Part shown: piece by piece, positions 1 through 64,000 of the stretch | Layout: the number at the start of each line of letters is the position of its first letter | How positions within the stretch are numbered: the stretch's first letter is position 1 | DNA from: Haliotis cracherodii | Taxonomy: Eukaryota | Direction: 5' to 3' | Assembly (NCBI RefSeq): GCF_022045235.1 | Contig: NW_027266266.1 | Span: 5,081,848-5,145,847, forward strand | DNA: 64,000 bases | Notes under the pieces: generated by a model | Databases searched by the model: none | The model's input: the letters and a program-made list of their open reading frames with translations, nothing else | Told to the model about the DNA's origin: nothing | Translations under genes and position numbers: made by a program

Positions 1-13983: not shown

Positions 13984-14245
13984 CTGAAATGAAATTAGCT
14001 TTGATTTATTAAAAACAACCATGATGCGATGAAGATTTGATAAGAATATTATTATTGTCGCTTCTTCGTGTTCAGATATACTACCAAGTTAATTATAGTC
14101 AGATATACTTAAAGTACCCCACTGTTATCAATTACCCTTTTCTGTTATATAAGCGTTTGAGTCGCTGTGGGCCAAATATATTTTGTATCCCAGTTCACAC
14201 TTCGCGATCAACAGAAACACATGGAAAGATAGAGAAGCATCCTAC

Positions 14246-14518
14246 CATCAGAGCAGCAGGATCCAGAGTAGCCTCGTCCAGAGTCACAGATGCTGCTTGA
14301 GAAACTGCCGTTGTTGAAACAAACTTCATTGCAGCTCTCGGACTCAACTGTGTCATTCTCAGACAGGCTGCAGTCGTACAGGCAGTCCTTAACGGTTTGT
14401 CCTTCACAGCAGCAGGGTGACCGTGACCTTGTCCTTTGACCTCCTCCACATGTCTGGCTACAGCTGCTCCATGGCTGCCACGCGTTCCAGGAACAAAGGG
14501 GGCAAGTCCGAGTCCTGT
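14246..14518 (-). CDS. TSR gene exon 3 (phase 1-1): RTRTCPLCSWNAWQPWSSCSQTCGGGQRTRSRSPCCCEGQTVKDCLYDCSLSENDTVESESCNEVCFNNGSFSSSICDSGRGYSGSCCSD
   Basis: Minus-strand acceptor catccatttag and donor gatg|gtagga. A canonical TSP1 repeat plus a Cys-rich tail that aligns with exon 1's tail. Length is 273 nt. Confidence 0.55.
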
Positions 14519-15489
14519 CTAAATGGATGTTGTAATAATTGCAGTGAAAATATTTTTTTCAACGTTCTGTTCAATTTGCCAAGCTTAGGTGAAATTCATT
14601 TTTCTCTGTTCATCAGTTCTAAAAAAACATTTATTATAAAAACACTTATGTCACTATTGTGTTTCATACTTGAACCAGCCTAGGTCAGTCAATAGAACGC
14701 AAAGTCACCTAACTCTCTTCATCCGGCGAATGGATTACAGGAACTATATTTGCACTACGTGATATGAAACCGTTTGACACCAGCCACAGATATAGAGGTT
14801 ATCACGCGAGCTGAATACATCGTGTTTATTCCTAATACAGGATAGTTACCACCCCCAAACACACAAGCGTGATAACCACTTTAACATATAATGTCATTCT
14901 TTAATTCTGTTCTTGAAAATCGCTTTCCCTCTCACAAACATTACCTAAACATTGCGAGTTTTCCTGGAATGCGCCAAATCCAAGTATTTTAATTTGTGGA
15001 AAAGATTTCAAGCTGCACAGATATCGCTACTGATCCCGCTGATGCCCTCGCAAAACTGTTTCGAAATTTATGTCTCCAAAGTTGCCAAAACCTATTAAAT
15101 GTCTTAGCTACGTCACAGTTAGACACTGATTTTAAGTATATTAGACTGTTCATTTGATAATGATAGCAATTATCCCTGTAGTTTATCCAGATTCCCGATG
15201 GTTAATTCTGACTCGATTGCCGAATGACAAGGGCGACACCATGTTTGTTTATAAACAGTGAAAGTAGTCCCTACTTGAGCTTTGATATTTGCATCTCTAT
15301 CCGCATATGACCCCAACAGATATCGTTTTTTATCCGTTGGCTTTATCCTGCCGAGACACCTACCCATTATATGATAAAATAAAGATATGACTCAATCCTG
15401 TTCTGTTGAGATTGTGTTCATGTCATACATCATGTCAAACCTTTATTAATTTTCAACATAAGTAGTAATAAGTGATATAACTGGAGTTA

Positions 15490-16090
15490 AAGTGCAATCA
15501 TCATATTGCAGGCCAGAAGCAGATACTTCATAACATCACTGCTATTTAAATCATCACATTGGAGGTCAGTAGTAGATACCATCAGCATCACTGCTATTCA
15601 AATCATCATATTGCAGGCCAGTAGCAGATACCAAATTATTATAGCATCACTGCTATTCAAATCACCATACAGGAGGTCAGGAGTTGATACCAATAGCATC
15701 ACTGCTATTCAAATCATACTGCAGGTCAGGAGTTGATACTAATAGAATCACTGCTATTCAAATCATCATACTGCAGGTCAGGAGTTGATACCAATAGCAT
15801 CACTGCTATTCAAATCATCATATTGCGGGTCAGTAGCATATACCAATAGCATCACTGCTATTCAAATCATCATACTGCAGGTCAGGAGTTGATACAAATA
15901 GCATCACTGCTATTCAAATCATCACATTGCAGGCCAGTAGCAGATATGCCGTAACATCACTACTTTTCAAATCATGTTATCTCGGGCTAATAGGAGATAC
16001 TTCACTCCATTACTACTATTCAAATCATTATAGTGCAGGCCAGTGGCAGATACCTCCTAACATCTCTACTGTTCAAATAATCATATTGGA
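15490..16090. repeat. Tandem repeat with a unit of about 60 bp (...cactgctattcaaatcatcatattgcaggccagtagcagatacc...), about 10 copies
   Basis: Visible periodicity. It abuts the Tc1 remnant. Confidence 0.75.
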
Positions 16091-16650
16091 GGATAGTTGC
16101 ACATTTTATGCTCGCAGTGCGGGTGTTCACAGGCGTCGCGGGGAACGTTATGCACGAAACTGCATAGAGGAAGTGGACAGGTTTGATGGTGTTATTGTGA
16201 TGATGGGGGAAGATATTCCCTACGCTAGTAGAACAGTCTTGGTGCAAGTTTTGGGTGAATTTAACGGCACAACGTTTCGGGGATGAGATTCTTCGGCCAC
16301 ACGTCCTTCCGATGATGCGGCAAGCTAACGTCATTTTCGAACAAGACAACATCCGACCCCACAGGGCAAGACTGACAACAGTTTTGTCCATGCATCACAA
16401 GATCCAGGTCCAGCCATGGCTCTCCTTGTCTCCAGATTTTAACCCAATCGAACATTTATGTGACGCACTGGATCAACGACTGCGAGCACGTCAGCAACAA
16501 CCACAGAACCTCCGACACTTTGCAAAAGCACTGCAGACAGAGTGGGAGAACATTCCTCAGGCAACAATTCGGAATCTGATTGTTCCATGGGTACAACTAT
16601 GCCAGTCAGTTTTATACTCTGATGGTGGCCATACAAGATATTGATTAATA
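15927..16650 (+). mobile_element. Tc1/mariner transposon remnant (frameshifted transposase, plus strand)
   Basis: ORF 16255..16644 carries the DDE-domain signatures EQDNIRPHRA and SPDFNPIEHLCD. The upstream frame reads VHRRRGERYA...GGVIVM. Confidence 0.75.
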
Positions 16651-18179
16651 GACCTTTACCTTGAACATGCAAAGCTCCATGTTCCATATGGAGCCTAGGT
16701 CAGTGACAATGATGTGTGTCAATTTTGAACAGTCGATCACCATTTGTCGATTATTTATTTGATGTATTAACTGTACATCTAAATTCACTTTTCCGTTTCT
16801 TTTTTTTTGCAGAGTATATAATTCTAACATGTTTGTGAAGGAGGATATCAAAAGGAGAAGGCTATAAACGAATTTGACAAAATGATGCTAGGTGGTGAAG
16901 TGAAGAAGGCTTAAGAAATGGAGCTAAATGTTATGACCATTTTTATCATTGAAATGGCTTTTCTGTCGCACTGTGTAATACAAATTATCTTTGTACTCTA
17001 CCATGACAATAAAGATTTTGCAAGAGAAACATCTGTTTCTGTATTTTAGCCTTTTCACACAAAACACGTGCGTATGAATACATCGATAGCCTACATATTG
17101 ATCCATAACAAATGGCTGCAGATCACCGATAAGAACTGCATACCGTATCGATAATTTAATCTGTTCAGTCATACTCCCGTTCATTTGGTAATAACCACGT
17201 TGTACCAGCAGCCTCTTCCCAGTAAATCTACAGGTTAATGTTGAACAACATCATAGATCGGGGTTGTCATCTTGCTTCGTGTGACACATATTGTCAGAGG
17301 CACGAATCGAGGCAATCTGTCACCCATACAATGGGCGATGGCATATTCGATTTCCAAGAAATGACAACAAGTTGCGATGAATTTATATTATAACACATGT
17401 CTTTGGGATCAGTTTGGAGGGTAACTTCTTTTTGAAAAACTTTTGTGTTTTGGACCCTTATTATGAAGTAGTCGAGAACATGTGCATTGTAATGTTTAAC
17501 TCATATAATATTTGTTACATTTATAACTACCTATGACCCCTTTTCGGAATGTTCTAAGACAATCTCATTAAAATCAGATCTTAGTTTTCGCTACGGCTAA
17601 ACAAAGATCTGAGGACATCCCATTAAGGGTCACGCAAGAACGACCTCGCGAATTTTGACCGTTCAATGAAATGACTGACAAGAAATAGACATTAGCCAAT
17701 CAGAAGGCAGCTTTCTCGAGCTTTACGACACTAGTTTCAAACTGGCGACTACGCTTCGAAACATATTTTGACGTATTCTCGGTTAAACATTTTAAAACTG
17801 ATAAAAAAAACACATTCTGGAATGGCTTACAGATGGCCTAGATTGTATGGATATAATCATAAAACCCGTAACTGTCGTTCCGAATACCCGCTGTTAAATA
17901 TTTCGTTGCATAGGTTGCATGATCAGAAAACACATTCCGTCTGTTTCCTTTCATGGTAAATTGAGATAAACCTATTGTGTTTTTCAATTTGGCGTTGTCC
18001 TCTCACTAGAGAGTAGACAGCGATCGGACTACATCAAACTTCAAAACACAGTAGGTTCATCTCCTAAATGTCTCTTTCCTGGAAGGTTTCAGTTAAGTGT
18101 ACAATTAGATCGTGATGATGAAGGATAAATCTCACTTACAAACCACTTACAGTATAATCATTACGTACCATTTACTAAC

Positions 18180-18350
18180 AGTCGGGTAGCCTAGTGGTTA
18201 AGGCGTTCGCTCGTAACGCCAAAGGCCCGGGTTCGATTCCTGACATGGGTACAATGTGTGAAGCCGATTTCTGGTGTCTCCCGCCGTGATATTGCTGGAA
18301 TATTGCTAAAAGTGGCGTAAAACCTCACTCACTCACTCACTCACTACTGA
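18180..18350 (+). mobile_element. tRNA-derived SINE, family 2 (about 165 bp)
   Basis: cagtcgggtagcctagtggttaaggcgttcgctcg...gggttcgattcc...attgctaaaagtggcgtaaaacc plus a cactcactcac tail. Confidence 0.7.
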
Positions 18351-18377
18351 CAGTCCAAGGGAATCCCTAGATATTAC

Positions 18378-18596
18378 CATTCTTGGTGCACAAATTGGTG
18401 CAGACCCTCACTTCAGTGCTGTTCCCCCGGAAGTTGCAGTCCTCAGTACAGTTATTCCCTTTCACCGACGTTTGACAGCAGCGCCATCTTTTCCTGGTTC
18501 GCGTTCCACAGCCACAGCCTGTGCTACAGCCTCCCCATGACAACCAGTTGACCCACGTGCAGTGTCGGGCACAGTCACCAAATGCAGTTGTCTCGC
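18378..18596 (-). CDS. TSR gene exon 2 (phase 1-1): ETTAFGDCARHCTWVNWLSWGGCSTGCGCGTRTRKRWRCCQTSVKGNNCTEDCNFRGNSTEVRVCTNLCTKN
   Basis: Minus-strand acceptor tttaccag and donor aatg|gtaata. TSR-like W..W..W..C...C.C.......R.R..CC. Length is 219 nt, a multiple of 3 with phase 1-1. Confidence 0.5.
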
Positions 18597-18714
18597 CTGG
18601 TAAACATATAAATGCGAAGTTCGTTATGTCAACCTAATATCTTCCATAACAAGGATAATCCTACTTACACTTGTTGCTGCTCAACCTACCATTGTCCAAG
18701 CCCTGGTTATGTTA

Positions 18715-18895
18715 TTTACCCAACAGTGAGTGAGTGAGTGAGTATGTTTTTACGCCGCTTTTAGCAATATTCCAGCAATATCACGGCGGGGGACACCAGA
18801 AATGGGCTTCACACATTGTACCCATGTCGGGAATCGAACCCGGGTCTTCGGCGTGACGAGCGAAAGCTTTAACCACTAGGCTACCCGACCGCCCC
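18715..18895 (-). mobile_element. SINE family 2 copy in inverted orientation
   Basis: Reverse complement of the 18180 copy. Together the two copies bracket TSR exon 2 (18378-18596). Confidence 0.7.
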
Positions 18896-18984
18896 ATTTA
18901 CCCAACAGAGTGGAAACAAAAGCAGTGTGCGATACACCCATCTTCCTATGAATACAATGTTGTTAAATAATACACACATGGTAT

Positions 18985-19225
18985 CTTTGGGGTTTTTTTT
19001 ACGCCGCACTCAGCAATATTCCAGCTATATGACGGCGGTCTGTAAATAATCGAGTCTGGACCAGACAATCCAGTGATTAATATCATGAGCATCGATCCAC
19101 GCAATTGGGATCGATGACATGATCACCCGATCCCGTTAGTCGCCTTTTACGACAAGCATAGTCACCTTTAACGGCAAGCATGGGTTGCTGAAGATCTATT
19201 CTACCCCGGAATCTTCACGGGTTGT
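18985..19225 (+). mobile_element. SINE family 3 copy
   Basis: Full-length match. Confidence 0.6.
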
Positions 19226-19304
19226 ATCTTTGGGGGATTTGGTTGTTGACTTTAGTGAGTAACGTATTACAACATTACAACTAACCCATATGTTTTTAAC
19301 AGAA

Positions 19305-19690
19305 TAAGACCGCCTCCGTGGTCCTGTGGTAGAGCGTCCGCCCGGAGAGCGGAAGGTCCAGGGTTCGATCCCGGGCCGCGTCATACAAAAAGACGTTAAA
19401 AGATAGTACTTGTTGTTACCCTGTCTGGCGCTCGGCATTAAAGGGCTAAAACAAGGACTGGTCGGCTCGGAGTCAGTATACTGTGTCTGAGTGGGGTATT
19501 CATGTTAAACTGCGGCATGGTATCTCAGTGAGCTAGCACTATAAATCGGCATCAGTCCGGACTAGTACAAGCAGCCACACACACACATACACGTGCATGC
19601 ACGTCGCTATATAAGTGCAATAATCTTGGACGCGACGTTAAACCCAATTTCACCTCACCTTTAACAGAATAGCGTCGCAGATAACTTGCA
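19305..19690 (+). mobile_element. tRNA-derived SINE, family 4 (about 380 bp; head ccgcctccgtggtc.tgtggtagagcgtccgcccggagagcggaaggtccagggttcgatccc)
   Basis: A second near-identical copy lies at 59905-60195. A partial inverted head lies at 28995-29090. Confidence 0.65.
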
Positions 19691-20639
19691 TTCTGGCACC
19701 TGTATGGTCAATTGAGGCTTAACTGGCTTGTTTGTTTGTTTATGTATTTGTTTGTTTGTGTGTTGTTTAAACTGGTGACGTCAGCCGGAAGTCCGTCATG
19801 TTTTGTCTTGCCATGAACATGATAAAGCATGGCCACAATACTGACGCTGCATTCTTGTTTTCTCGCGACTCAGGGTTGGCTGGACCAAAGAACTGGCAAA
19901 GTTCTATGCGAACATTTGTGATAAATATAAAATAACTTTTGTCGTTGTAGTAATGACGAAATCTAGGCATCTTCGCGGGTCGCATTAATAATGTTAATGA
20001 CGTTTTGATAAGCCACTTGCTTGGTATTCTGCGATTGTTTACGTAGTATCTCAACCTTTCATAGAGGAACAGAATCATGTCTTGAATAAAGACACAGTTT
20101 ATACCCACAGAAGTATAAAGTCAGTGTTAGCAAAAGTTTAAATACGACCCCTTTGAGGGCAGTCTTAGTGTATCGGTCAAACTAATTCTTTTGCAGTTGT
20201 CTCTGCATAATTAATACACGCGATAAAACAGAATCATGGACCCAATTCAAGTAAATATTAAACGCCAACACCTGAGATTGTCCGTCGAGACAGATTTCAC
20301 TTGGACTAAAGGCCATAACAGCGGTGACAAGTTAATCAGTGGATCACTGAAAACCAGTGATGACACCAGGTGTTCGCGAAAAATGTAAGCATGTCCTGCC
20401 CTACCGGAAGCATCCGCCACTCACGCAATTTGCATAAAAAGGTATGTGTTTGTTGCCTGACATCAGACTTTTTGTAATGGAATCGTGAACGATTTCTTTT
20501 CATGATGCTGTTCACATATTTTTGTATCTGTGTTCTGCGTGAACTTCTGCGAAACTTCAGTTAGAACTGTTCACATGTGCAATCTTCAAATGGAATGTAA
20601 AACATTATCATGATTGGATCATATTTTGGACATTCAAGA

Positions 20640-20940
20640 CTAACTCGGGGGCACGGGTGGCCCAGTCGTCTGAGGTGCCGCGATTCGCTGTGCAGGGTAG
20701 AGTCCCTTGGGCACGCCAGGAATCTATGATTTTGGGTTCGAATCCCGGTTCGCCCCGATTATATTTCTAAGTTTGTCAGCACCATACCCGTGCTCGTGGG
20801 TTTCACCGAAGTGGTACACTTCTGAGACCTGCATCACTTCTGGCTTTCCTCCCACATTAAGCTGACACGCCGCGGTAGAAATGGAATACTATTAAAAGCG
20901 GCGTTAACCTCAACTCACTCACTCACTCACTCAAGACTAG
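20640..20940 (+). mobile_element. tRNA-derived SINE, family 1 (about 290 bp, (CACT)n-like tail), full copy
   Basis: tRNA-like head gggggcacgggtggcccagtcgtc...gggttcgaatcccgg, the body, and a cactcactcactc tail. Four or more copies lie in the window. Confidence 0.7.
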
Positions 20941-21244
20941 CTCAATATTCTAACATTATGGTATGAGTGAGTTGGGTCTGACGCTGTATGGGATAGGATG
21001 AGTATGGCCCACGATCTTGGATATGAAACCGGAATTTGAACCATGCACGATATGAGGTTTCCTCTGCACAAGGAAATGCGGAGACTCAGACGACTGGGAC
21101 AATCATTCCTCGCCACATTCACATGAAGAAATTAATGACATATCATTGACATAACAATGATATAAAATTGACATTTTATCCCATACCAGCACGCGAATGA
21201 GATGTTTGGCAAACCCAGTGACAAAACAAATATTAATACAATAC

Positions 21245-21566
21245 ACATGCCTCGTTCACAACAAACTCCATATCTGAGAGGAGGACAGTGACAGTAGCCA
21301 TCGATGAAGCTTCCACCATTAGGGCAGTGTGTCTCACAATATTCCGTCTCCACGGACGCGTTTGGTCGGTGACATTTACCGATACAGTCTGGAATATGAA
21401 CTCCACAACACATCTTTCGTGTTCTGGTTCTCAGCCCAGCACATGTTCTGGTACAGGAGCTCCACAAACCCCAGGACTCCCACTCACAGGCCTGAAGACC
21501 GGGTTCACACACACAGTCCACCACCAGGGGCAGCACCACGGCGACGTACACCCTCAGGCGAGTCAT
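21245..21566 (-). CDS. TSR gene exon 1: MTRLRVYVAVVLPLVV signal peptide, a TSP1 repeat (CEWESWGLWSSCTRTCAGLRTRTRKMCC) and an EGF-like Cys-rich tail (...CETHCPNGGSFIDGYCHCPPLRYGVCCERG)
   Basis: It is part of ORF 21132..21608. Thrombospondin type-1 signature (W-x2-W-x2-W-S-x-C-x2-T-C-x-G-x3-R-x-R). Hydrophobic N-terminus after Met at 21566. The 3' donor is uncertain, either gcatgt (GC donor) or gtattg. An acceptor (ttttcag) just upstream of 21608 means an additional 5' exon cannot be excluded. Confidence 0.5.
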
Positions 21567-23339
21567 GTCAGCAGTGTGACTGAACCCAGTATCCTGTGAT
21601 GGCAACACTTTCCTGAAAAATAGGAAAACAGTGTTATCTCATTGTTTATTCAAATGCGATTGCCGTCGCTGCATGACTGATGCGTGATGTTTGTGTTTAT
21701 GGCCTTCTGCAGATAAAATGAGTATAATTGAATAATTGGTTAAACAAAACTATTTAAAAACTCTGTTTGATCATACTTTTTATAATATCGCAATCAGATA
21801 TTACATTTTATTCTCAAAGGTAAAAGAGTGTGAGTGAGTTAATATTTTAAGTCACGTCAGCAATATTTCAGCCATTTGGTGACTAGACAAGATAATGCGT
21901 TTGATGTTATAAGGCGTACCGTCAAAGGAAGTAAAACAAGAAAACAGCGTTATCATTAACCCGACGTAAAGAGAACAAAATTTCGTTCTAATTCGTCCCT
22001 CAAACGAAGTTCAGCTGTTTCTGAGAAAACTTGCCCCTATTGCAAAATAACATGGATCGAAGGCCGTAACTCAGTAAACAATTAATTGACGGGACCAATT
22101 TTGGAACTCAGTCTTGACAAGTATCTCTTGATAAAACACAAGTTCAAAATCACGGAGCAAGGGCAATAACCCTGTACAAATTTAATTTACGACTGCTGTC
22201 AAGTTTGGCCGATAATTAAGACATACAAAATTATATTGCGATTAAAAACGTGGTAGCCATAAAAATACTGGCAATGATGTATAGGATAAAGCACGCCTCC
22301 GAGGTTTGGGTTGAAAATATTTAAAAAAACGCCAGTGAGGGAAAGCTTTCCCCGAGGTCAAGGTTTTACTTTTCCAACCAAAACCGAGGAGGCGTGTTTT
22401 ATCCAACTTATGAACCGACTAAATGCAAGAAAAACACAGAAAAAAAGAAAACATCGAAATACCTTACAGTGAAACAATACAGTGTATCGCAGTATAAAAG
22501 GAATTTGATCAAAGCGTGCTAGAGAAAAACCACGTGCAGCATGGACTAGCTGGAGTCATGACATGATGAACTTGACAACTTCTGATCACCTGCCCTGGTA
22601 GCTCAGTGGTAAACAGCGGTTACAAAACTTAACACGATATGAGTTTTCAGGTTTGATTCAAGTCATGGAATTTTTCACATTTAACAACTTTGGCTTTTAA
22701 CCAATCATCAATCACAATTGTGTTCACATCAAGAATAAAGTTAACAAAACGTTAATTTGAAACCTAGGTATTTCAATTGAAATGTATTCATCAGGTCACG
22801 TGAATTACTCCGGAACGCTTTTTTGCATTGTTGGTATTGCCTTCCTTGTAAGGTTATCAACATTTAGAAGAACTTTCTGTTACTGTTGTGTGACGTCATC
22901 AGAGGTTTATAAGTGGTCTTATGTGCCCTCTCGGGGTCAATGGTTTTACGATATATATTCTTCAACCCCTATCGAGGAATCGGCCTCTTTAACCTTAGTT
23001 ACTGATTTCTTCGTCCAAATTAAAACGCATTCAATTTATACAAAACAATATTAAAATTTGTGAATAAATTCAAGTTTTTAAAAAAAATAATAAACAATTA
23101 AAAGAATGTTTGTATTTCTAAAAAGATCCATCAATGAAGATGCTTTGAAAACATTATCACTTGTGTTGGCAAAATCAACAGTCAAGCAGGACATTTTTGA
23201 CCGTGATTCGTTCATCACAAGGGATACAAAATTGAGGATAATAACCTTTCAATAAATAATCATGTAAAATCGTCCTCTTTACATCTGGACTGGACCCAGG
23301 AAGAGCCTGGATAGAATAGCTCTTCACCAACCCATGCTT

Positions 23340-23525
23340 GCCGTAAAAGTGAGTGAGTGAGTTGGGCTTAACGCCGCTTTTAACAATATTCCAGTTATAT
23401 CGCGGCGTGTCAGCTTAATGTGGGAGGAAAGCCCGAAGTGATGCAGGTCTCCGACGTTAGCCACTTAGCTGGAATATTGCTGAGTGCGGCGTTAAACAAC
23501 AAAACAACCAACCAACATCTGGACT
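23340..23525 (-). mobile_element. Composite fragment: SINE family 1 3' part joined to a family 3 fragment
   Basis: gagtgagtgagttgggcttaacgccgcttttaacaatattccag...ccacttagctggaatattgctgagtgcggcgttaaacaacaaaac. Confidence 0.5.
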
Positions 23526-24299
23526 GACAGCCTAAGTAGGAGTAACAAGGTAAAAGACGATGAATATTTTGCACTTTTCAATAAATTCCACTCAACCGGA
23601 TGTCGCGTTTTCTGCAATGAAATAAAGAATATTCGGTAGAAACTGCTTTAAATGTTCTCTAAAAGAAGGCAGATATCCAATCCCATACCATTGCAAGTCC
23701 AAGAAGTCTTTGGAAGTGCAGGGTTAAGATAAAGCGATACGGCCCTTTCCTTCTCTGCCAAAATCTCTACCAGGTGTTCGCGAAAAGGTGAGCGTATCTT
23801 GCCCCACCGATGACACCCGTCACAAACACATGCAAAGGCAAATTAATTGTTCACCTGGAAAAACACGGGAACATATGGCACAAGTCAATCACGCCAAGTG
23901 AAAATGATAGATGACGTGCCATGGGAACGATCGCAACCTGACGTCGCACTTCAAAGAAACGTCCACGGGAACACTATATGACACTTATGGCAACAGAATA
24001 CCCACGTCAGAGACCGTTCCCAGGTAGTGGCCACCAACCCCTGATAATCCCTCGCCAAGACATATGGATTCGAAATATTGTAAAATATTAGTATGAAGAT
24101 TATCATGCACGTTCTAATGGCTGACATTTAGCCAAAATCTTAAAATCTAAATTTGAGCAAGAGCAATTGTTGGCGACGTCATAAATACAACTTGCTTTTC
24201 GCTGTTCTGTAACCAGGACATATACTCTTTCAATAAAGAAACGCAAAGCCAGATTTGTGTGAGGTAGGAAAATGCATCTTTACGAGGAACCGTACAAAG

Positions 24300-25450
24300 T
24301 ATTGAGCCAAAATGTTGTGGAGAGAACACTTGGTGATTGTAGTCATCTCAGTTATGGGAACATAGGAAAAGTCCAGGGTGAAGGCCAGCTACCATCAATA
24401 ACGCTTATGTTCCCCGTTGGGATCGATAGCGCCCTGACGTCTCCTGGAAGAGACGTGTATGAGAATCACATCCTGGTGATGGTAGCCCACTCGGCCTGCG
24501 ACGCAAAAGCCAACTGCTGCAACGTCTGGTTCTATCCAATTCATCCCACAGGTGCTCTGTTGGGTTCAAATCCGGGGATCTGGAGGGCCAGGGGAGAACA
24601 TCAACGTTGTTGTTGTGTAGACAGTCTCCTGTGCTCCGTGCTGTATGAGGTCGGGCGGTGTCCTTCTGGAATACAAGGTTGCCGTGGCTGCAATTGGAAG
24701 GACGTGTGGTAGGAGACTTTTTCGTTGCTGTGTCGTTGAGTCGTAAGATTACCCTAGATATGGATTAAACCTGTCCCGCCATGATGAGAGATATCCGCTT
24801 ACATCATAACGCTACCTCTTCAAAACCTGTCCACTTCCTGTATGCAGTTTCCGGCGTAACGTTCTCCCTGAAGTCTGTAGACCCGTGCTCTTCCATCCCC
24901 TCGACGGAGGAGAAATCGTGTATCGTCCCTGAACCAGACATCTCTCCATCGAAGTTGAGGCCATACCCTCTGTTGACGACATCAATGCAGTCGTTGTTGA
25001 CGATATTGTCGATTCAATATGACGCATCGAACAGGACGTCTCGCTCGTAGACCTGCTGCTCCATACGGTTTCTTACGGACTGCTCGGATATTTTGCGCAG
25101 TCCGGGTATTTGGAATGTGGTTGAAGTGGTTGTGGTCTTTCTTCACGTAGGTGGCGCAGTCGGATGTAGCGATCCTGGACGGGGGTGGTTACTCTTGGTC
25201 CTCCCGACCTTGGCCGATCACGTGTTAACCCATGCTTTTAAAACCGATCCCATAGCCTTGTGATGGTGCTGGGCGTTATATTGAAAACCATGGCTACAGC
25301 TGATCGTGTTTCCCCTGCCTGCAAGCGGCCTATGGCGTTGTTTCGTTGCACTTTTGTTAATCTTGGCATGTTGTTGAACTGTCACTGTTCGATCGACGCC
25401 GATGCAAGGCAATAAAAAAACCCTGCACTTTAATACCGTTCATAGTGAGC
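24300..25450 (-). mobile_element. Tc1/mariner transposon remnant (minus strand, frameshifted)
   Basis: Minus-strand translation at about 24440-24640 gives FQKDTARPHTAR...LPWPSRSPDLNPTEHLWDELDR. N-terminal helix-turn-helix fragments lie at 24812-25412. It shares a KPVHFLYAVS antisense segment with the 16-kb copy. Confidence 0.65.
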
Positions 25451-25799
25451 TGCACGTGCAGTACGTGCAGCTCCAAGGCCCTTTTGTTAATACACTGGGT
25501 GCGGTATTTTACGTGGGTCGTTAACGTTGTTCATACTTTCAACCATGGGCTTCTAGAGCCAACCTCAAGAGTTTACATGCGTGTCTTTATCTAATTTGCA
25601 CTCAAATCAGAGTAAGGGTTAGCAGCAGTAAATATATGTCAGATTATGCATAATTCAACACGTGCTTTTACTGCATTCTGATAACTTCTTTCAGTGGCAT
25701 TCTAATAGTTTATCTAAAAATGACGTTCATAGACAGAGAAAGAATCAAAGCTGGCTACGCTAATGATACCAATACCAAAGCAAGCTTCATTATTGATAT

Positions 25800-26080
25800 T
25801 TTGATGGCCCAGTCGTCTAAGGCGCCGCGATTCGCTGTGCAGAGTTGCCCTCCGTTGGGCACGCCAGAAACCTGTGATTGTGGGTTCGAATCTCGGTTCG
25901 CCCCGATTATGTTTCTAGTTTTGTCAGCATACCCGTGCTAATGGGTTTCACCGAAGTGGTAAACGTCTGACACCTGCATCACTTCGGGCTTTCCTCCCAC
26001 ATTAAGCTGACACGCTGCGATATAACTGGAATATTGTTAAAAGTGGCATTAAATCCAACTCACTCACTCACTTCATTATG
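25800..26080 (+). mobile_element. SINE family 1 copy
   Basis: Matches the 20640 copy end to end, including the cactcactcac tail. Confidence 0.7.
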
Positions 26081-26519
26081 TTTCGAATGCTCATAGCAAC
26101 ACCAAAAAAACACAGGCATTTTCTTTATGCGCCATTACGAGTTCTTTATGCTATTTTACAAACAAGTGCTTAAATAATATTTTCTAAAGAAAAAAAATCG
26201 TGAAAGAACTGTTTGCTCTTTTTTTCCAGTTTGAGCTAGAATTCATCCGTTCATCAATCCACCTGTACGTCCGTCCGTTAGCAATGAACAGCAGCTTATT
26301 CTATTCCATCACTGCAGTGCACATATCACTCTTTAACAACATACTGCATATGTCCCTTAGAACAAGAAGGGATCTAAAAGTGATCGATAACAGAGCAAAG
26401 TTGCAGATGACACAGATGAATAACACATTGTTCACACCGTCCATGTCTGCTTTGAAACTATTTCTTGTTTTGAGACATTCCAAGAATGTGTACTATAAGA
26501 CCGTATCTTTAATACAGTA

Positions 26520-26650
26520 TTGGTGGAGGGATAGCCAAGTGGTTAAAGCTTCACGCCGAAGGCCTGTGTTCGATTCCCCACACAGGTACCATGTGTCAAG
26601 CCAGTTTCCAATGCTGTTATTTTACCAGGGTATTGCTAAAATCTGCAATA
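26520..26650 (+). mobile_element. SINE family 2 partial copy
   Basis: tggtggagggatagccaagtggttaaagcttcacgccgaaggcctgtgttcgattcccc...gtattgctaaaatc. Confidence 0.55.
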
Positions 26651-26934
26651 TGGTTTTCAATATAATGACTTGCTTCATCATTAAGTATTGGATGTCTTAT
26701 AATCCCTATTGGTGTTGTACTTAACAGTCGCATCACATTGCTTCATACCAGAAACATACATCTCGTGTCATTATCGACTAGCTATATGCTTCGAAGCTGG
26801 ATCATGAAGTTCGGAACAGCGAGGATCTGTTGTAACCAAACCTCTCGTTGATATTGATATAGCATGAAAACAAACAAACCCTCATCCTACGTCTCCAAAA
26901 CCTCTTCATCCTTTCTGAGTCTTCTGTCCAACCC

Positions 26935-27425
26935 TTCCCTCCTCACCTGGCACCACTATGACACCAATAAGACACCAATCAGAAATAAATAAGACACCAC
27001 TAAGACACCAATAAGACACCAATAAGAGACCAATCAAAAATAAATATGACACCAATAAGACACCAATAAGACACCAATCAGAAATAAATAAGACACCACT
27101 AAGACACCACTGAGACACCAATAAGAGACAAATCAGAAATAAATAAGACACCACTAAGACACCACTGAGACACCAATCAGAAATAAATAAGACACCACTA
27201 AGACACCACTGAGACACCAATAAGAAACCGATCAGAAATAAATAAGACACCACTAAGACACCAATAAGATACCAATAAGAAATAAATAAGACACCACTAA
27301 GACACCTATAAGACGCCGATACGACACCAATAAGACACCAATAGAACGCCAATAAGACACCAAAAGGAAATAAATAATACCCGCTAATACACCAATAAGA
27401 CACCAATAAGAAGCATAGGTTTGTC
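26935..27425. repeat. Satellite-like array of (aataagacacc) motifs with a higher-order unit of about 63 bp
   Basis: aagacaccaataagacaccaatcagaaataaataagacaccactaagacacc repeated. ORF 26906..27427 is an artefact of reading through it. Confidence 0.8.
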
Positions 27426-28054
27426 AAAGCCAGCTAAATAGTGAATGCAGCATTGGTTTATTTATTAGAATATGTAAATTTTACATATTTATGAATCTGA
27501 TACATTTGTCGCAAGGATTGACCTTTCGTGTAAAACTGTGGTCGTCTGGTTGAAGGATACAGTTATTCCTGAGCGGTGATGCAGTTTCTTGAATGTGATT
27601 ACTTTAATACACCACTTAGACGTTTTATCACGGAACTGTAATGCTCGCCAGCAATAAGCCACGCCATTTATGAAGTATGAATACAGGTTATCAATACTAT
27701 TTCTATACTGCTGTAACTTCCCTGTCACTGGAAATATGGACCGGAATATAAACAATGCCTTTTATTCGTAAATGTCAATTGTTTAAATCCTCTCCTTTAT
27801 ACGCATCGTGTAACGTTCACTGTAACACGTTGCTGAATAGCCTTGTTAGTACCGAGATGTTCTTTTCATCATATATTGTGTTTTTATTTCCTTCTTTAAA
27901 TTTAGTAGCTTATGAGTGTTTCATGGTTTCATGTTTTTTCGTTTTGACAATGTCTGTCAGATTCATCACACATGCATTGAATCCCCATACATCCACGAAG
28001 ACCCCTTCTAAACAGTGCATGCTCTGAGACGATAATTTGGTTGTACATTTGTTG

Positions 28055-28270
28055 CATATACCATAATAAAACAGTGAGTACCCGTGAAGATCTGGGTTAG
28101 AATTGGTGTTCAACTTGTCGAAAGGAGCGACTACAGGCTCCCTGACTTGGTTGATACAGGTCATTGTATGCCAGTTGCATAGATCGATGCTCATGATGTC
28201 AATCACTGGAATTACAGACCGCCATCATATAAATTGAATAATACTGAGTGCGACGTTAACCAAGCAACCT
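28055..28270 (-). mobile_element. SINE family 3 copy
   Basis: Reverse complement. Confidence 0.6.
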
Positions 28271-28419
28271 ACTAATGTATATATATAACAATAATCGGGT
28301 GACCGGACTCGGATTATGAAAATGCACACATAGGTCCACACAGTTACAGGAAGTGGGGTGAAATGGCGTTTAACGTTGCATTTATGATTATTTCACTTAT
28401 TTAGCGATGTTTTCCTGTG

Positions 28420-28630
28420 TTTATGTTGTTTAACGCCACAATCAGCAATCTTAATCTTGCAGCTATATGACGGTCGTCTGAAAATAATCGAGTCTGGACC
28501 AAACAATCCAGTTATTGGCACCATGAGCATCGACCCATGCAATTGGATACGATGACATGCATCAACTAAGTCAGCGAGCCCGACCAACCGATCCCGTTAG
28601 TCGCCTCTTTCGACAAGCATGGGTCGAAGA
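28420..28630 (+). mobile_element. SINE family 3 copy, directly upstream of the compound microsatellite
   Basis: tttaacgccacaatcagcaatcttaatcttgcagctatatgacggtcg...ccagttattggcaccatgagcatcgacc... Confidence 0.6.
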
Positions 28631-28634
28631 CCTT

Positions 28635-28850
<216 letters not shown>

Positions 28851-28994
28851 GACTTATAAAGGTTTTATAGTTCTAGCTCATTGTGATACGTTGCCGCAGT
28901 TTAACATGGATCCCCAACTCAGACACATATTTTGATTCCGAGAAGGCCAGTCCGTGTTGAATGTCATTGATGTCGAGCGCCAGGCTACAACTAG

Positions 28995-29090
28995 TAGCAT
29001 TAACGTTTGTTTGGTATGACGCGGACGGGATCAAACCACGGACCTTCCACTCTCCGGACAGACAATCTATGCATTAGACCACGGAGGCGG
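28995..29090 (-). mobile_element. SINE family 4 head fragment
   Basis: Reverse complement of the ccgcctccgtggtctaatgcatagattgtctgtccggagagtggaaggtccgtggtttgatcccgtccgcg head. Confidence 0.5.
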
Positions 29091-30510
29091 CCTCAAGCAT
29101 GTATAGACGAGTACAGACGTGACATTTGCCTATGATGTGATTAGAATCGATCAATCAACACTGATTTTAGTAGAGATTATTATGGGAGGAGTCTTACCAC
29201 TTTTAATTATACACATTAATACTTTTAAACCTCCGTGTACCCACACTGTCATGGTACACTTATAGTGTTCTCTAATGTAGGTTTGACGTGTTAATCCCTA
29301 TTCTGAAACGTGCGGCCCCTATTGCCAGTACGTGACATGTCACAGGCGAGTGGGTCATGTGCTTTGACGCATTGCACAGTTCAGAGACCCTCGAGCTACA
29401 TGTTCTGTTCGTGATTGATGTTGAGCATGACGACGTGTACTAATCAATCAAGATCGAAAACAAGTACTACTGATACTACTGAATGAATGGAGCGACGTGT
29501 TGTCTATGGGCGACAGAAGTTCTTTTGTAATTCCCATGCATGACATGGTCAGAATAACTGAAGTAGTTTTTAGCAGCTCACCATTAAAAGTACATGCATA
29601 TTACACGTGTTGGCATATTAACTACTATGAATTATGAACAGTTTTCGCGAACACCGGGCATCATCACTGTTTGATAATGATTTATTGACAAATGCTTATG
29701 ATAAAGTCAAATCGTACAATGGACTTTGCTTTTAGTAGAGATTTCTTATGATGATGGGATTTTGTGTGCCGCTTATTTATACAATATTTATATTGAAGGT
29801 TTTTTCTGCAAGCGCCTGACAAAATGCTTTGGTCTGTGTGAGAGAAATGCCTTAGATTCCAACAAAATTTATCTTTTTGACTTGGCTGATTCAAATCTCC
29901 ACAGTGTATATACATTCGAACATAAATTGTGAGATGATTTAGTCATGAGGCTGTTAACAACATATGTTTGCAACAAAAGTACAAAATCTTGCAGATGCAT
30001 CTGTCAAACACGTCCATCCACTTTTATGTGGTTATTAGTCGCTGTGTAATTATTGAAATGCATTTCACCCAATGATCTAGTTTGTTTTAATTTATATCTG
30101 TGATGTTTAAGTTACTTTCGTACTGTTGTTCTTTGCTGAGGAATCTCTAATATTTAATAAGTAGCTCTCTCCGCTTCATGACGTTGCGAGATTTAATGTT
30201 TTACTCACTTACTTCATATTACTATATACAGACAATAAATACATAGTGGACCTATCAATTTGAAAAGATACTGTCTTTTATTTATTAAACAAATATCCAC
30301 CATTTCCTCCTTTGGATAAAACAATTCGACGAAGCACTTTTAAACGTGTAGCATTTTGAATTAATTTAACAAGGGAGAAGAAATCATTGCCATTGATCAA
30401 AGGATATGGGACAACTTATGTGAGACATGATGACAGATTTAACTGCGCCTGCGTCACAGCATATCCTCGTAATAATCATTCATGGAGAAAACGAGGTTGA
30501 CAAACACACA

Positions 30511-30630
30511 TTGTGACGTCAAGAGTGCCTTTGACCAATCTGTGTCAGTTCCGGCCAGACTTAATGACATAACTGCCCTCTGGTCATCGCAACAAACGCC
30601 ATTGTCCAGTCCGGGCGCTATAAATGTTCA
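30511..30630 (+). promoter_or_regulatory. Core promoter of gene C: CRE palindrome TGACGTCA (30511-30518), CCAAT box (about 30534-30538), TATAAAT (30619-30625)
   Basis: The motifs are spaced about 155, 130 and 45 bp upstream of ATG 30666. This is consistent with a TSS near 30650. Confidence 0.55.
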
Positions 30631-30665
30631 AGGCAGGTTCAGTCGTGACTTCATCTCACACAACC

Positions 30666-30746
30666 ATGAGGGTGACGGCAACACTGGCAGTCATGTTGGG
30701 GCTTGTGTTATGCAGCTGTATGGTTCAAGGTCAAACTCGGCAACAG
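30666..30746 (+). CDS. Gene C exon 1: ATG plus signal peptide MRVTATLAVMLGLVLCSCMVQGQTRQQ, donor cag|gtaaag
   Basis: ATG 30666 lies in an open frame with a hydrophobic core and is followed by a canonical GTAAAG donor. TATA, CCAAT and CRE elements lie upstream. Exon ends in phase 0. Confidence 0.6.
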
Positions 30747-30984
30747 GTAAAGATCTTTATGTTTCCAATAATTCGTTTTGATTTTCCAATCCTTTATCTC
30801 GGAAATTACTCTCAGGACACAACCGTCTGATTTCTCATTTTTTAAAACCTTGGAATGGAGATGTTTCCACGAGATAATTTTGCGCCAAATAAAGTAATCG
30901 TAAATCTCTGCACACAAACATGCAGCGATTACGGGGAGGAATAATACACCATCAGTACATTGCCGCGATATCGCTTCACTGCTG

Positions 30985-31170
30985 CTGAGGGGCGGTCGGG
31001 TAGTCTAGTGGTTAAAGCGTTCGCTCGTCACGCCGAAGACCCGGGTTCGATTCCAGACATGGGTACAATGTGTGAAGCCCATTTCTGGTGTCCCCCGCCG
31101 TGATATCGCTGGAATATTGCTAAAAGCGACGTAAAACATACTCACTCACTCACTCACTGCTGCTGACTGA
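30985..31170 (+). mobile_element. SINE family 2 copy (gene C intron 1)
   Basis: ggggcggtcgggtagtctagtggttaaagcgttcgctcgtcacgccgaag...cactcactcactcactgc. Confidence 0.7.
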
Positions 31171-31791
31171 GGCGACAAACAACAACACAAAATATAAAAA
31201 GGTAGCGGAGTTTCCGAAGGACGATTGTGGCCTGATCTTAAAGTATCTCACCTAAAACATGAATGTCGAATTGTGATTGGCTGAGACCCATTCTGTCGTT
31301 TTCAATGTACCCCAATAACACATAAGATGCATTTCTTATATTTCCCGCTCGGATTGCCGAACTGTGGTAACATACCAACCGCATTTGTATCTCGAAATGA
31401 GGATGTATTTACGAAATTTTAGAAATGAAATTATTATATAAGTTTCTTTTCTGCCATTGCTAATTTTCCAAAATGTTGAATTTTTACCGACTGCGATCAT
31501 AGCATGCTTACATAAGACATATATTAGGTGTGCAGTTAGACAACTTCCTTGTCCTCTGGTTCCCCGGGTGACACAGGTTAATGTACCCTCAATGTTAATA
31601 TTAGTTACTGGTGGACAACTTATAATATATGCCATTAGAATCATCTAGTCTAATGTAACTATTGACACGATGCCTGGACATTTCTATTTTCACCACAAAG
31701 CATCCGTTGCATTGATGCTAATGTTAACATTGGAGATAAACATTTCACTAAAACATACAGCATTCAAAATTGAGTTGATTGTGTATTTCAG

Positions 31792-31968
31792 CGTCGCCGA
31801 GCAAAGGTTTTAAGAAGTAGATGGTCACGTGACATCGATACAAACGTAACCGTAAAGGAAGCGGCAGCCATTTTGAAGTCCAAAGAGAGAATATTCTTCC
31901 GATCCTCTGACAGACGGCTGGCAGCTTTGAGCATCACACGATCCTACTCCTACATCGACTACAGCAGC
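31792..31968 (+). CDS. Gene C exon 2 (59 codons, phase 0-0): RRRAKVLRSRWSRDIDTNVTVKEAAAILKSKERIFFRSSDRRLAALSITRSYSYIDYSS
   Basis: Acceptor tgtatttcag and donor gtgagt flank a stop-free frame. It is paralogous to exon 2 of genes A and B (W.R....V..K.A..I...I.F....R.L, and the YxxYxx ending). Confidence 0.55.
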
Positions 31969-31999
31969 GTGAGTATATACACATCCTTATTTGGAAATA

Positions 32000-32595
32000 A
32001 CTGATCATACTCTGAGTTATATCACGGAACGTGAGCTTGATGTGAACATATCACGGCGCGTCAGCTTCATGTGAACAGTATTTCAGTTGTATCACGGCAC
32101 GTCAGCTTCATGTGAACAGTATTTCAGTTAGCTTTCACGTCAGCTTGATGTGTGGTGTAAACAGTATTTCAGTTATACCACAGCACGTCAGCTTGACGTG
32201 TGATGTGAACAGTATTTCAGTTAGCTTTCACGTCAGCTTGATGTGTGGTGTAAACAGTATTTCAGTTATACCAAGGCACGGCAAGTCAGCTTGACGGGTG
32301 ATGTGAACAGCATTTCAGTTATACCACTGCACGTCAGCTTGACGTGTGATGTGAACAGCATTTCAGTTATATTACGGCACGTCAGCTTGATGTGTGATGT
32401 GAACAGTATTTCAGTTATATTACGGCACGTCAGCTTGATGTGTGATGTGAACAGTATATCAGTTATATTACGGCACGTCAGCTTGATGTGTGGTGTGAAC
32501 AGTATTTCAGCTATATTACGGCACGTCAGCTTGACGTGTGATGTGAACAGTATTCCATTTATATCACAGTGCATCAGCTTGATGTGAAATTTTGA
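32000..32595. repeat. Tandem repeat with a unit of about 60 bp (cagtatttcagttatattacggcacgtcagcttgatgtgtgatgtgaa), about 10 copies, in gene C intron 2
   Basis: Direct periodicity. It begins about 30 bp after the exon 2 donor. Confidence 0.8.
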
Positions 32596-33150
32596 CCTCT
32601 CTTTAGTCTGTACAAAGTTAGATCCTTACAATAACGGATATTACAGTATCCTAATCGGTACAACGCTTGTTCCGAACGATGAATAGCTCGATATATTTGC
32701 GATGTTACCAATGATTTCGGCCTACCGATCTTCATGTACTTTGCCCTCTACCAACACCCGAATAATTCAAAGGGCTACAATATCCACCACGAGTGAGCCA
32801 TATTTAAAACAGTAACATTATGCGAAGCTAAAAGAAAATCTCTTTCTGTTCCCAAGTCATGACACTGAGTTTCGTGATATTAACTGCAGCTGAGTATTCT
32901 CTACATGTATTTACTTCTCTCTAACACGATTGTCTGTTTATGTTACATTTGCTCGTTCTTACACAGGTCCTAGTAATACCCATTAGGACAGAACAAGGGA
33001 ATATCTACCTGTTAAGTCCCACCTTCTTGAGTCCACGGCTACTGGATGGCGTGGTACCCCTTTTGGCAGGAACGCTGATTGCACCCAAACGTTGCTCGTG
33101 TTTCTCCTCAAACGTTGGTAACATGGAAATGACACTTCTATTTGCTACAG

Positions 33151-33261
33151 GACATGGTGGTGACTAAAGCCTACGTGTCAGGGAGCCGGAAGTGCATCGT
33201 CCTACCAGGAAATATCACCGAGGACTTCAATACCACCATGACTGACATACTGGCCAGGAAG
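33151..33261 (+). CDS. Gene C exon 3 (37 codons, phase 0-0): DMVVTKAYVSGSRKCIVLPGNITEDFNTTMTDILARK
   Basis: Acceptor tttgctacag and donor aag|gttagt. Same length class and motifs as A exon 3 and B exon 3 (xM..xK...TC.., F..T...L.A). Confidence 0.55.
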
Positions 33262-33269
33262 GTTAGTTG

Positions 33270-33330
33270 TGTGTTGAGGGGCGGGGTGAGGGATGGGGTG
33301 TGGGGGTGAGGATGGGGGTGGTGGTAGATG
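33270..33330. repeat. G-rich tract (GGGGYGGGGTGAGG repeats) 10 bp into gene C intron 3
   Basis: gaggggcggggtgagggatggggtgtgggggtgaggatgggggtggtgg. Confidence 0.85.
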
Positions 33331-33854
33331 TTGGGTCTTTGGGCATTTCTAGCGATTATTTGTTTTATGAGCTTTTAATCTTATCGTCCATAGCAACGTG
33401 GTTTAGACATGTTGTTTTCTTATTTGAAAGCCGGATTGGTAAACAAACAAACACTTATTTATATAAATACCGCTCCTGGAAAACAGATCATCATAAGTAC
33501 CTGTGGGGGTCGTTAAAAGAGCCCACACATTCGTGAAAAGTATGGCTATGTCGCGTCAGTCTGTATACAACACAGCCCTGACAAGACAAACCTGTGTCTT
33601 AAAAAATAAGAAGACACTAATGCAACGATGAAACACAACACGCAAAATCACAGATTCCGCGAGCAAATCCTCGTTTTAGGCATATCTTATACACTTAGTA
33701 ATTATATGACCTGCTTTCTCTCGGCAACGGGAAGAAGACGCTGAAGTTAATTTGCATGTAGTATGTGACTGGGTGAATCAACAAGTGGACTTTTAAAAAT
33801 AAATTTAAAAAATATTATTTTTTTTTTATTATTATTATTTTTTATTTATCTATT

Positions 33855-33925
33855 TCTTTCCTTTTTTGGGGGGGTGGGGGGGTGGGGGGGGGGGGGGGGG
33901 GGGTGGGGGGTGGAGTGGGGGCCGA
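33855..33925. repeat. Poly-G tract of about 60 nt with rare T interruptions, preceded by A/T-rich repeats
   Basis: ttttttgggggggtgggggggtggggggggggggggggggtggggggtggagtggggg. Confidence 0.9.
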
Positions 33926-34524
33926 ATGTCAAGTTAAACCAGATTTGAAGGATTTCAGCAATTACGACAATGGCAAAAGCCAAACAAGGTGAACGATATG
34001 AACAACATGTACCAAGGAAATGATTTGTTAGAAATTGTCATAAAAGCGTGATAGATCGTTAATCAAGTGACGCATCAATTTAAATCAACTATGTTAAGTT
34101 GTACACACAGTGAAACCTCTTTAAACACGCAATAAATCATGAGGAGTTACCCGTTCTTTCGAGACAAGCGGAGTACTCACAAAAAGCAATAGAACTGAGA
34201 ATGATACTATCGCAGGAATTTTGCATTAAACATTGTGTGGGTTTTGTGGTAATGATGTTTCACATTTTTGCGAACACCTGGTGTCATCACTGATTCTCAT
34301 ATGGATTCAATCGAATCTTTTTCGGGAAACTGATCGAAACTGCTTGTACTCTGAACTGTCTGTCTGTTGAGAAAGTGGACACTTGACGACCGAATCCGAT
34401 ACAATTAGCTTAGACATTGGTGCATTTCATTACAGACATGTTTTACTCTACATATTCCTGCGCCATTGGTGTCTGGAACGCCTTCTTAATCTCACCGGCA
34501 CTTATTTCACCTTTTTTTGCCCAG

Positions 34525-34684
34525 AAACAGAGGTTGAATGAGACAGTTGAAATTGGCCAGTTTGCGATGACGTCAGACATTGCCATGACACCTCCGGAGA
34601 GAGAAGCCTTTCAGACTGCCAGTCCTTATCTTGCTAGGAAATGTCGCAACATGGATATCCTCAACGCAACAGCACCTGCGACGG
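34525..34684 (+). CDS. Gene C exon 4 (phase 0-1): KQRLNETVEIGQFAMTSDIAMTPPEREAFQTASPYLARKCRNMDILNATAPAT
   Basis: A strong polypyrimidine acceptor (cacctttttttgcccag) and donor g|gtgagt. Paralogous to A exon 4 and B exon 4 (LN.TVE, PF/PY-[IL]-x-x-[KE]-C), and all three end in phase 1. Confidence 0.5.
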
Positions 34685-34985
34685 GTGAGTGTGTGCCCAA
34701 CGAGTAGTGTTAGGATATTAAACATCATCTCTACGTAGGGTTTTCTTTTTTCAGATATTTGTAAAAACAATTAGTATCTGCCAAAACCGTACTAAGAATA
34801 TGTTGTAAACGAAAACTGTTACTTAATTTTCTATTTTTCGTATAGTAAATGTTCTCATCATACATTCAATGCTCTAAAATCTAAAATATTGATATTTAAA
34901 ACATACATCAGATGTATAAACACTATAATGGTGACATCGTTCATTTCTCTGCCAGAGTACAACACGATATGTTTTTGCGTTTCAG

Positions 34986-35083
34986 ATATGACAGACATCC
35001 TTGATAAATTTCCATTAACTTTACTAACTGTCGGAGGAAGCGTCACCATCTACGTCAGTTCCACGTTACATGCCTTGTCATGA
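34986..35083 (+). CDS. Gene C exon 5 (phase 1 start, includes stop): (D)MTDILDKFPLTLLTVGGSVTIYVSSTLHALS*
   Basis: Acceptor gcgtttcag. The frame carried over from exon 4 runs to TGA at 35081-35083. The C-terminal hydrophobic tail is paralogous to A exon 5 and B exon 5. Confidence 0.5.
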
Positions 35084-37379
35084 AGATGACAGAGGGTCAC
35101 ATTCACCTGTGAACTGTGTGTGTATGATATGGAATGCGGTGTGGTGTATGGTAATACTGTTAAAACAGGCCTAGTTTTAGAATTTGACCTTATGTGCGAT
35201 GTTTGAGTTACAAAGGATGAGCAGCGTATAAAGATTATGTTCACGTTATACCTTAAATGAACGTGGCCATATTTGCAAAAAGAACCAAAAGTCGTGCAAA
35301 GTAATACAGCTTATGATCACGTTTGCGATGTCGATGAATTTGGTGATCTTTCGTCGGTAATTTATAGTCATATAAGCGGCCTTGTGAAGCATTGAGGCAA
35401 TTGAGGTTTCGAGACGTACAGAATAGAAAAGGTGGCAGATCTACATCTGTCTACGAGGCACAATGTCAGTGGCTAGTGGTGTGGCTGGTGGTGTGGCTAG
35501 TGGTGTGGCTAGTGGTGTTACTAGTACACGGGTTGTTTGAAACAGTGTGTACTTTAAACTGTGACGGGCACTGTATAATAATCACACTGAAACTGTCCAA
35601 TTCTTAAGTACAAAAGTAATCGGACTGAAAACTGGTTGTTTTTTCCTTCAATCGAGTGGAGTTTTCTAGGACATGACCATAAGCAGAGGCCGATTGTAAC
35701 GCACTTTTAGGCTAAAAACAGCAAGTTTTTGAACCAAGGAGACATACTCACTACATGTCTATATTGTCATCTCCTGACCAAATCACCATGGATCAAAAAA
35801 CTTGCTCGTGTTCAAATAAAAAGATAACACTTACTCAATGACTCTTACAAGAGACTTGCAGATTCATATGTGCTTTACGTGTGCAACTGGTGTTGTTATA
35901 AATCCAAAAGATGCAAATGTTGAAGAGAAAAACCTATCCACATTCGTCTGAACACCTCTGAAACATTTCACATCCACTTCTTGACCGTTTGTTCATTTCG
36001 CACACAAGGCATGTCAAACCACGTCCTTTCCATCATTTTAATGTACAGTTTACATGTTGATACTTACACTGTAGATTGTGAGATGCAAATAAAGACTAAA
36101 ACAAAATTGCTTTCTGTTGCTTACCCTTCTATGCCGACAGATCAATGTCACCCCTTATCAATAGACTTGATGATGGTTCAGACTTTTTTGTATCAAGATA
36201 ATAAAAAAAATCTCCGCCAGAGAAGTATCAGTCTCGATTATCTACCGAGGCGAAAAAGGCAAAACTGTGGAAACAATTACATGAATGGATCACTGAAAAT
36301 CAGTGATGACATCAGGTGTTCGCAAAATAGCAATCAGTCAGGTCCTGGAATACACGGACCTGTGCATAATCCCTGAAATCAGGGTAAGTATTTTCTGATG
36401 AATATCGAATGTTGGAAACAGTTGTGGTGGTAATTAAACATACTTGAGTCAGGTTGTTTACTGTATTCAGGGTCGGTGTGCCTTGTGTAACGGCATGTGA
36501 GCATATCGTGGGATGAGAAGCCTAGTTACACAATTGACAACTCCGTGACGCGTCACACGTGAATTATGACCTTGAGGCACAAGCATGTTTGTCACGTGGA
36601 GGGTAACGTGTTCCATTGTTCCCAGCGACAACACAAAATTGTAACAATATTATATCATGTCATACTGTCTGAGGAAAGCATAACGTATGCAAATCGGAGA
36701 CGTTTCAGTCACCAAAACGTAACATTACTATGTTGACAGATCATAGATCTTACCAGTGACATTAAATGAAAAGGCGTTGTTTTGAATGATTAAAACTGTA
36801 GGATCATGCACAGTACTTCTTTTCATGCCGGGACTTTTGCAATCTTCGTAATAATATGTACTACTATATAGGAGGATATGAATTGAAGTCAGTGTTGCTT
36901 GGAAATGATAAAGCATATATTATTAACCTTATACAATATATCCACTTGTTTATTATAAAATCTGAAAACACAATTATATATTGGTTTCATTTTAACAATT
37001 ATATCAATCTAATAGTTGTTTGCATGAATGATAGACTGTGTACATGTGTACACGTGTATGTCTATATGTGCATGGATGCACCGGTATGGTTATGTATCGG
37101 TACATGTAAGTGTACATATATAGGTGTAGTCCTGCACCATGACTGTGGAATTTATACTGGGCGGCAAAAGAAAGTTTAGGTCGAGTTCCATGATCGATTA
37201 AAAAATAACAAGAAGAAGTTTTGCTGTGAATTATAATATAATCTAGGGAGGGGTAACAAATGATTGATTAACCACAGTTTGAATGAAATTTTGCAATCAC
37301 AGGTAACGTTAGCTTAAGGTAAACAATGGTGGGATAAACAAATTCATTTTCAAAAGTTGTCAGAAAGGTCACCAAAAAA

Positions 37380-38420
37380 TTGTCAGACACACTACAAGTT
37401 CTTTGTCGACACAGTTGCCTTCAATAGCGTGTATGACGTCCAGCTACCTCAACGCATGCTGTGATACGCCGCCTCATCGGTGACGTCAGTCTTCTGATGA
37501 CGTGGGCTCGAATCCCTTGCCACTCGTCTCTCAGGGCCTGCTTCAATTCTTGTCTGTTGACGGGAGGCTGATGGCGTGCTCTAATCTGTCTGTCAAGCTG
37601 GTCCCACAGATGTTCAATAGGATTCATATCGGGTGGGTGGGCAGGCCAGGGCAAAAGGTCAACGTTCTGCTGGTTTAGAAAGTCCCGAGTCAGTCTTGCA
37701 GTATGGGGCCTGGCATTGTCATGTTGAAACAATGACCCCTGCTGTTGGTTTTGTAAGAACGGAAGCATAACTGGCTGCAACACATGGTCTCTGTACTGCA
37801 CAGCATTAAGGTTTCCCTGTATAATCACCAAATCAGTCTTCTGATCTCCACAAATACCGCCCCACACCATGACACCTCCCCCACCGAATAGATGGATACA
37901 CGGCGAAGCCAAACGTTCCCCTCTGCGTCGATAAACTCGTTCTCTGCCGTCATTGTGAATCAAGTTAAACCGACTTTCATCAGAAAATAACACTCGACGC
38001 CCATCGCAGTCTCAGGCGTCGATGTTGAGCAGTCAGGACCATTCCTCGGAAAGGACGATATGCTCAGATTCCAGCAGCACGAAGTCGTCGTAGTACTGTA
38101 CGTTGGCTAATGGGATGTCCCAACGCTAAAGCTGCCGTCACCGTCACGAATCTGTTTCGCAGATGAATGAGTCGTATCTGACCGTCTTCCAGTGGTCCGG
38201 TTCTAGGCCTGTCCTGTGTTTGGTGTACAACCAAACCTTCTGGCAATTTGGACCTGTGTTGCCCCCATTTCGTCCATACCGATGGCTCTCTCTCTCTGCT
38301 CCTGTGACAGTCGTGACATTTCCTTTGTGTGCTTTCATTACGTGTGGTAATACCCTGCAGACGAACGCATATATACAGCTAACATGCACGTACAGTTTAT
38401 GCTATAGGCGGGAAACCTGT
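37380..38420 (-). mobile_element. Tc1-like transposon with a largely intact transposase split into two ORFs
   Basis: ORF 37421..37993 carries FQHDNARPHTAR, DMNPIEHLWD and GGGGVMVWGGI (DDE domain). ORF 38064..38246 carries N-terminal helix-turn-helix-like sequence. Confidence 0.75.
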
Positions 38421-40695
38421 TTCGCCATTTTTTGGGTGAGGTGTTTTTGGTACCTGTTCCTGGACGGTCATATTCCCAATACCCATTTTCCACTAGTTAT
38501 CGCTGTTTTAAGGAAAATTACAAATTGCCAACCTATACTTTCTTTTGCCGCTTAGTTTATTTGTTTTATGAAAAAACAAACAATCTAGATATGAATACAA
38601 AAGCAAGTCGGTCCAGCTCTAGCTTGCTTTATTCCACAAAATCATCATCGGGAAAATTATTTGTTTAATGTCAGAGTCGAGAAGGGTATTGTGTAATAAA
38701 AGCTTTCCTAGACTGAATGTTAGTCTAATAAATGTGTGACTTGTATCTGTGCATTATCATATTACTTGCTACGGGAGGTACAGCTTGTCTATCTTTATCA
38801 TTGTATGTACAGTTTACTTTCATTAATTGTCCCTGTAGGTAGAGTTGGTCAAATAGGTTTTGCCTGATCACCGATCCCATTCCTTTTGGGAAATAAATAA
38901 TGTTAAAATCAAGTATCAGCTGTGTCATGAAATAAGGTATTTGTGATATAGCTGTCCAGCCAAGATTACGTCTACCGTGACAAGAGTCACACATACCTAT
39001 AGTGAGGTTGCTGGGCGAGGAATACAGGCTACCTGGTCCAAACAGGGATGATCTGGACAGGCTATTTATATTACTGGACAACATGGAATTCGCTACACGG
39101 CAGTCGCATAAGAAAGACATCAGCGTCCGGAGCTGGGAACTGTAAACGTGAAGTTACTGCATGGTCAGAGAGTTATAAGTGACGGGTGATGGTATTCATG
39201 GGCCGAAGTTCAGTGCACAGTAAGAGTGAAGGCCTTGTTTGTTTCATCCACGATGTAAACCCTGGGCGCCAGGTCCAAAGGGTAAAACCCTGCTGAAATG
39301 CTGAGGTGGTTGTCAGGGAGGGTGAAGAACCTCGGGAGACGGGGAATCTGCAGCACACAGCGAGAAGGTCCCGCGCGAGACCGGAGTTGTGAGCCAGAGC
39401 CACTTGTACCTGTCAAATAAACCCGCCTCTCCAGGAAACAGGTCATTTCAGCGATAGTGACAATCTCATTAAATTCAAATATTTTACTCTGACACGGTAC
39501 CCCCTGCATGAAAATCTGAGGACACCTCCACAGCAATATCGTCTCCTGATCCCTTAGCGGACTTTGACCACGTTTAAATGAAACGGGGATGCGTAGGTTT
39601 TTAGACTAAGTCTTCATTTCTTAACTACCCCCATTCGGAAATTAACCAGCCTAGGAAAGGAAGCCCGCACGCAACACAAAGGCGTATCGTCAGCAGACCT
39701 TTTGAGTGTAGATGTCATTGTGCTCAGAAACGACAGGGTGTATGCACATCCACAAGAATATATTAGCGCGGCATTTTATTTCACATTCGGTTTTTCCCTC
39801 TATAAAGAAATCAGATACTCCGCTCACTCGTAAAGAGAAATTTGAAGCTTTGATGCTGATGGGCTGATCAGAAAGTTCACGTGACACGACCTCCTATTGA
39901 GGTGTCCCAAGATCTTCACACAGATAGGTATTGTATGGAGGTTTCAAATCTTTGATAACAATATATTTACATTATTACTTTGTATTAGTAACAAGACGAA
40001 TCATTGAGATAAAATATTGAATAGGTCAAGAAAGGAAAGCTCATGGAATAAAATGAGCTGTTCAATATACAGAGAACATCCTGATGGCATATCTGTATGA
40101 CGGATCGTTTGGTGGAATCTGCGAGCACGGCTATGGTGCTGGTAAACCTACAATCATTATCTGTGTGAATATGGGGCTCGTGCTGAACATCAGCAGATCC
40201 TGGAACGAAAATACGATACATTTCTGCAGGGTGAATTGCAACGTGTGTGCGGGTGTGTTTATATTCACACATTTCTCACATTATTCGTTGCATCGTGGGC
40301 TTCTCGTTTGTTTTCTTTGTTTTTTGTTAGTTCAAATTTAAACTCACACGTTCTGTGAAAATCATCTGTGTTAACTCACTCACTCACTCAATCAAAAACT
40401 AACACAAAAAAACCTAGTCCCTTGTCACAACAAGTTCTATGCCCAAAGGTTAGTATTCCGCATCGAAACAGCATCCCTTAATATCATGGCCATTGCTGTA
40501 AAACTCCCTTGTCACTACGGAATACATGCACACGCTGATGCCTTTCCCAATATTTTTCCACCTGACGCTTTATATAACAAGTTGTGAATATCATTATTTG
40601 GAACGACTAAGACGGTATAAGAATATTCATCATGTCACCGTTAGGTCACAATTTGAATACATAGCAGTACATATAGGACTGACAGTGGGTGAATG

Positions 40696-40704
40696 TTTTA
40701 TACA
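40696..40704 (+). promoter_or_regulatory. Weak TATA-like element (TTTTATACA) about 40 bp upstream of gene A ATG
   Basis: Position only. Confidence 0.25.
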
Positions 40705-40740
40705 GAGAACCAGCATCAGGGAGTTCGGACATTTTGAAAA

Positions 40741-40812
40741 ATGAATTCTCTTCTTCTTGCTACAGCTCTTGCTTGCCTGGGTCATGTTCTTTTGGCTCAA
40801 ACAAGTCCTGCG
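40741..40812 (+). CDS. Gene A exon 1: MNSLLLATALACLGHVLLAQTSPA (signal peptide, 24 codons), donor gcg|gtgagt
   Basis: ATG followed by a hydrophobic stretch and a canonical GTGAGT donor. It has the same 24-codon length as B exon 1. Confidence 0.6.
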
Positions 40813-41274
40813 GTGAGTTAATATATTTTCGTAATTGGATATTATGTAAAACATGTTCCATTGCATGATTGACAGCAAACATTTAAGTTCAATTATTAGA
40901 ATGTTATGAAACTCAAACTATTTATATGCCAGAAAATACTGTAATTATATAAAACCTGGTCTTGTATCTGACCTCGGTGTTATATCTGACCACGGTGGAC
41001 CTACAAGGACAATTAATGAAAGTTTCATCGGCATGTGCGTTACGGGTCACTGGATGTTCTAGTCCATCACTTGATTGTCACGATTGTTTACATGCAACCG
41101 TTGCATGGCAGTAGCATCACTGTTGTGTTAGTCGGGCAACAAGCACAATTGCTGTAACATGCACTGTGTGTGGCGGGTGCTTCCAGTATGGAAGGACATC
41201 AAGGACTTTCAATCATATAAATTTCACCGCGAATCTGTTTCAGCGTATAATCAAGATTGGTTATTCTCTGCCAT

Positions 41275-41465
41275 TGACGTTTTGTACGTACAGTAAACTA
41301 CGGTTATAACGAACACGCTTATAACGAACTAACGGATATAACGAACTAACTTTTTAGTCCCGACTATATGCTGTAGTTATGCTGTATATATGCTTATAAC
41401 GAATTACGGTCAAAACGAACTAAAATTAGTAGTCCCTTTGAGTTCGTTACAATCGTAGTTTACTG
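41275..41465. mobile_element. MITE of about 190 bp with inverted-repeat ends atacagtaaactacgg...
   Basis: It begins cagtaaactacggttataacgaac and ends gttcgttacaatcgtagtttactgtat. An inverted second copy lies at 46418-46590. Both lie in gene A introns. Confidence 0.55.
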
Positions 41466-41469
41466 TATA

Positions 41470-41765
41470 TCCGTCCCTTGTGGGGGCACGGGTGGCCCAG
41501 TTGTCAAAGGCAACGCAATTCGCTGTGTTGAGTTGCGTTCCTTGACCACGCCAGAAACCTATGATTCTGGGTTCGGTTCCCGATTCGCCCCGATTATGTA
41601 TCTAGGTTTGTCAGCACAATACCCGTGCTCGTGGGTTTCACCAACGTGGAAACCTGCATCACTTCGGACTTTTCTCCCACATGAAGTTAATGGGCGTGAT
41701 ATAATTGGAATACGGTTCAAGGCGGCGTTAAGCCTCACTCACTCACTCACTCACTCACGCAACGA
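41470..41765 (+). mobile_element. SINE family 1 copy (gene A intron 1)
   Basis: gggggcacgggtggcccagttgtc...cactcactcactcactcac. Confidence 0.7.
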
Positions 41766-41863
41766 GGTCAGAACATCTAAGCCATCGTTATCTTGGCGTT
41801 GAAAGAAACCTGGCGTTTAAAATAATTATATAACTACATATTTTCATTTTTTGCCTATTTTAG

Positions 41864-42028
41864 GCGAGCATAAAGGCGTCATGGACTCGGGTCGTGACTC
41901 CAACCGTAACAGCAAAGGAAAGAGCCGTTATAAACGACGCTGCCAAGACCATCAAATTCGTCGCTCCATCCAGGGCTCTGGCATCTGTTGGTCTGAAAAG
42001 CAACGCCGAGTATATTGAATACAACACG
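41864..42028 (+). CDS. Gene A exon 2 (55 codons, phase 0-0): ASIKASWTRVVTPTVTAKERAVINDAAKTIKFVAPSRALASVGLKSNAEYIEYNT
   Basis: Acceptor ttgcctattttag and donor acg|gtacgt. Clear similarity to B exon 2 (SIRAEWLRVV... ...YTDYSS) and C exon 2. Confidence 0.6.
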
Positions 42029-42265
42029 GTACGTGATTCGGGTATACTATGAGATGTAAACAAAAGCGAATGTGTTTCATCGGAAAAGGATTCCTTATTG
42101 TTTAATGTCTATTTGATATGGACCTATGTAGTAGACTGTGCTATATTATTTTCAGACGTACATATCACGGATGTTGATCTCAGTAAGCGACAACGTATCA
42201 TAAACACACACTATTTACATCTTACTGGGAAGGTGATCGATAACTGGACTGCTCGTTACTTTCAG

Positions 42266-42379
42266 GAAATGTTTGCTGTGAAACTTTTCGATCGGCCAGT
42301 TAAGACTTGTTTCATTTTCAACGGTACCAACGTGCTTGATACATTCTCCGCCACAAGTGCTGACTTGCAAGCCCGAGTT
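42266..42379 (+). CDS. Gene A exon 3 (38 codons, phase 0-0): EMFAVKLFDRPVKTCFIFNGTNVLDTFSATSADLQARV
   Basis: Acceptor cgttactttcag and donor gtt|gtaagt. B exon 3 is 38 codons long and ends GTFSATSTALQAL|gtaagt. Confidence 0.65.
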
Positions 42380-42847
42380 GTAAGTTGTCAGTCATTACCG
42401 GTTCTGTTTGTTTTTTCTCAAATATTCAACTGGCAAGAATGATACATGTAACAAATGTCATATTTGGGATAAGACTTTCTTAGTTAAGTACAGATTCCTT
42501 TTGGGTTGAGTCCCGTCCGGGACTCGAACCCACACCGCCAGAGTGAGGCAACTAATCGCCAGCACACAGAGTCAGCGATCTAACCCACTCAGCCACCGAG
42601 GCCTCTACAAAATTGAAACTGGTAGTCTAGATCACGTACTTTGTGTACCCCTCTGACAAGTGTATGATACATACAAGAATGGTACATTTTACAAATATAA
42701 ACATGATTTTATGTCGGGATTATTGTGGGATTCTATTGGCACGCCCGCCCACCCGCACACACTCGCTGTTTGAATCCAAGCTTGTTCTAAATGAAAATAA
42801 AATGATAATTGTAGAGAGAATAACCGTGACATATTTTTTAATTATAG

Positions 42848-42995
42848 CAAGTGAATCCAGGGATGGAGAAGCAGTTTATGACCCTGACAACGCCAATGGA
42901 CGCAGCAAGTCAGGCCACCTTGAACACGGCCAATCCATTCATCGCAACAGAATGTGCAGCCACAACCTACATTGACACGACAGAGTTGTCTGCAG
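42848..42995 (+). CDS. Gene A exon 4 (phase 0-1): QVNPGMEKQFMTLTTPMDAASQATLNTANPFIATECAATTYIDTTELSA
   Basis: Acceptor ttttttaattatag and donor gcag|gtgaag. Strongly similar to B exon 4 (MDAASQSAFDLKHPFIQKKC...TTEMAA g|gtaata). Confidence 0.6.
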
Positions 42996-43845
42996 GTGAA
43001 GCAATGTTGCAATGTGTCTTGTCTGCGTGAACAATCGCCCCAACTCAATTTATATCCTTATAATTAAGTTGTCGTTGTGTGCATTGATATTCCTGCATTC
43101 TGATTAACTGAATTGGTCACGTGTTATTGCATTCATTTCCCGATGAACGTAAACAATTAAGCCACGCCCACCGAGGCGCACTACTTTTTTTACTGCGGAA
43201 TCCCGGGGAATCCCAATATTACAGTTGAGGGAATTTCCTTTCTGCTCACGTGTATCGTCATGCACAGGACATTTAGCGACTTTCATGCATATTCATTGTC
43301 CAAACTACCCTTTGAAACCGAAGGCCGAGAATGAATGAAACAGCAAACGAACAGGCTCGCTCGCCTGTTTTTTTTCCGATCGCCCCGTTCAACTTTCATG
43401 TCTTCGGGTTTCATTTCTGACCAGCCTTTTTTTCCTACTGTGTTTTACCGTAATCAGGGAAGTAATGTTTGAATCTGGCGGTAACTGACCATGTTATTTG
43501 AAACAGCCGCCTTCTCCCGGACATATTTCTTCCGGTTCTTTACAGTCTGACTGTTGCAGTTCTTTTCGCCTCTTGCCATAATTGACAGGTCCAATGAACA
43601 TAGATTTGATCCTACTTTCCGTTGATTGGCTACTGACTGTGTAGGCGTGTCAAGTTGTGTGCATAAATTAAACGATCCCCTGATTCATGTCACGCCAAAG
43701 TGTATATTCCTACACCTGGAATGTTTATCAATCTCGTCATTTTTGTCTGTTTTTATATATACAACTGTTTTAGTTAAACTATTGTACATAAAACATGTTA
43801 TACGTTGTCGAATTTAATTTTAAGCATTGACTGTATTTATTTCGG

Positions 43846-43925
43846 TTCATTGAGGTATGAATCGAAAAACCGATGTGCGGATTCTTACAAATGTTTGCAC
43901 ATCGGTTTTTCGATTCATACCTCAA
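43846..43925. repeat. Perfect palindrome: 36-bp arms around a loop of about 8 bp
   Basis: cggttcattgaggtatgaatcgaaaaaccgatgtgc ggattcttacaaatgttt gcacatcggtttttcgattcatacctcaatgaaccg. Confidence 0.85.
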
Positions 43926-44059
43926 TGAACCGAAAATAAAACAGTCAATCCTTAAATGATTATTCTTCGGCTATTAATTTTACAGTTGGTGTCTAAAGTA
44001 TAACCTTTAAAAACGTAGAGAGTGCTCCATCATCCCGAGGCAAGAGAGTTAACTTTACT

Positions 44060-44515
44060 TTAAAGTCCAGTTTCCACACTTGCCGAACTAGACTGGTATT
44101 ATGGAGTTATATTTTGGCTGGACTATAAAGTCTGTGCATAGTCCAATCATAATTGCGAAATGAAATCGATATCCGGTTCGTAAACTGCCGTGCAGATTTC
44201 GATCGATTGTAGGATTTGCAAAGCATGTGTACTGCCAACTCGGCGTCAACAGATATTTCCCGAATCCTTTCAAACTTTTAATCAAGGTTCTTTCGTGATT
44301 TGATCCACTTCGCGAAGTAAGACCCGTTTTATCACTTTTAATCTTGATTTTCGATAGGATCGTCTTGACTGGGCGCCTCCATTTTGTTTGAAGCAAATGC
44401 AAGTGATATGCGAGGTGGAATTTGGTTGGTCAGTTGTGGGGTTATCGGAGGGAAATAACTCGTAATAGCCACTGGTGGCGCTAGGTTCGGCAAGGATGGA
44501 AACTGGACTTTAAGA
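44060..44515. mobile_element. Non-autonomous DNA transposon of about 455 bp with inverted-repeat ends of about 35 bp flanked by TTAA
   Basis: Left end ttaa|agtccagtttccacacttgccgaactagactgg. Right end ccactggtggcgctaggttcggcaaggatggaaactggact|ttaa. The two TTAAs are consistent with a target-site duplication. Confidence 0.5.
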
Positions 44516-44887
44516 GTCAGTTGACGCAGTTGCCTCGGGAAGATGGGGGTAACTTAATATTTCTAAATTGTGAGACACATTATTTTCTAGTAATAGTTGC
44601 ATGATAAGAATAAACGAAGTTGGACTAGGTAGTGAAGTATGACAGTAGATGGTATGACTGCCAACGATCTTGAAGGACCATATAGGTAAGATGGGAAATT
44701 TCAAAGTTGACGTTTTTGGATCAGTAGTGCGTAATACCGCCAAGATTTGTCAAAAATTCATTCAATCGACGAGGCATTCTGCCCCAACGTCTCCCAATGG
44801 CAATTTGGAGGTCTGTCTCATTCCTTTGCAACCCTTCGCCAAGTTCAGCTGACATGATCACCAGTTGACGTTGATGCGAACGTCTCC

Positions 44888-45298
44888 CTATCGAGTCCTA
44901 GACGTGTTCAGTGGGGGGCCATCTGGGCTCATTACTGGACATGGCATTCTAGGGATGTTGTGCTGCTGGAGGTGAGCCTTGACGATTCGTGCACGGTGGG
45001 CATGGGCGTTGACGTCCTGAAAGACGAAACGTCGACCCACACGTCTTGCAAACTGGACAACAAATGGTTTTAGTATATTTTCCTGATAGTACTGTCCAGT
45101 GACAATTGCTTGCACGATATGAAGTGGGGTTCGCTCATTGAATGGTGATGCAACCCCTGCCAAGTGCAAAGTGAATCGGGACTCATTTGAAAGCATGACA
45201 CGTGAACAGCGACGTTTACCCAAGTTTCGACTGTCTGTACACCGTTGCGTCTGTAGGCAATATGACGATTTGTAAGGGGCGACACAACACGTGGTCAT
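44888..45298 (-). mobile_element. Tc1/mariner transposase fragment
   Basis: FQDVNAHAHRARIVKAHLQQHNI...SPDGPPLN. It lies within the last intron of gene A. Confidence 0.55.
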
Positions 45299-45419
45299 CG
45301 AGCATGGAGACGAGCTGTATGTAGACGATTTCTAATCGTGTGACCCGTAATTCGTACTCGAGTAGCGTGAAGAACGTTTGCGGAAATTTGATTCACCGTT
45401 CGAGCTCGATTTCGAAGAG

Positions 45420-45870
45420 CCTGGACCGCCTCTGTGGCCTGGTGTTAGAGCGTCCGCCCGGAGAGCCTGGACCGCCTCTGTGGCCTGGTGTAAGAGCGTC
45501 CGCCCGGAGAGCCTGGACCGCCTCTGTGGCCTGGTGTTAGAGCGTCCGCCCGGAGAGCCTGGACCGCCTCTGTGGCCTGGTGTTAGAACGTCCGCCCGGA
45601 GAGCCTGGACCGCCTCTGTGGCCTGGTGTTAGAACGTCCGCCCGGAGAGCCTGGACCGCCTCTGTGGCCTGGTGTTAGAACGTCCGCCAGGAGAGCCTGG
45701 ACCGCCTCTGTGGCCTGGTGTTAGAACGTCCGCCCGGAGAGCCTGGACCGCCTCTGTGGCCTGGTGTTAGAACGTCCGCCCGGAGAGCCTGGACCGCCTC
45801 TGTGGCCTGGTGTTAGAACGTCCGCCCGGAGAGCCTGGACCGCTTCTGTGGCCTGGTGTTAGATTTTTTT
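45420..45870. repeat. 46-bp minisatellite of about 10 copies (cctggaccgcctctgtggcctggtgttagagcgtccgcccggagag), derived from the SINE family 4 head
   Basis: Direct tandem repetition is visible. The unit contains the ccgcctc.gtgg.ctggt.tagagcgtccgcccggagag segment of the SINE head. Confidence 0.8.
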
Positions 45871-45954
45871 TATAATAACCATTTGATAATATTAAGCTTA
45901 AGTACATGTATAAGGCAAACGATGTGGTCTTATGGTTACGTCTTGGTCTTAATA

Positions 45955-46200
45955 GATGCAACCCGTGAAGATCCGGGGTAGAATAGTTCTTCAGCAACCC
46001 AAGCTTGCCATAAAAGGCGACTAACGTGATCGGGTGTCAGGCTCGCTGACTTGGTTGATGCATGTCATTGTATCCCAATTGCGTAAATCAATGCTCATGA
46101 TATCAATCACTGTATTGTCTGGTCCAGACTCGATTATTTACAGACCGCCGTCATATAGCTGGAATATTGCTGAGTACGGCATTAAACAACAAACAAACAA
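45955..46200 (-). mobile_element. SINE family 3 copy (gene A last intron)
   Basis: Reverse complement. Confidence 0.6.
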
Positions 46201-46417
46201 GCATTTCTTAATAGATGCCTTTGTATATTATTTGATGACTTGATGCCTTTTTATTTCAAACTGTATTGAATACGTGCATACTATTTGATGAAGACAATTT
46301 CAATTGGAAGATAGTGTTTAGGACTCAATGTGATCATATTAGTAATGGTCTTGAATGCATGTATCCTACATGCTGATAATGATATTGACTACATGCATAC
46401 TACATTAAAGTATGGTT

Positions 46418-46590
46418 ATAACGAAGTCAAAGGGACTACTAATTTTAGTTCGTTATAACCGTAGTTCGTTATAAGCATATATACAGCATAACTAAAGCAA
46501 ATAGTTGGGACTAAAAAGTAAGTTCGTTATATCCGTCAGTTCGTTATAAGCGTGTTCGTTATAACCGTAGTTTACTGTATTTGCATACGA
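46418..46590. mobile_element. Second copy of the 190-bp MITE, 26 bp upstream of gene A exon 5
   Basis: Reverse complement of the 41275-41465 copy. Confidence 0.55.
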
Positions 46591-46615
46591 AAATGTTTTT
46601 ATAATGGTGTTCCAG

Positions 46616-46692
46616 GGTCCACTGCTCCCGCTAACAGTGAAGTTGTGACGTTCCCGACGCTGTGGGGCAAACTAACGCTGTACATCCTGTAG
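46616..46692 (+). CDS. Gene A exon 5 (phase 1, includes stop): (G)STAPANSEVVTFPTLWGKLTLYIL*
   Basis: Acceptor ggtgttccag. The frame carried from exon 4 runs to TAG at 46690-46692. VTFPTLWGKLTLYIL parallels IRFTFFTSWGTVHLYIL in gene B. An ATTAAA lies about 70 nt downstream. The intron from exon 4 is about 3.6 kb and filled with transposable elements. Confidence 0.5.
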
Positions 46693-46763
46693 GCAACTGG
46701 TTCCGCCGTCATCTGCCTCGTGGTTTGGGAAAATATCCCTTTATGATGTGTACTTATGAACAT

Positions 46764-46769
46764 ATTAAA
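46764..46769 (+). promoter_or_regulatory. ATTAAA polyadenylation-signal variant downstream of the gene A stop
   Basis: About 70 nt after TAG 46692. Confidence 0.35.
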
Positions 46770-47515
46770 ATATCATTTTCTTGACTCTCTTAATTCAAAA
46801 TTTATTTCCCAAATATAATGGACAACTTTCACTTACTATTACGCTTTGATTCAACCTACTGTGTGAGTTCGTAAATGAGTTGGGTCGCTTTCAGCATTAT
46901 TTTATAAATATCACGGTAAAGACGGCCAAAGAGTTCCACACATTGTACCCATGACAGGAAGCGTAGCCAGGCCCGAGGTTATAAAACTTCATGCTCAAAT
47001 CCGGTTTCTGGCTGAACTTAAATCTAAGACTCAATAAACGGAGGTTATGAATAATCTGAGTACGTTTTCGTGCTCAACTTCAGCATGAAATACGTACGAT
47101 CTCAAGTACGCTTTGGACCGTGCTCAACGCTGAGTTCGATATCAACAATGGCAGCCCACCTGCGTCAGACTCGACACACCACTTCCTTTTATTTCTGCAA
47201 ACAGAAGTTGTTCTCGTTGGATCACCTCCTGGACAAGACACACTTCCTCCGCCTGTGACCGCCTTCTTGACTCGGGCACGCTCTTCGTTGCCATTGGAAA
47301 TAATCGGACGACAACATCCGGGTTGTTTTCTTACCTTTCTCGACGGAAGAGTTCCAAATTGTCGCTTGTTTCATAAACACAGAGTACTTTGAGCATGCTC
47401 AAGCCGAGCGTGAGTAGTGCTCACCTGAATATGAATGATGTTTATTCTCGTAAATCACGGCAGTGATACAAAGATGTAATTGGACACAGGAAAAAGATAC
47501 GATGAAGAAAACATG

Positions 47516-49609
47516 TCAGTGGAAAATTTCCATACATGATCTTATATAACTTGCCAGTTTTAATAGAGTTGGCTTATAAGTAATGGACATCAAATGAGAG
47601 AATTTTACGGCAGAAGGATACATACAGTAGTATTGAGGCAAAAACTTGTTTCTAATTTCTGAGAGTTTTGGACATTCTAATAAAAAGTGCATTTCATCAC
47701 ATATAAAATTTTTACACAATGTACATTTTCTTTCCTCTCTCACAATATTATACCATCTTCCTGTTTCAATGGGTAATCTATGATTTGCTGTTCTAAAACG
47801 AGCAAGAGAGATGCGTAAGGTGATTGGTAGTTCTAGTAAATAAGGTTCTAGAGATGGTAACTCTTTAAACATGTTATAATAGTAACCTTTAGATGAATTT
47901 TCCTTTGATTCTCGCCATCTTTGCAGAAAATTATCAATGAGAACATGTTTCACATTTTGTTTCAACCATGCGACACTAATAAAGGTTTGAGACAGCCAAA
48001 TGTAATTAAAGCCTATATTTTGAAGAATGCATTTTACTTCTTTTAATAGTGGGAAATGGTAATCTGGATTTGCAATGGACATTTGAAACATAAGTTTATA
48101 TACTATACTAGAAAGGCTAGTTTGTGATGATGTTAGCTTGCACCAATATGAAATCATTCTTATCTTAATGAAAATGCTGAGAGGATACCTCCCTAGTTCA
48201 CCATATACCATGTAATCGGGTGTTGACTGTTTTAACTTGAGAATATATTTACAAAATTTAAGATGTACACGTTCAATGACAACAGTATTTTCAAAACCCC
48301 ACACCTCAGATCCATATAACAATACTGGCTGAACAAGTTGATCAAATAATTTCAGTTGACAGTCAATAGGAATTTCTAATATTCTAATTTTACGAAATAC
48401 AGCGTACATTGCTCTAGATGCCTGATCTGTCAGTCTCTTTAGTGCCTTACAGAATCTACCAGTGTTTGTAAATAAAATACCAAGGTAAACATATTCTTTA
48501 ACAACATGAAGAAACGAGCCATTTAACATAAACTTGAAGACTCTATTTGTGGAGCGCTTGGCAAAAATAACTACTTTCGTTTTGCCAACATTGACTTTAA
48601 GTTTCCAGATAGTACAATATTCTTCAAATATAGTGAGACACTTTCTTAAATCTTCTGGGCTTTCGGCCATTAAAACAGTATCGTCGGCATACAAAATGAG
48701 AAAAAGTTTTATGTACAGTTCAAGTGAATCTATTAAAAGGTTATTTACATGATGCAGTCCTTCAAAGTCATTTTCAGATAAAAATTGTTCAAGGTCATTA
48801 AGGTACAAAGCAAACAGGAAAGGTGACAAATTTTCACCTTGTCTTACACCAATTTGACATGGGAAGAAACCTGACACCTTGTTATTGTGTGTAACACAAG
48901 ATTTGATATTTTGATATATATTATATATGACATTAAAACATTTTCCTTTGATATTAGACTTTATCATTTTTGACCACAGACCACACCTCCATACTGTATC
49001 GAAAGCTTTGCTAAAATCGACGAAAACACAATACAACTTCTTATTAAGGTTTCTATAGATATCAATGAGAGCTTTAAGAATAAACATATTGTCAATTGTT
49101 GAGTATTTTTTTCTAAATCCTGCTTGCGCTTCGCTTATCAGATTAGTCTGAACTGAGTAAGCTTGTAAACGATTATTCAATAGTGTAGTGAACAATTTAC
49201 CTAAACAGCTTAGGATAGAAATACCTCTGTAATTGTCTGGGTCAGCTTGGTTTCCTTTGTTTTTGTAGATTGGTTTTATTTTGCCAACAAGCCAAGCTTC
49301 AGGTAAAACCCCAGTGTCAAAAACGAGGTTAAAAAGCCTTACGTAAACCGGCATCATAACATGAATAGAGCTTTTAATGTACTCATTGTAAATACCATCC
49401 AACCCACAAGCCTTATTGTTCTTCAATGCACGGACAGCTGACATAATTTCTTCTTCTGTAATCCTACAATCTAAGATATCATCATGATTATCGTAATTTG
49501 TGTTATTGGCAAAAACATCGTCATTATCATCAGAACTTTGATTAAGATCTTTAAAAAATTGAAAAAAATTGTCAATACTGATTTTTTTCTGCTGTTTTCT
49601 TTGGTTCAA
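47516..49609 (-). CDS. LINE ORF2 reverse-transcriptase part (697 aa) with a C-terminal Cys-rich motif
   Basis: RT motifs FRKKYSTIDN, FVDFSKAFDTV and YADDTVLM. The C-terminal segment is CTLCKNFICDEMHFLLECPKL. Confidence 0.8.
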   Translation of the reverse strand: MNQRKQQKKISIDNFFQFFKDLNQSSDDNDDVFANNTNYDNHDDILDCRITEEEIMSAVRALKNNKACGLDGIYNEYIKSSIHVMMPVYVRLFNLVFDTGVLPEAWLVGKIKPIYKNKGNQADPDNYRGISILSCLGKLFTTLLNNRLQAYSVQTNLISEAQAGFRKKYSTIDNMFILKALIDIYRNLNKKLYCVFVDFSKAFDTVWRCGLWSKMIKSNIKGKCFNVIYNIYQNIKSCVTHNNKVSGFFPCQIGVRQGENLSPFLFALYLNDLEQFLSENDFEGLHHVNNLLIDSLELYIKLFLILYADDTVLMAESPEDLRKCLTIFEEYCTIWKLKVNVGKTKVVIFAKRSTNRVFKFMLNGSFLHVVKEYVYLGILFTNTGRFCKALKRLTDQASRAMYAVFRKIRILEIPIDCQLKLFDQLVQPVLLYGSEVWGFENTVVIERVHLKFCKYILKLKQSTPDYMVYGELGRYPLSIFIKIRMISYWCKLTSSQTSLSSIVYKLMFQMSIANPDYHFPLLKEVKCILQNIGFNYIWLSQTFISVAWLKQNVKHVLIDNFLQRWRESKENSSKGYYYNMFKELPSLEPYLLELPITLRISLARFRTANHRLPIETGRWYNIVREERKCTLCKNFICDEMHFLLECPKLSEIRNKFLPQYYCMYPSAVKFSHLMSITYKPTLLKLASYIRSCMEIFH

Positions 49610-49682
49610 ATGATTTTAAAATTTCCCAAAAATTCTTAGGGTTACTATCCTTACATTCCCTCAGTTGTTGGGACACATTTGT

Positions 49683-50936
49683 CTATGTCTTAAATGCCTT
49701 CTTTAGGGTTTTACTATAAGCTCTACTAGCTGAAATGTACATAGCTTTGCTATTACTGTCTTTAGTCCTTCCATATATACGTTTACGCTTGTGGTAAAAT
49801 CTACGTGATGATTTACATTTTTCATCAAACCAGGGTTTATGCTTGTGCTTATGTACAGAATGTCTAGAATTTCTTACAGTACCTGGAGTAGTTTCAGCCG
49901 CAGTAACCAGCGTCTGAGAGGGTTTATTTACAATTTGGTTAATGTCATTTCGCTCTATTTGGTCTTTACATGCATCTAATTCTGTACACTGATGGGTAAT
50001 GGCAACCTTATCGATATTACATAAAAATGTTTCACTTTTATCAGGAACCCATCTTTTTACAACTTTATGTACATGTACATCCTTGTCATCATCTATAACT
50101 GGAGATAGTTGTTGTGCTGTACAATCTAACGTTAACGATAAGCCACAGTGTACATCGGACGAGATCGGATCAAACTCCTGTACATGTACCTCAAAATCTA
50201 TTGATAATGGGAATGTTTCTGCTGATGCAATACAATAATCGACAACACTGGCATTTCTGCATGTCAGTTTACCAATACCCTTGTCTTTGCCTAATCTTCC
50301 ATTCACAATATACAGCCCGTTATTTTTACATAAATCCAGGAGTTTATACCCGTTACAGTTTGTTTCAGTATCCATTGATATTCTATCTAAATTTACACCG
50401 GTGTCAACTAGAAGTTGTACATTTGAAAACAATAATTCCTCGTCAATAATATCATTGTCACATAAATATTCGTCCAAAATGATAAAATCCGGAAGATTTT
50501 TAGTACGAAAATTCATATCACCAACAATACACATGTACTGTGAGCAGTTTGACATACGAATGATATCATTTTCTAGTGTTGTAAATATTTCCGGTGAATG
50601 AAATCTACTTTGCTCTGGTGGTATATACACAGTTCCTAGGATAAGGTCATCGTTAACATGCAGGAAATCACTTGGTATCTTACACCATAAAACAATATCA
50701 TGCATCTTTTCGATGACGCTGACCTTGTCAAATAGTGTCTCTTTGATGGCTACAATGATCCCGCCAGATACACGTGTGTTCAGTGCGTTAGTTCCGTTAT
50801 TCATATGAACTGAGAATCCTGGGATTTTCACAGCATCTAAATCACACGTTTTAGTTTCAGTCTGACACAGTATATCGTATCTGGACACATCGTTCACAAA
50901 ATCGGGGTTCAACAGCTTTGTCCTAATCCCACACAC
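49683..50936 (-). CDS. LINE ORF2 N-terminal part: apurinic/apyrimidinic-like endonuclease (417 aa)
   Basis: EEP-family motifs (ILCQTETK..., D..H at the C-terminus) in the same frame as ORF1. It is separated from the RT ORF by a frame change near 49610-49690, next to a homopolymer run. Confidence 0.7.
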   Translation of the reverse strand: MCGIRTKLLNPDFVNDVSRYDILCQTETKTCDLDAVKIPGFSVHMNNGTNALNTRVSGGIIVAIKETLFDKVSVIEKMHDIVLWCKIPSDFLHVNDDLILGTVYIPPEQSRFHSPEIFTTLENDIIRMSNCSQYMCIVGDMNFRTKNLPDFIILDEYLCDNDIIDEELLFSNVQLLVDTGVNLDRISMDTETNCNGYKLLDLCKNNGLYIVNGRLGKDKGIGKLTCRNASVVDYCIASAETFPLSIDFEVHVQEFDPISSDVHCGLSLTLDCTAQQLSPVIDDDKDVHVHKVVKRWVPDKSETFLCNIDKVAITHQCTELDACKDQIERNDINQIVNKPSQTLVTAAETTPGTVRNSRHSVHKHKHKPWFDEKCKSSRRFYHKRKRIYGRTKDSNSKAMYISASRAYSKTLKKAFKT

Positions 50937-51023
50937 ATTAAGAGACAGTATCTTAAGTTTCTCGTGGGAAGTTACGTTTTCACTGTTAGGCGACTCACGG
51001 GTTTGCTGACCTCCGTTATTCTC

Positions 51024-51965
51024 CTACCGCGGCCTGTTTTCTCCCGTGTCCTCAGTCCTGGCCATCTTGTTGGGTTGTCTGTTGTCTGACCGACCGAAGG
51101 CACTCGCGTATGATCTCCTGCTGGGGGGAGGGTCTCGTGGGGTGAGATCTATAAACGGGTCGTCTCCTGGGTACACACGTCTCCCGTCTATATACAGTCT
51201 GTCTACTGTGAGGTTAGACTTCAAACCACGCCTCCTTGCTTCCTTGAAAATGGGGAGTAGATATCTCCGTCTCTGCACAATCTCTTGAGGAAACTGTTCA
51301 CTAACACCGAATTGCGTTTCTCTCAGCTGTCTTGTGTTAGTCAGGATTTCCCACCGTTCGTCTGGATTTGCAAATTTTGCCACTATAGTACGTGGTCTGT
51401 TAGATAAGTGAGGGCCAATCCTATGTACACGTAAGAGGTGAATGTCTGTGTCACACTTCATTTCTTTCTTTAAGAAACCTTGAATTACCTCTTTAGGTTC
51501 TTCTCCAGGCATTTCCGGGATCCCGTGAAAGAGTAAATTATCTCTCATAGAGCGTGTTTTCAGGTCAATGACATATTCTTTCAGGTCTCGCTGTTCCTGG
51601 TATATGGAGTCTATGTCATAAAACACGTCTTCTACATCTCTCGACAACCTGTCCCGATCATCGGTACTCTGTTCTGTCAGCTCCCGTACCTGTTGTTTCA
51701 GCTTTTTGTTTTCTGATGCAGTCTCTCTCACACAGGCTTCAAGCTTATCAACGCGAAGTGTTGTCTCTATCATTGTAATGTCGAGAGATGTCAGCTTATT
51801 GTCAATCATAGTTAATTTACTGTCAATGCTATCAACACACTGCATCCTCTGGTTTATGGAATGAACCATGGTAGTCAAGTGCCTCATTTGATCAAATAAG
51901 GTTTTAATCCATTCTGCGTTGTCAACACTGGACAACATGGCCTGGTTGAAAATCCGTGTTGGCAT
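51024..51965 (-). CDS. LINE ORF1p (313 aa; coiled-coil N-terminal half, L1-type RNA-binding C-terminal half ...VHRIGPHLSNRPRTIVAKF...DRLYIDGRRV)
   Basis: Intact ORF. The heptad-rich N-terminal half and the RPR-IVKF / YI-G motifs are typical of L1 or Tx1 ORF1. Confidence 0.7.
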   Translation of the reverse strand: MPTRIFNQAMLSSVDNAEWIKTLFDQMRHLTTMVHSINQRMQCVDSIDSKLTMIDNKLTSLDITMIETTLRVDKLEACVRETASENKKLKQQVRELTEQSTDDRDRLSRDVEDVFYDIDSIYQEQRDLKEYVIDLKTRSMRDNLLFHGIPEMPGEEPKEVIQGFLKKEMKCDTDIHLLRVHRIGPHLSNRPRTIVAKFANPDERWEILTNTRQLRETQFGVSEQFPQEIVQRRRYLLPIFKEARRRGLKSNLTVDRLYIDGRRVYPGDDPFIDLTPRDPPPSRRSYASAFGRSDNRQPNKMARTEDTGENRPR

Positions 51966-52379
51966 TCTGATGTTGTGAATGATTTTGGACGAAATGCGCC
52001 TCCATCACTGCACATCAATAATAAGATTTTCGCATATATTTATACAATGTCTGAATGTAGACTTACAGTTTGTACATGTCAATCTTGTTCGTGTCTCAAT
52101 TTCTCGGTTAGCTATCAGGGCTATCAGAGCTCTCGAATAAACACGTCCCCATGCTACGAACCCAAGCTGTGTATCAAACTTAAGATGTTTTATAACCTCT
52201 GTTTGAGTACAAATCTCAACTGAGTACGAACTTGAGCATGAGCATGAAACTGAGTTGAGCACGAATTGTTTTTATTACCTCGGGGCCAGATCTTCAACGT
52301 GTCCGTGCTTTACCTTGGCTAAGCCATCGCTCAATGTCTTTGGATATCTTGAATTTGATTGGTCAATCAGCGTTATCAT

Positions 52380-52745
52380 GTCAAAGTAACACTCTTCTAC
52401 GTGAATCCTATATGATGTAGATACATATAATGTAGATATAAATAATGTAGATATACATAATTTAGATACACATAACTCTAGATACACATAATGTAGAAAC
52501 ATATATTATAGATACACATAATTGAGATACACATAATTAAGATACACATAATTAAGATATACATAATGTAGATACACATAATGTAGATACACATAATGTA
52601 AATACATAATTATAGATACATATAATGTATATATACGTAATGTAGAAATGAATAATGTAGATACACATAATGTAGGTACACATAATGTAGATACACCTAA
52701 TTTAGAGACATATAATGTAGATGCACATAATGTTGTGAACAATAC
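52380..52745. repeat. Tandem repeat with a unit of about 19 bp (atacacataatgtagatac), about 18 copies, at the 5' flank of the LINE
   Basis: Visible periodicity. Confidence 0.8.
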
Positions 52746-52799
52746 TTCTCAGAAAGGAATATCAGTAGTGAGCCAGCACAACTTCACATTTATCGTTGG

Positions 52800-52995
52800 G
52801 CCATGTTCCCCTGTATGGATAATTTCTACCGATAAGGATAAAGTACGGATTATTTCTAATGATATGGATAAGTATAAGATAATTTCTACCGATAAGGATA
52901 ACGTATGGGTGATTTCTACCTCTATGGACCATTTCTAATGATATGGATAAGTATGGATCATTTCTACCGATATGGATAAGTATGGATCATTTCTT
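52800..52995. repeat. Tandem repeat with a unit of about 30 bp (atttctaccgataaggataa.gta.gg.t)
   Basis: Visible periodicity. Confidence 0.7.
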
Positions 52996-53089
52996 CCGAT
53001 GACGGAATCCAATTTTGTTCAAAATCACACTCAAATACACTCGGCACAGGGATAAGTTACAACATTTAGGTGGCAGCCTGAAGGTGAAG

Positions 53090-53430
53090 AGTACACCATT
53101 TCCAAGGCATACCGCCCAGGGCGCTCTCACAATTAGAAATAGGGGGCTCTTATAAGAATATTATTCTGGCGGGAAAATACAGAGTTGAAAGATCGTCAAT
53201 TTCGTGGTTTATGCTGACAGCTTGAATTTTTTATATACGACAGATATATTTTTCCAGAATTTAATTGCCCATAATTATGGGTGCAAATAACACACGAGTG
53301 CGTATTATACACGAATAAATAAGTCCATAAATTGTGTACATTGATCAATCGGAAGGGGTGCTAATAGGGATTGTTCACTAGCCAATATATCAGCAAATAT
53401 CGCTGTGGGCGGTTATTAGAGCGGGGCGTC
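53090..53430. repeat. Interspersed repeat of about 340 bp; inverted partner at 56870-57235
   Basis: ccagggcgctctcacaattagaaatagggggctcttataagaatattattctggcggg... is the reverse complement of ...ccaaaataatattctaatgagagccccaatttctaattttgagagcgccctgg. Confidence 0.6.
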
Positions 53431-55913
53431 AAATACGATAATAGTGTCAAAGTTGTGTTTCCTATTTTAATTATCTTTACACCAACATAACATCAATGCA
53501 CGTAAAACTTAAAGGGAAATGAAAGTAGTTCTGAGTTTATGTGCTTCTAAAAACACATAATAAAACAAATAATACATAATAACGGATATATTTTAGTTTA
53601 GTTTTAGAAATCTTTCGATATGACTAGCTCTTTAAACCACTGGATTGGAAATTAAATTTATCATGTGTGATGCCAAGACCATTCTTCTGTGACATGTGAA
53701 GACGTTTGATGACAGCTCTACTGATAACTGAAACCAGTTTCAATACATAGCCCAAGCATAATCACCACATGCACCAGCTTTGACCAATCCATCCCCATGT
53801 CGCCCAACCTCACTGTATACAACGTGATAACAAAGCTTCATTTAATCCGTACAGAGAGATATATTGCGGGGTCCAGCAAATGTACCACCAAATCCATGTC
53901 TCAAAAATAAGCCATTACACTGAACTCAATAAAAAAAGTTTTTTTTATATTCACAAAAAGTATTTGAGTCAAGTGGAACCAATGCATTGTGGAATCCCAT
54001 AAACTCACAAGATTTGCTGGACCACTTTTGCAATATCAGCACAAAACAGGTTCAATTCTGTGAAACCGTTTGATTCTTCAACTGCGTCCACCTCTAATCC
54101 CACTCGACAAACTAAAGGGAAATCTTTCTTCCTTAACCCATGGGGCATTTAGAAATAGTTCTTTTAATTCGACGCTAACACGATATACGGCTTCTCCATT
54201 GGACGAGAGGTCGGTCACATGACACATAAGTGTATGAACGGCACAATTTGGCGTTCATACGTCTATTTTTTACAAGACCGTGTTCTTGAAATGACGTAAA
54301 CACTGACGGACTACTTACACATTCCTTGGGGAACCCCGAGGAAGTCCCTAGCTCAAATACACACAGAAGCGATCTTTCTGACCATTTGGACCCTTTAGTC
54401 TAGAACTCAGCGTTTTAATATTCATTGAGAAACGTCAGATGGTTTAAATGCATGATTCGTTCTATGAATTTACCTTAGTGTCTATTTGACACATTTTAAT
54501 CACTTTTCAATGATCGGCCCATTTGTTTAATGATGACTAAAGCATGTAACCGCCACAGGTTCATAAACCACTCGAAATCTCTTCCGTCACGTTTATCGTG
54601 TCGGCCACTTTGACATCTTGTACTTGATGTACATGTATTACGTATTGCATTGTCATTCTGACTGATTTACTGACGTAGCTCTTGACAGACCTTTCTCATC
54701 AAATGGTGATATTATTTGAATAATGTGTTGTGTCAAATGTTTCTGAAGAGCAATGTGTGCATACATCCGCTAATGTCACCTCTCTCTTTGGGGAACTATT
54801 TTATTCCTCGATACAACTGGTTGTTGTATGGCTGTCAGTGTAAACATGAAGTCACACGCACTAAATAAAATTGTGCATAGATCTAGGCCTGCATCCTTTG
54901 AGGTAACAAAATGTGATAAAAAAATGATAAGAATTGACTTTCACTTTGTGTGAGTCATTTCCTAACTAAAAGTCGTGACCAAAGATACAGTTGCAGATCT
55001 ATCTTCAGAGGTTCAGGACAGTTTTTCAAAATTGAAAGCAAATGCCATCTGAAGTTTACTGAGAAAACAATATGTGATATGCAGGATTTCCTCATAAATA
55101 AAATCTATCTATGTATCTATGCATATCTAGGTAAGACATTTAAGCTAAAAGTAGGCATCCCCATGGACACCAAGGGTACTCCCCTTCCTGCTGATCTGTT
55201 ATTTTCTCTATGCTATGAATCGGCATTTCTGCTCTGATTGGCAAAGTTAAACCAAGGTGATTAGGCCAAGAAGTTTAACTTAAGCTGCAAGTATAACGAT
55301 GATCTGATATCGTTCAGTTACTTTCAAGGTGCCAATTCCCTTCCACTGATTTACCAACCTGAACTAGAAATAAAGGAGACCAGTGAGACGGCATCGTGTT
55401 TCATATTTAGATCTATGCTAATAGATTGAGGATGATAAAAATCTATCCACAAGGCTGTATGACGAGAGGGATTACCCCAACTTTCCAACGGTCAACTTTC
55501 CCTTTATGTCAAAGAGTATTCGACCATCTCTTTTGTGGTGCAATCGATCATGCTCTTTCTACTAAGATTTCAAAGAGCGTCATACTACTCTCGATCAAAA
55601 GTTGTTTGATCAAGGTTACAAGGTTTTCTTCACTAGAGTGAGTAGTAGCAAGAATATTCAATCCTGGGCAAGCAGTCAAACACTTTCATTTGTTTTGTTG
55701 TCTGGTTTAAAATCAAAGTATTGGAGTTACAAGTTTGTTGTTATGGTTGATGCATTACTCAGTCACTCAGTCACCCATCTCACGCCTCTCTTATTCCTCT
55801 AACTGCCTTTGTATTATATATACTTTGTCAAATGTAAAACAAATTGGCTCAGGCACTGCCTCGTATCACATAAAAGTACAAAAGAAATACACAGAGCTGA
55901 GCGATCACATTAC

Positions 55914-55919
55914 TTTATT
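55914..55919 (-). promoter_or_regulatory. AATAAA polyadenylation signal (minus strand) downstream of the gene B stop
   Basis: Reverse complement of plus-strand tttatt, about 30 nt after the stop at 55950. Confidence 0.45.
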
Positions 55920-55949
55920 CTGAAGACATACACGATGCTGTGGACAGCG

Positions 55950-56047
55950 TTTAAGGAGGGGTGGCAGTGGTGGTTGTCACAAGACCAGTTGACCGAAGGA
56001 TGTAGAGATGCACAGTCCCCCACGAGGTGAAAAAAGTGAACTTATCA
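55950..56047 (-). CDS. Gene B exon 5 (phase 1, includes stop): (V)IRFTFFTSWGTVHLYILRSTGLVTTTTATPP*
   Basis: The phase-1-compatible acceptor cccctcccccagctgcaag| on the minus strand leads to TAA at 55952-55950. AATAAA on the minus strand at 55914-55919 lies about 30 nt downstream. The exact acceptor is uncertain because the stronger tttcag at 56070 gives the wrong phase. Confidence 0.4.
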
Positions 56048-56049
56048 CT

Positions 56050-56425
56050 TGCAGCTGGGGGAGGGGCTCCTGAAAAGTGGACATCATCATCAACATTCAT
56101 CATTATCATTAAACAGATTCATCAACAACAACATCGTCATCAACAATCATCATTATCATTGAACATCTTCATCAACAACATCCTAATTAACGATCATCAT
56201 TATCATTAAACATATCCATCAACAACAGCAACATCATCACCAACAATCATTATAGTCAATAAACACCACCATCAGTAACAATCATCATTATCATTAAACA
56301 CCAATAAAAGTGAATAAAAGTCAGTAAATCGACATAATAAGCCCCTACAATAATCCACATCATCATCTTTTCAAGTATTCATCAACATCATAAAGAATCA
56401 GCAGCAGCCACAAATTCATCTGCAA
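56050..56425. repeat. Low-complexity tandem repeat of about 60 bp (catcatcaacaa.catcattatcattaaaca...)
   Basis: Visible. It overlaps gene B's last intron and extends to the acceptor region of B exon 5. Confidence 0.7.
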
Positions 56426-56525
56426 GAATCTCAACCATCACACGTGAATATCTTGACGCACTTACAAAATCGATGCTTCACAGGAAAATAAAGTATACTA
56501 AATAAATAAGACAAAACACTATTAC

Positions 56526-56682
56526 CTGCGGCCATTTCGGTGGTCGCCACGTAGTTGTTTCTTCTGTCGGAACACTTCTTTTGAATGAAGGGATGTTTCA
56601 AATCGAAAGCACTTTGACTGGCTGCGTCCATGATAGCTCCATCTGTCTGGTAGCTTTTCTCCACAGTCGTGTTTAACAATTT
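56526..56682 (-). CDS. Gene B exon 4 (phase 0-1): KLLNTTVEKSYQTDGAIMDAASQSAFDLKHPFIQKKCSDRRNNYVATTEMAA
   Basis: Minus-strand acceptor taatttcag and donor gcag|gtaata. Paralogous to A exon 4 and C exon 4. Confidence 0.6.
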
Positions 56683-56869
56683 CTGAAATTATGAAAGTAG
56701 TAAAGATTATATACCACAATAATGTTCGTTAAGACAGTTCACTTATCTGTCTTCAGAAGCAAGGCTTAAAGGTATCTGCTGTAGATAACATGTTGTGACG
56801 AACACAACATTATAAACACAACTTTTTAAGTCAGGAAATACTTGACAGTGTGCGTTACAGTTAACGCCG

Positions 56870-57235
56870 CACTATATTTCAGCTACCGTATTGGACGTAA
56901 TAAGCGCCCCGCTCTAATAAGCGCCCAAGGCGATATTTGCTAATATATGACAAGTGAACAATCCCAATTAGCATCCCTTCCGATTGATCAATGTATACAA
57001 GACTTATTTACTCGTGTATAATACGCCCTCGTGTGTTATATGCACCCTTAATTATGGGCAATTACATTCTGGAAAAATATATCTGTCGTATATAAACAGT
57101 TCAGACTGTCAGCATAAACCACGAAATTTATCTTTTAACTCTGTTTTTTTCACCAAAATAATATTCTAATGAGAGCCCCAATTTCTAATTTTGAGAGCGC
57201 CCTGGGCGCTTACTACGTCGAATACGGTATACAAC
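56870..57235. repeat. Inverted copy of the 53090-53430 repeat (in gene B intron 3)
   Basis: Same as the partner entry. Confidence 0.6.
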
Positions 57236-57575
57236 AGAGGCCTGAAAATAAACTAGACCAGACAATACGAAGACCCACAATGAAACCTTGACATTGAACA
57301 TCACCACCCGTTCCATCACGAGTGAGTGAGTGAGTGAGTGAGTGAGTTATGTGTAACATATTTCAGATGTGGGGGCCTTCTTTCTGAAGCATAAAAGAAC
57401 ATCGAACTAAATCATTTGTTGACATGTTTGCAAAAACAAGTGACTAATGTTTCACCCTCACACCTATTTTATTTTAAACGCAGCCCCTTTGCCAAACCGC
57501 TGCTACTCATCCCCACCATCTGCCCCACCCAAACACTTTTCCACAAAGCTGTATCCGAGTGTGGCTATTACTTAC

Positions 57576-57689
57576 AAGCGCCTGCAAAGCGGTGCTTGTT
57601 GCACTGAAGGTACCGATAAGGGCAGGGGTGACGTCGAGAAGGAAGCACGTTCTACCAACATCCCCTCGAAGCTTTGTTGCGACCATAGC
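57576..57689 (-). CDS. Gene B exon 3 (38 codons, phase 0-0): AMVATKLRGDVGRTCFLLDVTPALIGTFSATSTALQAL
   Basis: Minus-strand acceptor ttattttcag and donor ctt|gtaagt. Length and motifs match A exon 3. Confidence 0.65.
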
Positions 57690-58844
57690 CTGAAAATAAA
57701 TAACAAACAGAAGATGTTTACCTACAGATTAGGGATTGGAAGAGACGTGTCACATTCAATGAGTGAACATATGGTTGTGACCGTGACAGTATATTCCAGC
57801 AGCATTAATGATCGAGTGAAACGATACACAACGAAGCAAATAACAGTTAATCTTCACTGGTTGGCTCATACGACAAGAATTGAACTGGGGATATTCTTCA
57901 CGAAATCAGGACACGCCGCGCCCTCTGATCCAAATTCAGAATAGCAAATAATTTTTTTCTTTCAGTGATCTACTAAACGTATTGTCAGTTCGTGGTGTTA
58001 TACTGCAGTGTAATTTATTGTTAATCAGTGTTGTATTATATTGTTTCCGCTGCGATTCAGCAGAAGTTCATAGCATTATGTTTTGACAATAATTGGTTGT
58101 CTGGAATGTGACACTATTTAATGTAAGCAGTGGTGTGGAAGTTACTATATTTAGACGCTTTTTGGAGTTACAACATCTGGGGTAATCTAGCATAGAACAG
58201 AACCTTCCAGGAGGTTTTTAGACAATATTATGGGGCACGAGAATGTCTCTATCATCTGACATTACATGTCATATTACATCAAGATCAGCTGTTGTCTGAA
58301 GATAGTATTTTTAGCCTGGATATCTATTTTGTAAGCTTGACCCCTGTTGCTACTAGCCAAATATTATCATCACTGAATTTCTGCTTTCACCACCACTATT
58401 GTATTAAATGCTGCCATTGTAATTCTACTGCCATTGATCTTTGTACTGCCACTCTAATGTGTACGGCCATTGTAATAACTTTGTAGGAATTTGTATTGAT
58501 TTGTAAACCTATTTAATTTTAATATACAATTGTATGTCATTTCCTTATTGTTTGTTGGTTTTACATTGAATACTTTTACGCATAGATTTCTGTGTTAGCG
58601 TATTGTTTTAATTTTGAATTCGACACATAACAGTGGAAGTAAAAAAAAAAGGAATCAACAAAAAATGTTTTGGAAAAACGTCAAAGGCTTGATTCCCTTC
58701 CCTTACTGTTTCATATTGAAGTTTGGAATCACTTAAATGAGTTAAAAGAATCGTTGGTAAGAATACAAACAACAACAAAAACTTTTATGTATTTAATCTT
58801 ATTTCACATCTTTGAATTTTTGGTAATTAAAACCAACGCCTTAC

Positions 58845-59012
58845 ACTGCTGTAATCTGTGTAGGTGCGGCTCCTAGCGATGCCAGTTCCGACCAGGTCAC
58901 TGCTTCTGGAGCTAAAGCTGATGCCGGAATCAGCATTCCATATGTACGCACTCTGTTTGACTTCAAGCGAGTCGCTGACTACCCGCAACCACTCCGCCCT
59001 TATGGAGCTTTT
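58845..59012 (-). CDS. Gene B exon 2 (56 codons, phase 0-0): KSSIRAEWLRVVSDSLEVKQSAYIWNADSGISFSSRSSDLVGTGIARSRTYTDYSS
   Basis: Minus-strand acceptor tgtttcag and donor agt|gtaagg. Paralogous to A exon 2 and C exon 2. Confidence 0.6.
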
Positions 59013-59764
59013 CTGAAACAAGGTTATTTTACGTAAGTGTTAGTTTACACTGTTGTCATCAGTTTATTTCTCCGAATAACCACCAACGGTGCTACAAGAG
59101 TTTATCACCCAAAACTGACTCCCACCGGAGATTGCGTTTGGGTGAGATCAAGCGATATCTACATTGTAGATATCGCTGCAATGAAATGGCATCACAATGC
59201 TTTGCAGACCATTGTGATGTCATTGGTTATCACTAATAGCTCTGGTACTGAAGCTGTTAGAAGTACTTTTTACACTTAAGACACTGCTTATTAATGTCCA
59301 CAAACTGTAAAAGTTGGAAGAGTGATGTTGGATGATTAATAAAATCTCACCCTCGTGTCTTTTGATATCAAATATATCAACACTCGTTGATAAAAGTGGA
59401 AAATCGCCTCGGCAAGCCTCAGGGCTTTTTCCACTTTTATCACGCTCTCTCTCTATACAACATATACTATGTATTCAATGAGGATGAAGATAGTAACATG
59501 CTTAAATGAGTGAGTGAGTTACAATTTAACGACGCATCGGCATTATTTCAGCCATACAGCGACCAATAAGTGATTTAGCCACTTCAACATAATGAATGTA
59601 TTTAAATGTTCAATAAATCTGGACAGATGTTTCAGAGCGGATGAAAATTTAGGTGATAATGTTTCACGTAATTTACACATTTTTGGACAGATATAACAAT
59701 TCTTTGGGATATAAACAGCCATACCCACAGCACTCTGTATATAGTCGTGTCTGTGACAGGCAAG

Positions 59765-59895
59765 CTAAACACGCCGTCACGAGGACATGCTCATGATATT
59801 AATCACTGGATTGTCTGGTCCTGACTCGATTATTTACAGACCGCCGTCATATAGCTGGAATATTGCTCAGTGCGGCGTTAAACAACAAACCAAAA
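59765..59895 (-). mobile_element. SINE family 3 partial copy (gene B intron 1)
   Basis: catgctcatgatattaatcactggattgtctggtcctgactcgattatttacagaccgccgtcatatagctggaatattgctcagtgcggcgttaaac. Confidence 0.55.
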
Positions 59896-59904
59896 AAATC
59901 CTTC

Positions 59905-60195
59905 AGTATACGACCGCCTCCGTGGTCTAGTGGTAGAGCGTCCGCCCAAAGAGCGGAAGGTCCGGGGTTCAATCCCCGACCGCGACTTACCAAACAACGT
60001 TAAAAAAGGATACTTGTTGTGACCCTGTCTGGCCCTCGGCATTAAATGGGCTAAACCAAGGACTGGTCGGTCAGTAAACTGTGTCTGAGCGGAGTATTCA
60101 TGTTAAACTGCGGTATGGTATCTCAGTGAGCACACACACGCTATATAATTGCAATAATCTTGGACGCGTCGTTAAACCCCATTTCACCTCACCTC
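59905..60195 (+). mobile_element. SINE family 4 copy (inside gene B intron 1, antisense to the gene)
   Basis: cgaccgcctccgtggtctagtggtagagcgtccgcccaaagagcggaaggtccggggttcaatcc...aaaccccatttcacctcacc. Confidence 0.65.
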
Positions 60196-60235
60196 CTTCT
60201 GTATACTCTGCATTATCTAGCACGCTAAGACTTAC

Positions 60236-60307
60236 CTGTCCCGGCCACTGTGTACAACCATTTGCCACCAGACTCACGAATACCGCGAGGCAGGGGAAGT
60301 AACTCAT
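60236..60307 (-). CDS. Gene B exon 1: MSYFPCLAVFVSLVANGCTQWPGQ (signal peptide, 24 codons), donor cag|gtaagt
   Basis: On the minus strand, ATG at 60307 is followed by a hydrophobic stretch and a GTAAGT donor. A TATAAAAG box lies about 90 bp upstream on the minus strand. Confidence 0.6.
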
Positions 60308-60397
60308 GATGTCCAAGCGTTTTGCCAACCGGTAGATAAAATCAGAACTTCTCAAGTGGTTGTCGATGTCAGCTGATGTGACACAACATGGACTGCT

Positions 60398-60405
60398 CTT
60401 TTATA
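60398..60405 (-). promoter_or_regulatory. TATA box (TATAAAAG on the minus strand) upstream of gene B
   Basis: Reverse complement of the plus-strand cttttata. It lies about 90 bp upstream of ATG 60307. Confidence 0.4.
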
Positions 60406-63399
60406 TTGTTTAAATGCGTCACTGATTTAGTCCTTGTCACGAATGTCATTGGAAATGTGACAGACAAGAGCGAATAAAACAACAAGAATATCATTTGAAA
60501 TAATTCCCATGTCTTATTTTTAACGACAACTGGTCTATATTTTAACCTACAGGAATTAGCACGGCTCATCGTATGTTCAGCGTATGTTGGGGGAAAAAAC
60601 ATATGCTAAACATAACGGAACCCTGAATCTTGCTGACAAATGATGTGTTCCAGATGTTTGCACACGTGACCGGGAGGTTGATTACATGTACATAAATTAA
60701 CGTATTTCATAAGATTCACATGGAAACATCAGTTACATAAAGTAATACATGATTCATCTCATGCAACTTATGAAACGTATATATTTTGAAACTTTGGGCA
60801 GCTTGATAACATTAATATAAATTTAGGTAATTGATGACATGATACACCATATGTATTACAATTCAAACAGTTCAGTAATTAAGAACAACTTTATACGATC
60901 TAGCGGCCCAGACGTTTACAAAAAAACACAATTCGATGTTCGGAGTTGCGTCCCTTTGGCATGCAAAAGACCTATCATCATGAGTTCGATTCCCGGTCGC
61001 CCTTGATTATGTTACCAGGTTGTCAGCACCGTATCGTGTGTCCGTCAGTCAAGTCCTAAATCACCGATATTAGCAAAGCAAATGAATCCTGTCCAAATAG
61101 GTGTTAATTCATATTCACAAATTTACACGGAGACGTACTGATTCCATGGTCCTATATTTACTGGATCAGGCCCTGTTACATTATTAATGAATGTACATTA
61201 TCAATTGACATATGATAATGTGGACCAAATGACTGTGCGGGTTAACTAGCCTGTAGTCTGACATTTATCACATCAAACCAGGGAAGCTTTCAGTCGTTTT
61301 CATGCGAATTGGGATAAACACTCAAATTGTCTTGCTTAAGTTAAACATTAAAATGAAGAAAAAACCGTCAGAGCTTCATGTAAGTGTTTAATTATAAGGA
61401 AGCCTAATGGTGCCCCTTTCTTGGCATAATTTTATTTTTCCTAAATCTAAATATCTTGTTACATCAATCATTTTCCCGAAATTTCGAGTTCTTTCTCGTG
61501 ACTTCGAGTTTTTCTCGTGACTTCGATTATTTTCTCGTAATTTCAATTTTCGTCTCTCGTTTAATACAACACTACGAACAAGTAATTGACATGTGAATAG
61601 AATAAACACATATGGCTTTACACTTGCAAACTTAAGAAATCTTAATTGAGACTGTACTCTAATGTTCTAAATATTGTCAGTCATGAAAAAATTACATTAA
61701 AAATGTCACGAATACAATATATACTAAAAACTCGATATGATCTACTTGCCTCAGAATAGCGAGCGTGACACTGACCAAGGCGGAATTCGAAGTGAGGAGT
61801 GTCACGTGGTCTCAACGCCGAATATAGGACTATAGGACACCCCTTCTCTCCGCCACTCCCACGTGCAGTCGCTGTTTTCTTATCTTCGGGCCCATGTTAC
61901 TAATTAAGTTAGTAGAATTTGCTGAACTATTTTTTAGAGCATGAAATCACAAACATTGTATTTGTATCCATTTTTCACCCTTCCAAACAACACAGAAAGA
62001 TAGATCTAGAAAATCCAAAATGTCTTCGCTCGTATTCCGTCTAAAGTTAAAAAAGTCCTCAGAATGATTTTTCCTGACGGTGCAATGTTTTCCCTACCAC
62101 TAGCACGATCCGCCGAATCCGACATTTTGGCAAAGAAAGTACACTGCTTCAACTGATACACTGTAATAGTGACTCTTACTCAGAGAAATGCTAGAATAAT
62201 ATAACAATATTACATCACATAATCCGAAATTAAACGACGACCTTCGAATGGAATTGAAAAAGTAAAACATGTTTATAATATATGAATAAGTTCATATTCA
62301 TGAAATTTCATATTTTTTGCCAGGTTTTATTTGAAATGGGTTTGAGGTAAACAAAATGTGTTTTTATTTCAATTATTTTAACCTGATGTTTCCGAAATAC
62401 ATGAACGTCCATCTGATGCAGCAACTGCCTTTTTTAGAACATTAATGTCCATCAGCCATGGCAACTGCGTTTTGTGTACGTATATGTCCCTCTGGCACAG
62501 CAGCTGCGTTTAATGTAGGAACAAACATGTTGGATGTCACAGGTCAGCTGTAAGGACGTCCAAATCAGGTCACGTGATGTAGCTCTCATGCGAAAACGAA
62601 ATTATTAATTAAAGACCAAAGTCTTACACGAGTGCAGATTATTCGCCGTACTTCGTGGTACTTGACTCAGCCTTTAGACGTCAGATTATTCAAATGTAAT
62701 ATAATGCACGTCGTTAGAAACCTGTCCAAAATCCACAACAGTTTTAGATTCACGACAGTTTTTGTAATTAATTAGTTCTTACAGATTATCTTAAGGGGTT
62801 GGTTAATGTCTGATCAAACGGATATATTTAAAGTTCTGTGCTGCGTATTTTTGATTACATTACTTGGAGGACTATTTGTTAATCCGTCTCATGAAAAGAA
62901 CATAAGTAAGAATGTAAGTAGTGCTTAACCCACTGGATGCCATTTGGACATATACTGACCGCAAAAGAAACGTCACCCCAAGTAGCATTGCAAGTTGTCA
63001 TTTAGATATCTGGGTAATTTTTGTCAAAGTTTCTAAAATTAAACATTACTTTGTCCAAAGAAATGAAATTTGATGATAAAAAAAGTAGATGACAATAAAA
63101 CCGATCGCCCAAACGCATCACGGCAACGGCCATGGTAACCCGATGCACGTGAGTTCCGTGCAAATTGTAATGCACATGTGTTCCCCCATTTCTTGCCCTA
63201 TAAAAATCCACCCAGATCGGATAACATTTATTCGTTATTGAATTGCTACCACATGCCAAGATTGACAATATACCGACACCAAGCCCTTGGACAAACCGCC
63301 CGGCAAGCAGCCAATGCAGAAGGGGGCATATATGTCAGGTTAAAATAATGTTAGTAAAGACCATCCTGATCACCCCAAGCCTTTATCAAATGCTCAGGT

Positions 63400-63665
63400 A
63401 CTCGTCTCACGTCACAGCCTCACTCATCTTACACGTTTCGGTCATTCATCTCATATCATTCAGTCACTCGTCTCACGTCACTCGGCCATTCGTCTAACGC
63501 CACTCAGTCACTCGTCTCACATCACACGTCTCACATCACTCAGCCACTCGTCTCACGTCACTCAGTCACTCGTCTCACATCACACGTCTCACATCACTCA
63601 GTCACTCGTCTCACGTCACTCAGTCACTCGTCTCACATCACACGTCTTACCTTATTCAGTCATTT
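63400..63665. repeat. Tandem repeat with a unit of about 60 bp (cactcgtctcacgtcactcagtcactcgtctcacatcacacgtctcacatcactcag)
   Basis: Visible periodicity. Confidence 0.8.
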
Positions 63666-64000
63666 ATCTCCCATCACACAGTGCCAGTTCACAGGGTCTC
63701 TGATCTCACCTAACTAAGTCATTCATCTCTCCCTACATACCCTCATCTTACATCACACACCTATCATTCGGTCGGGTTAGAATCGATTGTTTGTTGTTTA
63801 ACACAGCATACGAGGGCATACATCAACCCAGTCACCGAAACTTACCACCCTGTCCCCGTTAGTCGCCTATTTACGACAAGCATCGGTTGCTGAAGACCTA
63901 TACTACTCAAAATTTGATAAGGATCGTAGATATTTTTCTTAATAAAAAAACAAAATAACTGCATAACTGGCAATATTGCGTTCAAGTGAAATCAAAAACG

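What the first reader, a model, noticed from the sequence alone, without database searches (positions are those of the whole stretch)
18180..18895. Inverted SINE pair tightly bracketing TSR exon 2
Two copies of the same 165-bp tRNA-derived SINE sit in opposite orientation, one 28 bp downstream and one 119 bp upstream of the 219-bp phase 1-1 exon 18378-18596. The exon sits between near-perfect inverted repeats of about 170 bp. In other animals, flanking inverted SINE or Alu repeats pair in the pre-mRNA and promote exon skipping or back-splicing into circular RNA. An in-frame exon that is a multiple of 3 is exactly the kind that tolerates skipping.
Basis: inference. Interest (0 to 1): 0.55.

Follow-up and report, generated by a model that had tools for sequence, protein, structure and literature searches.

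The report
Inverted SINE pair around abalone exon
Two copies of a common abalone jumping element landed independently, in opposite orientation, on either side of one exon of a black-abalone membrane-protein gene. They could fold the pre-mRNA into a long hairpin, but this is an ordinary by-product of repeat insertion and no effect on splicing has been shown.

Summary
Arms 18181-18345 (+) and 18725-18889 (-) are 165 nt long, 93% complementary and 379 nt apart. They bracket a 219-nt phase 1-1 exon (18596-18378, minus strand) with AG/GT splice sites.

The arms are copies of a roughly 170-bp tRNA-derived SINE with A and B boxes and an (ACTC)n tail. Each copy has its own target-site duplication, and the two differ in divergence from the family consensus. 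They are therefore two separate insertions.

My six-exon gene model equals XP_071092922.1 of Haliotis cracherodii exactly, and that model includes exon 2. The exon encodes a divergent TSR-like repeat that falls below Pfam thresholds.

In silico the arms pair strongly (-299 kcal/mol; z = -24.5 against shuffles) and loop out exon 2.

Four homologous loci in three other abalone species lack the pair. The predicted skipped isoforms are not among the deposited protein sequences searched. No RNA data could be examined.

Simulation puts the expected number of such tight exon-bracketing pairs at about one or two per 1.18-Gb genome by chance.

Verdict: this is a clean new instance of a well-known configuration (inverted Alu or B1 pairs, nematode reverse-complementary matches). 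It is most likely neutral, and circRNA, exon skipping or A-to-I editing are plausible but untested by-products. Interest is low to moderate.

The parts
18727..18895 (-). Upstream SINE copy in intron 1. It is in the same sense as the gene, so the pre-mRNA carries the SINE sense strand. It is full length, including the GGGGCG 5' leader and the (ACTC)n tail.
   Evidence: Rfam tRNA scores 28.2 bits. Over the alignment with its flanking bases it differs from the 12-copy consensus by 4.4%. By my own reading, that is about 2-3 differences within the element body.
18714..18726 (.). Target-site duplication of the upstream copy (ATTTACCCAACAG), proximal repeat. The distal repeat lies at 18896-18908.
   Evidence: A perfect 13-nt direct repeat directly abuts both ends of the element.
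18896..18908 (.). Second repeat of the 13-nt target-site duplication of the upstream copy.
18378..18596 (-). Exon 2 of the gene: 219 nt, phase 1-1, encoding a divergent TSR-like repeat. AG at 18598-18597 and GT at 18377-18376.
   Evidence: The exact protein match to XP_071092922.1 is.
18184..18344 (+). Downstream SINE copy in intron 2, antisense to the gene. Its 5' end is truncated by about 6-9 nt. Its tail reads (AGUG)n in the pre-mRNA, placing four GUGAGU motifs roughly 30-50 nt after the exon-2 donor.
   Evidence: Rfam tRNA scores 36.1 bits. By my own reading it has about 8-9 body differences from the consensus, which makes it the older of the two copies.
18173..18183 (.). Target-site duplication of the downstream copy (TACTAACAGTC). 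Its partner TACTGACAGTC lies at 18345-18355 (11 nt, one mismatch).
18345..18355 (.). Second repeat of the target-site duplication of the downstream copy.
18181..18889 (-). Predicted pre-mRNA hairpin: a stem of about 165 bp (18725-18889 paired with 18181-18345) closing a 379-nt loop that holds exon 2 and both of its splice sites.
21251..21566 (-). Exon 1 coding part: ATG at 21566, signal peptide, first TSR-like plus EGF-like module. It ends with a GC donor at 21250-21249.
14246..14518 (-). Exon 3: third module, the best TSP_1-like stretch in the protein, phase 1-1.
13777..13983 (-). Exon 4: fourth TSR-like repeat, phase 1-1.
13024..13096 (-). Exon 5: transmembrane segment.
12462..12672 (-). Exon 6 coding part: cytoplasmic tail and stop codon.
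30989..31162 (+). Third full-length copy of the same SINE, with its own 10-nt target-site duplication (CTGCTGCTGA). It shows that the element is a dispersed family.
20882..20931 (+). SINE core fragment in intron 1 that could compete for pairing with the upstream arm (-85 kcal/mol, against -299 for the arm-arm duplex).

Best explanation
Two copies of an abalone tRNA-derived SINE retrotransposed independently, and at different times, into intron 1 and intron 2 of one gene. The element is about 170 bp long. It has Pol III A and B boxes, a core of about 45-60 nt shared with other abalone repeats, and an (ACTC)n tail.

The gene is a six-exon black-abalone gene (XP_071092922.1) for a single-pass membrane protein built of TSR-like and EGF-like modules. 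The two copies happen to lie in opposite orientation, 130 nt upstream and 33 nt downstream of exon 2.

The pre-mRNA therefore carries one sense arm and one antisense arm. These are predicted to zip into an imperfect duplex of about 165 bp, closing a loop of about 380 nt that holds exon 2 and both of its splice sites.

The arrangement is most likely a neutral accident of SINE bombardment of introns, not an evolved device. If the duplex forms in vivo, three by-products are expected: A-to-I hyper-editing of the arms, some back-splicing of exon 2 into a 219-nt circle, and some in-frame skipping of exon 2. Linear mRNA containing exon 2 would remain a product.

Shown here: the identity and independence of the insertions, the exon structure, and the pairing potential. 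Inferred: pairing in vivo and any effect on splicing.
For: Independent insertions:
- Each copy has its own flanking target-site duplication: 13 nt perfect for the upstream copy, 11 nt with one mismatch for the downstream copy.
- The downstream copy is 5'-truncated. It is also further from the family consensus than the upstream copy, by roughly 8-9 against 2-3 body differences (my own count from the alignment).

Dispersed family:
- There is a third full copy at 30989-31162, plus many core-only hits in the window.
- Copies at 77-96% identity occur in H. rufescens, H. rubra and H. asinina loci.

SINE features: a tRNA-like head and intact A and B boxes.

Gene: the model matches XP_071092922.1 exactly. 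Exon 2 is present in the homologues of all four species.

Pairing:
- The 771-nt fold has an MFE of -414 kcal/mol, against -241 +/- 7 for shuffles.
- The arm-arm duplex is -299 kcal/mol, and the best competitors are -85 to -127.

No sign of selection:
- The pair is absent around exon 2 in two H. rubra paralogues, in H. asinina and in H. rufescens.
- The chance expectation is about 1-2 such cases per genome.

Literature:
- Young, species-specific SINE dimers are the usual drivers of circRNAs and show no sign of selection (PMC8516420).
- circRNAs have been reported in abalone (PMC11764893).
Against: - No RNA data were available, so pairing in vivo, editing, back-splicing and skipping are all unobserved.
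- The annotated mRNA retains exon 2, and no skipped isoform is among the deposited proteins.
- From established knowledge: RNA helicases such as DHX9, ADAR editing and hnRNP coating can suppress such duplexes.
- From established knowledge: exons that circularise alone tend to be longer than 219 nt.
- The true orthologous loci in sister species, and the three close paralogues in the same genome, could not be fetched. The age of the insertions, and whether they are polymorphic, is therefore unknown.
Confidence: 0.6

Rival explanations
1. The pair is inert. The two SINEs are independent insertions, as above, but in the cell the arms do not pair productively. Possible reasons are co-transcriptional protein coating, helicase unwinding, and splicing that is faster than folding. 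Exon 2 would then be spliced constitutively, with no measurable circle, skipping or editing.
For: - The annotated product includes exon 2.
- No skipped isoform is among the deposited proteins.
- The exon-2 acceptor has a normal pyrimidine tract. Its likely branch-point region lies outside the stem, since the upstream arm ends 130 nt away.
- From established knowledge: many inverted Alu pairs in human introns give no detectable circRNA.
Against: - The duplex is very stable and outcompetes all other partners in the transcript.
- The loop is only about 380 nt, much shorter than the typical spacing of inverted Alu pairs that are edited in vivo (established knowledge).
- Repeats as short as 13 nt in nematodes suffice (PMC8330042). 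About 30-40 nt suffice in human minigenes (established knowledge).
Confidence: 0.3
2. The pair is a selected, lineage-specific regulatory switch. It was retained because looping out exon 2 yields a useful product: a receptor isoform that lacks the hypervariable second TSR-like repeat, or a functional circRNA.
For: - The configuration is rare (P = 9e-5 per window).
- The exon is in frame and modular.
- Exon 2 encodes the most variable part of a tandemly duplicated gene family.
- This paralogue is the outlier of the four black-abalone paralogues: it has a GC donor in intron 1 and has lost a conserved cysteine.
Against: - The pair is absent from all four homologous loci examined.
- The arms show ordinary decay, 12 mismatches including CpG transitions, and no compensatory changes.
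- About one or two such cases per genome are expected by chance.
- No isoform evidence exists.
- In mammals, dimers of young transposable elements at circRNA loci show no selection signature (PMC8516420).
Confidence: 0.05
3. The inverted repeat arose in a single event rather than by two SINE insertions. Candidate events are an inverted local duplication, a foldback or MITE-like element carrying the exon, or a long-read assembly artefact.
For: The only support is the close spacing and similar length of the two arms.
Against: - Each arm has its own different target-site duplication, and nothing flanks the composite.
- The arms differ at 12 positions and in 5' completeness.
- Exon 2 sits at the same place in homologues that lack the SINEs.
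- The assembly was built from PacBio HiFi reads (PMC9709981), and unique coding sequence lies between the arms.
Confidence: 0.02

Closest known systems
Inverted Alu (IRAlu) and B1/ID SINE pairs in introns flanking circRNA-forming exons of mammals. Sources are Jeck 2013, Zhang 2014 and Liang & Wilusz 2014 (from my own knowledge) and Gruhl et al. 2021 (PMC8516420).
   Same: - Two copies of a young Pol III SINE sit in opposite orientation in the upstream and downstream introns.
- A long intramolecular duplex brings the splice sites of the enclosed exon together.
- The elements are lineage-specific.
   Different: - The host is a vetigastropod mollusc, and the SINE is tRNA-derived with a mollusc core domain, not 7SL-derived.
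- The pair is unusually tight: a 379-nt loop around a single 219-nt exon.
- No back-splice product has been observed here.
Reverse-complementary matches in C. elegans circRNA introns, for example zip-2 (PMC8330042).
   Same: An invertebrate case in which intronic complementary sequences flank in-frame exon(s). Those sequences were shown to promote both back-splicing and skipping of the same exon.
   Different: The nematode matches are short (13 nt in zip-2), not derived from transposons, and conserved across species. Here the arms are 165-nt SINE copies and are not seen in homologous loci.
Intronic inverted Alu pairs that shift a constitutive exon to alternative splicing (Lev-Maor et al. 2008), and exon-in-loop hairpin skipping (Solnick 1985). 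Both are cited from my own knowledge.
   Same: An exon is enclosed in the loop of a hairpin formed by flanking inverted repeats. The predicted outcome is exon skipping.
   Different: Those effects were demonstrated with minigenes. Here the outcome is only an inference.
Described gastropod and bivalve tRNA-derived SINE families: the MESC/Meta superfamilies including Haliotis 'Hdi' and 'HalSINE1', and Nin-DC SINEs (PMC4758252, PMC4824008).
   Same: - A tRNA-derived head with A and B boxes.
- A conserved central domain shared between families.
- A short tandem-repeat tail.
- Presence across the genus Haliotis.
   Different: The published Haliotis MESC SINEs are said to end in (CACCT)n and to carry an internal (CA)n microsatellite. 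This element ends in (CACT)n/(ACTC)n and has no (CA)n.

Membership tests
tRNA-derived SINE (non-autonomous Pol III retrotransposon) | 5' head related to tRNA, with internal Pol III box A and box B | tested here: met
   Rfam RF00005 scores 36.1 bits (left copy) and 28.2 bits (right copy). Box A TAGCCTAGTGG and box B GGTTCGATTCC are present in both copies.
tRNA-derived SINE (non-autonomous Pol III retrotransposon) | Short, non-coding, and dispersed in many copies | tested here: met
   The element is about 170 bp. There are 3 full copies plus fragments in 64 kb, and 9 further copies in loci of three other Haliotis species.
tRNA-derived SINE (non-autonomous Pol III retrotransposon) | Each copy flanked by target-site duplications of variable sequence | tested here: met
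   The duplications are 13 nt, 11 nt (one mismatch) and 10 nt, and all three differ in sequence.
tRNA-derived SINE (non-autonomous Pol III retrotransposon) | 3' tail shared with a partner LINE | tested here: inconclusive
   The only LINE in the window (47516-51965, minus strand; RT domain) has a 3' end with no (ACTC)n tail and no similarity to the SINE tail. No other LINEs were examined.
Published Haliotis MESC/Meta SINE (Hdi / HalSINE1) | Terminal (CACCT)n repeat and internal (CA)n microsatellite, as described in PMC4758252 | tested here: not met
   The tail here is (CACT)n/(ACTC)n and there is no internal (CA)n.
Published Haliotis MESC/Meta SINE (Hdi / HalSINE1) | MESC/Meta central domain sequence | not testable with these tools
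   The consensus sequences appear only in figures and supplements that are not held. A text search for the core motif found no paper.
Inverted-repeat-driven circRNA or exon-skipping locus | Reverse-complementary repeats in both introns flanking the exon, able to outcompete intra-intronic pairings | tested here: met
   The duplex across the exon is -299 kcal/mol, against -85 to -127 for alternatives. In a 1.5-kb fold, 154 of 165 nt pair across the exon.
Inverted-repeat-driven circRNA or exon-skipping locus | Canonical splice sites on the enclosed exon | tested here: met
   AG at 18598-18597 and GT at 18377-18376.
Inverted-repeat-driven circRNA or exon-skipping locus | Observed back-splice junction or RNase R-resistant circle, or skipped mRNA | not testable with these tools
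   No RNA-seq access was available. The only proxy is that exact look-ups of the skipped protein isoforms found none.
Thrombospondin type 1 repeat (Pfam TSP_1, PF00090), as applied to exon 2 | Score at or above the Pfam gathering threshold | tested here: not met
   Exon 2 alone gives no hit at E <= 1. The whole protein scores 16.6 bits against a cut-off of 21.6, and the best-scoring stretch listed lies in exon 3.
Thrombospondin type 1 repeat (Pfam TSP_1, PF00090), as applied to exon 2 | Homology to bona fide TSRs, and the W-x-x-W / CSxxCG / RxR motif | tested here: met
   Exon 2 is 45% identical (E = 1e-16) to repeat 2 of P0006. P0006 passes TSP_1 at 34.8 bits. The motif WVNWLSWGGCSTGCGCGTRTRKR is visible in the translation.

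The most novel reading that the evidence does not exclude
In black abalone the SINE pair substantially re-routes splicing of this one paralogue. The result would be abundant exon-2 circles, or a major isoform that lacks the hypervariable second TSR-like repeat. One member of a fast-evolving tandem family of surface receptors would then have been functionally diversified by two SINE insertions. This would be the first documented SINE-driven back-splicing or exon-skipping case in a mollusc.
Probability: 0.1. Interest if true: 0.45.

Novelty: new member of a known kind. Interest (0 to 1): 0.2.

Why it matters
If the hairpin forms in vivo, this locus is a compact natural test case. It would show whether the 'flanking inverted SINE gives circRNA or exon skipping' rule, worked out in mammals and nematodes, also holds in molluscs.

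The test case has three convenient properties. The loop is only 380 nt. The enclosed exon is a single in-frame exon. Three close paralogues in the same genome could serve as controls, if they turn out to lack the pair.

circRNAs have been catalogued in abalone, but their biogenesis signals have not been analysed there (PMC11764893).

Beyond that, the finding only illustrates ordinary SINE traffic through introns.

Tried and rejected
1. Was exon 2 truncated by the downstream SINE? Exon 2 lacks the EGF-like extension found in exons 1 and 3. I rejected the idea because all Haliotis homologues, none of which has the SINE, end exon 2 at the same 'N|G-GT' position.

2. Fetching orthologous and paralogous DNA to date the insertions:
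- The black-abalone proteins P0001, P0020, P0021 and P0022 are not in the gene-position index.
- The H. rufescens, H. rubra and H. asinina loci were obtained. Their introns align with the window for only 2-67 nt beyond exon 2, so empty-site comparison is impossible.

3. Relaxed constraint on exon 2 as a footprint of skipping. I rejected this because exon 2 is the most variable region in all paralogues. Its dN/dS against the H. rufescens homologue (0.61) is like that of the other exons.

4. The LINE in the window as the SINE's partner. No tail similarity was found.

5. Naming the SINE family from the literature. No sequences were available.

6. A tRNA gene reading of the left arm. I rejected it because ARAGORN finds nothing and the acceptor stem is mismatched.

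Full report
**What is in the sequence**

The window holds a real inverted repeat. Arms 18181-18345 and 18725-18889 are 165 nt long, 93% complementary and 379 nt apart. There are 12 mismatches, and the longest perfect run is 33 nt.

Each arm starts with a degenerate tRNA-like head. Rfam tRNA scores 36.1 bits on the left copy, above the gathering score of 29. That is the only Rfam hit at gathering level in all 64 kb. The right copy scores 28.2 bits. ARAGORN calls no tRNA gene. Pol III box A and box B are intact in both copies.

A third full-length copy lies at 30989-31162. A core of about 45-60 nt (element positions roughly 100-160) recurs in about a dozen other places in the window, inside different repeats. 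Copies at 77-96% identity occur in the loci fetched from H. rufescens, H. rubra and H. asinina. The arms are therefore members of a genus-wide tRNA-derived SINE family with an (ACTC)n tail.

**Two insertions, not one event**

- The right copy (18727-18895, minus strand) is full length. It is flanked by a perfect 13-nt target-site duplication, ATTTACCCAACAG, at 18714-18726 and 18896-18908.
- The left copy (18184-18344, plus strand) lacks the GGGGCG leader. It is flanked by TACTAACAGTC and TACTGACAGTC at 18173-18183 and 18345-18355.
- The third copy has yet another duplication, CTGCTGCTGA.

Measured against a 12-copy consensus, the left copy carries roughly 8-9 body substitutions, several of them CpG transitions. 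The right copy carries about 2-3 (my own count from the alignment).

This rules out three alternatives: an inverted duplication, a foldback element, and an assembly artefact. The assembly was built from PacBio HiFi reads (PMC9709981).

**The gene**

Paralogous Cys-rich exons lie on the minus strand. Together with two further exons they give a six-exon model:

| Exon | Window coordinates (minus strand) |
|---|---|
| 1 | 21566-21251 |
| 2 | 18596-18378 |
| 3 | 14518-14246 |
| 4 | 13983-13777 |
| 5 | 13096-13024 |
| 6 | 12672-12462 |

The 432-aa product is identical to XP_071092922.1, annotated 'semaphorin-5A-like [Haliotis cracherodii]'. The window is therefore black abalone.

The protein has a signal peptide, four TSR-like repeats (two of them with EGF-like extensions), a transmembrane segment and a short tail. 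It is one of four black-abalone sequences grouped in the same 90%-identity cluster, all from the same 49-Mb contig.

Exon 2 is 219 nt, phase 1-1, with AG and GT splice sites. Joining exon 1 to exon 3 keeps the frame.

Calling exon 2 a 'TSR' needs a caveat. Exon 2 alone has no Pfam hit. The whole protein reaches only 16.6 bits on TSP_1 against a cut-off of 21.6, and that hit is in exon 3. However, exon 2 is 45% identical (E = 1e-16) to repeat 2 of paralogue P0006, which does pass TSP_1.

**Pairing potential**

In the pre-mRNA the upstream arm is the SINE sense strand and the downstream arm is antisense.

- The 771-nt segment folds to -414 kcal/mol, against -241 +/- 7 for shuffles (z = -24.5). 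The arms pair along almost their whole length.
- The arm-arm duplex is -299 kcal/mol. The arms folded alone reach -51 and -39 kcal/mol.
- Competing partners inside the transcription unit reach only -85 to -127 kcal/mol.
- In a 1.5-kb context, 154 of 165 upstream-arm nucleotides still pair with the downstream arm.

The stem base lies 33 nt from the 5' splice site and 130 nt from the 3' splice site. Both splice sites and the likely branch-point region are thus in the loop.

The antisense tail places four GUGAGU motifs roughly 30-50 nt downstream of the rather weak authentic donor (AUG|GUAAUA). Using one of them would read through an in-frame UAG. In the duplex these motifs would be masked by the (CACU)n of the other arm. 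That last point is inference.

**Is it more than chance, and is it conserved?**

With three full copies in 64 kb, random placement gives P = 0.019 for a close inverted pair. It gives P = 9e-5 for a pair that also encloses a whole exon. At these densities that is about 340 close pairs and about 1.6 exon-bracketing pairs in a 1.18-Gb genome. The configuration is rare but needs no selection to explain it.

Around exon 2 of two H. rubra paralogues, the H. asinina gene and the H. rufescens homologue there is no inverted pair. Their introns 1 and 2 are also much shorter or different. Intron sequence is alignable for only 2-67 nt beyond the exon. Strict empty sites therefore cannot be shown, and true orthologues could not be fetched.

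Exon 2 is retained in every homologue's annotated protein.

**Function**

Nothing here tests RNA. The only proxies are weak. The NCBI model keeps exon 2. The exon-2-skipped product and three other skipped variants are not among roughly 15 billion deposited proteins.

The literature shows that the mechanism is general:
- Reverse-complementary intronic matches promote both back-splicing and skipping of the enclosed exon in C. elegans (PMC8330042).
- In mammals the effective dimers are young, species-specific SINEs without signs of selection (PMC8516420).
- 11,744 circRNAs have been reported in Pacific abalone muscle, without any analysis of flanking repeats (PMC11764893).

My best reading is a neutral pair of insertions. 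Its likely by-products are A-to-I editing of the arms, low-level exon-2 circles and some in-frame skipping (confidence about 0.6). The main rival is that the pair is inert in vivo (about 0.3). A selected switch is unlikely (about 0.05).

**Comparison with known systems**

It works like inverted Alu or B1 pairs and like nematode reverse-complementary matches. Of the features that define such a locus, the structural ones are met. The defining product, a back-splice or skipped junction, is untestable here.

As a SINE it meets the head, box, target-site-duplication and copy-number criteria. It does not match the described features of the published Haliotis MESC SINE, which has a (CACCT)n tail and an internal (CA)n.

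**Verdict**

This is a new instance of a known kind, of modest interest mainly as a tidy test case.

Noticed in passing
window 21250-21249 (minus strand): Intron 1 of this gene begins with GC (GAG|GCATGT). The homologues in H. rufescens (GAG|GTATGT), H. rubra and H. asinina (GAG|GTGAGA) have GT. The exact match to XP_071092922.1 implies that NCBI also used the GC donor. An in-frame GT lies 6 nt downstream.
   Followed up: partly
window 14282-14280 (exon 3, residue 258): A cysteine that is invariant in the seven other Haliotis homologues aligned (ICDCG/ICGCG) is serine in this paralogue (ICDSG). This leaves an odd number of cysteines in the EGF-like part. With the GC donor, it makes this paralogue the outlier of the family.
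   Followed up: partly
window 18378-18596 and 12462-12672: The second half of the exon-2 repeat (CCQTSVKGNNC...) is the most variable stretch among all paralogues and species. Against the H. rufescens homologue, exon 2 has dS 0.17 and dN 0.10. The cytoplasmic-tail exon has 15 non-synonymous and 0 synonymous differences.
   Followed up: partly
window 18994-19229 and 19300-19620: Two further repeats are nested just upstream of the right arm. One is an abundant repeat of about 230 bp, with at least 9 copies in the window. It shares only the 42-nt core (TTTTACGCCGC...AGCAATATTCCAGC...ACGGCGG) with the SINE. The other is a different SINE with a tRNA-like head (Rfam tRNA 20 bits at 19312-19383).
   Followed up: partly
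window 45416-45863: A 46-bp tandem array (9.7 copies, 98% identical) has a unit that matches the tRNA-like head of the SINE at 19308-19350. It looks like a young satellite derived from a SINE head.
   Followed up: no
window 47516-51965 (minus strand): An apparently intact LINE with three long open frames of 313 aa, 417 aa and 697 aa. The third has an RVT_1 domain (E = 3e-37). Its 3' end shows no similarity to the SINE tail. A degenerate SINE copy lies just downstream at 46857-46973.
   Followed up: partly
window 37421-37993 and 44888-45298 (minus strand): Transposase remnants. The first has a DDE_3 domain (E = 1e-16). The second was not searched against Pfam.
   Followed up: partly
window 13324-13381 and 12085-12168: Sense-oriented SINE core fragments lie in intron 4 and downstream of the stop codon. 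They could pair with the antisense arm in intron 2 (-90 and -127 kcal/mol). In principle this offers alternative loops around exons 3-4 or exons 3-6.
   Followed up: partly
window 15496-16092: A 52/104-bp tandem array (about 11 copies of the 52-bp unit, about 80% identical) lies inside intron 2 of the gene.
   Followed up: no
L001 48651-48809 (+) and 50700-50860 (-): In H. rubra paralogue B, two copies of the same SINE family in inverted orientation, about 1.9 kb apart, bracket the last two exons. Kilobase-scale inverted pairs are therefore not unusual in this gene family.
   Followed up: no

What the first reader, a model, noticed from the sequence alone, without database searches (positions are those of the whole stretch)
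47040..52265. Young, almost intact L1-clade LINE with a single ORF2 frameshift
- ORF1 (313 aa, coiled coil plus L1-type C-terminal domain), the APE endonuclease ORF (417 aa) and the RT ORF (697 aa) are each uninterrupted.
- The only defect is a frame change between endonuclease and RT at about 49610-49690.
- That position is adjacent to a T homopolymer run (gatttttttctgctg), so it could even be a sequencing or indel artefact, which would make the element potentially autonomous.
- Similar gagtacg...gtgctcaac motifs occur near both ends (47040-47130 and 52195-52260).
- A 19-bp tandem array of 18 copies abuts the 5' end.
Basis: partly seen in the sequence, partly recalled or inferred. Interest (0 to 1): 0.5.

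Follow-up and report, generated by a model that had tools for sequence, protein, structure and literature searches.

The report
Dead copy of young abalone RTE-X LINE
This is an ordinary, recently inserted but already broken copy of a jumping gene (an RTE-X-type LINE, not an L1) in an abalone genome; what stands out is that this LINE lineage always joins its two genes in one reading frame across a single UAG stop codon.

Summary
The three ORFs (313, 417 and 697 aa, minus strand) and the T7 run are real.

- **Boundaries:** two Haliotis rufescens copies place the LINE at about 47429-52169 (4.74 kb). The gagtacg/gtgctcaac motifs and the tandem array (15 bp x 21, 246 bp away) lie outside it.
- **Clade:** it is RTE-X, not L1. 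The RT is 52-58% identical (273-321 bits) to RTE-X-labelled mollusc RTs, against 63.5 bits for L1-Tx1. The tail is AATAAAC(ATCATTC)n, not poly(A). ORF1 does fold like L1 ORF1p, but that fold also occurs in other clades.
- **Damage:** there are at least four frame-breaking lesions, all private to this copy. These are an 11-nt deletion in ORF1, a 4-nt deletion creating TAG, +1 C, and +1 A (A6 to A7). There are also 19 missense changes.
- **Age:** the three-copy consensus has intact ORF1 (330 aa) and ORF2 (1167 codons), and this copy is 0.67% from it. The family is young; the copy is dead.
- **Side finding:** in all eight related elements compared, ORF1 ends in UAG and ORF2 follows in frame without an AUG. 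This suggests gag-pol-like readthrough.

The parts
47429..52169 (-). Whole LINE (RTE-X clade), about 4.74 kb. The 5' end is CAGCTTGGGTTCGTAGC; the 3' end is ...GAGAATAAAC(ATCATTC)AT.
   Evidence: Homology with H. rufescens copy L002 starts at window 52169. Homology with L001 ends at about 47426-47431. The flanks of the three copies are unrelated. The 3' end is uncertain by about 3 nt.
52006..52169 (-). 5' UTR (164 nt), presumed to hold the internal promoter.
   Evidence: This is the stretch between the shared 5' end and the true ORF1 ATG. The promoter function is inferred, not tested.
51922..52005 (-). Original ORF1 start (ATG 52005-52003; MEAHFVQNHSQHQNANTDFQPGHVVQ), now out of frame. It runs into TGA at 51924-51922 after an 11-nt deletion at about 51927-51932.
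   Evidence: The N-termini of H. cracherodii proteins P0122 and P0169 match this translation. The 11 nt are present in both L001 and L002.
51024..51965 (-). The 313-aa ORF1 remnant: coiled coil (aa 17-140), RRM (143-223) and CTD (227-264). It starts at a fortuitous out-of-frame ATG, and its stop is TAG 51026-51024.
   Evidence: ORF. AlphaFold model with pLDDT 80. The top 12 Foldseek PDB hits are all human L1 ORF1p, with E down to 1.3e-8. Residues 27-313 are identical to XP_071092926.1 of H. cracherodii.
47516..51023 (-). ORF2 (1167 codons in the consensus). It lies in the same frame as ORF1, directly after the UAG, with no in-frame ATG for about 70 codons. In this copy it is broken.
   Evidence: Translations and the consensus ORF.
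50142..50948 (-). APE-type endonuclease domain, from LSLNVCG to SSDVHCG.
   Evidence: Motif coordinates, invariant columns, and the profile's PDB hits: ExoIII 5CFE at E = 8.5e-5 and L1-EN at E about 0.007.
50184..50189 (-). Private in-frame 6-nt duplication (GTACAT) that adds two codons to the APE domain.
   Evidence: Absent from L001, L002 and P0136.
49683..49685 (-). In-frame TAG created by a private 4-nt deletion. The ancestral sequence is ACA TAT CAA AAC AAA (KTYQNK).
   Evidence: L001, L002 and H. cracherodii P0136 all read KTYQNKCVQQLREC here.
49670..49672 (-). Private +1 C (CC to CCC). It brings the frame back after the 4-nt deletion.
49582..49588 (-). Private +1 A (A6 to A7, seen as T7 on the + strand). 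It shifts the APE frame into the RT frame.
   Evidence: L001 and L002 have A6, and P0136 reads KKTADKISMD.
48476..49255 (-). Reverse transcriptase domain (RVT_1), including the YADD motif at 48671-48694.
   Evidence: Pfam RVT_1 at E = 2.9e-37 and motif coordinates.
47672..47725 (-). C-terminal CX2CX8HX4C zinc-knuckle motif (CTLCKNFICDEMHFLLEC).
   Evidence: Read directly from the sequence. The Pfam zf-RVT hit is weak, at E = 0.092.
47429..47515 (-). 3' UTR, with AATAAA at 47446-47441 and an (ATCATTC)n tail. The tail has 1 unit here and 2 units in L001. A small hairpin AUCAC-UGCC-GUGAU is present.
   Evidence: The fold has z = -2.0. Related elements end in AATAAA followed by 8-10-nt tandem units.
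46972..47008 (+). Flanking DNA, not LINE: left arm of an imperfect inverted repeat that brackets the insertion.
   Evidence: Local alignment score 35, against 17.4 +/- 2.3 for shuffles, and seed matches.
52246..52284 (-). Flanking DNA, not LINE: right arm of the same inverted repeat.
52415..52733 (.). Flanking 15-bp tandem array (21.3 copies, 81% matches). It is unrelated to the LINE.
   Evidence: TRF result. No such array is seen in the short stretches shown upstream of the L001 and L002 copies.

Best explanation
The feature is one defective genomic copy of a young RTE-X-clade (RTE superfamily) non-LTR retrotransposon family of Haliotis. It lies on the minus strand at about 47429-52169.

**How an intact element of this family is built (shown):**
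- A 164-nt 5' UTR.
- A 330-aa ORF1 protein with an L1-ORF1p-like coiled coil, RRM and CTD.
- A single UAG stop.
- An in-frame 1167-codon ORF2 with an APE endonuclease, a reverse transcriptase, a thumb region and a CCHC knuckle, but no RNase H.
- A short 3' UTR ending in AATAAAC(ATCATTC)n.

**How it would move (inferred from established LINE biology):**
- It is transcribed from an internal promoter.
- ORF1p trimers coat the RNA.
- ORF2p is made at low level past the UAG, by readthrough or by AUG-independent reinitiation.
- The APE domain nicks the target, and the RT primes on the nick from the 3' tail (target-primed reverse transcription). Slippage on the 7-nt tail unit would change its copy number.

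**State of this copy (shown):** it inserted recently, being 0.67% diverged from the family consensus, and has since decayed neutrally. It carries an 11-nt deletion in ORF1, a 4-nt deletion creating TAG, +1 C and +1 A in ORF2, a 6-nt in-frame duplication, and 19 missense against 8 synonymous changes. It cannot be autonomous.
For: - **ORFs and domains:**
- **ORF1 fold:** the top 12 PDB hits are all human L1 ORF1p.
- **Host and further copies:** ORF1 is 93-100% identical to several H. rufescens and H. cracherodii proteins. Two H. rufescens copies were fetched, L001 and L002, at 97.5-98.7% nucleotide identity and with unrelated flanks.
- **All five indels are private to the window:**. A third, H. 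cracherodii copy (P0136) also has an intact junction.
- **Intact consensus:** the majority consensus of the three copies has intact ORF1 and ORF2.
- **Neutral decay:** private coding substitutions are 8 synonymous and 19 nonsynonymous, against a random expectation of 21% synonymous.
- **Clade:** RT motifs match sequences that Martelossi et al. 2023 (PMC10294476, Data S2 and Table S7) classify as RTE superfamily, RTE-X clade.
  - BLASTP bit scores were RTE-X 273-321 for four of the five labelled sequences (160 for the fifth), RTE-BovB 108, Proto2 94, Nimb 84, CR1-Zenon 82 and L1-Tx1 63.5.
- **ORF1 in RTEX:** RTEX is reported to encode real ORF1 proteins, unlike BovB (PMC3905857).
- **Size:** the curated RTE-X mean length of 4937 bp fits this 4.74-kb element.
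- **Tail:** non-poly(A) tandem tails are seen here and in relatives.
Against: - No Repbase RTEX reference sequence could be aligned directly. The clade call rests on published labels for bivalve sequences at 52-58% identity.
- No target-site duplication was found for any copy.
- The 5' end rests on only two copies ending at the same base.
- Only three DNA copies were available, so copy number, and whether an intact master copy exists today, are unknown.
- The window probably comes from H. cracherodii while L001 and L002 come from H. rufescens. Some of the 'private' substitutions could therefore be differences between the two species' lineages rather than post-insertion decay.
- Pfam does not detect the APE domain above threshold.
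Confidence: 0.9

Rival explanations
1. One reading: an L1-clade LINE that is intact apart from one ORF2 frameshift. The frameshift might be a homopolymer sequencing artefact, so the copy could be autonomous.
For: - Three long ORFs are present.
- The A7 run differs by one base from the A6 of the other copies.
- ORF1 folds like L1 ORF1p.
- The best PDB sequence hit of the RT is human L1 ORF2p, at E = 1.4e-23.
Against: - The RT scores lowest against L1-Tx1 (63.5 bits) and highest against RTE-X (up to 321 bits).
- The L1 ORF2p hit (86 bits) is barely better than R2 (74 bits) and covers only the RT core.
- There is no poly(A) tail.
- The type II ORF1 is also found in CR1, L2 and R1 elements (PMC4120745).
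- The stop-codon layout rules out a repair by a single frameshift.
- There are three further frame-breaking lesions, and two of them (-11 and -4) are not in homopolymers.
Confidence: 0.02
2. The copy is functional, and the TAG and the frame change at the APE/RT junction are programmed recoding signals: stop-codon readthrough plus a +1 frameshift on the A-run.
For: - An in-frame UAG is apparently tolerated elsewhere in this family, between ORF1 and ORF2.
- The frame change sits on a homopolymer.
Against: - Three other copies (L001, L002 and P0136) and all distant homologs have a plain open frame here, reading KTYQNKC...KKTAEKISID.
- The lesions are therefore recent and private, not conserved signals.
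- The shift needed is +1, not the -1 that an A AAA AAU heptamer would favour (reasoned from the sequence).
Confidence: 0.01
3. The ORF1 part is a domesticated host gene. NCBI annotates it as an 'uncharacterized protein' in two abalone species, and it merely sits beside LINE debris.
For: At least eight annotated Haliotis proteins are 93-100% identical to ORF1. They stay open while ORF2 is broken in the copies examined.
Against: - Each ORF1 examined is embedded in a colinear LINE copy at a different locus.
- The annotated proteins differ by truncations, indels and fused models, as multicopy repeats do.
- Window-private ORF1 changes are 4 synonymous and 4 nonsynonymous, and the true N-terminus is frameshifted.
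Confidence: 0.03
4. The inverted-repeat flanks belong to the element. On this reading it is a composite or terminal-repeat-bearing retroelement rather than a plain LINE.
For: An imperfect inverted repeat of about 38 nt and shared short motifs bracket the LINE.
Against: Homology with both other copies stops exactly at the LINE ends, and their flanks carry none of these motifs. The arms lie 77-115 bp beyond the 5' end and 421-457 bp beyond the 3' end.
Confidence: 0.03

Closest known systems
RTE-X / RTEX clade LINEs of molluscs (for example Repbase RTEX-1_LG of Lottia, RTEX-n_CGi of Crassostrea, and the RTE-X clusters of Martelossi et al. 2023)
   Same: - The RT domain is 52-58% identical to four of the five RTE-X-labelled sequences (39% to the fifth).
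- ORF2 has an APE domain and an RT without RNase H.
- A real ORF1 is present.
- The element is about 4.7-4.9 kb long.
- The tail is a short tandem repeat after AATAAA.
   Different: - This is a Haliotis-specific family. The closest ORF2 in the protein database is only 57% identical.
- Its ORF1 is the coiled coil, RRM and CTD type, whereas the RTEX ORF1 proteins discussed in PMC3905857 are esterase-bearing.
- No Repbase reference could be aligned here.
RTE / BovB clade LINEs
   Same: They share the superfamily, the APE plus RT architecture, a short 3' UTR and tandem-repeat tails.
   Different: RT identity is only 31% (108 bits). BovB-type elements have rudimentary ORF1 proteins or none (PMC3905857), whereas this element has a 330-aa ORF1 protein.
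L1 (LINE-1) clade
   Same: ORF1p has the same fold as human L1 ORF1p. ORF2 has an APE domain, an RT and a C-terminal CCHC motif, and ORF2 has no need for a conventional AUG.
   Different: - The RT is the most distant of the labelled sets tested: 63.5 bits to L1-Tx1 and 86 bits to human ORF2p over the RT core only.
- There is no poly(A) tail.
- The thumb region resembles the non-L1 type (my own reading of the sequence from memory of clade motifs, not a tool result).
- The APE domain alone gives no sequence hit to L1-EN.
Gammaretroviral gag-UAG-pol readthrough (MuLV type)
   Same: An in-frame UAG separates the RNA-binding structural protein from the polymerase. The stop is always UAG and is followed by G in 6 of 7 distinct elements.
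   Different: No stimulatory pseudoknot or stable structure is predicted downstream (z = +0.73). Readthrough was not tested, and the element is a LINE, not a retrovirus.

Membership tests
L1 clade LINE | The RT domain groups with L1/Tx1 reference RTs. | tested here: not met
   BLASTP against labelled RTs puts L1-Tx1 lowest (63.5 bits, 28% identity), against RTE-X at 273-321 bits. Human L1 ORF2p scores only 86 bits, close to R2 at 74 bits.
L1 clade LINE | A 3' poly(A) tail. | tested here: not met
   The element ends in AATAAAC(ATCATTC)n, with 1 unit here and 2 units in L001. There is no A-run.
L1 clade LINE | A type II ORF1 protein (coiled coil, RRM, CTD). | tested here: met
   The top 12 Foldseek PDB hits are all human L1 ORF1p. 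The feature is not diagnostic, because it also occurs in CR1, L2 and R1 elements (PMC4120745). Pfam Transposase_22 does not hit.
L1 clade LINE | An APE domain close to L1-EN. | tested here: inconclusive
   The single sequence gives no PDB hit at E <= 1. The family profile hits ExoIII (E = 8.5e-5) better than L1-EN (E about 0.007).
RTE-X (RTEX) clade, RTE superfamily | The RT domain is closest to RTE-X RTs. | tested here: met
   Signature motifs match sequences labelled RTE / RTE-X in Table S7 of PMC10294476. Identity is 52-58% and scores are 273-321 bits for four of the five labelled sequences (39%, 160 bits for the fifth), against at most 108 bits for every other clade tested.
RTE-X (RTEX) clade, RTE superfamily | Placement inside the RTEX clade in a phylogeny with Repbase references (RTclass1). 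| not testable with these tools
   The reference RT sequences are not in the stored part of the supplement, and Repbase and RTclass1 are not available here.
RTE-X (RTEX) clade, RTE superfamily | ORF2 has an APE domain and an RT, without RNase H. | tested here: met
   Pfam finds RVT_1 only, with no RNase H hit at E <= 0.1. APE motifs and profile.
RTE-X (RTEX) clade, RTE superfamily | A substantial ORF1 protein, in contrast to RTE/BovB. | tested here: met
   The consensus has a 330-aa ORF1. The contrast between RTEX and BovB is stated in PMC3905857.
RTE-X (RTEX) clade, RTE superfamily | A short tandem-repeat 3' tail and a length of about 5 kb. These are typical rather than strictly defining features. 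| tested here: met
   Tail. The 4.74-kb length compares with the curated RTE-X mean of 4937 bp.
Autonomous (retrotransposition-competent) LINE copy | An uninterrupted ORF1 running from the family's own start codon. | tested here: not met
   An 11-nt deletion frameshifts the ORF after codon 26. The 313-aa ORF uses an out-of-frame ATG.
Autonomous (retrotransposition-competent) LINE copy | An uninterrupted ORF2. | tested here: not met
   There is a TAG at 49685-49683 plus two 1-nt insertions.
Autonomous (retrotransposition-competent) LINE copy | A full-length 5' end and target-site duplications. | tested here: inconclusive
   The 5' end is shared with L002 at window 52169. No TSD is recognisable.

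The most novel reading that the evidence does not exclude
The mollusc RTE-X lineage to which this element belongs makes ORF2p as an ORF1-ORF2 fusion by programmed readthrough of a conserved in-frame UAG, as gammaretroviruses do for gag-pol. My literature searches found no description of this strategy for LINEs.

In all eight elements compared, seven of them distinct:
- The ORF1 stop is UAG.
- ORF2 follows in frame 0.
- The 5-26-codon spacer is open.
- No in-frame ATG precedes the APE motif.

The seven distinct elements are the Haliotis family, L003, L004, Mya arenaria L005, L006, L007 and L008 (L009 is a near-identical copy of L008).

One relative, P0131, has a sense codon in place of the stop. 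The residues immediately after the stop are conserved as amino acids.
Probability: 0.4. Interest if true: 0.55.

Novelty: new member of a known kind. Interest (0 to 1): 0.3.

Why it matters
As first described, the finding is routine: a decayed copy of a young LINE family in an abalone genome.

It has some practical value:
- It gives a 4.76-kb consensus with intact ORFs for a recently active Haliotis RTE-X family. This is useful for repeat annotation, because NCBI currently annotates its ORF1 copies as 'uncharacterized protein' genes.
- It shows that an L1-type ORF1 protein is combined with an RTE-X ORF2. This adds to the evidence that ORF1 modules are exchanged between LINE clades.

The more interesting lead is the invariant in-frame UAG between ORF1 and ORF2 in this lineage. 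If it marks readthrough, it would be a retrovirus-like way of setting the ORF1p:ORF2p ratio in a LINE. It is directly testable with reporter constructs.

Tried and rejected
- **More copies inside the window:** self-BLAST of 46500-53200 against the 64-kb window found none. A search with the 3' end, allowing 3 mismatches, found only the element itself.
- **Exact-pattern scans:** the 3'-end 30-mer gave no match in metagenome contigs or genome contigs.
- **Exact protein look-ups:** the three window ORFs are not in the collection. H. cracherodii proteins P0122 and P0136 have no DNA on record. Only three DNA copies could therefore be compared.
- **Clade from the gastropod paper (PMC11203168):** its FASTA records carry no family labels and the classification sequences are not named in the text, so I abandoned this route.
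- **Repbase references from PMC10294476:** these lie in the part of the supplement that was cut on storage. I used labelled bivalve sequences instead.
- **Pfam and PDB sequence searches:**
  - ORF1 gave only coiled-coil noise in Pfam and no L1 ORF1p hit in the PDB sequence search.
  - The single APE sequence gave only a weak, sub-threshold Pfam hit (PF14529, E = 0.0019) and no PDB hit.
  - The fold search and the profile search resolved both questions.
- **Rfam:** no hit in 46500-53200.
- **-1 slippery heptamer at the A-run:** rejected, because the shift needed is +1 and the other copies have A6.
- **Structure downstream of the UAG:** none beyond chance.
- **Target-site duplication:** none convincing.

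Full report
**1. What is in the sequence**

On the minus strand, the ORF listing gives ORFs of 313 aa (51965..51024), 417 aa (50936..49683) and 697 aa (49609..47516).

- The 697-aa ORF carries Pfam RVT_1 (E = 2.9e-37).
- The 417-aa ORF carries the APE-type endonuclease motifs LNVCG, TETK, VYIPP, GDMNxRT, VVDY and SDVH.
- A profile of that ORF and its homologs hits an ExoIII-family nuclease (5CFE, E = 8.5e-5) and L1-EN (E about 0.007) among solved structures.

So the raw observation of three long LINE-type ORFs is correct.

**2. The junction is not a single frameshift**

I translated all three frames of 49480-49800.

- The APE frame stops at TAG 49685-49683.
- It then continues open in the same frame through the conserved linker ...NPKNFWEILKSFEPKKTAEK.
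- It leaves that frame only at the A7 run.
- The RT frame has its last upstream stop at 49618-49616, which is downstream of the APE-frame TAG.

One frameshift therefore cannot join the two ORFs.

**3. Other copies, host and true boundaries**

*Host.*
- ORF1 is 95% identical to a Haliotis rufescens protein and 93% identical to a Haliotis cracherodii protein.
- Cluster members include XP_071092926.1 of H. cracherodii, which is identical to window ORF1 residues 27-313.
- The window is therefore most likely black abalone.

*Copies fetched.* Two H. rufescens loci carrying the family were retrieved.

| Locus | Aligns to window | Identity | Own defects |
|---|---|---|---|
| L001 | 51978-49156 and 49166-47426 | 97.5% and 98.7% | 5' truncation; nested 2.9-kb retroposon with an (AAGT)n tail and TSD CAAGCTTACT |
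| L002 | 52169-50074 and 50156-47464 | 97.7% and 98.7% | internal 73-bp tandem amplification; 3' end lost |

*Boundaries.*
- The flanks of the three copies are unrelated.
- The LINE runs from 52169 (CAGCTTGGGTTCG...) to about 47429 (...GAGAATAAAC-ATCATTC-AT), a length of 4.74 kb.
- The 3' end has no poly(A). After AATAAA it carries a 7-nt unit, ATCATTC, once here and twice in L001.
- Related elements likewise end in AATAAA followed by 8-10-nt tandem units.

*What lies outside the element.*
- They belong to an imperfect inverted repeat of about 38 nt (46972-47008 against 52284-52246). Its alignment score is 35, against 17.4 +/- 2.3 for shuffles.
- This suggests that the LINE landed inside a small TIR-bearing or palindromic repeat. 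No second copy of that repeat was available to prove it.
- The tandem array has a 15-bp period and 21.3 copies at 52415-52733. It lies 246 bp from the LINE end, and no such array is seen in the short stretches shown upstream of the other copies.

**4. Lesions**

A three-way alignment gives the following changes that are private to the window:

| Position | Change | Effect |
|---|---|---|
| about 51927-51932 | 11-nt deletion | frameshifts ORF1 |
| 50184-50189 | 6-nt in-frame duplication | adds two codons to the APE domain |
| 49683-49685 | 4-nt deletion | creates TAG |
| 49670-49672 | +1 C | brings the frame back |
| 49582-49588 | +1 A (A6 to A7) | shifts into the RT frame |

- The true ORF1 start is ATG 52005. 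Its translation, MEAHFVQNHSQHQNANTDFQPGHVVQ, matches the N-termini of H. cracherodii proteins P0122 and P0169.
- After the 11-nt deletion this frame hits TGA at 51924. The 313-aa ORF exists only because an out-of-frame ATG at 51965 falls into register.
- L001, L002 and the H. cracherodii protein P0136 all read KTYQNKCVQQLREC...KKTA(E/D)KIS(I/M)D across the junction. The junction lesions are therefore private.
- Repairing the homopolymer alone would not restore function. The -11 and -4 deletions are not homopolymer events.

**5. Age**

- The majority consensus of the three copies (4760 nt) has an intact 330-aa ORF1 and an intact 1167-codon ORF2.
- Over about 4.5 kb the three copies carry 30, 26 and 17 private substitutions and no shared derived states. 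This is a star-like pattern.
- The window copy is 0.67% from the consensus.
- Its coding changes are 8 synonymous and 19 nonsynonymous, against a random expectation of 21% synonymous. This points to neutral decay after insertion.
- At least eight annotated ORF1 proteins in two species are 93-100% identical.
- The family is young and was recently active, but each copy examined is individually dead.

**6. Clade**

*Weak links to L1.*
- The RT's sequence hit to human L1 ORF2p is weak (86 bits, RT core only) and hardly better than its hit to R2 (74 bits).
- A scallop homolog is named after jockey, not L1.

*Positive evidence for RTE-X.*
- The RT signature (DPDNYR..SCLGKLFT, QAGFRK, DFxKAFDxVWR, GKCFNVI, IKSCV, GVRQGENLSPFLF, LLYADDTV) was found in the alignment of Martelossi et al. 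2023 (PMC10294476, Data S2).
- Table S7 of that paper classifies the matching sequences as RTE superfamily, RTE-X clade.
- I degapped the labelled sequences and ran BLASTP against the window RT:

| Labelled clade | Bit score | Identity |
|---|---|---|
| RTE-X | 273-321 (fifth sequence 160) | 52-58% (fifth sequence 39%) |
| RTE-BovB | 108 | 31% |
| Proto2 | 94 | 27% |
| Nimb | 84 | 27% |
| CR1-Zenon | 82 | 33% over a shorter stretch (162 aa) |
| L1-Tx1 | 63.5 | 28% |

The element is therefore RTE-X, not L1.

*ORF1 does not argue for L1.*
- An AlphaFold model of ORF1 (pLDDT 80) shows one long helix, an RRM and a small alpha/beta CTD.
- Its 12 best PDB matches are all human L1 ORF1p, with E down to 1.3e-8.
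However, this type II ORF1 is also known from CR1, L2 and R1 elements (PMC4120745).
- RTEX is known to encode genuine ORF1 proteins, unlike BovB (PMC3905857).

**7. Mechanism**

*Shown:* the parts list and the intact consensus.

*Inferred from established LINE biology:*
- Transcription starts from the 5' UTR.
- ORF1p trimers coat the RNA.
- The APE domain nicks the target, and reverse transcription is primed on the nick from the 3' tail. Slippage on the 7-nt unit would explain the difference of 1 versus 2 units between copies.
- The 3' UTR folds only modestly better than shuffled sequence (z = -2.0).

**8. Side finding: an in-frame UAG**

- In the window, and in the consensus, ORF2 begins directly after the ORF1 UAG in the same frame. 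There is no in-frame ATG for about 70 codons.
- The same layout holds in every related element I could fetch: L003, L004, L005 (Mya arenaria), L006, L007, and the near-identical pair L008 and L009.
- In all of them the stop is TAG, the frame is 0, the spacer of 5-26 codons is open, and no ATG precedes the APE motif.
- The base after the stop is G in 6 of the 7 distinct elements.
- One relative, P0131, has a lysine codon in place of the stop, which makes an ORF1-APE fusion.
- The residues just after the stop are conserved among L004, L005 and P0131.
- If frames and stop codons were random and the lineages independent, the chance of this pattern would be well below 1e-3 for each of the two features (my own estimate).
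- This points to gag-pol-like UAG readthrough or to AUG-independent reinitiation.
- No special RNA structure follows the UAG (z = +0.73).
- Two literature searches and a review of reinitiation (PMC5972666) mention only termination-reinitiation and 2A peptides for LINEs.
- I treat this as an untested lead.

**9. Verdict**

- The feature is real but ordinary.
- It is a dead copy of a young Haliotis RTE-X LINE.
- It is a new member of a known kind.

Noticed in passing
window 51024-51026 (ORF1 stop) and the spacer 50949-51023; also L003:1156-1158, L004:1365-1367, L005:7006-7008, L006:2190-2192, L007:1740-1742, L008:2140-2142, L009:1349-1351: In this family and in every related element fetched (L003-L009; L008 and L009 are near-identical), ORF1 ends in UAG and ORF2 follows in the same frame. 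The spacer is open and there is no in-frame ATG. One relative (P0131) has a sense codon in place of the stop. This suggests readthrough or AUG-independent reinitiation as a lineage trait.
   Followed up: partly
window 46972-47008 and 52246-52284 (flanks 46972-47428 and 52170-52284): The LINE is bracketed by an imperfect inverted repeat of about 38 nt. There are also scattered TGAGCA(C/T)G and GTACTCA motifs. This looks like an insertion into a TIR-bearing element of about 570 bp or a palindromic repeat. No other copy was available to confirm it.
   Followed up: partly
window 52415-52733 and 52810-53000: A 15-bp tandem array (21 copies, 81% matches) is followed by arrays with periods of 29, 30 and 48 bp. 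Both are flanking satellite-like DNA unrelated to the LINE.
   Followed up: no
window 45416-45863: A very homogeneous 46-bp tandem repeat (9.7 copies, 98% matches, GC-rich) lies about 1.6 kb beyond the 3' end of the LINE.
   Followed up: no
L002:11799-12974: In the H. rufescens copy L002, a stretch of the APE-coding region (window 50074-50156) recurs at about 73-bp spacing roughly 16 times. The LINE interior has turned into a minisatellite.
   Followed up: partly
L001:10861-13798: The H. rufescens copy L001 carries a nested 2.9-kb insertion. It ends in (AAGT)n and has a 10-bp TSD, CAAGCTTACT. This is another retroposon family.
   Followed up: no
Protein hits P0063, P0065, P0071, P0073, P0075, P0090, P0092, P0098, P0100; L006: Mollusc RTE-X ORF2 proteins are deposited in NCBI as proteins of bacterial MAGs (Sedimenticola, Candidatus Thiodiazotropha). 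These are almost certainly host (bivalve) contamination of symbiont bins.
   Followed up: no
Proteins P0121, P0122 and P0169-P0173: NCBI annotates ORF1 copies of this LINE as 'uncharacterized protein' genes in H. rufescens and H. cracherodii. One model (P0169) joins ORF1 to the APE region and lacks the UAG, probably through a spurious intron.
   Followed up: partly
window 46501-46579 vs 41367-41289; 53113-53193 vs 57208-57130; 5248-5748 and 17559-17602 vs L001:7454-7533: Other short dispersed repeats (86-100% identical) are shared within the window and with the H. rufescens locus. They are probably SINE or MITE fragments.
   Followed up: no
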